Shown: positions 1-64,000 of the stretch, piece by piece
Numbering within the stretch: position 1 is the stretch's first letter
Layout: each line of letters starts with the position of its first letter
From: a virus
IMG/VR virus record: IMGVR_UViG_3300036832_000855
Span: 32,001 to 96,000 of that record
Length of the DNA: 64,000 nucleotides
Direction: 5' to 3' (one strand)
Position numbers and translations under genes: made by a program
The notes under the pieces: generated by a model
Databases searched by the model: none
Seen by the model: the letters and a program-made list of their open reading frames with translations, nothing else
Told to the model about the DNA's origin: nothing

Positions 1-2
1 GC

Positions 3-299
3 GGCGCCACGAAGAACCTGGAGCTAGACCACGTTGATCCAGCCACCAAAGACCCGAAACTCAAGCGGGCTGCGAGCTGCACGATCTGGGGCTGGAGCGA
101 GGTTCGCCGCGCGACCGAGCTGGCGAAGTGCCAGGTGCTCTGCCAGCCATGCCACCGAGCCAAGAGCAGTCGGGAGCAGGCGGAGCGCCAACGCGCTCGT
201 CCAATCGTCCACGGCAGATACACGAGCTACACCGGGCGCCGCTGTCGCTGCGGTCTCTGCAGCGCAGCGATGCGCGCGTACCAGCGAGAGCACCGCTAG
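3..299 (+). CDS. HNH endonuclease, C-terminal part (5' end outside window), with a C-terminal HG..Y..CRC..C zinc-binding tail
   Basis: Frame 3 translated by hand (absent from ORF track): ...LELDHVDPATK...KCQVLCQPCHRAK...HGRYTSYTGRRCRCGLC..., TAG at 297-299; convergent with terminase. Confidence 0.8.
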   Translation, partial: GATKNLELDHVDPATKDPKLKRAASCTIWGWSEVRRATELAKCQVLCQPCHRAKSSREQAERQRARPIVHGRYTSYTGRRCRCGLCSAAMRAYQREHR

Positions 300-301
300 C
301 C

Positions 302-2065
302 CTACTCGTCGTAGTCGTAGCCGTCCTCGTACCCGTTCGCGTAGCCGTTGGCCTGCCCGTCGTGAAGCTGGTAGTCGCCGTCGCTGCGGCCCGGGCTGTA
401 CTCCATCGTCTCGGGGTCGCGCAGCGTCGAGCGCTCGAACCCCAGCTCGGTCATCTCGTCGATCGAGGTGATCTCCTCGTGGTCGACCTGCTGGCGGATC
501 CACCAGCACTCGTTCGCGACGATCGCGTACGTGAGCGCCTGCATCCAGTCGTCGGGCCCGTCGGCGCGATAGCGCACGTACACCCGGCCGACGTCGTTCT
601 GTTCCACCGAGCGAACGTTCGAGCACATCTGCGCCACGAAGTCCGACGGCAGATCCTGCGGCAGGTACTCGCGCTGCGCGCGGATGCGCTCCTGGGCGGC
701 GTCGATCGCCTCGGTGCGGCGGACGCTGGCGCGGCGCTGCTGGTCGTCGACCGAGAGCACGTCACGCTGGGTCTCGGTGCCGTAGCTGATGATGTACACC
801 CGCCCGGCGAAGCGGTTCGCGAACGCCTGCGCCAGCCGGTTCTCGGGCAGGTGGTCGATCCCGGCCATGACCACCCGGAAGCGGTCCATCAGCTTCGCCA
901 GCTCCTCGAAGCTGTCGACCAGGCCGAGGTACAGGCAGCGGCCCTGCGTCTCGGACGCCTGCTCGGAGACCCACACGTTCAGCGCGCGCACGCTCGCGAC
1001 GTCGACACCCATGATCACCGGCTTGGTGCCCTCGTAGCCGGTGAACTGCGTGTAGCCGCGCTGCGCGGCGGCGATCATCGCCGGGGTCAGCCGGGCGCCC
1101 TCGGCCTCCCACGGCTCGCCCAGGTCGCGGTTGAAGAACACCTGGCGCCGGTAGGCGACCTGCTCGCGTGACGCGGCGATGAGCGAGCTGACGACGTTCT
1201 CGCTCGGGAGGATCAGCTTGGTGACGTGGTAGCCGCGGGCGCGCCGGTCCGGGTGGGAGGCGACCCACTCGCCGTGAACGACGTTGAGCGGCCCCTTGCG
1301 GCACTTGCGGCAGATCCGGATCTCGCGCTCCAGGTCGATGTTGTCGGCCCACGTGAGCGCCTGCCATTCGCCGCAGCTCTCGCACTTGACTGTCCACTCA
1401 CGCTGGTCGGACTTGCGGTACTCCTTGTGGATCCCGTGGTCGGAGATGGTCGGAAAGCCGATCCGGCGGATCATCCCGAGCGAGTCCTGGCCGCCGACGC
1501 GGCGCTCGGCGATTGGGATGTGCGCCTGCACGAGCAGGTCGTGCTCGTCGAGGCACAGCGCGTCGGCGTCGATGGATTCGAGCCCGGCCTCGGCCTCGGA
1601 GCCGCGGAAGTAGATGATCCCCAGGCCGACTGACTTCAGCGTCTTGTTCTGCACGCTGGCGGGCGGCACGCGAGTCCTCAGGTACTCACCCAAGATAAGC
1701 GGCTTGATCCGGCCGTCCGAGAAGTCGAGCAACTGGCGCTCGCGGGGGAAGATGTAGAGCACGCGGGCGGCGTGCATGTCGGCCCAGCAGAGCGCCCACC
1801 GGACCAGCCAGGCGGAGATCCCGAGCTGCGTCGCCTTCATGACGACGACCTCCTTGTCGTCGAAGCCCTGCTCGTACAGCTCGCGCTGGAACGGCCAGCG
1901 CTCGAAGTTGAGCGGGCCCTTGGTCTCGGGCACCTTTACCGCCCATTCCAGGAAACTCGCACGCCGCTGCTCGTGCGCGGCGATGTCCGACTGCAGCGCG
2001 TCGAGGAACGCGTCGGTGACGGTCAGGCGGAAAGTCTCGCGCGGGTCAAGCCTTAGCGGTGACAC
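302..2065 (-). CDS. terL: Terminase large subunit (lambda gpA-like)
   Basis: VVVMKATQLGIS Walker A variant, LCLDEHD Walker B, GFPT coupling motif, CxxC pairs, GVDVAS nuclease motif. Confidence 0.92.
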   Translation of the reverse strand: MSPLRLDPRETFRLTVTDAFLDALQSDIAAHEQRRASFLEWAVKVPETKGPLNFERWPFQRELYEQGFDDKEVVVMKATQLGISAWLVRWALCWADMHAARVLYIFPRERQLLDFSDGRIKPLILGEYLRTRVPPASVQNKTLKSVGLGIIYFRGSEAEAGLESIDADALCLDEHDLLVQAHIPIAERRVGGQDSLGMIRRIGFPTISDHGIHKEYRKSDQREWTVKCESCGEWQALTWADNIDLEREIRICRKCRKGPLNVVHGEWVASHPDRRARGYHVTKLILPSENVVSSLIAASREQVAYRRQVFFNRDLGEPWEAEGARLTPAMIAAAQRGYTQFTGYEGTKPVIMGVDVASVRALNVWVSEQASETQGRCLYLGLVDSFEELAKLMDRFRVVMAGIDHLPENRLAQAFANRFAGRVYIISYGTETQRDVLSVDDQQRRASVRRTEAIDAAQERIRAQREYLPQDLPSDFVAQMCSNVRSVEQNDVGRVYVRYRADGPDDWMQALTYAIVANECWWIRQQVDHEEITSIDEMTELGFERSTLRDPETMEYSPGRSDGDYQLHDGQANGYANGYEDGYDYDE

Positions 2066-2306
2066 TGGTGCTGAGCGCCCTCAGGTGGTACTCGCAGTAC
2101 GCCTCGCGCGGCGCGGCGCACTCGGTGCAGCTCGCCCAGTCGCACTTCTTGAACATCGTGCGGCGGCGGCGCTCGGGCGTCCGGCGGCGCTCCTCCTTGC
2201 CATCGTCGATCTCCGCGGCGATCGAGGCGAACAGGCTCCGGTGCGTCTCGCAGAAGCGCGAGCCGTTGGCGCGCTCAAGCGGACAGTGTGGGCTGCTGCA
2301 CCGCAT
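2046..2306 (-). CDS. Small Cys/His-rich protein with two C-x4-C...C-x2-H motifs
   Basis: CSSPHC...FCETH and CDWASC...YCEYH; lies between the terminase subunits. Confidence 0.6.
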   Translation of the reverse strand: MRCSSPHCPLERANGSRFCETHRSLFASIAAEIDDGKEERRRTPERRRRTMFKKCDWASCTECAAPREAYCEYHLRALSTSVTAKA

Positions 2307-2844
2307 CGGCCCTCAGCGTGTCCAGGATCGCGCGTTTCATGTCCGGGGTGGCACCCTGCTCGGTCAGGACGGTCACGAGCTTGACGGCGAGCGTCTGGAC
2401 GTCCAGCTCCAGGCGCAGGGTGCCGAGGTCGTGCGGCAGGATGCCGGTGGCCTGCATCAGCTCGGCCGTGCGCGTCAGCGCGCTGAGCTGCGCGTTGATC
2501 GCCGCGATCTTCGTCGCGTCAGCCGCCGACTCGTCGGCCACCTCGGCGAGCTGCTCGATCCAGCTCTCCAGCCGGTCGAGCATCGAGTGCACGATCGCGA
2601 TCGGGTCGCGGCCCTGGTAGGTCGACTGGTTGTCGGCGCGCCACGCCGAGTAGACGTTCCTGCAGGCCGCGACGGTCAGGTTGTACTTCTCGGCCAGGTA
2701 CGCCCAGCTCTGGCCGCGCAGCCGGTCGCGCACCAGCTCGGCGTTGCGCTCCTCGCGCTCCTCGTCGGTCAGCCCCGGCTTGCGCCCGCGCTTGCGCAGG
2801 TGACGCTCGGTCAGGTCGTCAATCGAGCGGCCGTCCTCGTCCAC
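2275..2844 (-). CDS. terS: Putative terminase small subunit (HTH plus helical oligomerisation region)
   Basis: HTH-like GQSWAYLAEKYNLTVAACRNVY; upstream of terL; leaderless start (TACGAT-N6-GTG). Confidence 0.65.
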   Translation of the reverse strand: MDEDGRSIDDLTERHLRKRGRKPGLTDEEREERNAELVRDRLRGQSWAYLAEKYNLTVAACRNVYSAWRADNQSTYQGRDPIAIVHSMLDRLESWIEQLAEVADESAADATKIAAINAQLSALTRTAELMQATGILPHDLGTLRLELDVQTLAVKLVTVLTEQGATPDMKRAILDTLRADAVQQPTLSA

Positions 2845-2868
2845 GGCCGCATCGTACCGGCGCTCAGA

Positions 2869-3189
2869 TCACCACCGGGAGGCGAGCCATGTGTCGCGCT
2901 CGGCAAGCCGCTCGCGCTCGCGCTTGCCGCGGTCGGCCGTGAGGTCGACGCCGATGCCGCAGCGCAGGCACATGCCGCGGGGCGCGTCGTGCCCGAACAT
3001 GGCGCACGTCTGGGTCTTCGCGCCCGGACGTGGCATGCCCTGCCTGCGCAGCGCGAAGTAGTACGACAGCGTCTGGTACACGTCCAGCGCGCGCTCGTCG
3101 TAGTCGCCGAAGTCGGCGATCTCGGCGCGCAGCTCCTCGAACGGGTCCTCTTCCTTCTCCTGCGCCGACGGCTGCTCGGGCTCGGTCAG
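2869..3189 (-). CDS. Hypothetical protein (start uncertain)
   Basis: Protein-like C-terminal part of ORF 2869..3360 with C..GH....CxxC. Confidence 0.5.
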   Translation of the reverse strand: MTEPEQPSAQEKEEDPFEELRAEIADFGDYDERALDVYQTLSYYFALRRQGMPRPGAKTQTCAMFGHDAPRGMCLRCGIGVDLTADRGKRERERLAERDTWLASRW

Positions 3190-3458
3190 AACGGGGGCTC
3201 TTCCTCCGCGCGCGTGCGCGTGGTCGTCTCGATGCGGGTGCGGATCGCAGGCCCCCAGTTCCGGACGGGCACGGGGCGCCAGACGCCCTCCGTGTCCCCC
3301 GCCACCTCCTTGGCTGCGTCGAGACGAGACGTGGCGCTGGCGCTGCCACTCTCGACCCACGCCACGACAGCCTCGTCTGTAGCCGGATCCTTCAGCTCGC
3401 GCTGAGCAAGCACCGTGTACTCGGTCGCCGCTGACACTCGTTCCTTGGCCGTGGCCAT
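3186..3458 (-). CDS. Hypothetical protein with acidic ...EEEPPF C-terminus
   Basis: ATG at 3458 preceded by CGACCCGAGGAGG. Confidence 0.7.
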   Translation of the reverse strand: MATAKERVSAATEYTVLAQRELKDPATDEAVVAWVESGSASATSRLDAAKEVAGDTEGVWRPVPVRNWGPAIRTRIETTTRTRAEEEPPF

Positions 3459-3493
3459 GTCCAGCCTCCTCGGGTCGGGTTGTACCGGGAAGA

Positions 3494-3712
3494 CTACGCG
3501 TCCTCGCGGACGGCGTGGTCCTGCCGGTTGGGCTGCGCCAGTGACGGCCGGTACGTCGGCTTGCGCCGGGGTGGCGCCTCTGGCGGCGGGCCCCAGTACT
3601 CGCGCTCCTCCGGTGTCATCTGGCGGATCGTGAGCAGCCCCTCTTCCTGCTGGCGGCGGATCCGCTCCAGCGCGGCCTCGTGCGCCAGCCTGGCGCGCTC
3701 CGCGCGATGCAT
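3494..3712 (-). CDS. Hypothetical protein
   Basis: Operonic spacing, protein-like composition. Confidence 0.55.
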   Translation of the reverse strand: MHRAERARLAHEAALERIRRQQEEGLLTIRQMTPEEREYWGPPPEAPPRRKPTYRPSLAQPNRQDHAVREDA

Positions 3713-3715
3713 AGG

Positions 3716-4051
3716 TCAGCTCGCCGTTGTCGCCTTCTTGCGCCGCCGCTTCTTGGGCGGGGGCGGCTCCGGTTCGCGACTGCGGCGCCGGTTGCGCTCG
3801 ACCCAGGTGCCCATCCTCTCGATGTCCCTGCGGTACCACACCGGCGTGGCCTGCAAATGTGCCGCCGTCGGCGGCATCAGGCCGCGTTTGATCCAGCGCC
3901 CGATGCGCGGCCGCTCGACGCCCAGCAGCTTCGCGACCTCGGCCGTTCCGACGATGTCGAGTTGCCTGACCGCACGCGGCTGCCTGGGTGGACCGATCGG
4001 TGGCTCAGCCCCGTTTTCCTTGCTCATCCCGCTCCCCTTCGTGGTCGTCAT
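3716..4051 (-). CDS. MerR/excisionase-like HTH DNA-binding protein
   Basis: VGTAEVAKLLGVERPRIGRWIKRGLMP...PVWYRRDIE; palindromic operator-like site directly upstream (4068-4082). Confidence 0.8.
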   Translation of the reverse strand: MTTTKGSGMSKENGAEPPIGPPRQPRAVRQLDIVGTAEVAKLLGVERPRIGRWIKRGLMPPTAAHLQATPVWYRRDIERMGTWVERNRRRSREPEPPPPKKRRRKKATTAS

Positions 4052-4061
4052 TATTCCCTCC

Positions 4062-4082
4062 AGGGTAGCACACGAAGTGCGT
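4062..4082 (-). promoter_or_regulatory. Palindrome GCACAC-GAA-GTGCGT abutting extended -10 (TGcTACCCT) for the HTH gene
   Basis: Matches the repeated cassette motif. Confidence 0.6.
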
Positions 4083-4366
4083 TATCGGTCGAGCCGTCGG
4101 CGGATTGCATCGAGCGTCGGGCACACCCACCTACCGGCGGTGCAGCCCGCGCCCATGGCGGCGATCTCAGCACGCGTCGTGCGCACCGTGATTCCGCACC
4201 GGCAGTCGCGCGCGCGGGGCGAGGCCAGCTCCTCGCGAATGATCGTCGCGAGCTTCGAGCTGGCTTCCTTCTGGCGCTTGCGCTCCGCTTCCCGCCGGGC
4301 GCGTTCGAGCTGGCGGTGGCGGGCGCGCGCGGCTTGCTCCTCCGCGCGCGGATCCGCCGCCATCAT
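4082..4366 (-). CDS. Hypothetical Cys-containing protein
   Basis: ATGA-coupled to upstream gene; CRCG...C...CP. Confidence 0.55.
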   Translation of the reverse strand: MMAADPRAEEQAARARHRQLERARREAERKRQKEASSKLATIIREELASPRARDCRCGITVRTTRAEIAAMGAGCTAGRWVCPTLDAIRRRLDR

Positions 4367-4854
4367 GCGGATGCTTCGATCGCCTCGCGAACAGCAACCG
4401 CGAGGTCGAACGTCCACTCCTCTTCGAGTGCCCGCTGCCGGTTGCTCAGCTCCGAGATCTCTCGGCGTAACTGCACCAGCTCGCCGCGGGCCTCCTCCGT
4501 CATGTCGCCGCGGTAAACGGCCGATGCCCGGTATCCGGACGACGGGAGCTGCTCGGTGTCGCCGTCGAAGACCGCGAGCACGTTGCCGGTGCCCGCGTGG
4601 AACCCGGTCGCGGTGCCCCGCTCGAACGACGTGAAGCGGTCCGTCAGCCGGTAGAACGGCACGTTGGTCTTCACCTTGCGCTGCCGGACTTGCGGCTTCG
4701 CCCGCTCGATGGCCTCGCTGAACGTGCCGCTGTTCGCGAGCGCTCGCGCGTCCTCGTCTTCAGCATGCCCGCGCAGGAACACCTCGAAGGTGCCGCCGGT
4801 GCTCACATGGACCTCACACGGCACGGTGAGGATTTCGACTTCTGTCAGTTTCAC
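4363..4854 (-). CDS. Hypothetical protein
   Basis: GTG at 4854 preceded by GACCGAGGAG. Confidence 0.7.
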   Translation of the reverse strand: MKLTEVEILTVPCEVHVSTGGTFEVFLRGHAEDEDARALANSGTFSEAIERAKPQVRQRKVKTNVPFYRLTDRFTSFERGTATGFHAGTGNVLAVFDGDTEQLPSSGYRASAVYRGDMTEEARGELVQLRREISELSNRQRALEEEWTFDLAVAVREAIEASA

Positions 4855-4889
4855 TGCTGTACTCCTCGGTCTAGGGGTTGCCGCGAGCG

Positions 4890-4927
4890 ATGATAGCACA
4901 CACGGTGCACACGATGTGTGCTACAAT
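4890..4927. promoter_or_regulatory. Overlapping divergent promoters with two overlapping palindromes (4896-4910, 4907-4921)
   Basis: + strand TGcTACAAT (4922-4927); - strand TGcTATCAT; perfect GCACAC-GAT-GTGTGC. Confidence 0.75.
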
Positions 4928-4977
4928 GTAAGTGCGCCCGGAGAAGGCGCGCTCCCCCCGACCGAGGAGGTACTGAA

Positions 4978-5637
4978 GTGGAAGTCATCCGGAGAACCAA
5001 CCCGGGTGCCTATCGTCAACCCCGCTGGCACTACGCTGCCGACGCAGAGTCTACACGCACGATGTGCGGTAAGGACGTCGCCGAGATCAAGGGCGATCGT
5101 CGAGGCTCGTGGAACCGGCCGCGGATCGAGCGCAAGGACGAGGCGGACCGCGGCTACAGCGGGATCTGCGCCGTCTGCACGCGCAAGGCGCACGGCGGCG
5201 GCGGCTCGGTGAAGCTCACCGTGGCCGACATGAAGGCGCTCGTCGCACGCGCGGCTGAGGCTGGCGAGAAGGCATACCGGGACGCGATCCCGACCCCGAT
5301 GGTGGTCTACACCCCGAAGAACATGATGGCCTCCCTGATGGGCGGCGATGATGGCGGGGCCGACCCCAACGAGCCGGTGTACAACGTCCCCGAGGGCGTG
5401 TGCGGCACGGCCTGGGTCAACATCAAGCCCGGCGGCTCACGGTTCGCCCGGTTCATCCTGAAGGAAGGGCTGGGCCGGTCCGACAGTTACCGAGGTGGGG
5501 TGAACCTCTCGCCCGCGAAAATCTGCGGCGACAGAGGCTCACAGTCACTCACCCGCTGGGAAGCAGCGGCCCACGCGATCGCGGATGTGCTCCGCGACGG
5601 CGGGATCACCGCCTACAGCGAGTCGTGGATGACATGA
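4978..5637 (+). CDS. Hypothetical phage protein
   Basis: GTG at 4978 after CCGACCGAGGAGG; first gene of rightward early operon. Confidence 0.75.
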   Translation: MEVIRRTNPGAYRQPRWHYAADAESTRTMCGKDVAEIKGDRRGSWNRPRIERKDEADRGYSGICAVCTRKAHGGGGSVKLTVADMKALVARAAEAGEKAYRDAIPTPMVVYTPKNMMASLMGGDDGGADPNEPVYNVPEGVCGTAWVNIKPGGSRFARFILKEGLGRSDSYRGGVNLSPAKICGDRGSQSLTRWEAAAHAIADVLRDGGITAYSESWMT

Positions 5638-5843
5638 CCGTGACCAGACGGCGCCAACCACGTAAGCGGATCGTGGGCGAGCACTTCCGAGAGGACGGCT
5701 CGCCCAAGCGCCGCTTCGCCACCGAGCGCGAGGCTCGTGAGTACGTCGAGACCTTCGGCTACCACTGCTCGGTCTACCCGTGTTCGTTCGCGGGCTGCAA
5801 CGGCTACCACCTCGGCACGCGCCGGGGACCGAGGCTGTTCTGA
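5634..5843 (+). CDS. Small protein with KRRF...A....YxC..C..YH zinc-finger-like motif
   Basis: ATGA coupling; motif. Confidence 0.6.
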   Translation: MTVTRRRQPRKRIVGEHFREDGSPKRRFATEREAREYVETFGYHCSVYPCSFAGCNGYHLGTRRGPRLF

Positions 5844-6151
5844 TGAACCGCAACTACTCGCTGATCAAGGTCAGCCAAGGCGACTACCTGCTGCCGTCGA
5901 ACGACGGCCAGACGCTCTGGCGGATCCGCCGCTACCAGGACGGCCCCTCGTACGGGCTGGAGGAGTGGCCCGCCGACCGCGACTTCTGGGGCGCGTGGAA
6001 GTACACCGGGCGCATCCGCTGGCGCGGCGGACTCGATACCGAGGCGTATGAAGACCTCATCTACTCGGACGCCTGGGATGGGCCGGTGGACTGGCAGTCC
6101 ACGACGCGCGCCGAGGCGATCGCCGCGGCGCTGAGGGGGGGAGCCCGATGA
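5843..6151 (+). CDS. Hypothetical protein
   Basis: TGATG coupling. Confidence 0.6.
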   Translation: MNRNYSLIKVSQGDYLLPSNDGQTLWRIRRYQDGPSYGLEEWPADRDFWGAWKYTGRIRWRGGLDTEAYEDLIYSDAWDGPVDWQSTTRAEAIAAALRGGAR

Positions 6152-6795
6152 CCAGGCGAACCTGGGTCTGTCCCAACCCGAACCACAAGGGCGTTCTCGC
6201 CCCGGGGCGCATGCGTGCGGACGACGTCCGGCGCTACTGCTGGCCGTGCTCGCTTGAGGCCGGACGCCTCGTCCAGCGCCACGCCCCGGCGCTTGAGCGC
6301 AAGCGCGAGCAGGCCAAGACCGCGCGAGCTGCACGAGCCACGCGCGAGCGCGAGCGCGCCCGTGAGACGAAGACGGCGCGCGAGACCATCGACGGCGTCA
6401 ACGTCGGCAAGGAGATCGCGCGGCTGATCAAGCTGCCCGCTCTGCGCGACGAGCTACCGTCCTACCTGCGCGGGCGCAAAGTCGACTGGACCCTGCACCG
6501 CACCAGCAACGGGCGCTACAGCGGGCGCGCGTGGCCTCGCGACAGGATCCACCTGAGCCTCGGCAGCGTCAGCGCCGCGGAGGTCAAGGCGATCCTCTGC
6601 CACGAGCTGGCGCACTACGTGCTGCCCGGTGGCACCAACCACGACGGGCGCTGGGAGCGCTGCTACGCGCGGGCGGTCCGAGAGGCCTACGGCGTCGACG
6701 TCCAGGCGCGGCCCGGCGAGAGCAAGTACGCGCTCGACCGGCGCGTAATCCAGGCGCTCGGCGGCACCGGCGAGCATCGGATCGAGGACGAGTGA
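6148..6795 (+). CDS. SprT-like zinc metalloprotease domain protein
   Basis: ILCHELAH (HExxH) followed by NHDGRW; N-terminal Cys motifs. Confidence 0.7.
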   Translation: MTRRTWVCPNPNHKGVLAPGRMRADDVRRYCWPCSLEAGRLVQRHAPALERKREQAKTARAARATRERERARETKTARETIDGVNVGKEIARLIKLPALRDELPSYLRGRKVDWTLHRTSNGRYSGRAWPRDRIHLSLGSVSAAEVKAILCHELAHYVLPGGTNHDGRWERCYARAVREAYGVDVQARPGESKYALDRRVIQALGGTGEHRIEDE

Positions 6796-7067
6796 TGGCC
6801 AGCCGCGAACAAATCAAGGTGCAGATGCCGATCCGCTGGAAGAGGCTGGCGACCAAGTCCCGGCGCCGAGTCGACGCGCTGCTGCACACGATCACGATCG
6901 CGCAGCTCGGCGCCGACCTCGACGTCAGGGCGCTGCGCAACGTCCTGATCGCGGAGCTGGAGAGCTGCCTGTACCACGAGGCGCGCGCCAGCGGCGACGA
7001 GCACCAGGCCGCGCTGCGCAAGAGCCGCGAGGGACGCGAGCAGGTCGACGCGCTCGCGGGCTGGTGA
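6795..7067 (+). CDS. Hypothetical protein
   Basis: TGATG coupling. Confidence 0.55.
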   Translation: MASREQIKVQMPIRWKRLATKSRRRVDALLHTITIAQLGADLDVRALRNVLIAELESCLYHEARASGDEHQAALRKSREGREQVDALAGW

Positions 7068-7261
7068 TGCGTCGCTCTGTCGCGGTCGCCGCGATGCTCG
7101 CGGCCGTGGCCCTGCCCGGCGCGGGCAAGACCAAGGTCAAGCCCCGAGGCCGATCCGACGCGCCCGATCAGACGCTGGCGCTCGGCAGCCTGGCCGACGC
7201 GATCGAGGAGCTGCTCGCGGACGTCGTCGGTGACCGGACGTGGAACCGGCGCCTAAGATGA
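7064..7261 (+). CDS. Hypothetical protein
   Basis: Coupled to both neighbours. Confidence 0.45.
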   Translation: MMRRSVAVAAMLAAVALPGAGKTKVKPRGRSDAPDQTLALGSLADAIEELLADVVGDRTWNRRLR

Positions 7262-7644
7262 TCGACGAGCCCTGGTGGACGTGGTGGAACAAGGGCCAGC
7301 AGCGGTGGAGCGCACGCCTCGGGCGCTGGGTAATCGCGGGCCGTGGCCCGTATGACGGCCTGTACTGGGACGAGACCGGCGCGGAGATCACGTTCCCTGC
7401 CCTGCTCGACCTGCACTGGTTCAAGCGAGAGGTCGCGCCGGGCATCGTTCGCTGCCCGGTAATCGCGTGCATGGCATCCCAGCCTCGCCGGTACCCGCGA
7501 CCTCGCTCGGCGAGCGACCGAGCCCGGTACGCCGCCAGGCGGCGCGACGAAGGCTTGACCTACCGGGAGATCGCAGAGGAGATGGGCGTGACGAGGGAGC
7601 GAGTTCGCCAGCTCGTGATTGCCCGGGAGCTTGTGTGGCGATGA
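7258..7644 (+). CDS. Protein with C-terminal sigma-70 region-4-like HTH
   Basis: EGLTYREIAEEMGVTRERVRQL. Confidence 0.7.
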   Translation: MIDEPWWTWWNKGQQRWSARLGRWVIAGRGPYDGLYWDETGAEITFPALLDLHWFKREVAPGIVRCPVIACMASQPRRYPRPRSASDRARYAARRRDEGLTYREIAEEMGVTRERVRQLVIARELVWR

Positions 7645-7704
7645 ACCGGGGTGACTGGCGCCGGGCGTGGCGACCGGCGCCAGTCGTCTCCTCGGTACGA
7701 ACTT

Positions 7705-8229
7705 TCAGGCGACGGCTAGCTCCAGGTCGAGCTGGCCGTCTGCCGGTAGCGCGGACACTACCCACACCCGGATCTCCGCGCGCGCGGGCTCGCCGTAGCG
7801 CTTCTCGGCGCGGACGGTCGTGACCTGGCCGTCGTCGGCGTAGAGCACGCCAGTGAGCGCATCGAGCACGGCCCGCAGGTACTTATCGACGTCGGGCCGG
7901 ACGGCCGGGTGCGTCGGCGCCGACGCCTTGAGCAGGTGCGCGTTGCGGCCGGTGCCGAAGTGCCCGACGCCGCGCGGCTGGTAGAAGATCACCTCAACGC
8001 CGACGGGCTCGCCGCGGGCGATCCGGCCACCGGCCTGCTCGCGGGCCTCCAGCGCGCAGGTCGCGACGGCGTTCTCCCAGGTGCGGCCGCGGGCACCGGC
8101 GGCGTTGCGGGTCACGATCACCGGGTTGCCGTTCTTGCGCAGGACGAGCGAGCGGTCCTTGTGCTTCGCAGCGAACGACGTCGTCGAACCCTTCGTGACC
8201 GGCCTGCCAATGACCGTGAACTGGATCAC
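7705..8229 (-). CDS. rusA: RusA-family Holliday junction resolvase
   Basis: FTVIGRPVTKG start; RPDVDKYLRAVLDALTGVLYADDGQV; leaderless TAGACT-N6-GTG. Confidence 0.88.
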   Translation of the reverse strand: MIQFTVIGRPVTKGSTTSFAAKHKDRSLVLRKNGNPVIVTRNAAGARGRTWENAVATCALEAREQAGGRIARGEPVGVEVIFYQPRGVGHFGTGRNAHLLKASAPTHPAVRPDVDKYLRAVLDALTGVLYADDGQVTTVRAEKRYGEPARAEIRVWVVSALPADGQLDLELAVA

Positions 8230-8272
8230 ACCGTGAGTCTACGACCGGCCCCGGCGTACCGGGGCCAGTCGC

Positions 8273-9277
8273 TCAGCCCGCCAGTCGGTCCCTCGCGCGC
8301 CGAGCGTTCAGCCTCTCGATCGCGCGCGCCGCGTTCGCCTTCTCGTTCGGTGGCGCCGCCGGATCGGCCATGAGCCGCTCGCAGTCGACAATCTTCCGCT
8401 GGATCCCGAGATCGTCCATGTGCGCCATCGTGGTCGCCAGAGACGTCTCTGTCCACTTGTCCAGGATGTTGAGGTAGTCGAAGATCCGCACCGTGGTGCT
8501 CTGCGTCGTCTCCGACCAGTCCAGGTCCGGCAGGTCGTAGGACTCCAGCACCCGCACCGCCTCCATGATCGGGATCATCACGTCGTGGTACAGGTCCGTA
8601 TCCCCAGCCTTGCGCTTCGTGTACAGCTCGCGCAGCGGCTTGCCCGACTCCTTCTTCTGCTTCTTGGGCCGCAGCGGCGCCTCGACGCCGTGTACCCGTT
8701 CGACGGCTTCGATCGCGGTGCAGACCTCTCCGTAGCTGCCGTTGCTCAGTGTCTTGCCCGACAGACCCGCCTCCTCGACGGCTGCGGTGGGCCATTCGTC
8801 GGATTGCGCCTTCGATGTGGCAACGATCCTCTCCCGGTCCCACCCTCGCCGCGCCCGGTCACGAACCCACTCCTGTACCGCGGGCACGCGGGACAGTGAA
8901 GGCTTGCCCTCGGTGAACGTCGGCTCGGTCGGCTTCCTGGTCTTGGCCCTCTTCTTGGGCGCGGTCTTCGGCCTGTCCGCGCGCTTGGCCTTCTGGTAGG
9001 CCGTGTTCCATGCCGGACGATCGGCGTTATTACCTAGGTAATAACGCCATGCTTTCGCGCAAAAGACAACGTGAGGCTGGCCGTACGGCTTGCCGGTCCG
9101 CGTGTTGATCCACCCGGCCGCTACTTCCACCTGCGTCATCCCGCCGTCGAGTAGCCGAACGACTTCCTCCGCCTGCGCCCAGCGAGCGTCATCGGCGGAT
9201 CCCTCGGCCGCGGCGATCTCCTGCTCCAGCCTGTTCAGTTTCGCGGTCGCCTCGACCGCGCGTGTTTCCTCGTGCAT
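8273..9277 (-). CDS. Hypothetical protein with N-terminal HTH-like segment
   Basis: GMTQVEVAAGW...GQPHV; SD AGGAG; carries an internal 26-bp palindrome. Confidence 0.7.
   Translation of the reverse strand: MHEETRAVEATAKLNRLEQEIAAAEGSADDARWAQAEEVVRLLDGGMTQVEVAAGWINTRTGKPYGQPHVVFCAKAWRYYLGNNADRPAWNTAYQKAKRADRPKTAPKKRAKTRKPTEPTFTEGKPSLSRVPAVQEWVRDRARRGWDRERIVATSKAQSDEWPTAAVEEAGLSGKTLSNGSYGEVCTAIEAVERVHGVEAPLRPKKQKKESGKPLRELYTKRKAGDTDLYHDVMIPIMEAVRVLESYDLPDLDWSETTQSTTVRIFDYLNILDKWTETSLATTMAHMDDLGIQRKIVDCERLMADPAAPPNEKANAARAIERLNARRARDRLAG
9023..9048. repeat. Perfect 26-bp palindrome GGCGTTATTACCTAGGTAATAACGCC
   Basis: Identical to its own reverse complement; AT-rich in a GC-rich genome. Confidence 0.9.
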
Positions 9278-9337
9278 GTCTTCTCCTTATAGGACGAGCA
9301 GGGGCGAGCGCCCTAAGGCGCCCGCCCCGTAATGCTC

Positions 9338-10069
9338 CTACTCGTCGCCGCCCTCGTCGGCGTCGCTGCCGCTGCCGTTTTCCTTCCCGGCCTCGATCGA
9401 GCGCTTGATCCTGTCGGTCCCAGCCTTCAGCCCGTCCTGGGCCTCGTTCTTGAACTCGTTGAGGAACGCAGTGCCGTGCTCGGGCACGCGGCCGACGGCC
9501 AGCTCCATCATGACCGAGTGCTTGGTCATCGCGGCCTTGATCTTCTTCCGCTGAGGTGCGGAGAAGTCCTCCAACAGTGACCGCTTGTTCCGGGTCACGT
9601 AGATCCCGGCCTCCTTGCGGGACACCTGTCGACGGCAAAGGATCCCCTCGCCGTTGAGTTGCGCCTGGACCGGGCCGTCCGGATCCATGTTGGTGAGGCG
9701 CCAGATATCCCCATCGAGGATGTCGTAGACGAGCCTCGCCACCGGCGGATCCGCCGTCTCGGCTGCTGCGGCCTTGCTGAGACCGAACAAGTCCCGGACC
9801 ATCGCTGAGCGGGTCCAGTACACCTTGTCGCGGTCTCCCGGGGTCACGACGACGCAGTTCTCCACGACGCCCGTGTAGATGCGAACCGCAAGCCCGTCGC
9901 GGTCCGGCTCCCCGTTGTCCAGGAGAAGCCCCTGATTGGCGTACGCCAGCAGGGCCTCCTTCTGGGCCAGCCCGTACAGCTCCTCCGCCGAGCGGAGATC
10001 GGGCTGGTCTTGAGACTCGTCCTGAGCCTCGCCCTCGGGCTCCTCCGGAGCCCCCTGTTGTGAGTCCAT
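9338..10069 (-). CDS. Hypothetical protein
   Basis: ATG after AAAGGGG; divergent from the repressor. Confidence 0.7.
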   Translation of the reverse strand: MDSQQGAPEEPEGEAQDESQDQPDLRSAEELYGLAQKEALLAYANQGLLLDNGEPDRDGLAVRIYTGVVENCVVVTPGDRDKVYWTRSAMVRDLFGLSKAAAAETADPPVARLVYDILDGDIWRLTNMDPDGPVQAQLNGEGILCRRQVSRKEAGIYVTRNKRSLLEDFSAPQRKKIKAAMTKHSVMMELAVGRVPEHGTAFLNEFKNEAQDGLKAGTDRIKRSIEAGKENGSGSDADEGGDE

Positions 10070-10214
10070 TTGGACCCCTTTCACCTAAGGCCTGCGGGAG
10101 GCGCCCTCGCATTTGAGGGCGGCCCCCGGCGGCGTTTCGACACATCGTAGCGCATCGTGTCAAGCCCTGCCGCCGCCATAGCGCCTCAAGGCCACCGCGG
10201 GTATCCTACCGGCA

Positions 10215-10469
10215 ATGAGCGCAGTGTCCGGTCGCCCCAACGCCGACCTTCTCCAAGCGAGGGTCGCCGCCAACATCCGCCTCGCGCGAGATCGTCTCAA
10301 GCTGAGCCAGCGCCAGTTCGCGCGCTTGCTCGACATCGACCCGATCCAGGTCAGCCGGTGGGAGCGCGGACTCAACACCCCGAACACGGCCAACATCATC
10401 GCGATCGCCGCTGCGGTCGACGTCGACCCGGCCTGGTTCTACGCCGAGCACGACACCGACGTCACCTAG
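10215..10469 (+). CDS. XRE/cI-like HTH transcriptional regulator (leaderless)
   Basis: IRLARDRLKLSQRQFARLLDIDPIQVSRWERGLNTP; TAGCGC-N17-TATCCT ends 7 nt before ATG. Confidence 0.88.
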   Translation: MSAVSGRPNADLLQARVAANIRLARDRLKLSQRQFARLLDIDPIQVSRWERGLNTPNTANIIAIAAAVDVDPAWFYAEHDTDVT

Positions 10470-10510
10470 CGCACAACGCGTGCTATCCTCAGTCGAAATC
10501 GACCGAGGAG
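10469..10510 (+). promoter_or_regulatory. Cassette: GCGCAC-AAC-GCGTGC, -10 TATCCT, GACCGAGGAG
   Basis: Same arrangement as the other cassettes. Confidence 0.65.
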
Positions 10511-10515
10511 TACCG

Positions 10516-10800
10516 ATGGATAAGCAGTCACCGCGCCAGCGCAACCACCGCCTGGTCACCCACAACGTCCCGCTGACCTGGCAGGGGCCAGGCGACGTCC
10601 ACGACACCATGGAGCGCGACATCTGGCGCGAGCTGGGCAAGGCGATCATCGACGTAGACGAACAGCTTGCGGAGCTGGCCGGATGGCACAGCACCGAGGT
10701 GAGCCGACTCATCCGGAAGGTGAACCGGCTGCGCGAGATGGCCGACAAGGCGTACGAGTGGCACGCGGGAAGGCCCGTACCGACCAAGGAGGCGTCGTGA
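10516..10800 (+). CDS. Hypothetical protein
   Basis: ATG 5 nt after GACCGAGGAG. Confidence 0.7.
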   Translation: MDKQSPRQRNHRLVTHNVPLTWQGPGDVHDTMERDIWRELGKAIIDVDEQLAELAGWHSTEVSRLIRKVNRLREMADKAYEWHAGRPVPTKEAS

Positions 10801-10994
10801 CCGTCAACGCATCGAGCAGCCATGGCGACCGCTGGGTCGAAGTCGAGACTGAGGACCAGTGGGTGTATCTCCGGATCTACAAGAACGCAGATGACCGCGA
10901 ATACGAGCTGATCTTCGATACGACGCAGGCGCTCGCCCTGAGTGCCGAGCTGGACCTGGTGATCGCGGCGGCCGCGCCCGAGGAGCACCAATGA
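10797..10994 (+). CDS. Hypothetical protein
   Basis: GTGA coupling; CCGACCAAGGAGG upstream. Confidence 0.6.
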   Translation: MTVNASSSHGDRWVEVETEDQWVYLRIYKNADDREYELIFDTTQALALSAELDLVIAAAAPEEHQ

Positions 10995-12031
10995 CGAGCA
11001 GGCTCACGTCGTACAGCAGCGACAACGGGATGCGGAAGGCTGCGCGCGAGCGCGGCCTGGGCGTCAAGAAGGAGCGCGACTCGCAGTACCAGGCCGGGGC
11101 GTGGGACGTCCGCCACGTGTGCAGCAGAGAGCGCCTGCTGCGCGGATCACGCGACGAAGCGGCAGCGTTCATCGCCGCCTACGACCCGGGCAAGGAGCGC
11201 CTCGGGATCATCGGGGCGATCCCGAAGCTCGTGGTCTTCGCCCCAATGGTCGACTGGCCCGGCGTACGCGACGAGGACAGCGGATTCGAGTACGCCTGGG
11301 AGAACCTGGAACGCGTACAGAAGCTGCTCGCCGACTTCGAGCCGGGATCGCACTGGGTGCGTCCCGAAGCACCACCAGAGCCAGGGCTCGGAGAGGCGCT
11401 CCTCGGGTGGCGCGGCGGGGTCCTGGAGACGATCAACATGCGCCGCGACCTCACGAACCTATACCTGACCGACCTCTCGCCGCTCAAGGCGATCGAAGAC
11501 GAGGGCGAGCGACGTCGCGCGGCCACGGAAGCCGGGCGCCTGCGAGCGCTCATCGACTACGTGCTGGAGCGCCGGGCAACCTGGCCCGAGATCGCCGCCG
11601 AGGAGAAGGCGATCCTGCTCGAAGCCGAAGCGATCGCCTCGATGCGCTCAGACCACGGCCGCCACGGCGACGCCGCCGAGAACCGCGTCTTCCGGCTCAC
11701 CAAGGCCGACGAGCGCGAGGTCAAGCTGAACGAGCGCCGAGCCGCGCTCGACAAGCGGCTCGGGATCGACACGGTGCGCCGCTACTGGTGGCCGCCGATC
11801 CGCGAAGCGCGCGAAGGCATCGAGAAGCTGCAAGCCGAGATCGTCGCCGGTCACCACGTCGAGAACCTCCCCCGGATCCACGAGCGCCTCGAAGAGCTGG
11901 CGAAGCTGATCTCGTACACCGACCGGCTCGCGCAATCCGCCGACCTGCGCGAACGCGCACGCAAGATCCGCCAGTCCAAGGGCGACAAGCAAGGACTCGC
12001 CGAACCCCAATCCGCAGAGGAACAGTCATGA
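10991..12031 (+). CDS. Hypothetical helical protein
   Basis: 346-aa ORF, ATGA-coupled. Confidence 0.7.
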   Translation: MTSRLTSYSSDNGMRKAARERGLGVKKERDSQYQAGAWDVRHVCSRERLLRGSRDEAAAFIAAYDPGKERLGIIGAIPKLVVFAPMVDWPGVRDEDSGFEYAWENLERVQKLLADFEPGSHWVRPEAPPEPGLGEALLGWRGGVLETINMRRDLTNLYLTDLSPLKAIEDEGERRRAATEAGRLRALIDYVLERRATWPEIAAEEKAILLEAEAIASMRSDHGRHGDAAENRVFRLTKADEREVKLNERRAALDKRLGIDTVRRYWWPPIREAREGIEKLQAEIVAGHHVENLPRIHERLEELAKLISYTDRLAQSADLRERARKIRQSKGDKQGLAEPQSAEEQS

Positions 12032-12230
12032 CCAACCCAGACCCGTGGGTGCTGATGGAGGACAACAATCCCGACGCCCGCATCCACCTCTACCACCACC
12101 CTGCAACTGGATCCAGCGCGTGCAACTCAACGAGCCGGTGAGCAAGCGCCGCCTGTCCGAATGCGCCGGGCACCCCTGGTGCCACCGCTGTCAGGAACTC
12201 CCGATGTTCGCGCACATGCCACAGCCCTGA
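12028..12230 (+). pseudogene. Apparently frameshifted small zinc-finger gene
   Basis: MTNPDPW...HLYHHPATGSSAC in one frame continues as LNEPVSKRRLSECAGHPWCHRCQ in another near 12125. Confidence 0.35.
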
Positions 12231-12235
12231 GGCCA

Positions 12236-12676
12236 TCAGGCCAGGTCGCGCCGTTCGTACAGGCAGAGCTTCCCGTACTTCCACGCGAGCCTTCGGCCCT
12301 TGATCAGCCTCTCCGCTCGCGCCCACGCCTGCGCACGCGGCGCCTGAATCTGCCGCTGGATGTCACGCCAACGGATCAGACCCGAATCCTGCACGATGGC
12401 CAGAATCCCCTGGTCGATCTCCCGCCGCCGCTCGCCACGACTCCGGGGAGCAACACGCGGCTGGTGGTAGCGCCGGTGGCACGGCCCGCACAGCACCGTC
12501 AGGTCCCCCGGCAGCTCACGGCCCACGCGCTCGTAGGTGCGGTGGTGGACGTGCAGCACCGGCGCGGCCACGTTGCAGAGCTGACAGCGTCCGCCCGCCC
12601 GCTCGATCGCCTCCTCGCGCTTCGCTCGCCAGGCGGCGCTCTCTAGATACTCCCGATACGCCTTACCTCTCTTCAT
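12236..12676 (-). CDS. HNH endonuclease with C-terminal wHTH-like tail
   Basis: YLESAAWRAKR...CQLC...HVHHRTYE...LCGPCHRRYH; SD GAGGAGG. Confidence 0.85.
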   Translation of the reverse strand: MKRGKAYREYLESAAWRAKREEAIERAGGRCQLCNVAAPVLHVHHRTYERVGRELPGDLTVLCGPCHRRYHQPRVAPRSRGERRREIDQGILAIVQDSGLIRWRDIQRQIQAPRAQAWARAERLIKGRRLAWKYGKLCLYERRDLA

Positions 12677-12990
12677 GGGCCTGCCTCCTCTATCCGAGGG
12701 AGAGTTCGGAGCAGGGCTGGGCTCTAGTCGCGGCCAGAAACCGCAACCGGCCTTCCATCCGATGGAGCCGTCCGTCGACATGGGAGGGCCAATCGAGCTA
12801 GGCGGCTGGTGGGTAGTCCCGCCCTGCGCTCTCCTGAGTTAGTCCCCCTCGGCGCGACCCGAGAGGCCACCAGTCCCCCTTGCTGTCGCCCTGAGGGGGT
12901 ATGGGCGTCCGCGCCCGGGCCTACACTGGAGCCTCTTCTTGGTGGAAGACCTTGGGCCCCGGTTGGCGCCGGGGCTCGCCTATTTCAGGG

Positions 12991-14805
12991 CTAGTCACCG
13001 GCGGTCAGCAGCTCATCTTGCAAGCGGTAGATGTTGTCGGCCTTCCGGCGCGCCTGCTCCTTGTAGATCCCGTAGCCGCCGAGCTTCTTGAGCGTGTTCT
13101 CCAGGGCGCCCGCGGTGACGTCGTGGCCCGCACGGTGCAGCGCGTTCTTGATCTGCCCGTACGTCGCGAACCCGCCGGACGAGTCGCGGATCAGCTCGTA
13201 CACGAACTGGCGCCGATCGAAGCTCGGGGTCGGCTCGATGTCGACCAGTTTCTCCGACTGCGTCTCGGGCTGGAGTGCGTAGCCGGTGATCCGGCTGAAG
13301 TTCACGTTCCAGTGCGAGCCGACGGGCCGGTGGCCCTGCTCGGCGACCTCGCCTTCGCGGTCCTTCCACAGGTGCAGCCACGATCGGCTCTGCGACTTGC
13401 GCTCGATCCCGAGCAGCATCTCGGCGCCCCACTGCCAGGCGGATGAGCCGAACAGGTCGTGGACCGTGAGCGGCTGATCGTCGCGCGCCTTGCGGCAGTG
13501 CATCGGCAGCAGCAGGCTGAAGCCGTAGCGCTCGCGCCAGTCGTCGAACCGGCGCATCAACTCGACGGCCGCTTGCGTGTCGTTCGGGTCGCCGCGCGTG
13601 AGCTTGTACAGCGGGTCGAGCGCGACGATGTCGTAGTGCCCGTCGTAGAAGATCCGCTCCATCCGCTCGATCGCCTCCTTGTCCGAGTCGAGCGCGAGCC
13701 CGTCCGGCACCTGGAGGTACTTGACGCGGTCGCTGTCCTGTAGGCCGACCTCGCGGATCCGGCGCTTGACGGTCCGGCGGCCCTGCTCGACGTCGACCAC
13801 GAGCGCACGGAGATCGCCGCGGCCCTCCCAGTTCAGGAACGGTCGGCCGTAGCAGGCGGCGGCCGTCATGTGCAGCACAAACGTCGTCTTGCCGTGGCCG
13901 GTCCAGCCTCCGACCACGATCCGGTGGCCCTTGTAGATCAGCGGGCCGAGCAGATAGCCCTCGGTGTCGGGGTCGGGGAGCTGCATGAACTCGCGGGCGC
14001 TCAGCACCTGCATGCGCTCGGGCTCGACCACGACCTGGTTGTCCGGGTCGACGTCGACCAGGGTCTTGAGTCCGTACCCAGCGGCGACGTGGTCGGTGAC
14101 GTCCTTGCCGACGGCGGGCTGGCGCACGATCACCTTGGCGGCGACACCCTTGAGCGCCTGGTAGACAGCGTGCGCGTGCTCCTGGCCGGGCCGGTGGCCG
14201 GTCTTCGGGTCGACCGGGTCGACGTCCTGGATGATCAGCACGTTGGCGCCGCGGAGCGTCTCGGTGTACTCGTCCCGCCACTTCCCGGCGCCGCCGGGGC
14301 AGGTCGTCGCCACCTTGCCCTTGCCCTCCAGGGTGTGGACATCCCTCTCGCCCTCGACGAGGCAGACCAGCTCACGGGCCTTGACCGCCTCGATCACCTT
14401 CGGCAGCCGGTAGAGGACGCGCCGGACGTCCTGGATCCCCCACTCGCCGTTCGGTCGGCGCTGGCGGAAGTCCTTCGGGCTGAAGCGGACCACCTGGAAC
14501 AGCGGCTTGCCGTCCTCGTCGGTGTAGTCGTAGCTCGCGACCTCGACCCGGTCGGTCGGCTGCTCCTCCAGCTCGAACAGCTCGCGGACGTCGAGGCCGA
14601 GCGCACGGGCGAGCTGGTCAAGCGTGCATCCGGCGTGGCAGAACACGAGCGCCCGGCCGTCGTCGCCCTGGTCGAGCTTGAAGCTCGGGTCGCGGTCGTC
14701 ATGCGCCGGGCACTTGGCCGTCCAGCCGTGCTGCTCGCTGCCGCGGGCGTTGCAGTCGAGCGCCCACAGTCGGGACAGCACCTTCTCTACCGCCTCAGAC
14801 GGCAT
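12991..14805 (-). CDS. DNA primase-helicase (zinc-binding + TOPRIM + RepA/AAA_25 helicase)
   Basis: KCPAHDDRDPS...CHAGC; LVEGERDV; GWTGHGKTT; VALDP; GSSAW. Confidence 0.88.
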   Translation of the reverse strand: MPSEAVEKVLSRLWALDCNARGSEQHGWTAKCPAHDDRDPSFKLDQGDDGRALVFCHAGCTLDQLARALGLDVRELFELEEQPTDRVEVASYDYTDEDGKPLFQVVRFSPKDFRQRRPNGEWGIQDVRRVLYRLPKVIEAVKARELVCLVEGERDVHTLEGKGKVATTCPGGAGKWRDEYTETLRGANVLIIQDVDPVDPKTGHRPGQEHAHAVYQALKGVAAKVIVRQPAVGKDVTDHVAAGYGLKTLVDVDPDNQVVVEPERMQVLSAREFMQLPDPDTEGYLLGPLIYKGHRIVVGGWTGHGKTTFVLHMTAAACYGRPFLNWEGRGDLRALVVDVEQGRRTVKRRIREVGLQDSDRVKYLQVPDGLALDSDKEAIERMERIFYDGHYDIVALDPLYKLTRGDPNDTQAAVELMRRFDDWRERYGFSLLLPMHCRKARDDQPLTVHDLFGSSAWQWGAEMLLGIERKSQSRSWLHLWKDREGEVAEQGHRPVGSHWNVNFSRITGYALQPETQSEKLVDIEPTPSFDRRQFVYELIRDSSGGFATYGQIKNALHRAGHDVTAGALENTLKKLGGYGIYKEQARRKADNIYRLQDELLTAGD

Positions 14806-14834
14806 GAGACCTCCACGCGGACGGACGAGACCGA

Positions 14835-14849
14835 GCACACGATGTGCGC
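14835..14849. promoter_or_regulatory. Palindrome GCACAC-GAT-GTGCGC upstream of primase-helicase
   Basis: Matches the consensus; candidate - strand -10 TAACGT ~20 nt upstream. Confidence 0.6.
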
Positions 14850-14923
14850 TCCGATCGGCAGACGGCTCACGTTACACGCGGCCACGGGCCGAGGCAAGCC
14901 GAAAGATGCCGCAGTTTGCGGGT

Positions 14924-15268
14924 TCAGTCCAGCGGAGCGGCTGACAAGACCTGCGCGAAGTGTCGGCGCTCGGTGCCGACGCGGAACCCTCGATCCTTGA
15001 TCGGCGGGAACGCCACGTACTCGACCTCCAGCTCCAGCACTACCTTGATCCGGTCGCCCTCAGCGAACTGCCCCTGCACCGCCATCGGCGGCACCGGCGC
15101 CAGCTTCAACGTCGAGTCCGACAGGTCGTATTCCGAGCCCAGGTCGAAACTGAGCTGCTCCGCCGTGCCCACGATCGGGGAACCCAGCACCGCCACGTCC
15201 ATGTCTTCCAGCGACTCTTTCTCGCCCTGCTCGTCGACTACCTGGCCGTTGCTTTGCTGCTTCGCCAT
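14924..15268 (-). CDS. Hypothetical protein
   Basis: ATG after AAGGAG. Confidence 0.65.
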   Translation of the reverse strand: MAKQQSNGQVVDEQGEKESLEDMDVAVLGSPIVGTAEQLSFDLGSEYDLSDSTLKLAPVPPMAVQGQFAEGDRIKVVLELEVEYVAFPPIKDRGFRVGTERRHFAQVLSAAPLD

Positions 15269-15635
15269 CGTGTTCTCCTTGGGGATCAGGGTGCGGTGTG
15301 TGTCCCGTCGATGGCGCCGGGTAGTAGCGAGCGATCCACCAGTCGAGCCCCAGCTCGTTGATGAACTCCCAGTTCTCCGCGGTGAGCAACGTGCGTGGCA
15401 TACGCCGGAAAGCGCTCGTGTGCCGCGCGTGGCATCGCTCACAAAGTGCGATACCGCTGCGGGGATCCCAGACGAGGGTGCCGGGATCTAGACGGCGCTC
15501 GCGCTCGACGCGCTCAAGCCTCGCCTGCGTGATCACGTGATGACCCTGGACGCGCACTCTCCCCTTGCACACGACGCAGGGTTTGGGGGGTCGGCCGACT
15601 ACCTTCCGGTGCCACGCCCGAGCCGGATCTTTCAT
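15060..15635 (-). CDS. HNH-like zinc-binding protein
   Basis: CVVC...GHHVI...LCERCHARH; C-terminal tail overlaps next gene. Confidence 0.6.
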   Translation of the reverse strand: MKDPARAWHRKVVGRPPKPCVVCKGRVRVQGHHVITQARLERVERERRLDPGTLVWDPRSGIALCERCHARHTSAFRRMPRTLLTAENWEFINELGLDWWIARYYPAPSTGHTPHPDPQGEHDGEAAKQRPGSRRAGRERVAGRHGRGGAGFPDRGHGGAAQFRPGLGIRPVGLDVEAGAGAADGGAGAVR

Positions 15636-15762
15636 GGAGCGGGCGAGGACGGTCGGGACACGGACGGCACTCTACGCTCGATCTGAGACGTGTTGGTACT
15701 TCGATTCAGATGACGTCCGATCCACCTGCTTGCATCCCTCCTCCCGACCGAGGAGACACCAC

Positions 15763-16971
15763 GTGACGATCGCGCGTACGCCTTACCCCAGGGCGCTGGA
15801 GGAGTTTCCGGCTGTCCGCCAGAGCACCCTGTCGGACTTCGACGAGTGCGGCCTGGAGAGCCTGTTCGAGCGCCGCTACCGCAAGTCGTTCTCGGACGCG
15901 GCGTCCGGACGCGGGATCATCTGGCACCGGGCGGCGGCGAAGATGCTGCGCGAGATGGCCGCCCAGGGCGAGGAGCGCCTGGAGGTCGACGTCGGCCTCG
16001 CGATCATGCTGGAGACGCTGAGGCAGACCGACGTGCCGATCGAGGAGATGGTCACCTGCCCGATGAAGGAGATCCACGACCTGCTGTGGATGACGAAGAA
16101 GTTCTGCTCGGAGAAGACCTGGTCGATCGAGCGGCTCGTGTCGGTCGAGGAGCGCCTGGCGGCGACGCTGTACTACCCGAACCCGTACGGGGGGCAGGTT
16201 GAGCGGATCTTCTCCGGACAGCTCGACGCACTGTTCGCGGAGGGCGAGAACCTGGAGCGCGGGATCGTGGTGGACTGGAAAACTGGCTGGTGGCTGCCGC
16301 CGCCGTCGGAGATCTCCGAGGCGGGCTTCTTCCAGCAGCGCTCGTACGCGCTGCTCGGCTTCCGCAACCACTCGCCGTTCACGTCGATCACGTTGTACGA
16401 GTTCTACCCGCGCTACTCGCAGGCGCGCGAGGCGACGCTGTACCGCGACCAGCTCGACGAGATCGAGCTGACGATGTCCGCGCTGGTCGAGCGGTTCGAC
16501 CGGTCGGTGGAGGAGGACACGTGGCACGCGAGCCCCGGCAACCACTGCGGACACTGTCCGCGGCCGATGGCCTGCCCGATCTTCCCGAAGGCCCGGCGCC
16601 GGGGTGCGATCCGCTCCGCGGAGGAGGCAGAGCTGGCGGTCGAGCAGGTGCTGGTCGGCGAGAAGGCGATCGCCCAGAACAAGGAGGCCCTGAAGGCGTG
16701 GGCGCACGTTCACGGGCCGGTGCCCGTCCGCGACGCCAAGGCCAACCGGGTGTACGGCCACCGCGTACAGAAGCGTACGCGTCGGCCGACGAAGGAGGAG
16801 ACGGCGAACGCGCTGGCCCTCGGGCAGTCGCCCGAGGATCTCTACCGTGACGAGATCGGCACACGCTTCGACATCCACATCCCGAAGATCGAGCTGGAAC
16901 CAGAGCCGGACCTGGAGGAGCTGCTGCGGCAGTCCCTGGAGCTGGCAGAACAGAGGAGACGTAATGGCTGA
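15763..16971 (+). CDS. PD-(D/E)XK exonuclease (RecB/Cas4-like)
   Basis: GQLD...VVDWKTG...QQRSY...CGHCPRPMACP; GTG after CCCGACCGAGGAG. Confidence 0.85.
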   Translation: MTIARTPYPRALEEFPAVRQSTLSDFDECGLESLFERRYRKSFSDAASGRGIIWHRAAAKMLREMAAQGEERLEVDVGLAIMLETLRQTDVPIEEMVTCPMKEIHDLLWMTKKFCSEKTWSIERLVSVEERLAATLYYPNPYGGQVERIFSGQLDALFAEGENLERGIVVDWKTGWWLPPPSEISEAGFFQQRSYALLGFRNHSPFTSITLYEFYPRYSQAREATLYRDQLDEIELTMSALVERFDRSVEEDTWHASPGNHCGHCPRPMACPIFPKARRRGAIRSAEEAELAVEQVLVGEKAIAQNKEALKAWAHVHGPVPVRDAKANRVYGHRVQKRTRRPTKEETANALALGQSPEDLYRDEIGTRFDIHIPKIELEPEPDLEELLRQSLELAEQRRRNG

Positions 16972-17899
16972 GACCGAGGTAAGGCCAGAGCCCGAGAGCA
17001 AGATGGTGGTGCGGGCGGTGCCCACGCCGCTGACCAAACCGGCGCGGTTCGCGTTCGACAACGAGCAGCTCGCGCTGATGAAGCGGACCGTCGCCCGCGG
17101 CGCTGACGACAACGCGTTCCTGCTGTTCCTGGAGCTGATCGGCAGATACAAGCTCGACCCGTTCGCCGGGCACGCGTACCTGGCGAAGATGCCGGGGCAG
17201 GACGGCGAGCCGCCGACGTTCAAGACGATCATCGCTCGCGACGGGCTGCTGGCGATCGCCAACCGGTACGAGGACTTCGGCGGCCTCGAAGGCGACGTGA
17301 TCTACGCCACCGACACGATCGCCCGCACCAAGGACGGCTTCGTCCACCTGTACCCGGAGATCGCCGCCGCCGAGCGGCTGAAGCAGGACATCGTCGGCGC
17401 GTGGTGCCGGTGCTTCCGCGCGGGCCGGGTGCCCACGTTCTTCCTGGCGAAGTGGGCGAGCTACAACCGCCCGAACATGAAGCGCACCTGGGGCAAGTAC
17501 CCGGACGCGATGATCCTGAAGGTGGCCGAGTCGATGGCGCTGCGCAAGCAGTTCTCGATCACGGGCATGATCCCCGAGGACGAGATCGGTGCGCGCTACG
17601 ACGACAAGCTCGGCGGGATCGTCGAAGGGACCGCGACCGTGATCGAGCAGGAGCCCGACTGGGGCCCGGACGACGAGATCGCCCAGCAGCTTCAGGTCGC
17701 GTTCAGCGAGGCGAACCGGATCCGGCCGGGGAGCTTCCTGCCGCAGAAGGTCCGGCTGAAGCTCGCCGGGGCCGACCAGGCGACGCGCATGGGGATCCTC
17801 CAGGAGGTCACCGACTTCGTGCTGAAGCACGGCGGCTCGCTACCCATTGAGGGCGAAGCCGTCGAGGATGCCCCTGAGGGCGCAGGGGAAGCCGTCTGA
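16964..17899 (+). CDS. bet: Bet/RecT-family single-strand annealing recombinase
   Basis: LDPFAGHAY...IIARDGLLAIANR...GAWC...WGKYPDAMILKVAESMALRKQF. Confidence 0.88.
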   Translation: MAETEVRPEPESKMVVRAVPTPLTKPARFAFDNEQLALMKRTVARGADDNAFLLFLELIGRYKLDPFAGHAYLAKMPGQDGEPPTFKTIIARDGLLAIANRYEDFGGLEGDVIYATDTIARTKDGFVHLYPEIAAAERLKQDIVGAWCRCFRAGRVPTFFLAKWASYNRPNMKRTWGKYPDAMILKVAESMALRKQFSITGMIPEDEIGARYDDKLGGIVEGTATVIEQEPDWGPDDEIAQQLQVAFSEANRIRPGSFLPQKVRLKLAGADQATRMGILQEVTDFVLKHGGSLPIEGEAVEDAPEGAGEAV

Positions 17900-17937
17900 G
17901 CGCCTCCGAGCGCCTCCCCCTACCCACGGGTCACCCT

Positions 17938-18023
17938 GCAGAAACGGCCGCCTAAGGGCGGCCGTTTCGTGAGACGCGAGCGTTCAATCCCGACCGAGGA
18001 GTGAGGGCCGCTCGCGTTCTCGT
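17938..18023 (-). ncRNA. Candidate sRNA: stem-loop presenting CUCCUCGGUC, followed by terminator
   Basis: -10 TATCCT at 18033-18028; stem GAGA(A)CGCGAGCG/CGCUCGCGUCUC; loop antisense to the GACCGAGGAG motif. Confidence 0.55.
17941..17968. terminator. Bidirectional intrinsic terminator
   Basis: GAAACGGCCGCC-TAAG-GGCGGCCGTTTC between convergent bet and tail-fibre genes. Confidence 0.85.
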
Positions 18024-18060
18024 GCTCAGGATACACGAGACGCGCGCCGATTCGGCCGTT

Positions 18061-19224
18061 TCACGTCTTGATCAGGTACGTCGCGGCGACCCAGGGCTGC
18101 ATCACGTTGTGCGCAGCGCCGCCGCCGTCGTTGTTGATCGGGTGGGTGTGGCGAGTGTTCGCGCCGCCCGACTGGGCGCTCCACGTGTGGGTGTGGTTGG
18201 CGCTGATCCCACCCGTCTGGGCGCTGAACGAGTGCGCGTGGCGCGCGGTCGCTCCACTGGTGCCCGATCCACCGCCGATCGTTGCGCAACCCTGCCCGCC
18301 GGACTGGGTGACGGGCGAGTTGCTCGGGGACAGCGCCAGGTTGTGCGCGTGGTCCGGGCTGTCGGTCCCCGTGGTACCCGAAACGGCGTGCGAGTGATCG
18401 CTGCTCACGTAGCTGGTGGTCCCCGAGCTGTAGTGCGAGTGGTCGGGCGTGTCGTTCCCGGTGCTCGCGCCGTGCGCGTGGACCGGCATCTCGGCGTTCG
18501 CGAGCAGGTGGGTCTCCTCGCCGCCCTTGCTGGCGAGCACCCGGCTCGTCAGGCCCGCACCCTGCCCGGCGCCGATGGGAGCGCGGCCACGGAAGTCTGG
18601 AAGGGCAAACGTGGTCGATCCATCGCCTTGCCCCCACGGTGAAGTAGTGCCGCCAAGCGCCGCGTACAGCGCCGGAAAGGTAGTGCGACTCACCGTGGAG
18701 CCGTCGCACACGAGCCATCCGGCAGGCGGGGTCTGGCAGGCGGTCAACTTGATGTCCCCGGGCTGCCAGAGCTGCGCGCCGTCGACACCGCCGTCCACGA
18801 GCTGGCGCAGGTTTGTGATGCGCGTCCCATCGAAGATCGCCTCGCCGATCTTGCGGTAATGCGGCGTCGCCGGGGTGCCGGTCAGCAGCGCCGTCAGCGC
18901 GAACGTGTAGTCGGTCGAGTCGGTCTCGGGCGGCGGCGGCGTCGGGTTGGTCGCGAACGAGTTGTTGCCGGTGGTCGCGAAGATGCTGTAGGTCCCGGCC
19001 GCGCCGGTGACGGTCGTCTGGACGGTCGCGGAGACATAGCGCCACAGGCCGTCGATCCCGAGCGACACCTGGGCGTTACCGACGCCCGCGGCGATCTGGA
19101 CCTGATTGGAGCCGATCTGCGTCAGGAACAGGTTGCGGCTGCTCACACCGACAAACTCCTGGAGCGCGTCCAGGAAGTCCTGCGGGATCGGACTGCCGTA
19201 GCTGAGCTGCCGGTGCTTGCTCAC
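18061..19224 (-). CDS. Tail fibre with tail-collar domain and HxH needle
   Basis: PAGWLVCDGSTVSRTTFPALY...TFALPDFRGR; repeated HxH; HNVMQPWVAATYLIKT end. Confidence 0.85.
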   Translation of the reverse strand: MSKHRQLSYGSPIPQDFLDALQEFVGVSSRNLFLTQIGSNQVQIAAGVGNAQVSLGIDGLWRYVSATVQTTVTGAAGTYSIFATTGNNSFATNPTPPPPETDSTDYTFALTALLTGTPATPHYRKIGEAIFDGTRITNLRQLVDGGVDGAQLWQPGDIKLTACQTPPAGWLVCDGSTVSRTTFPALYAALGGTTSPWGQGDGSTTFALPDFRGRAPIGAGQGAGLTSRVLASKGGEETHLLANAEMPVHAHGASTGNDTPDHSHYSSGTTSYVSSDHSHAVSGTTGTDSPDHAHNLALSPSNSPVTQSGGQGCATIGGGSGTSGATARHAHSFSAQTGGISANHTHTWSAQSGGANTRHTHPINNDGGGAAHNVMQPWVAATYLIKT

Positions 19225-20336
19225 AGGGTGCCTCCGATGTTCGTGATGCCGACGAAGAAGCCATCCGAATACCCCTCGGTGATCGCCAGGTGCGCGGGCG
19301 TGAGATCGCGGATGAACGGCCAGCCGAAGCCCGCGTACGCCTGCGGGATCTTGATCGAAACCGTGTTCGCAGGTGGGGAGTTCGTCTGGGTGCTGGAGCT
19401 GTTGCCTGGCGTGCCCGTCCAGGTGCCGTTCAGATCCCCCGAGAAGTAGGCGGGGGCGGTTGCCCCGAGCAGCGCGAGTGCGGAGTCGACGTAAACGGTC
19501 TGCGCAGGGGTCACCGTGAACTGGATACACGCCGTGACGTTGGTGCGGTTCGCGGTCGGCGTCCACGTCGTCGTGTACCGCGTCCACGCGGTCGTCAGCA
19601 CATTGTTGGCGCTTGTGCCGAGATCGCCGCCGACGCCCAGGATGACGGCTGCTCGCTCACCACCAGCGTTGCCCTTCAGGTAGACCGCGAACGTGTACGT
19701 GACCCCTGCGGTGAAGGTGCCCGGCAGAAGTACCTCAGCGCCCTCGGCAGCAAGCGAGCCGTTCGACACGATCCGCATGGTGTTGTTGCCCGACTGCGCC
19801 GCGCCGGTCTGGCAGGTGAGGGCTGCTCCGACGTTGTTGAAGTTGCGCGACGCCGCCCACGCAGCAGGCGCCGCGCCGACCGTGTCGTGCTCGAAGCTCG
19901 GGTTCGGGATGAGGTTCGTGTAGTCCGTCGCCGGGTTGTGCTCCTGGTAGGACCAGCTCGTGCCGAACAGCGCGGTGATGCTGGCCTCCCAGTCCAGGCC
20001 GCGCCCCTGGCCCTTGAGCCGCCGCATGGTCGCGAGCGCGAGCTGCTGGCGGGCGGCGAGCGTCAGCCCGGGCGGGTTGATCGGCAGGCCGAGGAGCTGC
20101 TCGAACATCGGCAGCAGCGCGTCGGCGCTGGCCGGAAGGAAGTTCAGGATCACTGCCTGGCGTGCCTGTTCGAGCCGCAGCAGCTCGTTCGCGACGACCT
20201 CCAGGACCGTCTGGACCTCGTAGGCCGAGCGTTCGAACGGCGGCACCTCGCTGAGCAGATCGGCCGGATCCTCGTCGACCTGCGCCATGGTGCCGGGGCC
20301 GAACACCGCAAGCGGATCGGTCACGGTCACCGACAT
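19221..20336 (-). CDS. Baseplate wedge protein (gpI/XkdU-like) with inserted carbohydrate-binding module
   Basis: ADALLPMFEQLLGLP...; NLIPNPSFE...YVDSA insert; PAHL C-terminus; follows gpJ. Confidence 0.7.
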   Translation of the reverse strand: MSVTVTDPLAVFGPGTMAQVDEDPADLLSEVPPFERSAYEVQTVLEVVANELLRLEQARQAVILNFLPASADALLPMFEQLLGLPINPPGLTLAARQQLALATMRRLKGQGRGLDWEASITALFGTSWSYQEHNPATDYTNLIPNPSFEHDTVGAAPAAWAASRNFNNVGAALTCQTGAAQSGNNTMRIVSNGSLAAEGAEVLLPGTFTAGVTYTFAVYLKGNAGGERAAVILGVGGDLGTSANNVLTTAWTRYTTTWTPTANRTNVTACIQFTVTPAQTVYVDSALALLGATAPAYFSGDLNGTWTGTPGNSSSTQTNSPPANTVSIKIPQAYAGFGWPFIRDLTPAHLAITEGYSDGFFVGITNIGGTL

Positions 20337-20340
20337 GGGC

Positions 20341-21825
20341 TCAGCCGTCCGTCAGGGTCACGGTGCCCAGTTGGGCCACCTGCGGCGACGCGCCCGCCGC
20401 GAGCGCGATGTCGTTTACGGCACCGTTGACGAGCAGGTTGTTGACCTTGTGCACGCCGGTGACGAAGAAGGCTGCCTGCACGTGCTCGTAGACGATCGTG
20501 TCGCCAGGCTGGAGGCCTTGCAGGTAGGTCGCGAGCGCGGTCATGATCGCCTGCCGGGTCGCGATCGTGTTGCTGGTGCCGTCGAGCGTGTAGCCCTTCT
20601 CGGGGACGACCGTGGCCGAGATCGTGACCGTCAGGATCGCGGACGTGACGACGGTTACCGTGGCGCCGATCGGAGCTTGACCCTGCCCAAGCCCCGGCGT
20701 CGGATCGAGGAACTGCTGAAGCGTGGTAACGACACTGGCCGTGACCGGCGTACCGTCTGCGTTCATCGCGACGACCAGCACGGTTCCGGCGCCGTTCCAG
20801 ACCGGGATCACCGCCGCCCGACCGACGCCCTCCGACGCCGCCCAGCGCCGGTAGTCGGTGACGTTGCCGCCGCCCGACGTGCCGACGTACTCGCCGAGGA
20901 TCCGCAGCCGGAAGTCGTCGTCGGATTCCTCCTCCTGACCGCCCTGCATCGCACTCGGGTTGAAGACCGAGATCACGGTCGGGAGGACGGTGTCGAGCGA
21001 CGTGACCGCATTCGCAGCAACGTTGCTCGCTGTACCCGGCGTGAGCGCCTGCGCTGCCAGTGTGATCCCCGACGTCGTGTTCGTCGTCGGCTCGATCACG
21101 GTCGTGTTCGGCGAGACAGCGCCCGTGTCCGCGTAGGTCAAAGCGGTCACCGAGGCGAGAAGCTGCCCGGTCGACTGCGCCGTCTGCGTGACGTACACGT
21201 TGTAGGAGGTCGCGCCGCTGACGGCAGTCCAAGTGATCGTGTTCCGAGACGTCGTGCCCGTGTTCACGACCGACACGTCGGCGGAGCCGGTCGTCTCCCC
21301 GAACGCGTTCAGCGCCGTCACGTGGTAGTAGCGCGTGCCCGCGGCCAGCGTGCCGCCCGTGGTGGCACCCGCGACCGCCACGCCGGTGGGCTTGGGCAGC
21401 GACGCCGACGACGTCCCGCTCGCGGTCGTCTGGTAGCTCTGCACGTCGCCGGTCAGCGGAGCGACGGCCGACGCCTGCGTTCCGGCAGCGATCAGGGTCG
21501 GCGCCGACGCAAGGAACGTCAGCGAGCCGACGGCTGACGTCGCCGGGTTGCGCGTCAGCCCGAACGTGGTTCCGTGCTCGTCCAGGTAGTCGCCCCACGC
21601 GGTCGACGGGAACGCCGCGGCGATCGTCTCGGTCATCGCGTCCCACAGCCGCGCGCACTCCATCGCGGGCGGTTGCGTCATGTCCCAGTAGAACGAGCCC
21701 TCGCGAGTGTCCACCCAATCCGGGTCGTCGGTGGCCAGCCCGGCGTTGGCGTCCTGGTCCATCCGGGCCCGGACGCGCGCGAGCGTCTCGGAGAAGATCT
21801 CGGTCAGGTCAGTGACGTCTGTCAT
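20341..21825 (-). CDS. Baseplate J-like protein with inserted FN3-like domain
   Basis: DTREGSFYWD, AWGDYLD..., GGQEEESDDDFRLRI, GGNVTDYRRWA. Confidence 0.9.
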   Translation of the reverse strand: MTDVTDLTEIFSETLARVRARMDQDANAGLATDDPDWVDTREGSFYWDMTQPPAMECARLWDAMTETIAAAFPSTAWGDYLDEHGTTFGLTRNPATSAVGSLTFLASAPTLIAAGTQASAVAPLTGDVQSYQTTASGTSSASLPKPTGVAVAGATTGGTLAAGTRYYHVTALNAFGETTGSADVSVVNTGTTSRNTITWTAVSGATSYNVYVTQTAQSTGQLLASVTALTYADTGAVSPNTTVIEPTTNTTSGITLAAQALTPGTASNVAANAVTSLDTVLPTVISVFNPSAMQGGQEEESDDDFRLRILGEYVGTSGGGNVTDYRRWAASEGVGRAAVIPVWNGAGTVLVVAMNADGTPVTASVVTTLQQFLDPTPGLGQGQAPIGATVTVVTSAILTVTISATVVPEKGYTLDGTSNTIATRQAIMTALATYLQGLQPGDTIVYEHVQAAFFVTGVHKVNNLLVNGAVNDIALAAGASPQVAQLGTVTLTDG

Positions 21826-22349
21826 GTGATCGGGATGTTGCTGAATTCGAGAGGCTGGGTCTGCAACGGCGGCGCGCCGTCCACGATCACTGTGAACGAT
21901 GCGTAGAGCACCTCGTCAAACGGATCTTGCGAGAACCCGAAGCCCTCGACGGCCACGATCCGGTCGTGCACGAGGAGGGCCTCGGTGAGCCCGTCCTCAT
22001 ACGCGGAGAGCAGCGCGTCGTCGGCCTGCTGGCCGATCAGCGCGTCCGGCTCCTCAACGCCGTACTGGTCCGAGTAGATCGGGTGCGCGTACCGGGCTGT
22101 GCGCGCCGTTTTCTCGATCCACATGATCAGACTGTCCAGCTCGTAGGTCTCCTGCGGCGCCGTGCCGTCCTTGACGAATTGCCCGGCGACGAAGTCGAAC
22201 CGCCAGCTCTTGCCGAACGGGATCGGCGCGTCCGGATCGGTGTCGACCACGGGTGCGAGCGCCGCGTCGAGCTGGAGGTCCGGGTTGATCAGTCCAGGGT
22301 CGGGCGGGATCAGGTCGTAGCCGAGTGAGTCGGGCTCGATGATGCTCAT
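21822..22349 (-). CDS. Baseplate protein (gp25/DUF2634-like)
   Basis: WIEKTARTARYAHPIYSDQYGVE...EALLVHDRI. Confidence 0.8.
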   Translation of the reverse strand: MSIIEPDSLGYDLIPPDPGLINPDLQLDAALAPVVDTDPDAPIPFGKSWRFDFVAGQFVKDGTAPQETYELDSLIMWIEKTARTARYAHPIYSDQYGVEEPDALIGQQADDALLSAYEDGLTEALLVHDRIVAVEGFGFSQDPFDEVLYASFTVIVDGAPPLQTQPLEFSNIPIT

Positions 22350-22705
22350 GACGTCTCAGGCGGCTCGTTGAACCACAGGATCGTCGGCTCCCCCGTGACG
22401 AGCGCCGCCTGCTCGGCCTGCGCCTCGATGGACAGGTCGGTGCTGACGGCGAAGGTCTGGGTCTCGGCGATATCGAGCGCGTGCAGATCGCCGTTGAGCG
22501 CAAACGGCAGGTACGCCGCAGCCCGCTGGATCGCGTCCTCCTCGTGGTCTGCCGCGACGATCACGGCGTGAACCGGCGTCACGTCCGGCTGCGGGATCAC
22601 CCCGATCGGGACGCCCGGGTCCAGGCCCGTGTCCGGCAGCGGCGGATACCCGCCCTCTGGCGGCGGCGGCATGGGAACAGACGCGAACACGATGTATCTG
22701 GGCAT
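22346..22705 (-). CDS. Hypothetical protein
   Basis: SD AGGAG; coupled. Confidence 0.6.
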   Translation of the reverse strand: MPRYIVFASVPMPPPPEGGYPPLPDTGLDPGVPIGVIPQPDVTPVHAVIVAADHEEDAIQRAAAYLPFALNGDLHALDIAETQTFAVSTDLSIEAQAEQAALVTGEPTILWFNEPPETS

Positions 22706-22714
22706 CGCTCACTC

Positions 22715-23437
22715 CTAGATCTGGATCGTTTGGACGGTCTCGGCCGCGACCCCGTCGTCGTCGGTGACCGCCAGTGTCACGTCGTAGCTGCCGAACTTCG
22801 TGAACGTGTACATCGGCGTCGGACCGGCATCGAGCAGCTCGTCGGCTCCGAAGCTCCAGTCGTAGCGCGCAATCGGAGTCGCGCCCGGCGTCGAGGAACT
22901 CGCGTCGAACTGAACCTGGTCGCCCTTCTGCGGCTCGGTCGGCGTGAACGTGAACGCGGCGACGGGAGGCGACGGCTCGACGTCAGGCGGCGGCGGCTCA
23001 ACTGGCGGCTCGTCCGGTGGCGGCTCCTCCGGTGGCGCTACCGACGACGCTGGGGGCACTCCAGGCGCCATCGTCGGCGGGAACACCTGCAAGGCGCCGC
23101 GGATCAGCAGGTTCACCTGCTCGGTCAACGCCCGGACCTGCTGGTTGATGGTGGCCGTCGACGCGTCCCGAGCCCTGAGGAACATCTGGTTGGGCCGAAG
23201 GCAGTCGTGCAACTGGTCGCGTCCCGCCTGGCGAACCTGCTCCAGCGCCTGCGGCGCTCCGGGCGAGAACGTCTCGCCGTCGTACGTGTACCCCGGCTCA
23301 GGTCGCGGGTCAGCGTCAGTCGCATTCACGAAGGCGGGCGCAACCATGTGCGGCGGGATCGTGTCCGAGCCGTAGTCGTACATCGTGACGACCACCGCCG
23401 GGTCTTGCGTTGCGTCAAGTTCTGCAATCAGTGTCAT
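22715..23437 (-). CDS. Fibre-associated protein with Pro-rich linker and C-terminal PKD domain
   Basis: PPVAAFTFTP...FDASSS...YDWSFG...GSYDVTLAVTDDDG. Confidence 0.75.
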   Translation of the reverse strand: MTLIAELDATQDPAVVVTMYDYGSDTIPPHMVAPAFVNATDADPRPEPGYTYDGETFSPGAPQALEQVRQAGRDQLHDCLRPNQMFLRARDASTATINQQVRALTEQVNLLIRGALQVFPPTMAPGVPPASSVAPPEEPPPDEPPVEPPPPDVEPSPPVAAFTFTPTEPQKGDQVQFDASSSTPGATPIARYDWSFGADELLDAGPTPMYTFTKFGSYDVTLAVTDDDGVAAETVQTIQI

Positions 23438-26400
23438 CCGACCCTCCTGGGCTTCGCCTTGATCCATCCGTTTGCGTAGTTCGCCGCGTTGGCGGCGTTG
23501 TTCCAGACCATGAGCGACAAGACTTGTGCGGCGGTGAGATTGGCGAATACTTGCTCCCTCACCATGTCGCCCCCGCCCCACAGCGCAGTTGCCACCGACT
23601 GCGCGGCGACCCACCCGGTCGGCAGCGCACCATTCACGCCGACCGCCGTCTGAAGGTTGACCTGAGCGCTGACGGTCACCTGGCCGAAGCATCCCCACGT
23701 GACGTCATAGTCGCCCGGCAAAGGAACGGTGATCGTTGGCCCGCCACTAAGCGCCACCGCCGACGTCGATGAAGTGCCAGTGGAACCCGAAGGACCAGCT
23801 TGCATATCTGAGCCGCCAACAAGCTCCCACTTGTGCGTCGAGGTCGACGCCGCCCGGTACTTCAGGTGCCACACCACCCCGTTCGTTTGATCGGCCACGA
23901 AGTAGAACTCCTGCCCGTCGACCGGGTTCGACGGCAGCCCGGAGCTGGAGACGAGCGGAGTCGTGACCGGCAGCGGCGCGGGGGCCTGCGTGAGCAGAGA
24001 GACGGAGAGGAAGTTCTCGGTGATCGGTATGCCAACGTCGAGCGCGGTGCCCTGCCCGCTGTAGCACCACAGCTCGATGTAATCGCCTGCGTTGCACTGA
24101 ACCTTGTCACTAACCGCCGCCCCGTAGTAGTTCGCGACGGCGGGCTGGGAGTAGGCGCGAGACACCATCGCACCGTTCTTGTAGATCGCCACGAGAACGT
24201 TTGTGTAGGTGCCCGTAGCGCTGGCCGACGAGCCGAACTCCGCATCCACGGCGTAGACGCCAGCCACCGGGCAGACGTAGCGGCTATTGGCGATCTGGAT
24301 GCAGCCGCTCGGGTCGAACGAGACGGTGTCCACCGGGATCTTGGTGTAGGTGTTCGCTGGTGGCGTGTACGCGGCGTTGCGGTAGGCCCGTGCTGCGTAG
24401 GACGGTGCTGCGATCGGGGCGGTCCCGATCAGCGAGACGGACAGGTAGTTCTGCGACGGGCTTGCGACCACGGTCAGCGCCAGGTTGCAGTACGACCACA
24501 ACTCGATGTAGTCGCCCGCGTTGCACTGAATCTGGTCGCTGACCTCGCCGTATGCCGTGCCCCCTGACACCGGCGCGGCGATCGGCAGCGCCGACCACTG
24601 GGTGCCGTTCTTGTAGATGCCGACATAGCCGCTGGCTACGCCACCCGAGTTGTACCCGGCGAGCGCAGCGTCAACCTGGTAGTAGCCGCCGGTCGGGCAG
24701 ACGTACCGATTGTTCGCGATCTGAACGTTCCCGCCCGCGTCGAACCCAACGGTGTCGATCGGCACTTTCGCCCAGGCGTTCACGGTGGATTGCGTGAACG
24801 CTGCCGAGCGGTACGCCTTCGCCTGACTCGCGGGCTGTAGCGGCTGCTGCTGCACCGCCGTCGCCGCAACAAGCGAGACGGAGAGGTAGTTCGCGTTGTA
24901 CCCCGTCTGCAAGGGAGCGGTTGTACCGGCGTAGCCCCACAGCTCAAGTTTGTCGCCCGCGACACAGTTGATGATGTCGCTGACCACCACGGCAGGGAAA
25001 CCGCCCGCTACCGCGTCACTCTCACCCTGCGCGATGTTGCCACCGTTCTTGTATATGGCGGCTAGCACCCGCGTGGCTGCAGCCAACGGTTGCACCTGAA
25101 CCATCCCCGAGACCTCGTAGTAGCCAGCCACCGGGCAGACGTAGGAGCTGGGCGATACGCCAAAGTGGTTACCGGGATCAAACGGCACCGTGTCGACGGG
25201 GATCTTTGTCCACGTACCCGCCGTTATCGAGAACGCGCCATTGCGCCATGCTCGTGCTGCAGAGGTCGCGTTCAGGTTCGCCCCGGCGAGCGACCAACCC
25301 TGGTCGGTCCACGCCCCGCCGACCATCTGGAAAACCTCGCCATCGGACTGGCGTACGCAGAAGTCGCCGTTGTTGCCGGGGACCTGAGCGAGGGTCGGGG
25401 TGCCCGAGCCGTTGTACGTCTTCCAGCCCGCGCCGGGCGAGCCGCCCGTATCAACCTTGACAACCGAGAGGTAGTTGAAGGCCGAGCTTGTTAGAAGCGG
25501 GTCACCAACGCCCGAATAGGCGTACAACTCCACATAATCGCCCGCACTGAGCTGGAGAACGTCTGAGACGGTGACAGCCCAAGCACCGCCCGATCCCGGG
25601 ATGATGCGTCCCCCGTCTGTGCGGGCCGCACCATTTACGTTGATCTGAGCAATCAGCAGCGAGCCAGAAGCGGCGTTGGTCTCAACCTGACCTTCAACGT
25701 GGTAGTAGCCCGCAGTGGGGCAGACGTACCGCCCGTTCGCGATCTGGAGGTTGCTACCCGCGTCGTAGGTGACGGTGTCCACCGGGATCTTCGTGTAGGC
25801 GCCCGCAGACAGCGTCAATGCTGCGTTGCGGTACGCCCGCGCGGCCGTGTTCATCGCGTACTGGACGAACTGGCCCGTCTGGCCGACCATCGAGACGGAC
25901 AGGTAGTTGGTGACGGTAGCGACCTGAAGTGCGCCGCCCGTGCCGTAGCCCCACAGCTCCAGGTAGTCGCCAGCCTGGCAATAGATGATGTCGCTGACCG
26001 AAGACGAGTACGCGGTCGCAAAGGTGCCCGTCGCGGCCTGGGAGCCGTTCTTGTAGATGATCGCTTCGATGCTCCCCGTACCGACGCTGAGGTTGATCTG
26101 CCCGTCCACCTGGTAGTAGCCGCTCGCCGGACAGATGTAGCGACCGTTGGCGAGCTGGAAGTTGCCGCCCGGGTCGAACGACACCGTGTCGAACGGAATC
26201 TTCGTGTTGGTGCTCGCAGGCAGCGTGAACGCGGCACTGCGGTTCGCCCTAGCCTGCGTGACCGGCGCGACCCCGGCCGAGATCGACGAGACGAGCGAGA
26301 CGGCGAGGAACGTCTGCTGCGCGCCAGGGTTTATTCCTGCGATGGTGCTGTAGACGTACAGCTCAAGGTAGTCGCCCGCATTGCACTGGATGACGTCGGA

Positions 26401-28698
26401 AAGTACGGCGGTGCCGTTGACCACGTTAGATGTGAGTCCGGTGCCCACGGTGGCCACAGTGCCGTTCTTCTGAACCCAAATCTGGATGCTCTGGCCCGCC
26501 GCGGCCTGCTGCACAGAGCCCTCGATGTGGTAGTAGCCAGCCGTCTGGATCTGGATGCGGCCATTAGCGGTGCTGACAAGTCCAGACGTGTCGTAGCTGG
26601 CCGCGTCGAGCGGGATCTTCTGCCATGAACTCGCAGTGACCGACAGGGCGGCACTCCGGTACGCGCGCGCCGCTATCGCCCCGGTAGTCAGGCCGCTCTG
26701 GAGCTGCGCCTGCTGGCCGACCTGAACGACGGAGAGGTAGTTACTCCAGGTGCCGACTATGTTCATCGCGACGGCTGTACTCGCGTTCCAGGCGCCGAGT
26801 TGGAGATAGTCGCCCGCGTTGCACTGGATCACGTCCGAACCGACCGACTCTTGATTCACGGTTCCGACACCGCTACCCGTCGCCACCTGTGCGCCGTTCT
26901 TGAACAGCAGCGCTAGGCACGACGCGGAGCCGATGATGGCGAAGTTGCACTGGTAATAGCCAGTCACAGGACAGGTGTAGCGGTTGGTCGAGAGTGAGAA
27001 GTTCCCAGCGGGGTCGAAGCTAATGGTGTCAACGGGAACTGCCGCAGCGGTAGAGGCGGGAATCGTGTACGCAGCACCACGGTACGCCCGCGCTGCGCTC
27101 GTGACCGCCGGGCTGCTCGGCAGCGCCGACACCATCGAGACGGCGAGGAAGTTGCGCCAGGGCGTAGTCGATAGCGCTTGACTTGTGCCGCCCGGAGTCC
27201 AGACGTAAAGCTCTAGGTAATCACCCACGTTCAGTTGCAGGGTGTCGCTCAGCACGGCACCGGTCCCGCCCGAGCCGCTGGCGATGATGTTGCCCTCACT
27301 GCCCTCGACGCCATTTCGGTTCACGTAGATCTGCATGGACCCGGAAGTCATGCTTCCGGCCATCACCTCGGCGTCGATCTGGTAGTAGCCCGCGGTCTGG
27401 ATCTGGATGCGGTTATTCGCGAGCTGCACAAGGCCGCTCGTGTCGTAGTTGATCGCGTCGAGCGGAATCTTCTGCGCACCACCGGTCAGCGTGAACGCAC
27501 CGCTACGGTACGCCCGCGCGGCAACCGCCCCGGTGGTGAGGCCACTCGCGAGCTGTGTCGTCTGACCGACCATCGAGACCGAGAAGTAACAGCCGCTACT
27601 GCTCGGGTAGATCGGCTTCGCCGCTGCGTAGGTCCAGAACTCTAGATAGTCCCCGGCGTTGCAGAACACGATGTCGCTGACCGTTGCCCCGGCCTCGACA
27701 GGGTTGGCAGCGACCGTCGCACCCGACGCCGCCGAGGTGCCGTTCTTGTAGATCGCGGCGACGTAAGAGTCGGTCGTCGTGACATCGTTCACAGTGAACC
27801 CGGCGTTACACTGGTAGTACCCGGTGGCAGGCACGGTGTAGCGGCTGTTCGCCAAGTTGAAACACGCACCGGGGTCGTAGGCGATCGTGTCTACTGGAAA
27901 CTTCGTCCATCCGGTTCCCAGCGTGTATGCGGCGCTGCGCCATGCCCTCGCCTGCGTGACCGGCGAGACCGTCCCCGAGATCGAGGAGACGAGGGACGCG
28001 GAGAGGTAGTTGCTGGCGGCGTTGCCGGTGTACGTGTTGACGGCACCGGGCGAGTTCTGGAGCGCGTACAGCTCCAGGTAGTCGCCAGCGTTGCACTGGA
28101 CGACGTCAGCTACAGCCGCGCCGTAGTCCTGACCTGACGAGGTCGCGGCGAATATGCCGCCTGTAGTGACACGAACGCCGTTCTTGTAGATCGCCGCTAT
28201 GCACTCACCCGTCGCGCCCCCGGACGGCCCGCCGGACCATGCGCCCTCAACCTGGTAGTAGCCCGCGGTCTGAACCTGAATGCGACCGCTGGCGATGCTG
28301 ACCATTCCGCTCGTATCAAAGACGGTCGTGTCGACCGCGATCTTCGTCCATGTCGCACCCGACGGAAGGCTCACCGCCGCGTTGCGGTACGCGCGCGCCG
28401 CCACGGCCAGCGCCGGGATGCTCACGTCCGAGGAGTTCGCCCCCGAGTTGTCGACCGTCGTGACCCCAGCGCCCTTGAAGTTCAGGTTCGTCCGGGCAGG
28501 AAGGCTCGCGCCCTGGTTCTGAATCGTGTGCCCAGCACCGCCGCCGCCCCCGCTGCCCCCGGTCGCGGACACCCACGTAGACCCGTTCCACCAGTAGAGG
28601 ATGTTCGCCCCGGTGTCGTAGTACATCTCGCCATTCGCGGGCGACGCCGGGGCTCCAGCCAGGCGCGGCGGATGCAGGCGGCCAATGGTGTCGGGCAT
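23434..28698 (-). CDS. Giant fibre/adhesin with 10 tandem C1q/TNF-like domains
   Basis: Ten A(R/K)A(Y/W/N)R...D....D....GYY...KNG...GDYLEL...YLSV repeats; start MPDTIG after GGGAG. Confidence 0.85.
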   Translation of the reverse strand: MPDTIGRLHPPRLAGAPASPANGEMYYDTGANILYWWNGSTWVSATGGSGGGGGAGHTIQNQGASLPARTNLNFKGAGVTTVDNSGANSSDVSIPALAVAARAYRNAAVSLPSGATWTKIAVDTTVFDTSGMVSIASGRIQVQTAGYYQVEGAWSGGPSGGATGECIAAIYKNGVRVTTGGIFAATSSGQDYGAAVADVVQCNAGDYLELYALQNSPGAVNTYTGNAASNYLSASLVSSISGTVSPVTQARAWRSAAYTLGTGWTKFPVDTIAYDPGACFNLANSRYTVPATGYYQCNAGFTVNDVTTTDSYVAAIYKNGTSAASGATVAANPVEAGATVSDIVFCNAGDYLEFWTYAAAKPIYPSSSGCYFSVSMVGQTTQLASGLTTGAVAARAYRSGAFTLTGGAQKIPLDAINYDTSGLVQLANNRIQIQTAGYYQIDAEVMAGSMTSGSMQIYVNRNGVEGSEGNIIASGSGGTGAVLSDTLQLNVGDYLELYVWTPGGTSQALSTTPWRNFLAVSMVSALPSSPAVTSAARAYRGAAYTIPASTAAAVPVDTISFDPAGNFSLSTNRYTCPVTGYYQCNFAIIGSASCLALLFKNGAQVATGSGVGTVNQESVGSDVIQCNAGDYLQLGAWNASTAVAMNIVGTWSNYLSVVQVGQQAQLQSGLTTGAIAARAYRSAALSVTASSWQKIPLDAASYDTSGLVSTANGRIQIQTAGYYHIEGSVQQAAAGQSIQIWVQKNGTVATVGTGLTSNVVNGTAVLSDVIQCNAGDYLELYVYSTIAGINPGAQQTFLAVSLVSSISAGVAPVTQARANRSAAFTLPASTNTKIPFDTVSFDPGGNFQLANGRYICPASGYYQVDGQINLSVGTGSIEAIIYKNGSQAATGTFATAYSSSVSDIIYCQAGDYLELWGYGTGGALQVATVTNYLSVSMVGQTGQFVQYAMNTAARAYRNAALTLSAGAYTKIPVDTVTYDAGSNLQIANGRYVCPTAGYYHVEGQVETNAASGSLLIAQINVNGAARTDGGRIIPGSGGAWAVTVSDVLQLSAGDYVELYAYSGVGDPLLTSSAFNYLSVVKVDTGGSPGAGWKTYNGSGTPTLAQVPGNNGDFCVRQSDGEVFQMVGGAWTDQGWSLAGANLNATSAARAWRNGAFSITAGTWTKIPVDTVPFDPGNHFGVSPSSYVCPVAGYYEVSGMVQVQPLAAATRVLAAIYKNGGNIAQGESDAVAGGFPAVVVSDIINCVAGDKLELWGYAGTTAPLQTGYNANYLSVSLVAATAVQQQPLQPASQAKAYRSAAFTQSTVNAWAKVPIDTVGFDAGGNVQIANNRYVCPTGGYYQVDAALAGYNSGGVASGYVGIYKNGTQWSALPIAAPVSGGTAYGEVSDQIQCNAGDYIELWSYCNLALTVVASPSQNYLSVSLIGTAPIAAPSYAARAYRNAAYTPPANTYTKIPVDTVSFDPSGCIQIANSRYVCPVAGVYAVDAEFGSSASATGTYTNVLVAIYKNGAMVSRAYSQPAVANYYGAAVSDKVQCNAGDYIELWCYSGQGTALDVGIPITENFLSVSLLTQAPAPLPVTTPLVSSSGLPSNPVDGQEFYFVADQTNGVVWHLKYRAASTSTHKWELVGGSDMQAGPSGSTGTSSTSAVALSGGPTITVPLPGDYDVTWGCFGQVTVSAQVNLQTAVGVNGALPTGWVAAQSVATALWGGGDMVREQVFANLTAAQVLSLMVWNNAANAANYANGWIKAKPRRVG

Positions 28699-28712
28699 CG
28701 GTGTCGCTCTCC

Positions 28713-31700
28713 CTAGTTCACGATCTTCAAGCTGGCCCTGCCAACGGCAGTCGCGCCCGCTGCGACCACCCCACCCGCCGTATTCCAGTACCCGACCAGA
28801 AGCGACGTGATGTTCGTCGCTCCGTCCCACCAGTTCACGCCGCCGCGCCAGGTCATGCAATAGCTGGGCTGACCTGCCGGAACGAACGACCCCGAATGGT
28901 TGCTGCTGCGGCCCATCGCTTGCGGCGGGTTGATCGCCAGCGCCGAGATGCGCGTCTCCGAGTGCAGGCGCCCGCCGGTGTTCCAGTCGGAATGCCCGGC
29001 CGGAAACCCGTACGGCGGACAGCTACTCTTGCCCAGCCCATCGTTCGTGAACGTGGTCCCGTCCGTCGTGAACGTTCGGTTCTCAGCCCACTGGTTGAAC
29101 CCGCTGTACTGACCATTCGGCTGGATGAAGCAATACCAGTTGGCGGCTGCGCCGGTGACGATTATGTCGAGGACGACCTCGTACAGCACGTCCCGATTGC
29201 CATCCAGGCCGGTGAACGTGCACAGGACCGGAGTCCCCGTCACGTTGATCATCTGCACCGTCGGCGCTTGCGCGACCCCGGCCGACACCTTCCACGTCTG
29301 GTCGACCCATACGCCGCTGGTTCGTTTGAACACTTCGCTGTCGGACGTTCTCACGGCCATGTCGTTGTCGATCTCGCCGACAAACGAACCGACAGCGGGG
29401 GTGCCCGCCCCGTTGTACGAATACCAGTTCGACCCGCGTGTGCCGACCGCGTAGGTCGTCACCGCGTCGGTGTCGAACTCGACGTTCGAGAGGCTGAGAT
29501 AAGCATTGCTTGCATTCGCGGCCTGCACTTGGCCATCGGTGCCGACGTTGATTCGGACGTGCGCGTTGGAGTTCGTGTCGCAGGCGATGATCAGCGGAGC
29601 GGGCGGGCGATAGCCAGGCGGCAGCGTGAAGATCGTCGCCGCAGCCGTCCCACCTGCGACGAGACCCCTGACCTGAACCCTGCCATCGGGATACTTGCGG
29701 AACGACAACTGCTCGAACGAAGTCCTCACCGAGTAGTTGACCCAGGCGTTCTGGAACGCAGGCTCGCCGGAGCCTCCCACCCAGTGCCACGTGTCCATCG
29801 TCGCCATGCCGGTCGACTGCTTCCAGTTCTGATCGGTCCACACCCCGTTGATGCGCCGGAAGACCTCGCCGTCCGATGCCCGCACGGCCATGTCGCCGTC
29901 CAGCTCGTTCAGGAACGTACCCGCCGCGGGCGTCCCGGCGCCGGTGTACGTGAACCAGTTCGAGCCGCGCTGCCCTTGCGGGCCGGGCCCTGCCGTGATC
30001 AGCACTACCGACATGAACGTCATCTGCGCGTTGATCTGAACCGCTGTGCCCTGCTGGTTGAAGACCCACAGTTCCAGGTAGTCACCGGCGATGCACTGGA
30101 TCGTGTCGGCGTACGTGAGGCTGTCGCCTTGCTGCACAGCGGTAATCGGCCCGCCGTAGCCGTACAGCGCGCCGTTCTTGTACATCCCGACCGCGTAGTT
30201 CGTATACGTCCCCGTGCCGCTCATGGTGGACATGACGCTTGCGCTCACCTGGTACACGCCAGGAGTCGCAATGTTGAATCGGCCTTGCGACGTGTTGACC
30301 AAGCTTGCCGTGTCGTAGGAGACCGCTGCCATCGGTACCTTCGTCCAGGCGTTGGCAGCGGGCGTAAGTGCAGCGGTGGGATACCCCCGCGCTGCCACGA
30401 CCGGCGCGGTCGACCGATTCGTGTAGTTCTGGTCGACCCAGACCCCGTTGACCCGCTGGAACTCCTCGCCGTCCGACTTGCGGATGGCCCAGTCGCCGTC
30501 CAGCTCCCCAACGAACGTGCCCGCTGCCGGGGTGCCGACCCCGTTGTACATGAACCACGTTGCGCCTCGCAGGCCCGTCGCGCCCTGCAGCGCGCCGCCC
30601 GAGTTGACCTGCACGCCGGTTACTTTGACGATCAGGGCCACGGCGCACCAGGGCGGCATGTTCTCGTGAGTGCTGCCGCTTCCGTCGTTGTTGATCCCGA
30701 GCGCGGGCACCGAATGGGCGTGGTTCGAGTTGTTGTACGAGTTCGACTGCCAGTCCGTGTTACTCGTGGTGTTATGCGTGTGATTCGCGCTGATCCCGCT
30801 CGTGTTTGACCCACCGCCAATCGTCGCGCAGCCCTGGCCCCCGGACTGGGTCACTGGCGAGTTGTTCGCCGACAACGACAGGCTGTGCGAGTGGTCGTTC
30901 GACACGTAGCCCGTGTTGAAGTTGACGTTGTGGTAGTGGTTCGTATCGGCGTAACCGCTGGTACCGCCACCAGTCGCACCGCCGTGGTTATGGACGGCCA
31001 GCTCGGCCGTGATCAGCGCGTGGCGCTCCTCGCCGCCGTAGCCAGAGAGCGCGCGGCTAGTCAAGGCCGATCCGCCAGAGATCTTGCCGGTGCCGGACGC
31101 TCCGCCGCCGACGCCAACTCCGGACCCAACGAGCATCCGTCCTCGCAGGTCCGGGATGTTGAACGACGCGCCGTCCGGCAGACCCCACGGCGAGCCGGTG
31201 CTGCCAAGCGCGGTGAACAGGTCGGGGTAGGCGGCACGGTTCAGTGCCCGCCCGTCGGCCAGCATCCAGTTGGTCGGGATCGCCGCGCCCGTCCAGGCCT
31301 TGACCGTGCCGACCGGATCGGTGTCGTAGATGTTGCCGGTCGTCTTGTAGTTCTGGTCAATCCAAGACCCAGCGACGCGCTGGAACACCTCGTTGTCGGC
31401 GGCACGCACGCACAGGTCGCCGTTCAACTCGCCCGTGAACGTCCCGGGCGGTGGCGTGCCAAGGCTGGTGTACGTGTACCACAGCGAGCCGCGCGTTCCG
31501 GTCGGGCCCTGAGCCCCGGCGCCGGACAGCACCACAACGGTGTACTGGCCCGATGCCGGGACGCTCGTGGTGCGCACCGTCACCGTGCTGTTGTCGGTGT
31601 GCTCAACGTCGGCCTCGACGTCGTCGTACGGCGGGGCCGAGCGGTAGACGCGAACGATCACGTTCCGCGCGCCGAGGTTGTGGGTGACGACGAACGTCTG

Positions 31701-31886
31701 GCTTGCGCCGTCGCCGATCAACTGCGAGTACGCCGTGCCGCTACCGGCCTGCGCCGACACCCAGATGGTGCCGTTCCACCAGAACAGGATGTTGGAGCCC
31801 GTGTCGTAGTACATCTGCCCGAGCGCAGGCGAGGCGGGGGCGGCGGACGCGCGGGGAGGTCTGAGGGTTCCGGTGATGTCAGGCAT
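28713..31886 (-). CDS. Multi-domain tail fibre (collar/HxH, C1q-like and two further tip domains)
   Basis: Collar IPTNWMLADGR; four copies of a ~50-aa connector; IFTLPPGYRP domain. Confidence 0.85.
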   Translation of the reverse strand: MPDITGTLRPPRASAAPASPALGQMYYDTGSNILFWWNGTIWVSAQAGSGTAYSQLIGDGASQTFVVTHNLGARNVIVRVYRSAPPYDDVEADVEHTDNSTVTVRTTSVPASGQYTVVVLSGAGAQGPTGTRGSLWYTYTSLGTPPPGTFTGELNGDLCVRAADNEVFQRVAGSWIDQNYKTTGNIYDTDPVGTVKAWTGAAIPTNWMLADGRALNRAAYPDLFTALGSTGSPWGLPDGASFNIPDLRGRMLVGSGVGVGGGASGTGKISGGSALTSRALSGYGGEERHALITAELAVHNHGGATGGGTSGYADTNHYHNVNFNTGYVSNDHSHSLSLSANNSPVTQSGGQGCATIGGGSNTSGISANHTHNTTSNTDWQSNSYNNSNHAHSVPALGINNDGSGSTHENMPPWCAVALIVKVTGVQVNSGGALQGATGLRGATWFMYNGVGTPAAGTFVGELDGDWAIRKSDGEEFQRVNGVWVDQNYTNRSTAPVVAARGYPTAALTPAANAWTKVPMAAVSYDTASLVNTSQGRFNIATPGVYQVSASVMSTMSGTGTYTNYAVGMYKNGALYGYGGPITAVQQGDSLTYADTIQCIAGDYLELWVFNQQGTAVQINAQMTFMSVVLITAGPGPQGQRGSNWFTYTGAGTPAAGTFLNELDGDMAVRASDGEVFRRINGVWTDQNWKQSTGMATMDTWHWVGGSGEPAFQNAWVNYSVRTSFEQLSFRKYPDGRVQVRGLVAGGTAAATIFTLPPGYRPPAPLIIACDTNSNAHVRINVGTDGQVQAANASNAYLSLSNVEFDTDAVTTYAVGTRGSNWYSYNGAGTPAVGSFVGEIDNDMAVRTSDSEVFKRTSGVWVDQTWKVSAGVAQAPTVQMINVTGTPVLCTFTGLDGNRDVLYEVVLDIIVTGAAANWYCFIQPNGQYSGFNQWAENRTFTTDGTTFTNDGLGKSSCPPYGFPAGHSDWNTGGRLHSETRISALAINPPQAMGRSSNHSGSFVPAGQPSYCMTWRGGVNWWDGATNITSLLVGYWNTAGGVVAAGATAVGRASLKIVN

Positions 31887-31889
31887 GGC

Positions 31890-33227
31890 TCACCCCACCA
31901 GGGTCACGAGTTTCGAGTTCGCAGCAACAGCCGTGCCGTACGTGATCGTCACGTCCCCGTTGGCGGCAACGCTGATGTCGGGGATCTCGACGTTGCCGCT
32001 GGTGTTGTCCTGCACCTGCACGAGGATGCCCCGGCCCGAGCGCAGACCGTGCGTGGCCTGGGTGATCGTGATCGTGGCGCCCGCGCCGTGCGTGGCGTTG
32101 TTGTTGTAGTAGCCGCCCGCGAGCAGCCCGGTCTCGCGCGCCGCCTTGGCCGTCGTCTGACTGGTGCCGCCGTTAGCAAGCGGCAGTGTGCCTGTGACCA
32201 CCGCGCTCGACAGGACCACCGAGCCGTTGGCGTGCATCGCCGCCGTGACCCCGCCCGCCTTGATCTCCAGGCTGGAGCCTGCGCCCGCCGTGTCGATGCT
32301 GGCGTTGTCCACCAGCGCGCTGATCGTGTTCCCCGCCTTCGTCAGACCCGCCCCGGCGGTGATCTGGTAGGCGCCGGTGAACTGCACCCAGGTCACGGCC
32401 GTGGTGTTGAGCGTGCCGCCGGGGTCGGCGGTGCAGACCCAGCCGCTGTCGGACTGGCCGCCCTGCTCGACCCAGCAGTAGGCCGAGATCATCTCGGTCC
32501 AGGAGTCGTTATCGGCCGCGCGCACCCAAGCGCCCGTGGCGGCCACGTAGATCCCGTTCTGGCTCGTCGTCGTCTGGTTCTTGACGAGCACGCGGTCGTT
32601 CGCGAGCGTGGTGTACCCGTCGATGGCTTGCAGCCCAGACAGCGTGATGTTGGCGGTTGTGGCGCACACGACGGCCTGCTTGGCGGTCAGCCCCGCGGCG
32701 ACGCTGTCGACGTAGTTCTTGGTGGCGGCGTCCTGCGCGACGCTCGGGTCGGCCAGCGTGGTGATCCGCTGCGAGCCGAACGACACCGGCGCGGTCGGAG
32801 CTACGAGCTGGTCGATGCGGCCGTTGCCTGGGAACGCCTGCTGCGCACCCAGCCCGAGCGTCCGCATCGAGTAGGTGCCGACGATCCCGTCCTTGTTCGC
32901 GCCCGCCACGTCAACATCGGTGATCGTGCCGTCGAGGATCTTGGCCGAGGTGACCGCACCGTTCGCGATCGTTGGCGTGGTGGCGCTGCCCGTCAGATCC
33001 CCGGCGAGCTGGATAACGCCCTTGCTCCCGGTCGTCGCGTCCGGTGGGGAATACCCGCCCAGCGCGCTGATCCACGCGGACCCGTTCCACCACCACAGCG
33101 TGTTGTTCGCCGTGTTGTAGTAGAGCTGACCAGTGACCGGCGATGCGGGCGCCGTACCAAGCTGGTGGGCACGGAGCTGCTTACCCTCGTACTGACTGAA
33201 GTCAAGTGGTGCGCCGAGAACGGGCAT
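31890..33227 (-). CDS. Tail fibre / fibre adaptor
   Basis: DAATKNYVD; ATTANITLSGLQAIDG...DRVLVKNQT...NGIY. Confidence 0.8.
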   Translation of the reverse strand: MPVLGAPLDFSQYEGKQLRAHQLGTAPASPVTGQLYYNTANNTLWWWNGSAWISALGGYSPPDATTGSKGVIQLAGDLTGSATTPTIANGAVTSAKILDGTITDVDVAGANKDGIVGTYSMRTLGLGAQQAFPGNGRIDQLVAPTAPVSFGSQRITTLADPSVAQDAATKNYVDSVAAGLTAKQAVVCATTANITLSGLQAIDGYTTLANDRVLVKNQTTTSQNGIYVAATGAWVRAADNDSWTEMISAYCWVEQGGQSDSGWVCTADPGGTLNTTAVTWVQFTGAYQITAGAGLTKAGNTISALVDNASIDTAGAGSSLEIKAGGVTAAMHANGSVVLSSAVVTGTLPLANGGTSQTTAKAARETGLLAGGYYNNNATHGAGATITITQATHGLRSGRGILVQVQDNTSGNVEIPDISVAANGDVTITYGTAVAANSKLVTLVG

Positions 33228-33778
33228 CAGTTCATATATGCCTTCCCAGAGGTCGCAGAGCCGAAGGTGACCGAGAGCGAGTTGACGTCGAAGTAACGCA
33301 CGTCTGGGATCACGACGGAGTTACCGGAATCGACGACCATCACGGACGGATACTTGCCGAGGTTGTGTACGACGTTCCAGGTGACCGCCGCCGTCACCTG
33401 GGTGTAAACGTAGGTGGCGTCCTCGATCGACACCGTGTCGGTCCCTGGTGGTCCCTGCGGTCCGGGAGGGCCCGGCGCCCCGCCACCGATCGGTGGCACC
33501 TTCCGGTCCGAAACGACATCAACCGCCACCCAAGCATCGCCCACGGCGTGCAGCAGCAGGAGATCGTCGTTGTACAGGCCGACCGACTGGCGGTAGGCGC
33601 TGAGCGTCTGCGACACCGTGAAGTCGTCGCCCTCGAACAAGTTGTGGTCGTAGTCATGAACATCGAGGGTCAGCGGGCTCGTGTCGATGACCGTCGCCCA
33701 GTGCGAGCCCTTGTGCTTCTCGACCAGCCGCTGCCCGTGCTTGGCCAGCGCGTCACGCAGCTCGATCTTCCCGCTCAT
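33227..33778 (-). CDS. Baseplate spike-like protein with short collagen stretch and C-terminal HNLG domain
   Basis: Position after hub; ATVIDTSPL; GPPGPQGPPG; WNVVHNLGKYPSV. Confidence 0.6.
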   Translation of the reverse strand: MSGKIELRDALAKHGQRLVEKHKGSHWATVIDTSPLTLDVHDYDHNLFEGDDFTVSQTLSAYRQSVGLYNDDLLLLHAVGDAWVAVDVVSDRKVPPIGGGAPGPPGPQGPPGTDTVSIEDATYVYTQVTAAVTWNVVHNLGKYPSVMVVDSGNSVVIPDVRYFDVNSLSVTFGSATSGKAYMN

Positions 33779-34122
33779 GTCACCGTCCCGACAGTCGCAG
33801 TAATCGGCTCGACCGCCAGCAGGCAAATCGCCAGGTAGGCGCGCCGGGTGATGCCGAGATCGGTGCCGAGCCCGTCCTGCGACCCGATCACGTACACCGC
33901 CACGCTGTCGTTGCCGTAGCCCACCTCAACCACGTCCCCGACCGAGTTCGCGAGGCCCATCGCCGGGTCGACGACACCGAAGCTGCCGCGCTCATCCGAC
34001 ACCTGCGACCCGTACCAGCTCACGGTGAAGAAGCCGAGCGGCACAACGATGCCCGTGAACTCGGCCTGGGCGTCGAGGAACGCCTGGCGTCCGGCGAGCA
34101 CGAGCGGTTCAGGGCCGAGCAT
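33775..34122 (-). CDS. RlpA-like double-psi beta-barrel protein (degenerate)
   Basis: SWYG...GDVVEV...SVAVYV...DLGITRRAY. Confidence 0.45.
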   Translation of the reverse strand: MLGPEPLVLAGRQAFLDAQAEFTGIVVPLGFFTVSWYGSQVSDERGSFGVVDPAMGLANSVGDVVEVGYGNDSVAVYVIGSQDGLGTDLGITRRAYLAICLLAVEPITATVGTVT

Positions 34123-35705
34123 CAGTGCTTCGCCTTCGCGTTCTTGGCCGGGGTCGACGGCTTGTGGTTGGCCTTCCAGTCGCGCAGCGCCTTGTCGATC
34201 TGGGCGCGCACCTCGTTCGGGTCGAGGACGTTGATGAACCCGGTGGTCAAGTCCATCGTGTAGCTCCCGGCGGCAACCGAGTGCGCGGCCGTGGTCACGA
34301 ACGCGATGCCCTGGTTCGCGACCGGCATAAACGCGGGCGTGTTCGCGTCCGGCGCCGGGGTGCTCGACCCTGCCGTGCCCGCCGCGGCCTGCGCCGCGAG
34401 CGCCGGGTTCGCCTTGCTGAACATCGTCGGGTCGGCCTGCTCGGCCGCCCGCAGCGCGGCGATGTACGCCTTGCTCTGGCCCTTCGTCCCGGGCGTCGCG
34501 AGCGACGTCAACGACACGTTGGTGTAGCCCTCCTCGGGGATGTCGATGTGGATCGCGTCGCCGCGGCGGATCGTGGCGATTCCCGGATGGTTCAGCTCGG
34601 CGGTGCGGATCGGCGTCAGGCGCTGCGCGAGCGCGCGCTTGGCCAGGATCTGCAGCTCCAGGTGGGAGGACACGTTCCCGAAGTTGACCGTCTTGCGGAT
34701 GAACCCGAACCGCTTGATCGCGGCGTTGTTCGTCGTCGTCACGGTGACCTTGCGCGTCTTGCCGCCGTGGCCCTTCATCGTGCCGCGCGCCTCGATTACG
34801 GTCGCGAAGCCGGGGTCCTGACTGCGGGTGAGCGTGGCGTCGAGAAGCTGCTCGCGGAACTTGTAGAGCACGCGGTTGCGGCGCATCGGGATCACCTCCA
34901 GCGCCCCGAGCGGGAACTTGGCGTCTGGCGCGCCCCAGCGAACGATGAACGTGCGCCCGGTGCGCTTGGTCTCCTCGCCGTAGGCGGCGGTGATCACGTG
35001 CACCGGCGAGGTCAGCGACGTGTCCGAGGTCCCCATCGAGAAGTACGCGGTGCCCTGCGAGAGCGTGCGCACCGGGATCCGGTAGCGCTGGCACACGTCG
35101 TGGGCGATCTGGTCGCACCGCCAGCCCTGCTTGCGCGACGTTTTGCCCGCCGTGTACTTGAAGTCGGCGACCGTCTGCGCGAGCGTCCAGAGGTCGTCGG
35201 TGAGGTTCAGGTTCCAGGAGCCGTCCGACAGCGTCACCGTGTCGGCCGTGCCCGTGTCGTAGCCGGGCCCGACGCGCATCGCCCAGACGTTCGAGAACTG
35301 GTTGCCGTAGCCGACCTGGCAGATGATCACGACCCCGAGCGCGCCGAAGCCTGACTTCTCCTCCCCGCCGAACTTGACGACGCGGGCCGTGAGCGACTCG
35401 CCCGGGTAGAGCAACGGCGCCAGCTTCGAGTATTGGCGCAGCGGCGGCTTGTGCAGCGTGATCGAGCCAGTCATCGCCGCCTGCGTGTTGATGTTCGCGA
35501 GGTTGTCGGAGGACTGGTCCTGCCAGGTGAGGTTGTCGACCAGGCTGGAGATGTCGATGGTCTGGCCCTGACCGCGCGCGAGCAGGCGAACGCGCGTCTT
35601 CCAGATGTCCGGCGTGGAGATGGTCTGCTCAAGCTGGCCGACGACGAGCTTCTCGAAGTGGATCTCCGCGTGGCGCTCCGCCGGGCTGATCGCTGGCGTG
35701 GTCAC
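34122..35705 (-). CDS. Baseplate hub (XkdQ/gpD-like)
   Basis: GTGA-coupled; IAHDVCQRYRIP; IRRGDAIHI; HSVAAGSYTMDL. Confidence 0.75.
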   Translation of the reverse strand: MTTPAISPAERHAEIHFEKLVVGQLEQTISTPDIWKTRVRLLARGQGQTIDISSLVDNLTWQDQSSDNLANINTQAAMTGSITLHKPPLRQYSKLAPLLYPGESLTARVVKFGGEEKSGFGALGVVIICQVGYGNQFSNVWAMRVGPGYDTGTADTVTLSDGSWNLNLTDDLWTLAQTVADFKYTAGKTSRKQGWRCDQIAHDVCQRYRIPVRTLSQGTAYFSMGTSDTSLTSPVHVITAAYGEETKRTGRTFIVRWGAPDAKFPLGALEVIPMRRNRVLYKFREQLLDATLTRSQDPGFATVIEARGTMKGHGGKTRKVTVTTTNNAAIKRFGFIRKTVNFGNVSSHLELQILAKRALAQRLTPIRTAELNHPGIATIRRGDAIHIDIPEEGYTNVSLTSLATPGTKGQSKAYIAALRAAEQADPTMFSKANPALAAQAAAGTAGSSTPAPDANTPAFMPVANQGIAFVTTAAHSVAAGSYTMDLTTGFINVLDPNEVRAQIDKALRDWKANHKPSTPAKNAKAKH

Positions 35706-36523
35706 TTCTTCCTCGGGACGACCATCGTCACGTTTGGTTTGCCGCTCGACAGCCGGTGCGGATACCAGCGGCTGAAGATGTACGACGTCGAGCCGCCACC
35801 CTTCAGGTGGTTCGCCGTGGCGATCTGCCGCCACTTCGACGCGTCGCCGTAGTAGAAGTGCGCGAGGTCGGCCAGGGTCGAGGCCGCCTTCGCGTGCGGG
35901 ATGTTGCGGTTGGTCGCGGTGTCGTAGGCGATGTAGTGGCCTCCGATGGAGCGGAAGCGCACGTGCGCCGGAAGCCTGAGCGTGCCGCGCGACGGCACCG
36001 TTTGGCCACGCGGGTCGCGCCACTCCTGGAAACTGACGCCCTGGAAGTAGATCGTGTCGCCCTCGCCGTGCTTGTACACCTCGTTGAAAGCGGTCAGCAC
36101 TGCGAACGTCCGGCGGATCGTGGTCGAGTGCTTGAAGTGCGCGGCGAACTTGAACGGCGACCCGGCGTCGAACAGCGCCCAGAGCTGGTCGCGATACCAC
36201 TCGGGTCGCTGGTACTGGCTGCCGGACGACTCGCGCGTCGGGTAGGGCACCCAGGCGGGCCGGTGGTTGCCGTACCCGTCGTCGCCGAGGTACATCGCCA
36301 TCGTGTCGAACGCCCACGTGTCGAGCTGGCGCGAGCCACGCCGGACGAACTGATCGTCGTCGATCGTGTCGTACGTGCCGAAGTTGAACGCGTGCACGAT
36401 CGAGAACTCCTCCAGCGGCGAGCACTGGAACACGAACGGGACCGGCAGCAGCGGTCGCCCGTTCTTGTCGACCGTCAGCCCGTTCCCGATCCCGGAGATC
36501 GTGAGCTTCACCCCGTCGCTCAA
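35702..36523 (-). CDS. Tail tube initiator with LysM-like domain
   Basis: FQCSPLEEF N-terminus; TLADLAHFYYGDASKWRQIATAN. Confidence 0.8.
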   Translation of the reverse strand: MSDGVKLTISGIGNGLTVDKNGRPLLPVPFVFQCSPLEEFSIVHAFNFGTYDTIDDDQFVRRGSRQLDTWAFDTMAMYLGDDGYGNHRPAWVPYPTRESSGSQYQRPEWYRDQLWALFDAGSPFKFAAHFKHSTTIRRTFAVLTAFNEVYKHGEGDTIYFQGVSFQEWRDPRGQTVPSRGTLRLPAHVRFRSIGGHYIAYDTATNRNIPHAKAASTLADLAHFYYGDASKWRQIATANHLKGGGSTSYIFSRWYPHRLSSGKPNVTMVVPRKK

Positions 36524-39500
36524 AGCTGCGCCTCCAACGACTTGGCGAGCGCCGCCAGCTCCTCGTCAACGATCTTCTGGATGTCGCCCTTGCGGTGCAC
36601 CTCGACCTTGTGGATCTCGATGTGCACGGGGCTGCCGACCCGACCCTGGCCCGCGGGCGACACCGTGACCCGCTCGCCGCCGGGCCGGTCGCCGACGCCG
36701 ATGATCTGTGGGCGCCGGGCGATGAAGTCGCCGCCCTCCGCGAACCACGGCACCCTGCCGCCCAGGGCGTGACCCTTCGCGAACTGCTTGCCGATCGCCG
36801 CCTGGTTGGCCTGGATACCCATCGCCTCCGCCTGCGTTGGCTGGTAGCCAGGCTTGCCGACGCCCGGGTTCACGCGGAGCAGGAGGTTCTTCTTTGACTT
36901 CGCCACGCTCGTGTTGTCGACAACGCCGCCGAGCGCGAAGCCGTGCGGGTGACGGTACTGGTCGAACTTCTGCGACCAGCCCGAGTCGCGATGCGGGCCG
37001 CCGTCACCGCCGCCCGACTCGAAGTACTGCCCCATGATCTCCATCATCGTGTGCGCCTGCTGCCCCGAGCTGCCCCAGGTGCCGATGGTGATGTACTGGC
37101 CCGGCCCTGGGTCGGTGTGCTGGTTGATCGGCTGCGCGGCCGTGTAGTACGCCCACTTCGGCCAGATGCCCGCTGCGTCCATGATCGTGCTCACGTACGA
37201 CGAGCAGTCGTACGAGCCGAGTCCCCATCCGGCGCCCTGGTGACCGTACGGCGGGTGACGCGTCGCCAGCTCGTTCGCGAACTGCAACGCCGCCTGGACC
37301 TTCGGGGGAGTAGGACCACCGGTCGGCGTGAACGAGGGGCCCGGACCGCCGCCGCCACCGATCATCGCGGGCTGCGCCGCCTGGACCGCCTGATTGGCAG
37401 CGTTGACGATCTGGGTGATCGCTGCTTGGCCGATCGCAGTGATCGCGCCCGCCGGACCCGCAACCGTCGGCGTCTTGATCGTCGGGGCGATCCCACCGCC
37501 ACCCGCGCCGCCAGTGATCGCGCCACCGAGCTGGCCCGCGAACGCCGCGTTCGCGTACTTGATGCGGTTCGCCAGGGCCGGAATGCCCGCCCGCTCGAAC
37601 GACTGCTCGAAGATCGTGGCGGCGGCGCCGGGGGTGGCGGCGCTGTTCATCGACCCGCGGATCCCCATGATCTGCGGAAGCATCTTTGCCCACTGCGCTT
37701 GCAGCGTGCCGCCAGTGCCTGACCCGAAGTTCGAGATCTGCTGCCACATGCCACCGCCGGGCGTGTTCGGGTTCAGCCCCGACTCCTGCATCGCGTTGCC
37801 GAGCAGTCCGGCGACAGCGATCTTGTTGAACCCGGCGGCCGACGCGAGCGAGTTGACCTCGCCGACCACCCCACCGGTCTGGTAGCCGGGCACTGTCCAG
37901 TTGGTCGAGATGCGCCCGCCGGTCGCCCACCGGGCCGCGTGCGGCGTCGTCTCACCCGCAACCTCCCCGCCGAGCGACGTCCCGCGGGGCAGCATCGAGT
38001 TGACGCGCGCCTCGGTGTGCCGGTTGACGACCAGCTCACCGCCGTCGGCCAATCCCAGCAGACTGCCCCCAGAGCCGTAGAGAGGGATGTGGTCGCCACG
38101 CGGCTCCCCAGGTAGGCGCCCACCCCTCGCCTTGCCTTTCGTGGCCGCAGCGACGCCCGCGGGCGGCTGTACGCCCATCGTCTTGAACGCGCCCGCCATC
38201 GCCTTGAGGATCTGGGCGATCCCGGTCTGGACGTCGGCGATCACCAGCGTCCAGATCTTCTGGAGGCTGTCCCTGGTGTTCGTGAAGTTCAGCACCATCG
38301 CGTCCATCGCCGACTTGCTCTGCGGCGGCAGGATCTGGTTCATCTGGCTGCCGAGCCAGCTCATGTCGTTCTGGATCGCCTGAACGGCCGTGTGGCTGGC
38401 CTTGGAGAACTGGCCCAGCTCGGTCTCGACGGTGTTCAGCGCGCCGACCATCCCGCTGCGCGGATTGGTCAGCTCGTTCTCGGTGTCCTGGAGCGCCTTG
38501 CTCATGCCCGCGAGCGCGTTCATGATCTGCTGCGACTGCTGCACGAGCTTGGTCATCGCAGCCTGCGTCGCCCGGAGCGTCTGCGTGAAGTTCGCGGCTC
38601 CTCGCGCGCCCGTCGGCGCCGCAGAGCCCAGGCCGGTGGGCACCGGCGTGCCCGTCTGCATCCCGTACTCGGGCAGCATGTGGTTCGGCGTCACCCGTGA
38701 GCCTCGGGGCAGGTGCAGGATCTCGGGCCCGGCCTCCCCGACGAGCACGTCCGTGGTGTGCGGCACGACGCCGCCGCCCGCGAGCCCGATGCTCGGGAGC
38801 GGGACGGAGACCCCGAGGATCTTGTGGCTCTTGAACCCGATGTGCGGGATGTGCTTCTTGACGAAGTCGAACGCCGTCGTGAACGGCTTGGTGATCGCGC
38901 CGAACAGCCCGCCGAGCCCCTTTGCGATCGCGCCGGGGATCTGGCTGAAGATGCGGCCGATCCGGCTCGGGAGCGTCGAGACCCAGTCCCACGCCGACTT
39001 GAATGCGCCCACCACCCACTTGGCGGCATCGCTGACGATCCTCTTGATCGTCCCGAAGTGCTTGATGAACTGGGCGATGATGAACGGGAGCGGACCGGCC
39101 AGGGCGGCGAACAGGTCCCAGTGCTTCTTGATGAAGTTGAACGCGTTCACAGCCGCGCCCGTGATCCACTTCCACGCCGCCCTGAACGGACTGATAATCG
39201 CTTTCCCGACCCCGGCGAACCACGTTCCCGCTGCGCTAAAGGCCGTCTTGATGGCCTTCCAAGAATCGCTCGCAAGCTTTCCAAGCTTCTTCGGGTTCAG
39301 GCCGAGCGCCTTCGCGCCACCCCAGGCGGCACCGAGCCCTGCGCCTACCGCAGCGCCCTCCGGGCCGAGGATCGCGCCCATGCCCGCGCCGGACAGCGCC
39401 GAGCTGGCGATCCCGCCGAAGGTGGACCTCGTGAACCCCTTCGGGAGAACGCTCTGCAACAGCGGGAGGCCCAGCGCAGCGACCCCGCCGAAGCGCCCAA

Positions 39501-41400
39501 AGTGCCCGCCGACCTTTGCGAGCCTGCCGATCTCCCCCTCGACGCCGCCGCCGCCCTTGAAGAGCCCCGAGAGCCCGAGCTTCCCGCCGATCTTCCCGAA
39601 GAAGCCGCCGACCTTGCCCAGCAGACCGCCCCTCCCTCCTGCCGCCGCTGCCAAGCCCGCCTCCTCCAACGGGAGCGCCAACTGCTCGCCCTCCGCCGCG
39701 ACCCGGCCGATCCCAACCCTCCTGAGACCCCTTGCGATCCCCCCTCGAATTCCGCCCTTCTCCTCCCACGCCGACAGGCGACGGCTCAGTCGCCCGCCAC
39801 CACCGCCGCTATCCAGCGTGTCCGTGCCGTTGCTCCCGACGGTCCGAACGAACAGCGGGTCCATCGGGCTGTCGCCCTTCTCCTTGAACTTGCCGAACGC
39901 CTTGCCGATCGCCTTGACCGGACCGGCCGCCCCGGAGATCATCTTCCCGCCGATGAAGGCCAGCGAGAGCGCCGTGATCGCCGCGGGCGGGAAGTGCTTC
40001 AAGACGAACTGGGTGGCGGCCCCGAGCGGCTTGAAGACCTGGTAGATCTGCATCAGCGACGTCGCGACGCTCTTGAGAACAGGCCAGAGCTGCGCCGCCT
40101 GGTCCATTGTCCGCTTGAACCAGTCCTGGATCCCCTTCGTACCGCCCGGCTTCGCCAGCATGTTGGCGACCTTGGTGACGTAGTCCGCCCACTTCGTGAC
40201 CGCGCCGGTGCCGGTCTTCATCCCGGCGCCGATCACGTCGCCGATAATCCGCGCGATCCCGCCCAGGAGCTTCGCCCACTCCTTGAACGCGTTGGTCATG
40301 TTGGTGATCGTGTTCCGTCCGCGCGTCGACCCCGTCCACGCCTCGAACGCCTTGGCGATCTTCTCGAACCCGCCACCCGCCTTGTCCAGGGTCGGCGCGA
40401 TGACCTTGAGGATGTTGCCGAGGCCCTTGAGGAGATCCACGACGCCGCCGATGGCGCCGCCGATGTCTGCGCGGAAGATGCTGCCGAACCCGCCGATCAG
40501 GGGCTTGAGCGCGCTGACCAACGGCCCCATGTGCGTCCGGATCGCCTTCTCGACCGCGGCCATGTTCTTGTCGACTTCCTTCGCAAGCCACGCGGTGTTC
40601 TTGACCAGGAGCGCGACCCCCTCGTTCGCGAGCTTGAGGAAGCTCGCCTTGCCCGGCGCCGTCGCCTTGTCCCACTCCTTCTTGAACTTCGCGATGTTGG
40701 CCGCGAGCCCGGCCACGCCCGGGTTGGCCTTCGCGAGCTGATCAACCTGGCGCTGGGCCGTCTTGATCTGCCCCGGCTTCCCCGAGGCGATGGCCTTGTT
40801 CAGATTGGTGACGGCCTTCTGGTAGTTGGTGAGCTGCGTGATCGCTGGCTTGGCAAGAACCGCCACCGAGCCGAGCCCGACCCCGAACGCACCCACCAGA
40901 CCGCCGCCAAGCAGCGCACCACCGCCCACCGCCCCGATCAGGGACGAGCTGACTGCGCCTATCGCCCCGGCTAACTGGATGATGATCGGGATCGCCGAGA
41001 CGATCAGCGTCCCCATCATCGGGAGCGCTGTCGCGAAACCCTTCACCGCACCGCCCAGACCACCGAAGGCCTGGGCTGCACCCTGAACCGCCGGGTGCAG
41101 GTTCACGAACGATCGGGTTGCGTTCTCGATGTGCGCCTTGATGTTCTTGAGCCTGAGCGCCGACCGGTCCAGCTCCCGCCCGAAGACCTCAAGCGTCAGC
41201 TTTCCCTTCTGGGTCTCCCCACGCCAGCTCTTGGCGGACCTCTCGGCCTTGCCGAACCCGTCGCTGAGCATCGAGAGCTGCTTGTTGTTGCCCATCGACC
41301 CCAGCGCCTTGTCCGCCATGACCGCGTTGCGCTGAATGGTGCGCAGCGGTCCGCTGGCCCGGTCGATCAGGTTGAAGACGGCTTCGAGGGTTACGGCCAT
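36520..41400 (-). CDS. Tape measure protein with tail-lysozyme and NlpC/P60-like domains
   Basis: 1626 aa; AGLLGNAMQESGLNP...FERAG; PYGH...YDCSSYVS. Confidence 0.92.
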   Translation of the reverse strand: MAVTLEAVFNLIDRASGPLRTIQRNAVMADKALGSMGNNKQLSMLSDGFGKAERSAKSWRGETQKGKLTLEVFGRELDRSALRLKNIKAHIENATRSFVNLHPAVQGAAQAFGGLGGAVKGFATALPMMGTLIVSAIPIIIQLAGAIGAVSSSLIGAVGGGALLGGGLVGAFGVGLGSVAVLAKPAITQLTNYQKAVTNLNKAIASGKPGQIKTAQRQVDQLAKANPGVAGLAANIAKFKKEWDKATAPGKASFLKLANEGVALLVKNTAWLAKEVDKNMAAVEKAIRTHMGPLVSALKPLIGGFGSIFRADIGGAIGGVVDLLKGLGNILKVIAPTLDKAGGGFEKIAKAFEAWTGSTRGRNTITNMTNAFKEWAKLLGGIARIIGDVIGAGMKTGTGAVTKWADYVTKVANMLAKPGGTKGIQDWFKRTMDQAAQLWPVLKSVATSLMQIYQVFKPLGAATQFVLKHFPPAAITALSLAFIGGKMISGAAGPVKAIGKAFGKFKEKGDSPMDPLFVRTVGSNGTDTLDSGGGGGRLSRRLSAWEEKGGIRGGIARGLRRVGIGRVAAEGEQLALPLEEAGLAAAAGGRGGLLGKVGGFFGKIGGKLGLSGLFKGGGGVEGEIGRLAKVGGHFGRFGGVAALGLPLLQSVLPKGFTRSTFGGIASSALSGAGMGAILGPEGAAVGAGLGAAWGGAKALGLNPKKLGKLASDSWKAIKTAFSAAGTWFAGVGKAIISPFRAAWKWITGAAVNAFNFIKKHWDLFAALAGPLPFIIAQFIKHFGTIKRIVSDAAKWVVGAFKSAWDWVSTLPSRIGRIFSQIPGAIAKGLGGLFGAITKPFTTAFDFVKKHIPHIGFKSHKILGVSVPLPSIGLAGGGVVPHTTDVLVGEAGPEILHLPRGSRVTPNHMLPEYGMQTGTPVPTGLGSAAPTGARGAANFTQTLRATQAAMTKLVQQSQQIMNALAGMSKALQDTENELTNPRSGMVGALNTVETELGQFSKASHTAVQAIQNDMSWLGSQMNQILPPQSKSAMDAMVLNFTNTRDSLQKIWTLVIADVQTGIAQILKAMAGAFKTMGVQPPAGVAAATKGKARGGRLPGEPRGDHIPLYGSGGSLLGLADGGELVVNRHTEARVNSMLPRGTSLGGEVAGETTPHAARWATGGRISTNWTVPGYQTGGVVGEVNSLASAAGFNKIAVAGLLGNAMQESGLNPNTPGGGMWQQISNFGSGTGGTLQAQWAKMLPQIMGIRGSMNSAATPGAAATIFEQSFERAGIPALANRIKYANAAFAGQLGGAITGGAGGGGIAPTIKTPTVAGPAGAITAIGQAAITQIVNAANQAVQAAQPAMIGGGGGPGPSFTPTGGPTPPKVQAALQFANELATRHPPYGHQGAGWGLGSYDCSSYVSTIMDAAGIWPKWAYYTAAQPINQHTDPGPGQYITIGTWGSSGQQAHTMMEIMGQYFESGGGDGGPHRDSGWSQKFDQYRHPHGFALGGVVDNTSVAKSKKNLLLRVNPGVGKPGYQPTQAEAMGIQANQAAIGKQFAKGHALGGRVPWFAEGGDFIARRPQIIGVGDRPGGERVTVSPAGQGRVGSPVHIEIHKVEVHRKGDIQKIVDEELAALAKSLEAQL

Positions 41401-41664
41401 CTAGCCCCCCATCGCCCGCGCCACCCGGCGCGACGTCGAGCCGCCAGCGAGCTTCGTGTCCTGGTCGAGCGACGCCATGGCGCACCCGTACATGAAGTGG
41501 CGCAGACGGCTCGGGTACATGGGCGGGCGCGCGTCCTCGTTCGGGCGCCCGAGCGGCCGGTAGTCCTCGTCGAGCCCGTTGTAGGTCCGGTAAGGGTCCT
41601 CACCGCCGTACCTCCAGGCCAGAGACAGAAGCCGCGCTTCGCCCCCGGCCTTGATCAGTTTTTT
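41401..41664 (-). CDS. Tail assembly chaperone -1 frameshift extension (gpGT-like)
   Basis: Slippery A AAA AAC at 41664-41658; -1 frame open to TAG 41403-41401, abutting the TMP ATG. Confidence 0.8.
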   Translation of the reverse strand, partial: KKLIKAGGEARLLSLAWRYGGEDPYRTYNGLDEDYRPLGRPNEDARPPMYPSRLRHFMYGCAMASLDQDTKLAGGSTSRRVARAMGG

Positions 41665-42266
41665 GCGCTCAGGGCGTCCCGTACGTCGTCGTCGTCGAAG
41701 CCGGACAGCGCCATGATCTGCGTCGCGAGCTGGGCGATCAGGCCCGGCTTCTTCGAGAAGCGCTTGAGCAGGATCGCCTCGGCCTGCTTACCCTGCTGCT
41801 CCGCCAGCGCCTCGATGTCGGGCTCGACCGAGCCCGCGACGATCACCTTCAGGTTCCCGAGCTGGTCGACCGCGAGGTCATCCTGGCGGCCGCGGCGACG
41901 CATCGCCGACGTCTGGCGCTGAATCCGGCGCAGCACGTCGCCGTCGATCGGCCGCACGACCCACGAGATCCAGTGCTGCGCGTCACCGATGCCGACGTTG
42001 ATCTCGACGGTGTGCGTCTGCTCGCCGTCCTCGTCGGGCTCCTCGGAGAGGAACCACTCCAGCGCCGACGTCGCCTCGGTGTCCGTGACGGGCCGATCGG
42101 CCGCCAGCGAGTCGAGAACCTCCGGGACCGGCCGATCCTCCTGGGGCCGGTCGTCGCGGCCCCTCAGGGCCGTGGGTGGCGGCAGCGCCTGGGCCTGCTC
42201 GCGCTGGTGCCGCGACTGCGGCGGCTGCTGTACGCGGACATCCTCCGCGACGGGTGCATCTGCCAT
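41655..42266 (-). CDS. Tail assembly chaperone (gpG/XkdN-like)
   Basis: PGLIAQLATQIMALSGF; upstream of TMP. Confidence 0.8.
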   Translation of the reverse strand: MADAPVAEDVRVQQPPQSRHQREQAQALPPPTALRGRDDRPQEDRPVPEVLDSLAADRPVTDTEATSALEWFLSEEPDEDGEQTHTVEINVGIGDAQHWISWVVRPIDGDVLRRIQRQTSAMRRRGRQDDLAVDQLGNLKVIVAGSVEPDIEALAEQQGKQAEAILLKRFSKKPGLIAQLATQIMALSGFDDDDVRDALSAKN

Positions 42267-42311
42267 GTGACTGCTCCTTCGGGGCCGGTGGCCTCGCGAC
42301 GGTTTGACGGA

Positions 42312-42515
42312 TCAGCCATGGCGCGTCACCTCGCGGAGTGCTCGTGCAGAGGACTGTCGTTGCGGTGTGGGATCGAAGTCGCGCTCGCCTTCGGGCAGGC
42401 GGCATGCGACCTCGACGTGGGACATCCTTGCCAGGAGATCTCGCTGTCCGTGCGAGTTCTTCAGGACGATGTAGGCCTTCAGCTCCAGCCAGGCCCGCTC
42501 GTAGTCGACGATCAC
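42312..42515 (-). CDS. Hypothetical protein
   Basis: Short ORF between tube and chaperone genes. Confidence 0.45.
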   Translation of the reverse strand: MIVDYERAWLELKAYIVLKNSHGQRDLLARMSHVEVACRLPEGERDFDPTPQRQSSARALREVTRHG

Positions 42516-42519
42516 GGGA

Positions 42520-43062
42520 TCAGCTCAGCGAGTCGAGCACCGTGATTGCGGGCTGGCCGGTCACCGGGTTGGTCTGCCCCTGGATGATCTCGTAGGACTC
42601 CAGCGGCTTCTCGGTCTCCCACCCGAAGGTGAACGACCGGTCGAGCACGTCGGTGGTGATGTTGAACCCGAGCGGGAGGTCCCAGATGAGGCAGCCGTTG
42701 AACTGCCACACCTCGAAGCCGAGCGCGTCCGGGTCGTCCAGCCACACCTGCATCGAGAACGCTCGCATCGAGCCCGCGACTGTCCCGCGCGCGGCGCGGC
42801 GGTCGGCCAGGCTCTGCGACAGGTAGCTGTAGATGTACTTCTCCCAGTGGGAGTCGACCTTCTGGACCGTGAACGTGCCCTCGCGCGTCTCCCGGCCGGG
42901 CTTGATGCCCATGCGGGTGGCGCCCACGAGTGGGATCTCGACCTTGGCGACCGTGATCGTCGCCGTGACGTCGGTGATCTCCGCTCGGATGTGACCGTCC
43001 ATGATCACGTAGCCGTACATTCCGCCGACGCGGTATAGGCCCTCGCTTGATCCGATTGACAT
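42520..43062 (-). CDS. Tail tube protein (XkdM-like)
   Basis: GMYGYVIMDG...LDDPDALG...FTF; follows sheath. Confidence 0.85.
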   Translation of the reverse strand: MSIGSSEGLYRVGGMYGYVIMDGHIRAEITDVTATITVAKVEIPLVGATRMGIKPGRETREGTFTVQKVDSHWEKYIYSYLSQSLADRRAARGTVAGSMRAFSMQVWLDDPDALGFEVWQFNGCLIWDLPLGFNITTDVLDRSFTFGWETEKPLESYEIIQGQTNPVTGQPAITVLDSLS

Positions 43063-43074
43063 CGCTCACACCTC

Positions 43075-44571
43075 CTAACTGATGTAGACGAGGTTGTAGA
43101 CCTGCTCGACCGATCGGCCGAACGCGATGCCGTACACCAGCGCGATGAACTCGTCCTGATCGGTCGGCGGCGGGGTCGGATCGACCCCGACGCTGAAGCC
43201 GGACTGGATCACGCCTTGGTCGGCGCGCGCCTGGATGACCTGGTGCGCGTAGCCGACAACGTACGCGCGCGTCGCGTCATTCACCTGCAGCGAGCCGATG
43301 GCGTTCGAGGCCGACCAGTTAGTGATGTCCAGCTCGATGCCGTGCATGGTCCTGACGAACTTCGGGTTGCGGTAGATCAGGTACGGCTTGTTGACGTCGC
43401 CGCCGATGTAGGTGGTGAGGCCCTTCTCGACGCGTACCGGAGAGTCCGTGTTGGAGTCCTGCCCGAAGCAGACGACGCCGCCGTTGAAGCAGGCTGTGAT
43501 GTCGGAGTCGGTCGGCATGACGCCCGCTACCGTGTCCACCAGCCGCGCAAACGTCAGGCTCATCGACTCGCCGCGCGCGGCCAGGATGCCCGCGATCCGC
43601 GGCGCGAGCTGCGACGTGGACAGCGTCCCGAACTCGCTGTCGACCAAGGTGCCAACGCCGACATTGACGATGTTCTCGCCCGCAGGCCCCTGCGCCCCGG
43701 CCGACAGCGTTGCCGACCGCGCGACAGCCGTCGCCGCAGTGTCGCTGATGGCTCCGCCGACCACCATCATGAACCGGCGACCGACCAGGTTGGAGGACTG
43801 GCACCACGCCTGCAGCGAAGCGAGCGTCGTGGGGTCGATCATGTCGAACGCGGCGAACAGCGAGAAGCGCGCGGTCGTGACAGCGTTGATCATGTTCTGC
43901 CAGTCCGCCTGCACCAGCGTCGAGCCATCGTTGCCGGTGGTCAGCGGCGTGATCACGTCCGGCGCCACCGTGGTCGGTAGGGCTACGCCGTCGAGCGTGA
44001 GCGTGGCCGTCACCCACTGCGAGCCAGCGTTGATCTGACTGACGAGGCTCAGAATGCTGACCTTGGCGTACGTGTAGGTCTCAGCGAGCTGCCCGCTGAC
44101 GTAGACCAGGAAGTCGTTCTTCGTCGCGTCGCTCGCGTTGACGTGGCTCTTGTAGCCGATGTTGTTGCCGAACGAGCCCGGATACTTCGCGGTCAGGGTC
44201 AGCGCCGCGGCGGGCGTTAGGTTCTGGATCGCGATCGTCGCGGCCTTGCCGCTGGCGCCGACGATCCGGTAGACGAGCACCTCTCCAGCCCCGCCTCGAC
44301 CCTGGAGACCCTCGCCCTTGAAAGCCTGCTTGACCGCCCGATAACCCGGCGCCGGTAGCCCCCCAATCACAGTGGTCGCACCGAACTGCGCCTGGAAGTC
44401 ACCCAGCGACATGGTCGGAGTCACGACCCCGGCCGGACCCCAGTCGTGCGTGATCCCGAGCAGGACAACCGACCCGATGTTCGGGGGAACGACCTGAGTC
44501 GGCTGCGCGGCCCAGTCGAAGTAGGCGCCGGGCCGGATCGGCCGCGCACTCTTTGAGAAGACACCCGGCAT
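43075..44571 (-). CDS. Tail sheath protein
   Basis: RPGAY N-terminus; WGP; AKYPGSFGN; VEKGLTT. Confidence 0.9.
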   Translation of the reverse strand: MPGVFSKSARPIRPGAYFDWAAQPTQVVPPNIGSVVLLGITHDWGPAGVVTPTMSLGDFQAQFGATTVIGGLPAPGYRAVKQAFKGEGLQGRGGAGEVLVYRIVGASGKAATIAIQNLTPAAALTLTAKYPGSFGNNIGYKSHVNASDATKNDFLVYVSGQLAETYTYAKVSILSLVSQINAGSQWVTATLTLDGVALPTTVAPDVITPLTTGNDGSTLVQADWQNMINAVTTARFSLFAAFDMIDPTTLASLQAWCQSSNLVGRRFMMVVGGAISDTAATAVARSATLSAGAQGPAGENIVNVGVGTLVDSEFGTLSTSQLAPRIAGILAARGESMSLTFARLVDTVAGVMPTDSDITACFNGGVVCFGQDSNTDSPVRVEKGLTTYIGGDVNKPYLIYRNPKFVRTMHGIELDITNWSASNAIGSLQVNDATRAYVVGYAHQVIQARADQGVIQSGFSVGVDPTPPPTDQDEFIALVYGIAFGRSVEQVYNLVYIS

Positions 44572-44574
44572 GTG

Positions 44575-44886
44575 CTATCCCTCCTCGTCGCCTTCGGTCT
44601 GGACCGGCTGTTCGAGCCACGCGTCGACCTTCGCCTTGGCCTCGGGCGCAGTCATCATCCCGTCCAGGTCGCCGCTCAGCGCACCCATAGCGGTGTGCGA
44701 CGGAACGCCGAGGAAGTCCGACGACTCCTCGACCAGTTGGGTGACCGGCACCGCAACGACCTCGGGCTCCTCGGAAGCATTCGCGGTGACCTCTGGACCG
44801 ACCTCGACCGTCTCGGTCGTCGTGGCTTCGGGCTCGGCCTCAGCAGCCTTGGCTGCCCTGCTCCCGCGGTGCGATGTTTCCGACAT
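44575..44886 (-). CDS. Small acidic tail-region protein
   Basis: SD GAGGAG; -10 TACTAT upstream. Confidence 0.6.
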   Translation of the reverse strand: MSETSHRGSRAAKAAEAEPEATTTETVEVGPEVTANASEEPEVVAVPVTQLVEESSDFLGVPSHTAMGALSGDLDGMMTAPEAKAKVDAWLEQPVQTEGDEEG

Positions 44887-44940
44887 TCGTGCTCCTCTCT
44901 GTGAACCCCACAGGCGGGCTGCGCCGATAGTAAGGCTGGA

Positions 44941-45513
44941 TCAGGACCCGGCCACAGATGAGGTTGAGACGCCGACGCCCGTGAGCACCGGCGCAGCCGG
45001 AACCGTGTCGGCCAGCCTGCGCCAGGTCAGGCGCACGTCACAGACCACGGTCCACAGCGTGTTCTCGTCCGGGTCCGGGAACGGCTGCGTCGAAAGGTCG
45101 TTGACGCGCATGAACGCGCGCGGATACCAGGTGCCCGCGTCCCAGTGCTTGACGTGGTAGTAGTTGTACAGCGGCACGCGCAGCGGGCGTCCATCCTCCA
45201 CGCCGACGCGGAACGCCTTGTACAGCGTGTTCTCGACCGACTGGGCGAGCAGCATCGCGTGGTCCGGATCTCGCCCCTGCTCGGGGTAGGCAGCGATCAC
45301 GAACGGCTGCACCATGTCAGCCACCCAGCGCCCGCCGGTCAGCGGGTACGTCGTTCCAGCAACCTGCCAGACGCGGGCGAACGGCCGGGCGAACGCACCC
45401 TCCTCGCGCGACAGGCGCACCTCCCAGTCGTCGCCGAGCGCAACCGCGACGTAGCGCTTGACGCTGCGCAGCGCGTCGATGTGGCTGCGCCCCACGTCCG
45501 GATCGGCGCTCAC
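44941..45513 (-). CDS. Putative tail terminator/completion protein
   Basis: Synteny before sheath. Confidence 0.55.
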   Translation of the reverse strand: MSADPDVGRSHIDALRSVKRYVAVALGDDWEVRLSREEGAFARPFARVWQVAGTTYPLTGGRWVADMVQPFVIAAYPEQGRDPDHAMLLAQSVENTLYKAFRVGVEDGRPLRVPLYNYYHVKHWDAGTWYPRAFMRVNDLSTQPFPDPDENTLWTVVCDVRLTWRRLADTVPAAPVLTGVGVSTSSVAGS

Positions 45514-46043
45514 TTCGCCTCGCCCTGGGCCTTCAGCATCTGCTCTTCCATCACTCGCGTGAAGTCCCGGAGATCTGCGTCCAGGGCCGGGTCACCGGCC
45601 TCCAACACGGCAGCCGCCTTCTCGATCATGTGCGCGCCCTCGCTGCCCGGATGCCACACCCGGCGCGCGAACACGCGCATGCCCGTCAGCGGGTCGATCC
45701 ACGACAGCGCCTGGTTGGGGGGGTGGGGCTCGATCAGGTACTTGCGATGCTGCGGGCCGAACAGCCCCGTCCCGTAGTTCACGTACGGCGCGTAGTCGAC
45801 GTCCGTCTTGACCCTCCCCACGTAGTGCCCTTCGCGCCCCGCAAGCTCGGCCGCCAGCTTGCCGGTCGTGTACCAGCTCGTGCGCAGGTTCCCGGTCCTG
45901 ATCGGCGTGTACTCGGCGATCAGGTCGTGCAGGCGATCGGTACCGGTGCTCGCCATGCGCCTGGCCGACTCCCGCGCCGGTTCGGGCGCGAAGGCGTTGG
46001 AGAGGCTCGGCCCGTAGTACTTGGCTTCGAGCGCGGCCGCTAT
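45510..46043 (-). CDS. HK97 gp10-like neck protein (start uncertain)
   Basis: TPIRTGNLRTSW...YAPYVNYGT...VWHPG. Confidence 0.75.
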   Translation of the reverse strand: MAAALEAKYYGPSLSNAFAPEPARESARRMASTGTDRLHDLIAEYTPIRTGNLRTSWYTTGKLAAELAGREGHYVGRVKTDVDYAPYVNYGTGLFGPQHRKYLIEPHPPNQALSWIDPLTGMRVFARRVWHPGSEGAHMIEKAAAVLEAGDPALDADLRDFTRVMEEQMLKAQGEAK

Positions 46044-46438
46044 AGCTCGGCCCTCTCGAACGGATGCTCTTCCACGCGGGTGATGTTCGCCATCCAGCCG
46101 ATCAGCTTGCGCTTCTTGCGGATCGGCTCGCCATCGGAGGTGATCTCGTACAGCGCATCGCCGAGCTGCTTGGAGTTGACCCACAGCCGGTCCGCTGCGC
46201 TGATCGTCACCACGCCGCCGTCGAAGTCCTTGACGCCGCACAGGATCGTGCCGGGGTGCGGTACGCGCCGACGCCCCGCCTGCGGATCGTCGGACTCGGG
46301 CGCTGGCGAGAGCTGCAGACGGACCTTGAACCACGGGCCGTTCAACGTCCGGAAGATGGTCGTGCCCTCGACCTTCTCGCCGGTCGGCGTCTCGGTCACG
46401 CGCCGGGCTCGGTCGACCAGCGCGGCGTTGAGCGACAC
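46040..46438 (-). CDS. Putative head-closure protein
   Basis: Synteny; beta-rich. Confidence 0.55.
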   Translation of the reverse strand: MSLNAALVDRARRVTETPTGEKVEGTTIFRTLNGPWFKVRLQLSPAPESDDPQAGRRRVPHPGTILCGVKDFDGGVVTISAADRLWVNSKQLGDALYEITSDGEPIRKKRKLIGWMANITRVEEHPFERAEL

Positions 46439-46439
46439 C

Positions 46440-47279
46440 CTACGCGCCCCAGACGGTCGGGTCGAGCACCGGCCCTTGGAACGCACCGACGCCGTGGGAG
46501 TACGGGTACAGCCCGTCATAGTTGCCCCAATCGGCCTCGGTGACCTCGAAGGTAGGGATGCTCGCGTTCTGCAGGACGAACCGCCAGTACTGCTGCATCT
46601 CGGGCGTGCAGAGCAGCCAGATGTCGGTGTTGAGCCGCGGGTCCGGGTTGATGTCTGGCAGGCCGATCGGCATGACGTTGCGCCGCGTCGCGCGTCCCGG
46701 CTCCTTCCGGGTCTCGGAGTAGTTGCCCGCCGTGAACGACTGGATCAGGTCGTCGGCCGACGTCTCGACGTAGTCAGGCTGGCTCTTGAACACCTCCTGC
46801 TCGACCTCAAGCTGGTAGGCGTCCTGCGCAATCGGCACGAGCGGCGGCGGCATCGTCGCGTCCATGGCCCGGCCGGTGACCGCGGTCAGGTACGCCGTCG
46901 CCCGGACGATCTGGATCTGTAGCTCGGCGTCGGTGTACGGCGCGTCGAGCGACGAGAAGTCGATCCGGCTCCAGCTCTGGAGGTCAGCGACGCTCGGCGG
47001 CAACGCAGTCGGTGGGGGCGCTGCCAGGATCGGCCCCCACCCGGTGGTCATCGCCGAAGCCGACGAACTGTCCACGCTACTGGAGACCGTCACCGTGCAT
47101 GTGATCGTCGTCCCAAGGTCCGACGCGACCAGCGTGAGGATGCCGCTGCTTCCGGTGTCGGTCCCGTTGCTCCACACGTAGTGGAACGTGTCGCCACCGC
47201 CCTGCGACACCAGGCACTGCACCGACCCGCCGACGAACATATCGCCGTCGAGGACCGCAGAGGTGATCGTTACGGGCAC
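46440..47279 (-). CDS. Head-tail adaptor with N-terminal Ig-like domain
   Basis: YVWS...DLGTTITCTVTV then PSVADLQ...ATAYL...IQSFTAGNYSE. Confidence 0.65.
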   Translation of the reverse strand: MPVTITSAVLDGDMFVGGSVQCLVSQGGGDTFHYVWSNGTDTGSSGILTLVASDLGTTITCTVTVSSSVDSSSASAMTTGWGPILAAPPPTALPPSVADLQSWSRIDFSSLDAPYTDAELQIQIVRATAYLTAVTGRAMDATMPPPLVPIAQDAYQLEVEQEVFKSQPDYVETSADDLIQSFTAGNYSETRKEPGRATRRNVMPIGLPDINPDPRLNTDIWLLCTPEMQQYWRFVLQNASIPTFEVTEADWGNYDGLYPYSHGVGAFQGPVLDPTVWGA

Positions 47280-47300
47280 GGCCCAGGCCGCCCCTCTTGT

Positions 47301-47741
47301 CTACCGGGCCGCTGCTGTGCGGCGACCGCTCGCGGACTCGGCCTTCTCGGCGTCCTTCTCCTCGGCCTTGGCAGCCTTCTCCTCGGCCTTCTCCTCCTGC
47401 TTGGGCGCGAGCCGCTCGGCCTGCTTCTCGTGGCCCTTGCGCTGCACCGCCTCCTTGACGACGTTGCCGTCCTCGTCCTCGTAGACGACCACCACGAACG
47501 GGCCGCGCACCGCAAAGCCGAGCACCACGATCTCGCCCTCAGCCTCGACCAGCCCCGCGGCCTCGTCCTCGTCCATCTCGTCGGTCGCCGCCTGGTCGAC
47601 CGGGCGGTTGTTCGCTGCGCGCAGCTCGGCGGACCAGCGCGCCGCGTTGTCCGCGATCATCTCCTCGGCGTTGGGTGCTTCGCCGGTCCGAGCTGCCAGC
47701 TCGGTGCCCGCCGCTTCGGCATCGTTACCTCTCGGGCTCAT
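47301..47741 (-). CDS. Hypothetical head-region protein
   Basis: SD AAGGAG; follows capsid gene. Confidence 0.6.
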   Translation of the reverse strand: MSPRGNDAEAAGTELAARTGEAPNAEEMIADNAARWSAELRAANNRPVDQAATDEMDEDEAAGLVEAEGEIVVLGFAVRGPFVVVVYEDEDGNVVKEAVQRKGHEKQAERLAPKQEEKAEEKAAKAEEKDAEKAESASGRRTAAAR

Positions 47742-47780
47742 GCTGTCTCCTTCGTTCGATGTGACCTGAGGCTACCCGCG

Positions 47781-48845
47781 TTACGGCACGATGGCGCGGT
47801 ACGCCCCGCGCGGGTCGACCGGGGCCACGCCGAAGTCCGAGCGGACCTTGAAGTCCACCGAGTCCAGCTCGAACTGGTACGGATCGGTTCCGGCGCCGAG
47901 CGCCATGCGAACCATCGGGTCCTTCAGCATCACCTGCGGCTCGCTCTGCCCGTTGAGGAAACCCACAGCGAACGCTGGGACGTCACCCGGGTCCGCGAAC
48001 AGGTACCAGTCGTTGGCGTCCGAGAACCACGGGTCGCGGATGATGCCGTCGGCGGGAAGGATCCCGGCCAGCGGGTTGATCGTGCCCTTGTCGAACACGT
48101 TCGACCCGACACCGGCCGCGCCCGTGTACTGGATGTTCACGCCAGTCTGGGCGGAGTTGAGGATCCGCTGCGCGATGAGCTGCATCCGTGCGTTCTTGAC
48201 CACCATGATCTGCGGCGTAACGACGATCTGCCGCCCGTCGTCGTCGAGCTGTCCTTCCATGTACGCGATGGCGTCCGCGAGCGCGTCCTCCGCCAGCGGC
48301 GTGACCACCTGGTTGGTGCGGCCGCCCGCGCCGGTGCTGTAGAACGGGTTGCCGTCCACCCAGTTGCCGGGGTTCTGGATCATGGCGATCACGGCCTGGA
48401 GGATGAACACCCCCGCCGCGTAGCCCATGTCGGCCGGGTTGCGGTTCAGCAGCTCGTTGGAGTCGTCGTTGATGATCGCCTGCCGGGTGATCGAGTACAC
48501 GCCGCCGTACGTGTCGACCGCCAACCGGACTGCCGGGCGCTCCGACCGGGTCAGGGCCGTGTAGTTGCCGTGGTCGCCCACGTACCCGATCCCGAGCAGG
48601 CCGTTCAGGCCGCGCAGGCGTCGGTCGCGGAAGTCCGGTGCGGACTCCTGGCGGGTATAGCGCTGATACTGCGCCTGAGCGCGGCTGTAGCCGGTCCACA
48701 TCGACTGGCGGACTGGGCCGTACAGGAAGGACGGGAAGTCGGCCTTAGAGTCGGCCTCCTCCAGGACACGCTCGTCCCGCCATTCGCGATACGCCTCAAG
48801 CAGCCGGATCGGCCGCCCGAACACGCCGTATGGATTGCCGTTCAT
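47781..48845 (-). CDS. Major capsid protein (Mu gpT-like HK97 fold)
   Basis: TYGGVYSITRQAIINDD; WYLFADP; VGFLNGQSEP; KVRSDFGV..VDPRG. Confidence 0.88.
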   Translation of the reverse strand: MNGNPYGVFGRPIRLLEAYREWRDERVLEEADSKADFPSFLYGPVRQSMWTGYSRAQAQYQRYTRQESAPDFRDRRLRGLNGLLGIGYVGDHGNYTALTRSERPAVRLAVDTYGGVYSITRQAIINDDSNELLNRNPADMGYAAGVFILQAVIAMIQNPGNWVDGNPFYSTGAGGRTNQVVTPLAEDALADAIAYMEGQLDDDGRQIVVTPQIMVVKNARMQLIAQRILNSAQTGVNIQYTGAAGVGSNVFDKGTINPLAGILPADGIIRDPWFSDANDWYLFADPGDVPAFAVGFLNGQSEPQVMLKDPMVRMALGAGTDPYQFELDSVDFKVRSDFGVAPVDPRGAYRAIVP

Positions 48846-48947
48846 CGTTGCTCCTTGGGTATGTGACTGTGATCCCCGCCAAGGCGCAACGCGCCCATGA
48901 TGATGCCCGAGGGCCGACTCAGCCGGGTGGGGGAACCGGGCTGAGAA

Positions 48948-49361
48948 CTAGACGAAGCTGTCCTTCGTATCCAGGTCGATACGGACCTTTCCCGGCGGCG
49001 TACCGCGCGGCCCGCCCGCCCCGCCTGCGGGACCACCGTTCTCGACGATCCGGCCGAACTTCGGGCTGCCGGTGGCCGTCACAAGGTTGTTGGTCGCGTT
49101 GATGTAGATCGGCGTGCCCATCGCAGCGGCAGCGATACCGGCGTCGGCGTTGGACACCTGGACCACGCCCTTCGTGATGATGAAGTACGGCTCGCCTGCG
49201 TCGATGACCGCCTGATTGGCGAGTCCCTGATCCCACGCCCGCTGCTTCTGCTTGACCGCGACGCCGACGAAGCCGGACGCGACGTGGTTGACCGCCTGTC
49301 CGTGATTGAGGGTGGCCGCGGCGGTGACGTAGACACCGGAGCCTGGGCGGTTATACGGCAT
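48948..49361 (-). CDS. Capsid decoration/cement protein (DUF2190-like)
   Basis: GFVGVA...KGVV...GTPIY...FG; between protease and capsid. Confidence 0.7.
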   Translation of the reverse strand: MPYNRPGSGVYVTAAATLNHGQAVNHVASGFVGVAVKQKQRAWDQGLANQAVIDAGEPYFIITKGVVQVSNADAGIAAAAMGTPIYINATNNLVTATGSPKFGRIVENGGPAGGAGGPRGTPPGKVRIDLDTKDSFV

Positions 49362-49389
49362 GACTCACTCCTTTCTGGCCCCGATGGCC

Positions 49390-50883
49390 TCAGTCGTCCC
49401 ACGCTGTCGAGGGATCGACACCCGATTCCTGAAGGAGAGCGCCGTAGAGCGTTCCCTCGCCCTTCTTCGGCTCCTCGCCGTCCTCACCGCGCTTGCCGGG
49501 AGCACCCGGCCCCTGGCCGCGAACGGTCGCCGGGTTCGCCGCCGCGAGCAGCTCGCGCTGATCCTGGACGGTGGTGTCCACCGCCTCCTGGAGCTTGGCG
49601 GCTGCCTTCTTGGTGACGTTGCCGTCGTCGTCGACATCGTCGACCACGTCCAGCTTCGGCGTCGGACCGTCATCGCCGATCTCGAACTGCGCCTTGGCGC
49701 GATCCGAGAACGCTCCCGGAAGCTTGGCCTCGCTGATTCGCCGGTGAGCCGCGTCGCGCATGTCCCGCAGCTCAAGCTGTCGATCAGCGTCAGCGCGCGC
49801 CTCCGCGCGGATCAGCTCCCGCTCGCCCGCTACCGCCGACTCGACCAGCGTCTTGACGCGCTGCTCGACCATCGGCTCGACGATTTCATCGAGTGCACTC
49901 CGGAAGTCCTCACTTTGGAGAGCCTCCTGGAGCGCCTCTGGGGTGATGCCCATGTCTGTCTCCTCTGTGTTGGCTTCCTGCGTCTGCTTGGCGAGCGCCT
50001 GCTTCGCCATCGCCTCGGCCTGGCCCCGGCTGAGCTTCGGGTTGCGCTTCAGCAGCCGCGCGACCATCTCCTCCAGCTCGTCGTCGCCCTGGTCCGACGC
50101 GTCCTCCGCGTCGCCGTCGCCCTGCTCGGTGAGTAGGTGCGGGCGGACCTCTTCGACGTAGGCGATGAACTCCTCGTCGGTCATCGACTCCAGCAATCCC
50201 ATCCCGTCCTCCTCGTAGGCAGCCTCCATCAACGCGACGACGCGGCCGCCAGCGCCCGCCTCAGTCACCCAGTCAACGCTTCCGCGATCTTCGATGCCCT
50301 CGACCAGCCACGCCCGGCGGCCGTCACGCATGATCGGCTGCACGCCGGTGGCGTTCGCGGAGATCGAAGCCTCGACCAGCTCCGGGTCGTTCTCAGCCAG
50401 CTCGCGGATGAACGGTGTCGGCAGCGACCACCCGACCACGGCCCCCTGGCCGAATCCCTTTCCCGCATCGGGTGGCACGCTGCCGTCCCAGTAACTCTCG
50501 ACGATCCGCCCGCCCAGGTCACGGATCGAGCGCGGCAGGCCTTTGGCTGCGCGCCGCGCCTCTGGAGAGAGGTGGTCGATGTACTGCCGCCAGCCCGCGA
50601 ACTTGTGGGCGTTCTCCTCCAGCATCTTGGCCTCGTAGAGGTGACGGCCCTTGCCCTTGCCGAGGCATGGCCGCAGGATGTGGAGCGGCAGCAGCTTGGA
50701 GCGTTCCTGCTCCTCGCGCGCGGTGGCCTCTTCGAGACCCACGCCGCGGTCGACGAGCCGCTGGACACGCTCTTCCTGCAGCTCGACGGGGAACGGAACG
50801 GCCGTGCGCGGGAGCGCGTACATCGCCTCCCGCAGCTCAAGTGTTTCTGTTGGGGGGGCTGTGGTGACCGCGGTGGCACTCAT
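49390..50883 (-). CDS. Prohead protease-scaffold fusion
   Basis: YIDH...RSIRDLGG...SISA...SVDWVTEAGAGG; acidic coiled-coil C-terminus; leaderless TAGTAT-N8-ATG. Confidence 0.8.
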   Translation of the reverse strand: MSATAVTTAPPTETLELREAMYALPRTAVPFPVELQEERVQRLVDRGVGLEEATAREEQERSKLLPLHILRPCLGKGKGRHLYEAKMLEENAHKFAGWRQYIDHLSPEARRAAKGLPRSIRDLGGRIVESYWDGSVPPDAGKGFGQGAVVGWSLPTPFIRELAENDPELVEASISANATGVQPIMRDGRRAWLVEGIEDRGSVDWVTEAGAGGRVVALMEAAYEEDGMGLLESMTDEEFIAYVEEVRPHLLTEQGDGDAEDASDQGDDELEEMVARLLKRNPKLSRGQAEAMAKQALAKQTQEANTEETDMGITPEALQEALQSEDFRSALDEIVEPMVEQRVKTLVESAVAGERELIRAEARADADRQLELRDMRDAAHRRISEAKLPGAFSDRAKAQFEIGDDGPTPKLDVVDDVDDDGNVTKKAAAKLQEAVDTTVQDQRELLAAANPATVRGQGPGAPGKRGEDGEEPKKGEGTLYGALLQESGVDPSTAWDD

Positions 50884-50913
50884 GCAGCCCGATACTACGG
50901 CGGGCTGCGCGCC

Positions 50914-51168
50914 CTACCCCAGATGGATTCTGCGGACCTCGCGCCAGTCAATGCGGCGCCAATGCACCACCTGGTCGACGTCGTCGTAGTCGGCCTCGAT
51001 GACGCTCAGGCCCCAGGGCGCATACGGCTCCGGGCTGTTGGCCGGATCGAACTCACGCGCGCGCCGCTCGATCACGCCCTGCGCCTCGGCGAGAGTCAGC
51101 GTGGGCTCGCCGTTGACGGGCACCGGTTCGCCGCTGTCGTTGTGGATGACCTGGAAGTAGCGGGTCAT
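50914..51168 (-). CDS. Hypothetical protein
   Basis: Last gene of a coupled 4-gene island. Confidence 0.6.
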   Translation of the reverse strand: MTRYFQVIHNDSGEPVPVNGEPTLTLAEAQGVIERRAREFDPANSPEPYAPWGLSVIEADYDDVDQVVHWRRIDWREVRRIHLG

Positions 51169-51422
51169 CTCTCTGCTCGCAGCGCTCGGACCAGCTCCCG
51201 CGTGGGCACATCGAGCGGGTCCATGCGGTCGTAGCCCGCGGTCGGGTGGCGCCGGTGCAGGAGCGCGAGCATGTCCCGGCGGCGCGTCAGCAGGGCGGCG
51301 CGCGCGCCGTGCGGCTTCTTGATCGTGATGTAGCGGCCCTGCCTGCGCGCTCGGATGTCAACGCAGCGCTCGCCAATGTCGGCGTCACAGGCTGGGCAGC
51401 GGTGTGTCTCGGCTAGCTGCAT
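51165..51422 (-). CDS. Small zinc-finger protein (CPAC.A..G..C...H)
   Basis: Motif; coupling. Confidence 0.6.
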   Translation of the reverse strand: MQLAETHRCPACDADIGERCVDIRARRQGRYITIKKPHGARAALLTRRRDMLALLHRRHPTAGYDRMDPLDVPTRELVRALRAER

Positions 51423-51658
51423 CAGTAGCCCTCCTCGTGTCGCTCGATCCAGGCCATCTCGGCGTCGTAGGCGCCGCGGGCCGGGTCGTCGTAGGTCACG
51501 TACTCGTGCCCGGCGGCGCACCGCCAGGACCCGTGCTCGTTGACGGTCAGCTCAGCGCCGCACTCGACCTCCTTCCAGAGGTCTTCGGGGAAGTCCGGCT
51601 CGGGGTTGCCGCTGGCGACTCGGATCAGCCAGTGGCAGCGGTCGGGTTCGGCGCTCAT
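51422..51658 (-). CDS. Small Cys/His protein
   Basis: ATGA coupling. Confidence 0.55.
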   Translation of the reverse strand: MSAEPDRCHWLIRVASGNPEPDFPEDLWKEVECGAELTVNEHGSWRCAAGHEYVTYDDPARGAYDAEMAWIERHEEGY

Positions 51659-51798
51659 GCGGCCGCTCCTTTCACGGCCACGTCGATAATGGCCGCGCCG
51701 TCCGCGTACTTCTTCAGCTTCGCGACAGCGGCCTCGACGGTCTTGCCCTTGCCGGACCGGATCGCTCCGGTGGCGAAGGTCACCTTCACCTTGATCAT
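51655..51798 (-). CDS. 47-aa protein MIKVKVTFATG... (not in ORF track)
   Basis: ATG after CCCGACCGAGGAGG; first gene of cassette. Confidence 0.65.
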   Translation of the reverse strand: MIKVKVTFATGAIRSGKGKTVEAAVAKLKKYADGAAIIDVAVKGAAA

Positions 51799-51803
51799 CT
51801 GGC

Positions 51804-51872
51804 CTCCTCGGTCGGGGGAGCGGGCTCACCGGCCCGCACCTACATCGTAGCACACGACGTGCGCTACGGCAA
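51804..51872 (-). promoter_or_regulatory. Full cassette: TTGCCG-N17-TACGAT with palindrome in the spacer, hairpin, CCGACCGAGGAG
   Basis: Read directly from sequence. Confidence 0.8.
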
Positions 51873-51877
51873 GTGCC

Positions 51878-53329
51878 CTACGACCACTTCGTCCGCAGGT
51901 AGCTTTCGAGCTTCTGGCGCTCGACGTCGGTCAGGACGTGGTCGTAGAGTGCGAACTCCGCGACCTGCCCGTTCCAGCAGTAGTTGCCGTCGAAGTACGT
52001 GCCGAGGAGAGCGTCGGTGCCGAGCGAGGGGATTGGCCAGTGGTTGTCGCCGTTCGGCCCGAGGTTGTAGGACGTGATCTCGCTGCCGTTCATCCACAGG
52101 CGGGTGTTGCTGGGATCGGCGGTGACGGACACGAGATTCCACGCGCCGGTCAGCGGTCCGACCGGCATCGTCATCATCCGGTAGTGCCCGCCGGTGACGC
52201 CGACATAGATGCCCGTCGAGTCGTCTTCGAGGATCCAGTTCCACGCGGCGTTGGTCGGCGCGCACATCAGGATGGGGTAGCCCGAGAACGCCAGCGGATA
52301 AACCATGTAGACGGCGCTGAACGCACTGCGTCCGCTCAGCTCGGCCCCTAGACCGGCGATGGTCATGCCCGAGCCATTGGACCCGGAGAACGCCGCCCAA
52401 GAAAGCCCGTTCGGCGAGAGTCGCCTTGCGGGCTGGTCGGTAGGCGAGATCGCTATGCAGTCGTGACCCTTACCACTCAGGTCGGGCCACGTGCTGATCA
52501 GACTGTCGACGGCTCCGGGTAGCTGCGACGCGTCGAGCCAGAACAGCAGGCCGGGCACCGTCTTCGGCGCTGGCGGGAGCCACTTGTTCGTCAGGTAGCC
52601 CTCGATCTGCTGGCGCTCAGGATCGGTGAGCACGCGGTTGTAGACGACGATCTCGCAGAACTCGCAGTCACACGTCTCCTGCCCGGCGGTTGGGTTGTAG
52701 CCCGAGATCGTGAGCGCGTCCGCCGGACCAGTGCCGAAACCGAATGCGCCGAGCGGGTTGCCGTGCTCCCAAAGGTGGTCGCCGGTCGTTGCGTCCCAGT
52801 CGCCCGTGTACTGCTTCCAGAGATAGCCGTTCGCGTCCCAGCTCTTGCCAGTGTTGCCGGGGCCGTTGTCGTAGAACCAGTCGTAATAGTTGGTGTGGTA
52901 GCCGAGGACCCAGTTCGAGTCGCCGGGATAGATGCTGCCGACGACGCGGCCGGGTGAGTTGCTCGTCTGGAGCATTCGGGCGACGTAGCTGAGGGTGCCG
53001 CTCGTCGTGACCCCCGTCCCGGTCATGCGGAATCCGGCCTCGCTGGTCGAGAACCGAACGCACGGCAGCCCGCCTGGCGTGTCCGCCGCCTTCATCTTCG
53101 GCATCGGCACGCCGGTCTGCATGCTGCCCTGCGCACCTCCCGGCGCGAGGTTCGGCAGCGTGCTCACGTTCGCGCCGTCCGCCAGGCCGAGCTGGGAGGC
53201 GTCCAGCCAGACCGCCAGGCCCGGCAACCGCCTCGGCACCGGCGGCCACACCTGCGTGGCGCCAACGTACGCGGCAGACGCCTGCGCTGAGCCGAGACGA
53301 ACCGCGCTCGCGGTGTTCAGCAGCGTCAT
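51878..53329 (-). CDS. Tandem LamG/concanavalin-A-like domain protein
   Basis: Two GL..WLDAS...E(I/F)..Y..VLTD.ERQ..E.YL..KW repeats. Confidence 0.8.
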   Translation of the reverse strand: MTLLNTASAVRLGSAQASAAYVGATQVWPPVPRRLPGLAVWLDASQLGLADGANVSTLPNLAPGGAQGSMQTGVPMPKMKAADTPGGLPCVRFSTSEAGFRMTGTGVTTSGTLSYVARMLQTSNSPGRVVGSIYPGDSNWVLGYHTNYYDWFYDNGPGNTGKSWDANGYLWKQYTGDWDATTGDHLWEHGNPLGAFGFGTGPADALTISGYNPTAGQETCDCEFCEIVVYNRVLTDPERQQIEGYLTNKWLPPAPKTVPGLLFWLDASQLPGAVDSLISTWPDLSGKGHDCIAISPTDQPARRLSPNGLSWAAFSGSNGSGMTIAGLGAELSGRSAFSAVYMVYPLAFSGYPILMCAPTNAAWNWILEDDSTGIYVGVTGGHYRMMTMPVGPLTGAWNLVSVTADPSNTRLWMNGSEITSYNLGPNGDNHWPIPSLGTDALLGTYFDGNYCWNGQVAEFALYDHVLTDVERQKLESYLRTKWS

Positions 53330-53832
53330 CCGACGATCACGTACAGCGTGCTCGGATTAGGCGGCGATAGCGCGTTGTACGCGGCCTGCGTGATCTGCGT
53401 CCACGGACCGGGTGGTCCCTGCACGCCCTGGGCGCCCTGCGGCCCCTGCACGCCCTGCATGCCGTGAATCGCCATCACCGACCAGTAGGTCTCGGTCGTG
53501 TCGGTCGTCGGGTCGACGCCGGTGCTGGGCTGCAAGGCGATGTACGAGGTCCCATCGGAGCCGGTCGTCACGTCGTCGAGCACGTAGCTGGTGCCAGCGT
53601 GCCACGAGCCGCGGTAGATGAACGACTGACCTGCCGACCCCATCGGTCCCTGCACGCCCTGCGGCCCTTGCGGACCCTGCGCGCCGGTTGCGCCCTGCGC
53701 GCCGGTCTGCCCTATCGGCCCGGTCGGACCAGCGGGACCGGCGGACGTGACGACCTCGACAGACGCACCCGCGGGCGGGGTGACCTCGACGGCCGCTGCC
53801 GACCCGATGACCTGGACGCTGCCGGTGCTCAC
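53326..53832 (-). CDS. Collagen-like fibre with small carbohydrate-binding-like module
   Basis: Gly-X-Y runs; YRGSWHAGTSYVLDDVT...SYIA; TQAAYNALSPPNPSTLYVI end. Confidence 0.8.
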   Translation of the reverse strand: MSTGSVQVIGSAAAVEVTPPAGASVEVVTSAGPAGPTGPIGQTGAQGATGAQGPQGPQGVQGPMGSAGQSFIYRGSWHAGTSYVLDDVTTGSDGTSYIALQPSTGVDPTTDTTETYWSVMAIHGMQGVQGPQGAQGVQGPPGPWTQITQAAYNALSPPNPSTLYVIVG

Positions 53833-54539
53833 GGGGTCACGTCCGGATCGACCAGGAGCTGGCCCTTGATCCAGGTCGTGACCGCGCTGGTGGTGTCGGT
53901 CACCTGCACGTCGTAGTCGTAGGCGCCGACCGCGAGCGCGCCCGTCGGCGCGGAGATCTGCAGCCGCCCGTCCACGGCGTTGAGGATCGTGACCGTCAGC
54001 GCCGTCGTGACGTCCTGTGCGTCGACGACGGACGAGGCAACCGTCGCGCCGGTCAGGTCAACCGGCGCGCCCGCCTGGAGTAGCCGGAACGCCTGAGCCC
54101 ACGTGTCGCCGTGGTAGATCCGGAAGTCGAACTCGACCGGTAGTCCGATCCCCTCGATCGCGCCCGGCGCGCCCGCCGAGAGGTTCCCGAGGATCTGCAG
54201 CTCCAGGTAGCTGTCGTTCGGGATTCGCGCGTACACGTTCCCGGTGGCGTCGTAGAGCGCGAACTCGACGTTGTAGATCCCGGTCGAGTCGGTGTCACCC
54301 GACGCCCAGTCGTACTCGCACACGCCGACGTCGGTGCCGGTGTCCGCGTCGCCCACCTGGATCGTGGCCGCCAGCTTGTCGACGGTCGGCTGGTCCTGTC
54401 CGCGCAGGCACATGACGAAGTTCACGTGGTCGGCCAGGCTCAGGTCGACCGGGCTCTTGTCGGCGTTGCGCAGCGTCGCGCGGTAAGGCGGTGAGGTGGC
54501 GCCGCGCTTGATCTTCCACGGGCCGGTGAGAAGCGCCAT
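53829..54539 (-). CDS. Protein with two BppU-N-like adaptor domains
   Basis: IKRGAT...PVDLS...YDW..GDT; IYHGDT...PVDLTGA...YDVQ; leaderless TACGAT-N7-ATG. Confidence 0.65.
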   Translation of the reverse strand: MALLTGPWKIKRGATSPPYRATLRNADKSPVDLSLADHVNFVMCLRGQDQPTVDKLAATIQVGDADTGTDVGVCEYDWASGDTDSTGIYNVEFALYDATGNVYARIPNDSYLELQILGNLSAGAPGAIEGIGLPVEFDFRIYHGDTWAQAFRLLQAGAPVDLTGATVASSVVDAQDVTTALTVTILNAVDGRLQISAPTGALAVGAYDYDVQVTDTTSAVTTWIKGQLLVDPDVTP

Positions 54540-54577
54540 GACCGGGATCGTAAGAGCCGCGGCGGCCCTCGCCCCAG

Positions 54578-54754
54578 TTAGCTTTCGGCCAGCGCCTCGG
54601 GGCTGGTCACATCGACCAGGGTGGCCGGGTCGACGATGTCGGCATACGCACGCGGGTTGGCCACGTCCGCGTAGGCGGACGGATCCTCGACGTCGGCGTA
54701 CGCGCGGGGCGCCTCGACGTCGGCGTAGACCGGCGGCTCCAGCGGGTCGGACAC
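54578..54754 (-). CDS. 58-aa peptide built from five 9-aa repeats (YADVxxPxA)
   Basis: 27-bp tandem repeats; leaderless TAGCCT-N7-GTG. Confidence 0.6.
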   Translation of the reverse strand: MSDPLEPPVYADVEAPRAYADVEDPSAYADVANPRAYADIVDPATLVDVTSPEALAES

Positions 54755-54869
54755 TTCGGTGAGGCTACCCCTCAAGCTGGCGGGACGATGTGGGATCGGA
54801 TTCCTGCTCGCCGGGCGACGGGGCGTACCCTGCGGTGAGATGGCACGCCGTCTGGCAAGGGCGACATGA

Positions 54870-55085
54870 GTGTGGGTACTGGGTGCTGTGGATTCGCCGA
54901 CGCTGCTCGGAATCGCCGCGGTGGTCACCGCGTTGGGTGGCCTTGCGTCGACGGTTCTTGCGCTGCGCAGGAACCGCACCGAGGAGCACGAACATGCGCT
55001 CAAGGAACTCGCGGCATGCCGGGCCGAGTCGGAGCGACTCGCCAAGGAGCTGCACGAGCTGAAGATGCGTCATGGTGAGACGTAG
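54870..55085 (+). CDS. Small membrane protein with coiled coil (holin-like)
   Basis: One TM segment then RRNR and coiled coil. Confidence 0.55.
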
Positions 55086-55467
55086 CACGATCCTCGCCGG
55101 GGTCGGCGCTGTCGCGTTCGGCGCGTCGGGTGCGCTCACCGCGATCGCCATCGGGCAGGGGTCCGCACCGCCGCCGACCAAGACGGTGACGGTCAATGTG
55201 GGGACCGGCGAGACGGGGCCGACGGGGCCGACGGGGCCCATTGGGCCGCCGGGGCCAGCCGGTGCGAAGGGCGACACGGGAGCCACCGGGCCGACCGGCA
55301 CGACGGGACCGGCAGGACCAGCGGGCCCGAAGGGCGACACGGGACCGGCAGGACCGCCGGGACCAGCGGGCGGGTTCGAGTGCTTGACGGGCTACAACCC
55401 GGGCATCTTGGTCATCAATTCGCCTGGGGGTCAGACGAAGATCTACACGTGTATTGAGGGGCCGTGA
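55072..55467 (+). CDS. Membrane-anchored collagen-like protein with terminal Cys pair
   Basis: Signal/TM, Gly-X-Y run, C...C. Confidence 0.75.
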
Positions 55468-55487
55468 TCGAAGCGGCTGTGAGCGGG

Positions 55488-55781
55488 CTAGGGCTGCGGG
55501 ACGTTCCCGTGGCGGGGCCACTCGGGGCTTGCGGCGTGCGGGTCGCGCTCGTAGCCGTGGGCCTCGTAGTCGCAGATCTGGCACACCTCGTAGACGAAGA
55601 ACTCGCCATCCTCGATGCCGACGGTCTGGCGGATGCGCCAGCCCTTCTTGGCGTCGCCGCCACATGAGAGCCGCCGCGGCTTGCGGACAGTGACCGGGTC
55701 GCCGTCGCGGAAGATGGTCACGTCGGGAGCAGCCTCGCGCTGCTCCTGCCAGTAGTCCCACTGCCATGCTGAGATCGTCAT
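55488..55781 (-). CDS. Small Cys-containing protein
   Basis: Coupled early-type operon. Confidence 0.55.
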   Translation of the reverse strand: MTISAWQWDYWQEQREAAPDVTIFRDGDPVTVRKPRRLSCGGDAKKGWRIRQTVGIEDGEFFVYEVCQICDYEAHGYERDPHAASPEWPRHGNVPQP

Positions 55782-56005
55782 AGCTCGCGCATCCATTCCG
55801 GCAGGTTGCTCGTGGCCCGCGCCGTGACCAGCTTGGCGTACAGCCGAGCAATACCGCTGACCAGCACGTTGATCGCCTCGCTCGACGACATCTCCGTGTC
55901 GAGCTTGAGCTGGCCGCGCCGGTTCTTCGTCATCGTGATGCCCTCGACCTCGGCCTCTTTCAGGGCGTCGTTGAGGTAGTCGGGTCCGATCCTGAACTCG
56001 CTCAT
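55778..56005 (-). CDS. Hypothetical protein
   Basis: ATGA coupling. Confidence 0.55.
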   Translation of the reverse strand: MSEFRIGPDYLNDALKEAEVEGITMTKNRRGQLKLDTEMSSSEAINVLVSGIARLYAKLVTARATSNLPEWMREL

Positions 56006-56232
56006 CGGAGCAGCTCCAGCGTCCCGCCCCGGTCGGTGAACCAGGCATCGGGCGTGCCCTTCGTGAACCCTCGCAGGTTGAACATGAACAGCAGCTCGGG
56101 TCGGGGCACGTTGCGCATCAGTCCGTAGTGGGCGCCTCGCGGTCCGCGCAGCTCGTACGGCGTGTGCTCGTCGCCGGTGGCGATCACCTCGTAGGTGATC
56201 CGGCCGATCGTCACGGTCTCGGTCGCGCTCAT
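56002..56232 (-). CDS. Hypothetical phage protein (YELRGPRGAHYGLMRN)
   Basis: Coupling; SD GGAGG. Confidence 0.65.
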   Translation of the reverse strand: MSATETVTIGRITYEVIATGDEHTPYELRGPRGAHYGLMRNVPRPELLFMFNLRGFTKGTPDAWFTDRGGTLELLR

Positions 56233-56468
56233 GACGCCTCCAACTCCGCTCGCGCGTCGGCCAGGCTGAGGAGCCGGTCGGGTCGGATCGGACGCAGTCC
56301 GGGCATGCCGGAAAGCTCGTACTCACGGATACGGACCACGTAGCCGTCCTCCTCGCCCCACTCCTCGGCCTTGGCGACGGCTTCGGCCAGTGTGTCGCGT
56401 TCGGTGAAGGTCGACTGCCGGGACCACTTCTGGGTCTTGCGGATCTCGTAGTACCTCGGTTTGGTCAT
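56229..56468 (-). CDS. Hypothetical protein
   Basis: ATG after CGACCGAGGAG. Confidence 0.65.
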   Translation of the reverse strand: MTKPRYYEIRKTQKWSRQSTFTERDTLAEAVAKAEEWGEEDGYVVRIREYELSGMPGLRPIRPDRLLSLADARAELEAS

Positions 56469-58282
56469 CGTGTCTCCTCGGTCGTGGTAGCCAGCTCCTT
56501 CGCGTCGAGCGACTCGACGAGCGCCTCGATCAGCTCGGGGCTGCTCTCGGCGGTCTGGACGAAGCTCTCGAACTGGAGGTGCCGCCAGGTGCTGTCGGGG
56601 TTGCTCCGGACGCGGTCGTAGATCGCGCGCAGGTCGGCGTGCTCGGCCTCGAAGGCCGCCTTCTCAGCGGCCCTCGCGGCGTCGGCCTCCTCGCGCGCCT
56701 TGATCGTGCAGGCGCAGATCTCGTTCTTCCGGCTGCCAGCCCGCTCGGGGTCCGGGCGGAGCTGCTCGCCGCAGTCCTCGCACACGGTGATGTCCTGGAC
56801 GGACGGCCCGTGCACCCGGGTGATCTCGGTCACCTTCGCGTCGTTCTGGTAGCTGTCCCGATCGTGCGACTTGACCGTGGCGGTCAGCTCGTAGGTGTGA
56901 CCCTGGTCGAGCCAGGTCCCGCCGGATGCCCACCAGATCAGCAGGTTCCCGTCGGCGTCGTGGCCCTTGGTGAGCTGCTTGGTGCCGTAGTGGCCCTCGA
57001 TCGTCTTGGTGAAGGTCACCGTGAAGACCAGGCCCTTCAGCCGCTGCTTCAGCTCGCCGATCCACTCCGAGTCAACCGCGACCCGCTCCTTGCGCTCGAA
57101 CTCCAGCCGGTCGCCCATCTCGCGCTTGCGCGCCTCGATCGTGTAAGCCACGAACCCGGAGCCCTTCGCGGGCACCCAGTCGGAGCGCGTGTAGGTCGCG
57201 AGGTTGTGCTGGAATTCGTCCAGCTCGTCGCGCTCGGCAAGATCCTCGCGGACCCACTCCAGCGCAGTGGCGGCTGCCTCGCGGTCCTCGTCGGTGACGG
57301 GGATCCGGTTCTTCTCCTTGCGCTCGAAGTAGTTGCTCTCGGCAACGTCCGCGGTCGCGTCGTAGTTCCGGTCGAAGTTCCCGTACCCGTCCTTGCGCCA
57401 GCGGCTGACCCAGCCCTTCTCGCGCGTGACGGCCGCGACGTTGGCCAGGAAGTCGAGCGTCCGCATCGCGATCCGCCCGCCGCCGCCGCCGACCTCGCTG
57501 TAGTCGCCGTCGCCGAGGTCGCTGTACAGCGCCTCAAGCCACTCGGCCCAGGCCGCGATGCGCTCGGGGTTGTGCGCGCCGGTGTAGTCGGCGACGCAGG
57601 TTGTGCCCACCTGGCGCAGCTCGCCGGTGGCGACCTCGAACAGCACATAGGTCTGGTTCCGGCGGCGCTTCCAGCCGCAGTGGACGCAGTCGGGGCGGGC
57701 CTGCCGGTAGTCGGTCAGGTCGGCGCTCTCGACCGCCAGCGCGGCCTCCTCGCCGATCCGGTCCTTGAGCCGCGTGCCGACCGGCGCCCGGCGGATGCCG
57801 ACGCCCATGTCGGCGCCCTCGTCGGCGTCGTGGTCCAAGGTCGCGACGAACACCCATCCGGCGATCATCGGCGTCTCGCCGTTGACCGTCACGAAGGTGT
57901 AGTCGACGATCCGCTCGACGCCGTCCTCCTTGAAGACATGCTGGTCGTGCTCGTTGGAGACGGTCAGCGCGATGGGCTCGGTGCCCAACTTGGCCGCCTT
58001 CTTGTTCAGCTTCTCGATCCGGGTGGCCAACTCGTCGAGCTTGGTGTCGACGACGCGGAAGACGGCGCCGCCGACTGCCTCGCGGAGGGCGGTCACCTCG
58101 ACAGCGAGCCGCTCGGCCTCGGCGCGGGCGTCCTTCACGTCAGGGTCCTTGAGCGTGTCGGCCCAGGTCACGCCCAGGCCAGTGTGTGAGTCGTACGCCC
58201 GGTTGCGCGCGTCGTACTCGCGCTCGCGGGCAAGCTCCAGCTCGCGCTGGCGCTCGTAAACGGTCTGCAGGGTGGTGGTCAT
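56465..58282 (-). CDS. Large hypothetical phage protein with CxHC motif and OB-fold-like C-terminal part
   Basis: CVHCGWKRRRN...QVGTTC; ELTATVKSH; ATG after CCGACCGAGGAG. Confidence 0.75.
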   Translation of the reverse strand: MTTTLQTVYERQRELELAREREYDARNRAYDSHTGLGVTWADTLKDPDVKDARAEAERLAVEVTALREAVGGAVFRVVDTKLDELATRIEKLNKKAAKLGTEPIALTVSNEHDQHVFKEDGVERIVDYTFVTVNGETPMIAGWVFVATLDHDADEGADMGVGIRRAPVGTRLKDRIGEEAALAVESADLTDYRQARPDCVHCGWKRRRNQTYVLFEVATGELRQVGTTCVADYTGAHNPERIAAWAEWLEALYSDLGDGDYSEVGGGGGRIAMRTLDFLANVAAVTREKGWVSRWRKDGYGNFDRNYDATADVAESNYFERKEKNRIPVTDEDREAAATALEWVREDLAERDELDEFQHNLATYTRSDWVPAKGSGFVAYTIEARKREMGDRLEFERKERVAVDSEWIGELKQRLKGLVFTVTFTKTIEGHYGTKQLTKGHDADGNLLIWWASGGTWLDQGHTYELTATVKSHDRDSYQNDAKVTEITRVHGPSVQDITVCEDCGEQLRPDPERAGSRKNEICACTIKAREEADAARAAEKAAFEAEHADLRAIYDRVRSNPDSTWRHLQFESFVQTAESSPELIEALVESLDAKELATTTEETR

Positions 58283-58286
58283 GAAT

Positions 58287-58355
58287 CTCCTCGGTCGGTC
58301 TCGCGGCCTCTCCCGGCCGCAAGTACATCATAGCACACGTCGTGCGTTAGCGCAA
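58287..58355 (-). promoter_or_regulatory. Full cassette: TTGCGC-N17-TATGAT, palindrome, hairpin, CCGACCGAGGAG
   Basis: Read directly from sequence. Confidence 0.8.
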
Positions 58356-58502
58356 GTCGCGCAGGGTGGCGCGTACGGCCTGCCGCGAGCGTTTGTCCCG
58401 GCGAGCGCGGCCCTTGCCGCGCTTACCGTGGGAGCCCGCGCCGGACCGCATGTGGGCCGCGACGGCGACCCAGCTCCGGACGCGTGGCTGGCGGGCCCTC
58501 AT
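58347..58502 (-). CDS. 51-aa very basic peptide
   Basis: ATGA coupling; VAVAAHMRSGAGSHGKRGKGR. Confidence 0.5.
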   Translation of the reverse strand: MRARQPRVRSWVAVAAHMRSGAGSHGKRGKGRARRDKRSRQAVRATLRDLR

Positions 58503-58702
58503 CGGGCCACCAGCTTGCCATCGACGATGGCGTAGTTGACAGCGTCGTCGGACTCGACGACGCGCGTGTCGCGCACGAGAGTCCAGCGGAGCGCCAGGTC
58601 GTCGACCCACGCCGTGGCCTCCTCGGGGGTGGCGAAGCGGAGCGCGTTGCCGCTCCACTTGCCGCTGCTGTCGGCGATCACCTCGGGTGCGTAGCTCACC
58701 AC
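58499..58702 (-). CDS. Hypothetical phage protein (GNALRFAT.EEA)
   Basis: Coupling; protein-like. Confidence 0.65.
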   Translation of the reverse strand: MVSYAPEVIADSSGKWSGNALRFATPEEATAWVDDLALRWTLVRDTRVVESDDAVNYAIVDGKLVAR

Positions 58703-59292
58703 TCCGCCCTCCGGTGCGGGTAGCGGGCCGAGCGATTGACATCCTCGGCCAGGTCGCTCAGCGACTGCTCGGTCGGCAGCGCCTCCAGCGCCGCCTTGGC
58801 CACAGCGGCCTCGCGCGCCCAGCGCTCGCGCTGCTCGTCCACCAGCCGGTAGAACGAGTCGCGGTTCTGCGGCCCGGGGATGTTCGGCATCCGCAGGTAG
58901 TGCCGGGCGACGTCGTAGTCGCTGCGGGTGTCGTCGGCACGCAGGTGCGTCCCCTTGCCGTCGTAGCTGGAGTACCAGTACCAGCCGTTGGCGTGCGCGT
59001 GCATCGGGACGCCGTCCGGATCGGACAGGTGCAGGTCCACGAAGCTCTTCAGCCCTGGGAAGGCCCGGAGGATCGCGTCGTGGTCAGCCCCGCCGCCGTC
59101 GGCGTCGCGGCCCTGTCGCTGGCGCGCGGCGCCCCGGGCGTTACTCCGGGCGTACCACACGTCGCAGGTGGCCGAGAAGCCGGGCGAGATCCCGTCCGCG
59201 TCGAAGCGCGAGCCTGGTGCGGCCTCGCGTAGCTCCAGGCTGACGACGATGCGATCGCCGTTCGCCATGTCGCGGGTCAGTGTGCGTTTCAT
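58696..59292 (-). CDS. Hypothetical phage protein (LHLSDPDGVPMH..ANGWY)
   Basis: ATG after CCGACCGAGGAGG. Confidence 0.7.
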   Translation of the reverse strand: MKRTLTRDMANGDRIVVSLELREAAPGSRFDADGISPGFSATCDVWYARSNARGAARQRQGRDADGGGADHDAILRAFPGLKSFVDLHLSDPDGVPMHAHANGWYWYSSYDGKGTHLRADDTRSDYDVARHYLRMPNIPGPQNRDSFYRLVDEQRERWAREAAVAKAALEALPTEQSLSDLAEDVNRSARYPHRRAEW

Positions 59293-59296
59293 GGTC

Positions 59297-59361
59297 CTCC
59301 TCGGTCGGTGGCGGCTTTATCGCCGCACCGGCATCATAACACACGACGTGCGCTAATTCAA
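59297..59361 (-). promoter_or_regulatory. Full cassette: TTGAAT-N17-TATGAT, palindrome, hairpin, CCGACCGAGGAG
   Basis: Read directly from sequence. Confidence 0.82.
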
Positions 59362-59879
59362 GAGGACTTCGCTGCTGACTTCGCGTGGCTGGCGGCCTTC
59401 TTGGCCTCCCACTGGGCCAGCGCCTTGGCCGCCGCCGCCCTGACCTCGGGACGAACCTTGCCGCCACCGGCAGCCCAGCGCTTCATGATCGCGATCGCCG
59501 ACGCGATCGCCGCCGACTCGGACTTGCCGGACTTCATGATGCCCTTCGCGACGTTCTGGATGTAGGGCGGCAGCCCACCCACCCGGGCGATCCAGTTGCT
59601 CGTCTTGCTCGCCGAGAATGGTGACGGCGTGACGCTGTACCCGGCCGTCTTGGCGGACTCCTGGAGCGGCGGGGCCGACTCCTCGGGAGTGCCCCTGAGG
59701 ACCCCGGGGAGCCACCCTGCGGCCCGTTCGTCAAAAGCCTGGTACCAGGCCTCCTGGGCCTCGACGTTCGCCTTCAGGGCCCGCAGATGGGCCAGTGCTC
59801 GGGCGTGCGTCGGGTGCCGCTTGACCAGCGCGCCGGTGTCGGCCCGGACGACGTCGTTGCCCTGGACGGTGTACGGCAT
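59358..59879 (-). CDS. Putative head-internal protein (GGLPPYI...AIA.A basic domain)
   Basis: Basic helical domain; AQEA and LQES motifs. Confidence 0.6.
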   Translation of the reverse strand: MPYTVQGNDVVRADTGALVKRHPTHARALAHLRALKANVEAQEAWYQAFDERAAGWLPGVLRGTPEESAPPLQESAKTAGYSVTPSPFSASKTSNWIARVGGLPPYIQNVAKGIMKSGKSESAAIASAIAIMKRWAAGGGKVRPEVRAAAAKALAQWEAKKAASHAKSAAKSS

Positions 59880-59880
59880 G

Positions 59881-60249
59881 TCACGCCGCGGCGGCGGTGC
59901 CCCAGGTGTCGGGCAGCAGAGAGGTCAGCTTCAGCCGCTTGGCCATCGCGATGATGTGCGCCTTGATCGCCGCCTTGTCCGGCGGGTTGCCGCGGCCGAA
60001 CGCTTTGATCGCAGCCTTGAGGTCGCCGACGTGCTTGATCGGGTAGCGCCCGCCGGGCATCGCATGCCCCTTCTTCTCCAGCGTGGCGCGCTCCTTGGTC
60101 GAGACGTCGCGCTCCTCAAGCTGGCGGCGGAGCACTCGCTCGCGCGCGCGAGCACGCACGAAGTCGGTCGAGTTGGCCGCTTCCTGGCGGTCCAGGACGG
60201 CCTCCTGGAGCCGGTACCAGGGATCCGGTGCGGGTTCAAGCAGAGTCAC
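59881..60249 (-). CDS. Putative head-internal protein (DUF6582-like MPGGRYPI...DLKAAI domain)
   Basis: GTGA-coupled, SD AAGGAG; motif recalled from phage head-associated proteins. Confidence 0.6.
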   Translation of the reverse strand: MTLLEPAPDPWYRLQEAVLDRQEAANSTDFVRARARERVLRRQLEERDVSTKERATLEKKGHAMPGGRYPIKHVGDLKAAIKAFGRGNPPDKAAIKAHIIAMAKRLKLTSLLPDTWGTAAAA

Positions 60250-61823
60250 TTCTTTCTCCTTCCAAAAGCCTCGTAGTCCGCCGCGACCTCGGCACTCGAT
60301 CGGGGTGTCGCCCCGGCGCGGATGCGGGACACGCGGGGATCCTTCATTCCGGCCGGTAGGTGCCTTTCGGGCGCGAACTCGAAGTCCTGATGCTGACGGG
60401 GCAACCCGCCGCCTTCCTTGGGTTTGCCGAGACTGCCGATCACGTCCACCCACTTACCGGCACGGCCACGGGGGTGAAGCGCCTCCTTGAACAGTCCGGC
60501 CTCGGCCAGCCGGGCGCGCAGCACCTTCTCGCGCGCTCGGGCACGCGCGAATTCGTCGCCGGTCTTCGCAGCCTTGCGCGCCAGCACAGCCTCGGCCAGC
60601 AAGGACACCGTCCGGGTGTAGTCGCGGCCGTCCGGGATCGTCGGGTTGGACCGGACGAGCGCGTCGGCCGTCGGCCCGGTCGGCTGCTCACGGCCGTCTG
60701 GGATCGTCAGGTCGGGCGGGTTGGCCATCGCACCGGAGGGCGCAAAGATCGGCTTGTCGTAGGTGGGCGTGCTCTCGCGGCCGTCCATGATCGGGTTTGA
60801 CGGCGTGCCGCCGTAGCCGAAGATGAGCGTCGTCTCCTCCAGCCGCTTGATTCTCGTCACGGCGGTCTCCTTCTCGATGGGCTGCTCGGCGTGGTACTTC
60901 AAGGTCGCTGGCGCCTTCTTGGGCGGCGCGAGCTTCATCCGGCTCCCGCCAGTCCGGCTGCCGTGGCGCGGGGTCGGCGCCCTGGTTCGCAACACCGCGG
61001 GCTGCCCTGGGATCTTCTTCGTGGCCGCGCTCGCAGCGGTCTTCGCCTTGGCCTTGGCCTTCGTCGTGGTCTTGGCGGCGCTCGCCGCCAGCCCGATCAG
61101 CAGGCCCTTCGTCTCAGGCCCGACAACGCCGTCGACGGCGAGCCCGTTCGCCTGCTGCAGCTTGCGCACGGCCGCTTCCGTCTGCGGGCCGAAGCGGCCG
61201 TCCTTCGTGACCCTATACCCGGCGGCGGTGAGCGTCGCCTGCAGGTTCGAGACCGCGGGGCTGGCCGTGCCGGTCAGGCCCGCGCCCTGCTGCAGGTTGG
61301 CGGTGCCGAGATGACCCGGGCCCTGGACGGTGGCGTTCAGGGCCTTCGAGAGCCCCGCTGCGGCCGTAGTCGTCCCGCCCTTGCCCTTGGTCGTCTTGCC
61401 CGTCGCCTTAGCCTTCGAGACCTTCTTGGTCTTCGTGGAGATCGGCGTGCCCTTCGCGGTGAGCCCCAGCGCCTTCTGCGTCTGCGCAAGCGTCTGGTCC
61501 GGCGGGTTCTGCATGATCGCCATCGTCGCCGCGTCGATGTTGCCGCTTCCCGCGAGCCCGTAGCGGTTCTGGAACGCCGCGACGGCCAGCTTCGTCTGCG
61601 GCCCGTACTTGCCGTCAGCCGTAACCTTGAAGCCGAGCTGCTGCAAGCGCTGCTGGAGCTGCAGGGTCGTCTGGTCAGGCCCGGCCGCCCCGTGTCCGGC
61701 GCCGTAGCTGACTATCCACTTCCCACCCCTCCCCCGGGGGTGGAGCTGCGACTGCCAAGCACCGGTGCCGGTGGGCGGCGGAGCTGCTGGCGGGGGAGCG
61801 GCTGGAGGCGCGGAGACCGACAC
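60246..61823 (-). CDS. Protein with two peptidoglycan-binding domains and two HPRG..GKW motifs
   Basis: LQQRL..LGF...DGKYGPQT..AV..FQ; DGRFGPQTEAAV..LQ...GL.VDGVVGP; leaderless TACGCT-N6-GTG. Confidence 0.8.
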   Translation of the reverse strand: MSVSAPPAAPPPAAPPPTGTGAWQSQLHPRGRGGKWIVSYGAGHGAAGPDQTTLQLQQRLQQLGFKVTADGKYGPQTKLAVAAFQNRYGLAGSGNIDAATMAIMQNPPDQTLAQTQKALGLTAKGTPISTKTKKVSKAKATGKTTKGKGGTTTAAAGLSKALNATVQGPGHLGTANLQQGAGLTGTASPAVSNLQATLTAAGYRVTKDGRFGPQTEAAVRKLQQANGLAVDGVVGPETKGLLIGLAASAAKTTTKAKAKAKTAASAATKKIPGQPAVLRTRAPTPRHGSRTGGSRMKLAPPKKAPATLKYHAEQPIEKETAVTRIKRLEETTLIFGYGGTPSNPIMDGRESTPTYDKPIFAPSGAMANPPDLTIPDGREQPTGPTADALVRSNPTIPDGRDYTRTVSLLAEAVLARKAAKTGDEFARARAREKVLRARLAEAGLFKEALHPRGRAGKWVDVIGSLGKPKEGGGLPRQHQDFEFAPERHLPAGMKDPRVSRIRAGATPRSSAEVAADYEAFGRRKK

Positions 61824-61856
61824 AGCAGAAGCGTACGGCCGTGTCGGCCTCCTACC

Positions 61857-62042
61857 TCAAGCGGGATCTCGCGTGTGCGCGAGCGTGGCGGCCGCGCATG
61901 GCGAGCACATCCACACGCTGACCTTCGTCCGCTCGTGCGGCTCGCCGAGCCAGAAGTCGACCTGCGTGTCGGCCGCGCCGGTACACAGGCCCTCGATCGC
62001 CGGATGGTTGATCCCGCAGAGGCAGTGGCAGCCGCTAGGCAA
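61857..62042 (-). CDS. Small Cys-rich protein
   Basis: CHCLC..H...C...CSPC. Confidence 0.45.
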   Translation of the reverse strand: MPSGCHCLCGINHPAIEGLCTGAADTQVDFWLGEPHERTKVSVWMCSPCAAATLAHTRDPA

Positions 62043-62940
62043 CCACCGCCTCCTCCTCCTCGATCACGGCCTCGCTCTGCCCACGGTCGATCTCTTCCGG
62101 CGTCAGGATCCGCGGGAACGCCTCCGGTGAGGAGCCGCCCGCACGCCAGCGCAGGTTGCCGGTGTTGATCGACCGGTCGGCGCGCCAGTAGTTGAACGCC
62201 TTGATGATGACCGCCGCCTGCACCTGCGGGCCAAGGTCCATCGGGCGGCGGACGCCGAGCTTGCGCAGCGCCAGGATCGCGCTGCCTCGCGGCAGCTCCT
62301 CGCCGGTCGCGAGGTAGCCGAAGAACGCGTCGGCCTCATCGGGGTCGACCTCGCTGAAGACGTAGTGCAAAGCCGTCATCAGACCCGGGGCGAACCACTG
62401 GCCGTGACCGCGGACACGCCACATTACGGGGAGGGAGTTGCGCAGATTCGGCTCGGCCTCGTACGTGGCCACCAGCTCGGCCGTGGTCGCGCTTGTCGCC
62501 GGGTGATGCCCGCCGGTGCGGCCCATGATGCCGATCGCCCGGTACTGGTGAACCTGCTTGACCGCGGCCGACAGCGGACTGACGTTCTGCTCGCCGTAGT
62601 GCAGCTTGAGGATGTCGCTGAACCCGCGCTTGAGCCCGTGGTCCATCGAGTCCTGGAAGTGCTTCGGGACGTTGCGCATGACCGGCAGGTCGACGGCCTT
62701 GTCGGCCTTGACGATCGCCAGCAGCCGGTGCTGGCCGTTGAGCAGCCTGCCCTCGGGCGTAATCGCCAGCGGCTCGCCGACGGGATGCCAATTGCCAGTC
62801 TCCATGTCGCGCGCGTACTGGTCGACGCGCCGGTCACGGATATGCCGGTTCGACTTGTTGGTCTGCAGGAGATCGTTGGCGATCTCCGGAGTGATGCGTT
62901 CGATGGCTAGCGTGGGCAAGCCGTTGCGCCTGCTGGGCAC
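62035..62940 (-). CDS. ParB-like (DGQHR-type) domain protein
   Basis: ITPEIA..LL..N..NR...YARDM..G.W...LLNGQHRLLAI. Confidence 0.75.
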   Translation of the reverse strand: MPSRRNGLPTLAIERITPEIANDLLQTNKSNRHIRDRRVDQYARDMETGNWHPVGEPLAITPEGRLLNGQHRLLAIVKADKAVDLPVMRNVPKHFQDSMDHGLKRGFSDILKLHYGEQNVSPLSAAVKQVHQYRAIGIMGRTGGHHPATSATTAELVATYEAEPNLRNSLPVMWRVRGHGQWFAPGLMTALHYVFSEVDPDEADAFFGYLATGEELPRGSAILALRKLGVRRPMDLGPQVQAAVIIKAFNYWRADRSINTGNLRWRAGGSSPEAFPRILTPEEIDRGQSEAVIEEEEAVVA

Positions 62941-62980
62941 TGGTCCTCCTCGGGTCGGGTACGACCAAGGAGTGTAACGC

Positions 62981-63196
62981 CTAACGTGAGCTATGCGGCG
63001 CTCGTGGCAGTTCGTCCACGTAGCCCGCCTTCGTGCGCCACACGGCGCCGCAGCCGCCAGCGTCGAGGTCGCACATCACTTCGCTGTAGTCGCTCGGCGT
63101 GTGCTGGTAGCCGCTGAACGCCGAGTGGTTGCAGTAGTACTGCGTCACAAGCCACGCGTCGCGGCGCCCACACTTGCAGACCGTACCGCCGCTCAT
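62981..63196 (-). CDS. Small zinc-binding protein
   Basis: CKC...C.....C...WRT. Confidence 0.6.
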   Translation of the reverse strand: MSGGTVCKCGRRDAWLVTQYYCNHSAFSGYQHTPSDYSEVMCDLDAGGCGAVWRTKAGYVDELPRAPHSSR

Positions 63197-63441
63197 GCGT
63201 TCAGGCGCCGGTAGACGGCGTAGATCTCAGGCCACTCGGAGCGCATGCCGCGCCGGACGCTGGCGTCGCCGCCGTTGTCGAACGGGTCATTCTCGATCCA
63301 CACGCGACACCAATCCTCGACGTCGTAGATCCCCTCGTCGATGTCGAGTCCGGCGCGGACGTCGGCGTTCATTCGCGCGATCGCCCACTCGCGGACCTCG
63401 GCGATGTTCTTGGCCCAGTACTGGGCCCCGACTCTGATCAC
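63193..63441 (-). CDS. Hypothetical protein
   Basis: GTGA coupling. Confidence 0.5.
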   Translation of the reverse strand: MIRVGAQYWAKNIAEVREWAIARMNADVRAGLDIDEGIYDVEDWCRVWIENDPFDNGGDASVRRGMRSEWPEIYAVYRRLNA

Positions 63442-64000
63442 CTCGGCTTGCGCCGGTAGAGGTATGGCTTGCCCTTCTTGAGCGGCACCGCAATCTGGAT
63501 GAGCCCGCGATCGTGGCACGCATGAGCGACATTGGATGTCGTGTGCCCCTCCCCCCAGCGGCCCCATTCCTCGGGGAACGTCAACGCCTCCTTGCGCCAG
63601 CGCTCGGGCTCGCGCTTGAGCGTCGATTCGGCTAGCTGGCGTGGCGGAGCTAGGGCGTAGCCCGCGGGCACGTCCGGCTCGCTCGCGAGATCGTCGTGCA
63701 TCCGGCCGATCTCCGTCGAGCGCCGAATCGCCCTCAGCGCCGCGCTCTGCAGCCGCGCGTCGACGTCGGCGGCGTAGACCGTCAGCGTCGCGTAGCCGCG
63801 CTCGCCGGGCACAAACAGCTCGGGCACCGCCTCGCGGGCGCTCGCGGGCGACATCTCGCTCGCGTCGGTGCGGTCGGCGACGATCGCTCGCGCGGACGCG
63901 TGCGGCCCGGAGCCGCCGTAGCCGAACTCGAACTCGCCGTGCCGGTCGTCGGGGAGCAGCTCGCGCCGCTCGCCGCCGCGGACGGCGTAGATCCGGACGT
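63438..64000 (-). CDS. DUF6166-like protein (5' end outside window)
   Basis: Frame is open to the window edge and contains FEFGYGGSGP..ARAI. Confidence 0.6.
   Translation of the reverse strand, partial: VRIYAVRGGERRELLPDDRHGEFEFGYGGSGPHASARAIVADRTDASEMSPASAREAVPELFVPGERGYATLTVYAADVDARLQSAALRAIRRSTEIGRMHDDLASEPDVPAGYALAPPRQLAESTLKREPERWRKEALTFPEEWGRWGEGHTTSNVAHACHDRGLIQIAVPLKKGKPYLYRRKPR

Follow-up and report, generated by a model that had tools for sequence, protein, structure and literature searches.

A conserved hairpin whose loop mirrors a ribosome-binding tag in an uncultured myovirus-type phage, a candidate antisense RNA of many tagged genes

The hairpin locus and the ribosome-binding tag

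The window analysed here is a stretch of 64,000 nucleotides, bases 32001-96000 of a 122,419-bp virus record. The source phage, an uncultured phage of myovirus type with a genome of about 122 kb, has 68% G+C and direct terminal repeats (IMG/VR class), and the real genes of the genome have GC3 values of 0.80-0.95. The locus of interest lies between two converging units. On the minus strand, the last tail-fibre gene (18061..19587), which carries a phage tail collar domain (Pfam PF07484, E 3.7e-19) and ends with a TGA stop codon at 18063-18061, is the upstream neighbour on the strand of the predicted RNA. An operon of a PD-(D/E)XK exonuclease and RecT (15763..17899, plus strand; Pfam PF12705 and PF03837) runs towards it from the other side. 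The minus-strand block 18061-51000 is the virion block, with capsid, baseplate and fibre genes assigned by their Pfam families. A close isolate was not found: megablast of 17300-18700 gave zero matches to isolated phages, and the best matches of the baseplate J protein among isolates were at most 36% identical. No host or prophage for the phage family was found among the metagenome and genome contigs scanned with a 21-mer.

Downstream of the tail-fibre stop, the minus strand contains TATCCT (18028..18033), a -10-like TAnnnT hexamer lying 7 nt before the stem of a 12-bp main hairpin (17971..18021). The first stem arm, GAGAACGCGAGCG (18021-18009), and the second, CGCUCGCGUCUC (17982-17971), enclose a 26-nt loop (18008-17983) that holds CUCCUCGGUCGGG at 18001-17989, below called the mirror. 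It is followed by a GC-rich 12-bp hairpin, GAAACGGCCGCC-CUUA-GGCGGCCGUUUC (17941..17968), which is flanked by AAA and TTT and is symmetric. This second hairpin is probably a two-way terminator, shared with the converging recT operon; in the window it is followed by a run of only 3 U and does not pass the T-run rule of the terminator scan. The order of tail-fibre stop, TATCCT, hairpin with mirror loop and terminator hairpin on the minus strand was part of the original prediction and was confirmed both by the letters and by folding. In addition, a small hairpin, CUCGUG/CACGAG (18019..18039, minus strand), holds TATCCT in its loop and forms only with an RNA reading in from the tail-fibre gene. 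It is visible also in one relative (L031) and absent from some others.

The main hairpin and the terminator hairpin together make up the predicted small RNA of about 84 nt (17938..18021, minus strand), for which the model fold has an energy of -50.5 kcal/mol. When a 111-nt stretch was folded, energies of -58 kcal/mol (z -4.8) on the minus strand and -58.4 kcal/mol (z -5.0) on the plus strand were obtained, and none of 200 shuffles was as stable on either strand. The apical CGGUC of the model RNA is unpaired with a probability of about 0.9, the remaining bases of the mirror are weakly or partly paired, and opening of the mirror costs 5.5 kcal/mol. Rfam searches over 17000-19000 gave zero family matches, with best scores of 15-19 bits compared to gathering scores of 34-90 bits. 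A 38-codon ORF on the minus strand (17920-18036) was considered as a small protein and rejected, as its in-frame start is missing in 10 of 16 relatives.

TATCCT had been proposed as the promoter of this RNA, which is unsupported so far. It has no -35 element and fails the sigma-70 scan, the consensus scans of 17700-18300 returning 0 sigma-70 promoters and 0 terminators. The 10 clear promoters of the phage have the form TTGnnn-17-TAnnnT together with a palindromic operator, and TATCCT is without this operator. Because -35, scan match and operator are all missing, read-through from the tail-fibre gene followed by processing is as likely a source of the RNA as a promoter of its own.

The sequence mirrored in the loop is a tag that stands before many genes of the phage. 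The 10-mer GACCGAGGAG occurs in 9 exact copies in the window, compared to 0.48 expected, and 0 of 100 shuffles reached 9. The whole 122,419-bp genome has 35 exact copies, of which 28 are associated with starts, 6 fall within long reading frames, most of these with a high GC3, and 1 is an intergenic copy without a start. The spacing is tight: in 28 of the 35 a start codon follows 2-10 nt downstream of the tag, mostly at 4-6 nt. Among the 28 start-associated copies the base directly upstream is C in 25, the second C in 20 and the third C in 15, and based on these flanks the working tag is (C)CCGACCGAGGAG. There are 22 exact 12-mers in the genome beside the 35 exact 10-mers, and reversed-pattern controls gave 0. 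With an actinobacterial 16S 3' end, possibly not that of the host, only the GGAG part of the tag pairs. Many tags are preceded by hairpins, which are possible processing sites.

In the window, 8 of the 9 copies have an ATG or GTG 4-8 nt downstream, opening ORFs of 47-605 codons. According to the flank listing, the plus-strand tags lie at 4960..4969 (before GTG 4978, 219 codons), 10501..10510 (before ATG 10516, 94 codons) and 15746-15755 (before the exonuclease start 15763), and the minus-strand tags at 4862..4871 (before GTG 4854, 163 codons), 51804..51813 (before ATG 51798, 47 codons), 56474..56483 (before ATG 56468, 79 codons), 58287..58296 (before ATG 58282, 605 codons) and 59297..59306 (before ATG 59292, 198 codons). 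The loop had been described as the exact antisense of these eight tags over 11-14 nt; this holds for all eight tagged starts, with a complementarity of 10-14 nt. The near matches proposed in addition were recovered in part. The variant GACCAAGGAG precedes the start 10797, while 3458 and 62940 were missing among the sites with at most one substitution, 62940 resembling a variant with a one-base insertion on the minus strand. When the loop was paired in silico with every window of the genome, the median duplex energy was -14.8 and 3767 of 34968 windows reached -20 or lower, a background too broad to inform.

The virion block 18061-51000 on the minus strand has 0 tagged starts. All six tagged proteins that were run against Pfam were without a family, and the exonuclease gene is also tagged. 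The approximately 28 tagged genes seem to be non-structural. Their earlier description as 'early' genes is unsupported so far.

The remaining copy in the window, the orphan (17992-18001, plus strand), is intergenic and has no start 2-13 nt downstream. It is part of a 16-mer, AATCCCGACCGAGGAG (17986..18001, plus strand), the minus strand of which is the mirror. The original prediction regarded the orphan as the only copy lacking a properly spaced start, and this was borne out in the window; in the whole genome it is the sole intergenic copy of GACCGAGGAG without a start codon among the 35. A plus-strand gene at 18001-18642 was rejected as a user of this copy, since its start lies inside the tag, it is antisense to the tail fibre and its frame has a GC3 of 0.62 compared to 0.80-0.95 in real genes. 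It had been foreseen that a real plus-strand gene might use the orphan as its ribosome site, and this is not the case.

Conservation of the hairpin and covariation with the tag

Relatives were gathered by RecT and baseplate J searches and by exact-pattern scans of IMG/VR and metagenome contigs, and the G-type family comprises 16 non-identical sequences, the window included. In 15 of them, including the window, the 16-mer AATCCCGACCGAGGAG is invariant, and in the last (L003) 15 of its 16 bases are kept; there is one copy per contig. The conservation of the loop in relatives that the prediction called for was thus observed. The order of the parts is constant in the family: terminator hairpin, stem, 16-mer, stem, TAnnnT on the opposite strand and tail-fibre stop. 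With the exception of L020, each of the 16 sequences has the TAnnnT box, at 34-50 nt upstream of the core, and the terminator hairpin adjoins the main hairpin in relatives as well.

The stems differ between subgroups yet remain paired, as GCUGAG/CUCAGC, GCCGAG/CUCGGC or GUCGAG/CUCGAC. Stem pairs changed on both sides were found in group A (3/19), in group B (4/18) and in groups B and C jointly (3/13). Because the 16-mer is invariant while the stems change and still pair, the alignments indicate selection on the sequence in the loop and on pairing in the stem.

The large relatives have 33, 32, 25 and 10 copies of the tag, and the reversed control gave 0. The 21-mer scans of metagenome and genome contigs added L075/L084, L077 and possibly L078 to the loci. 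The remaining 21-mer matches were discarded as duplicates (L080, L082) or as non-family, the latter mostly representing one coding gene, named in Rhizobiales records, besides L085/L093 and L087. IMG/VR was also scanned with the middle bases of the loop altered, which returned only the known loci and chance matches in low-GC phages.

Two distant relatives, found by a baseplate J profile search, carry a changed tag: G006 (46% identity) and G007 (42% over 140 residues). In G006 all nine start-associated copies are GACCAAGGAG, the A type, and its 4 copies of GACCGAGGAG are all intragenic. The G-type 12-mer CCGACCGAGGAG occurs 22, 20, 23, 18 and 0 times in G000, G001, G002, G003 and G006, respectively, and the A-type 12-mer CCGACCAAGGAG 1, 1, 0, 1 and 11 times. 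The start-less copy of G006 is at 19396-19405, and on the gene strand the order is stem, loop with CUCCUUGGUCGGG, stem, long terminator hairpin and U-rich tail, with TAGCCT 8 nt before the stem. The genes flanking the G006 hairpin are not homologous to the tail fibre or the exonuclease of the window. G007 has 12 tagged starts of the A type and 3 of the G type. In the gap after its tail genes there is a 9-bp stem with a loop containing CCUUGGUCGGG, having TAAGAT upstream and a terminator hairpin downstream, on the gene strand. The C-to-U change in the loops of G006 and G007 matches the G-to-A change of the tag, and a G-type tag goes together with a C-type loop in G000-G003 and 12 more loci. The covariation of loop and tag that the original prediction looked for is thus seen in these distant relatives. 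In the sequences compared it consists of one base change, possibly a single event, and a functional same-sense copy would lead to the same expectation.

The tag, its link with start codons, the single mirror, the hairpin and its conservation, and the covariation both of the stem and of tag with loop were all computed, and the unit is a real one: a conserved, non-coding hairpin with a loop that mirrors the private tag of the phage and follows its changes. The comparison bears on two explanations that do without regulation by the loop. The orphan could be what is left of the ribosome site of a lost gene, or have arisen by chance, as an exact tag copy without a gene might suggest. We consider this very improbable: 0.48 copies are expected per window, the copy is invariant despite diverged flanks, always lies in a hairpin and covaries with the tag, and the comparative data contradict such an origin. 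The second explanation is a minus-strand element without regulation in trans, which could stabilise the 3' end of the tail-fibre mRNA or serve it as a second terminator, or be a replication or packaging site acting as single-stranded DNA or as a cruciform. The hairpin does adjoin a terminator at the end of a late operon, both strands fold, and the consensus scan gave no promoter. Sequence conservation is, however, not expected of the loops of terminators or stabilisers, and here the loop is invariant while the stems drift, and follows the tag when the tag changes. Such a purely structural role seems quite unlikely.

Strand of the element and the parallel in Cluster K phages

Neither folding energy nor G.U counts decide between the strands in this family. 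The summed fold energies were -450.7 on the motif strand compared to -422.4, and the group consensus energies for the two strands were -25.6/-20.5, -24.8/-23.6 and -22.5/-24.0. Three G.U positions in group C work only on the mirror strand. In L003 and L031, on the other hand, this strand, that of the proposed RNA, has A.C mismatches, and G.U pairs are formed on the motif strand only. Context speaks for the mirror (minus) strand. Only on the minus strand of the window, i.e. on the tail-fibre side, does the hairpin precede a terminator. In G006 and G007 the mirror copy has the orientation of the flanking genes and is followed by a terminator hairpin, the other strand being antisense to all neighbours. 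It is this position before the terminator, the direction of the genes in G006 and G007, and the presence of TAnnnT in 15 of 16 sequences that favour the mirror strand.

A comparable arrangement is found in other phages. Start-associated sequences (SAS/ESAS) are described for Cluster K mycobacteriophages and Cluster EF Microbacterium phages in passages of PMC3203893, PMC7302621, PMC11373665 and PMC12699233. The 13-bp sequence of Cluster K was described by Pope et al. (2011), who in the passage concerned left its partner as 'either RNA or protein' (PMC3203893); reverse sites of Adephagia, Angelica and CrimD are listed there. The original prediction had drawn a parallel with SAS, and the parallel is apt. 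Both SAS and the present tag are asymmetric motifs of 12-13 nt with a Shine-Dalgarno core, placed a few nt before the starts of many genes, here apparently non-structural ones, and often preceded by a promoter or an inverted repeat. SAS are conserved far beyond the needs of a ribosome site, and the present tag may be so as well. Furthermore, Cluster K1 phages have the same mirror-in-hairpin layout as the present phage. The motif sequences of Cluster K and Cluster EF are unrelated to the present tag, and the systems are analogous rather than the same element.

The Cluster K mycobacteriophage Anaya, a member of an independent lineage, has 16 forward sites and one reverse site, the latter in a 385-bp gap between genes 96 and 97. 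Read on the transcribed strand, the reverse site is the loop of a long hairpin, and the 201 nt around it fold with a z of -4.7; the strand opposite the mirror copy is antisense to every flanking gene, and the hairpin region is kept in 157 Cluster K records. The mirror thus lies on the transcribed strand in Anaya, as computed also for the relatives G006 and G007. For an alignment, 13 Cluster K phages were taken, the CrimD locus being read from DNA, and after removal of Yuna, Keshu and SirPhilip, in which the hairpin is lost or changed, 10 remained. In the consensus fold of these 10 sequences the transcribed strand had -24.0 compared to -9.7 for the other strand, with 21 G.U cells vs 1 A.C, and because of these values the Cluster K structure is, as modelled, an RNA structure on the mirror strand. 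A clean covariation of loop and tag within Cluster K was not found: in DarthP and Unicorn the K tag is unchanged and the homologous loops are C/U-rich and only partly complementary to it. The Microbacterium phage AnnaSerena (Cluster EF) has 10 forward tags and 0 mirror copies; a reverse match with 3 mismatches was rejected as a mirror, as it sits in an apparently ordinary terminator stem. The findings for DarthP, Unicorn and AnnaSerena speak against a general rule.

Papers from 2024 and 2025 still call the role of start-associated sequences unknown, and neither a function nor an RNA partner is given in the papers on SAS cited above. A 2025 survey of 188 Cluster K genomes has 0 occurrences of the terms antisense, hairpin or sRNA, and our full-text literature search, with subscription papers (e.g. 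the ZoeJ expression study) and supplements outside its scope, found no description of a mirror RNA.

The strand bears on another explanation, already given as an alternative in the original prediction, namely that the start-less tag copy acts in the same sense, as a decoy or operator. The copy would then lie in the loop of a plus-strand RNA, or of the hairpin in either nucleic acid, and as a high-affinity site titrate or load a tag-binding protein or the 30S subunit. Folding of the hairpin on the motif strand is as good or slightly better, the G.U pairs of L003 and L031 exist on that strand only, the orphan keeps an AAT beyond what most tags have in common, and the covariation of tag and loop, which this alternative predicts as well, fits equally. 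The wording of Pope et al. on the partner, in the passage cited above (PMC3203893), also leaves room for a protein. On the other hand, the plus-strand copy lies downstream of the recT terminator, all genes flanking the element in G006, G007 and Anaya run in the direction opposite to the motif strand, the Cluster K structure is specific to the mirror strand, and there is one copy per genome compared to the many sites of known decoys. A decoy of the CsrB type has many motifs in the loops of one RNA, whereas the present 16-mer is found only once per contig. It is the context that speaks against a same-sense role, which we regard as unlikely. The tag also differs from the stoperators of Cluster A mycobacteriophages, which are intergenic repressor sites without a fixed spacing to starts, as contrasted with SAS in a passage of PMC3203893, while the present tag is tightly spaced.

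Proposed action of the mirror RNA and its significance

The best reading of these results, and one that we hold to be reasonably probable, is that the minus-strand RNA of about 84 nt pairs with the tag and blocks translation. We infer that the strand is transcribed, with RNA ends close to those given above, that the RNA pairs with tagged mRNAs in the cell and represses them, and that it does so at a certain time of the infection. The RNA would be made from the TAnnnT box after the tail-fibre stop, or by read-through of the late tail-fibre mRNA and processing. Pairing could begin at the open apex CGGUC; once extended to 10-14 nt of the tag, the duplex would include the GGAG Shine-Dalgarno core, which lies 4-9 nt ahead of the start codon. 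An antisense duplex over a ribosome site keeps ribosomes off. In this way 30S subunits would be kept off the tagged mRNAs, and a single RNA could lower the expression of the whole tagged set together. The position of the hairpin at the end of the tail operon suggests a late timing; the RNA would most likely act while the late genes are on, rising with late transcription. One RNA would have to serve about 28 mRNAs, which counts against the reading, as does the partial pairing of the mirror in the predicted fold. As a whole, the trans-acting anti-RBS small RNA of the original prediction is supported in part: it held up wherever computation could have refuted it, and the discrete transcript, its promoter, the silencing effect and the label 'early' are the parts that are unsupported so far.

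It is also conceivable that the RNA pairs with the tag with an outcome other than repression, such as protection or processing of the mRNAs, or competition with a host factor. The pairing potential is then the same, and the hairpins preceding many tags would be in place as processing sites. However, with the GGAG core, at 4-9 nt from the start, held in the duplex, initiation would from what is known of antisense control be blocked, and we give such an outcome only a small probability.

Certain features of the proposed blocking RNA are familiar from known systems. RegA, a protein of phage T4, stops the translation of many early mRNAs by acting at their ribosome sites. The likeness is that of one phage factor acting on many mRNAs, but RegA is a protein and the present candidate is an RNA with exact-tag targets. 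Among the small RNAs of bacteria, there are some that bind Shine-Dalgarno regions through C-rich loops and some that derive from the 3' ends of mRNAs. They and the present unit have in common a hairpin with a terminator, an exposed C/U-rich loop and a position at the end of an operon. The bacterial RNAs reach cellular mRNAs via short generic seeds, unlike the shared exact tag described here, and no Rfam family matches at this locus. A phage example is the c4 antisense RNA of phages P1 and P7, the loops of which, as summarised in the review PMC12197685, can pair with the region of a phage mRNA where ribosomes bind and thereby prevent its translation. Both c4 and the present RNA are small phage RNAs with loops complementary to ribosome sites. 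c4 acts on one operon (ant), whereas the present loop would match about 28 dispersed genes via the shared tag, and the sequences are unrelated.

Control of ribosome sites by antisense RNA is already known, and a mirror RNA for a shared tag would add a variant to it. More broadly, private tags combined with a single mirror RNA may form a general, RNA-only translation switch of tailed phages, in which each lineage has its own tag of 12-13 nt before a group of non-structural genes and maintains one small hairpin RNA with a loop that masks it; we put the chances of this at somewhat less than even. If true, such a switch would explain the start-associated sequences of Cluster K, the function of which has been open since 2011. 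A conserved mirror that tracks the tag in the loop of a hairpin offers a concrete partner and mechanism for these sequences, and the mirror RNA would do as an RNA what translational repressors such as T4 RegA do as proteins. The old question can now be tested directly, as Cluster K phages can be grown in culture and the single reverse copy in them forms such a loop. If the reading is true, the pair of tag and mirror would also provide a small orthogonal module of translation control for high-GC hosts.

Specificity of the 21-mer scan

The 21-mer used to search for relatives of the phage hairpin also occurs within one conserved protein-coding gene, found in Rhizobiales genomes and plasmids as well as in metagenome contigs. 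The matched contigs L074, L076, L079, L081, L083, L086, L088-L092 and L094-L097 carry the 21-mer in this coding gene and were rejected as unrelated to the phage hairpin. Because the same 21-mer sits in an unrelated protein-coding gene, this shows that the 21-mer alone is not specific for the phage element.

Tag variants and neighbouring features

An A-type tag, GACCAAGGAG, is located at 10782-10791 (+) of the window, upstream of the GTG at 10797, in a phage of the G type. Its predicted pairing with the hairpin loop would contain one C.A mismatch, and for this reason the tag may be a naturally weaker target.

In the distant relative G006, which has the A-type tag, a second start-less copy of the A type, in tag orientation, was observed at 32907-32916 (+), in the stretch L109. 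This copy lies directly 3' of a very strong hairpin, and no ATG, GTG or TTG occurs within 2-10 nt downstream of it. In the same genome, the tail genes are separated from the hairpin by an ORF at 18872-19309 (+), in the stretch L108, which is not homologous to the tail fibre of the window. This ORF shows an H-N-H-like histidine/cysteine pattern, with residues judged by eye, and may be an inserted homing nuclease.

Cluster K region and the cassette upstream of tags

In the Cluster K mycobacteriophage Anaya, a structured intergenic region of ~200 nt with several hairpins is found at 59789-59989 of the record (48790-48990 of the stretch L059). It is conserved across 157 Cluster K records, in some of which it is annotated as a hypothetical protein. 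The reverse start-associated sequence of K1 phages forms the loop of the second hairpin. The loop found at this place in DarthP, Amgine and Unicorn is C/U-rich and resembles an anti-Shine-Dalgarno sequence.

Upstream of many tags in the window phage there is a repeated ~40-nt cassette, in which a GC hairpin whose loop is rich in purines is followed by a C-run (window 4930-4960, 51815-51840, 58298-58325 and 59308-59330, and further sites in the genome). In this the cassette is similar to the Cluster K extended start-associated sequences. Base pairing between the C-run and the tag's GGAG would be possible.

Promoters with a shared near-palindrome

The phage genome contains ten TTGnnn-17-TAnnnT promoters with the near-palindrome TAGCGCACG-n-CGTGTGCTA, which spans the promoter spacer and the extended -10; four are in the window (4074, 10156, 51856 and 58339) and six outside it. 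Several of them head tagged genes. The near-palindrome is probably an operator for a single repressor acting over many operons.
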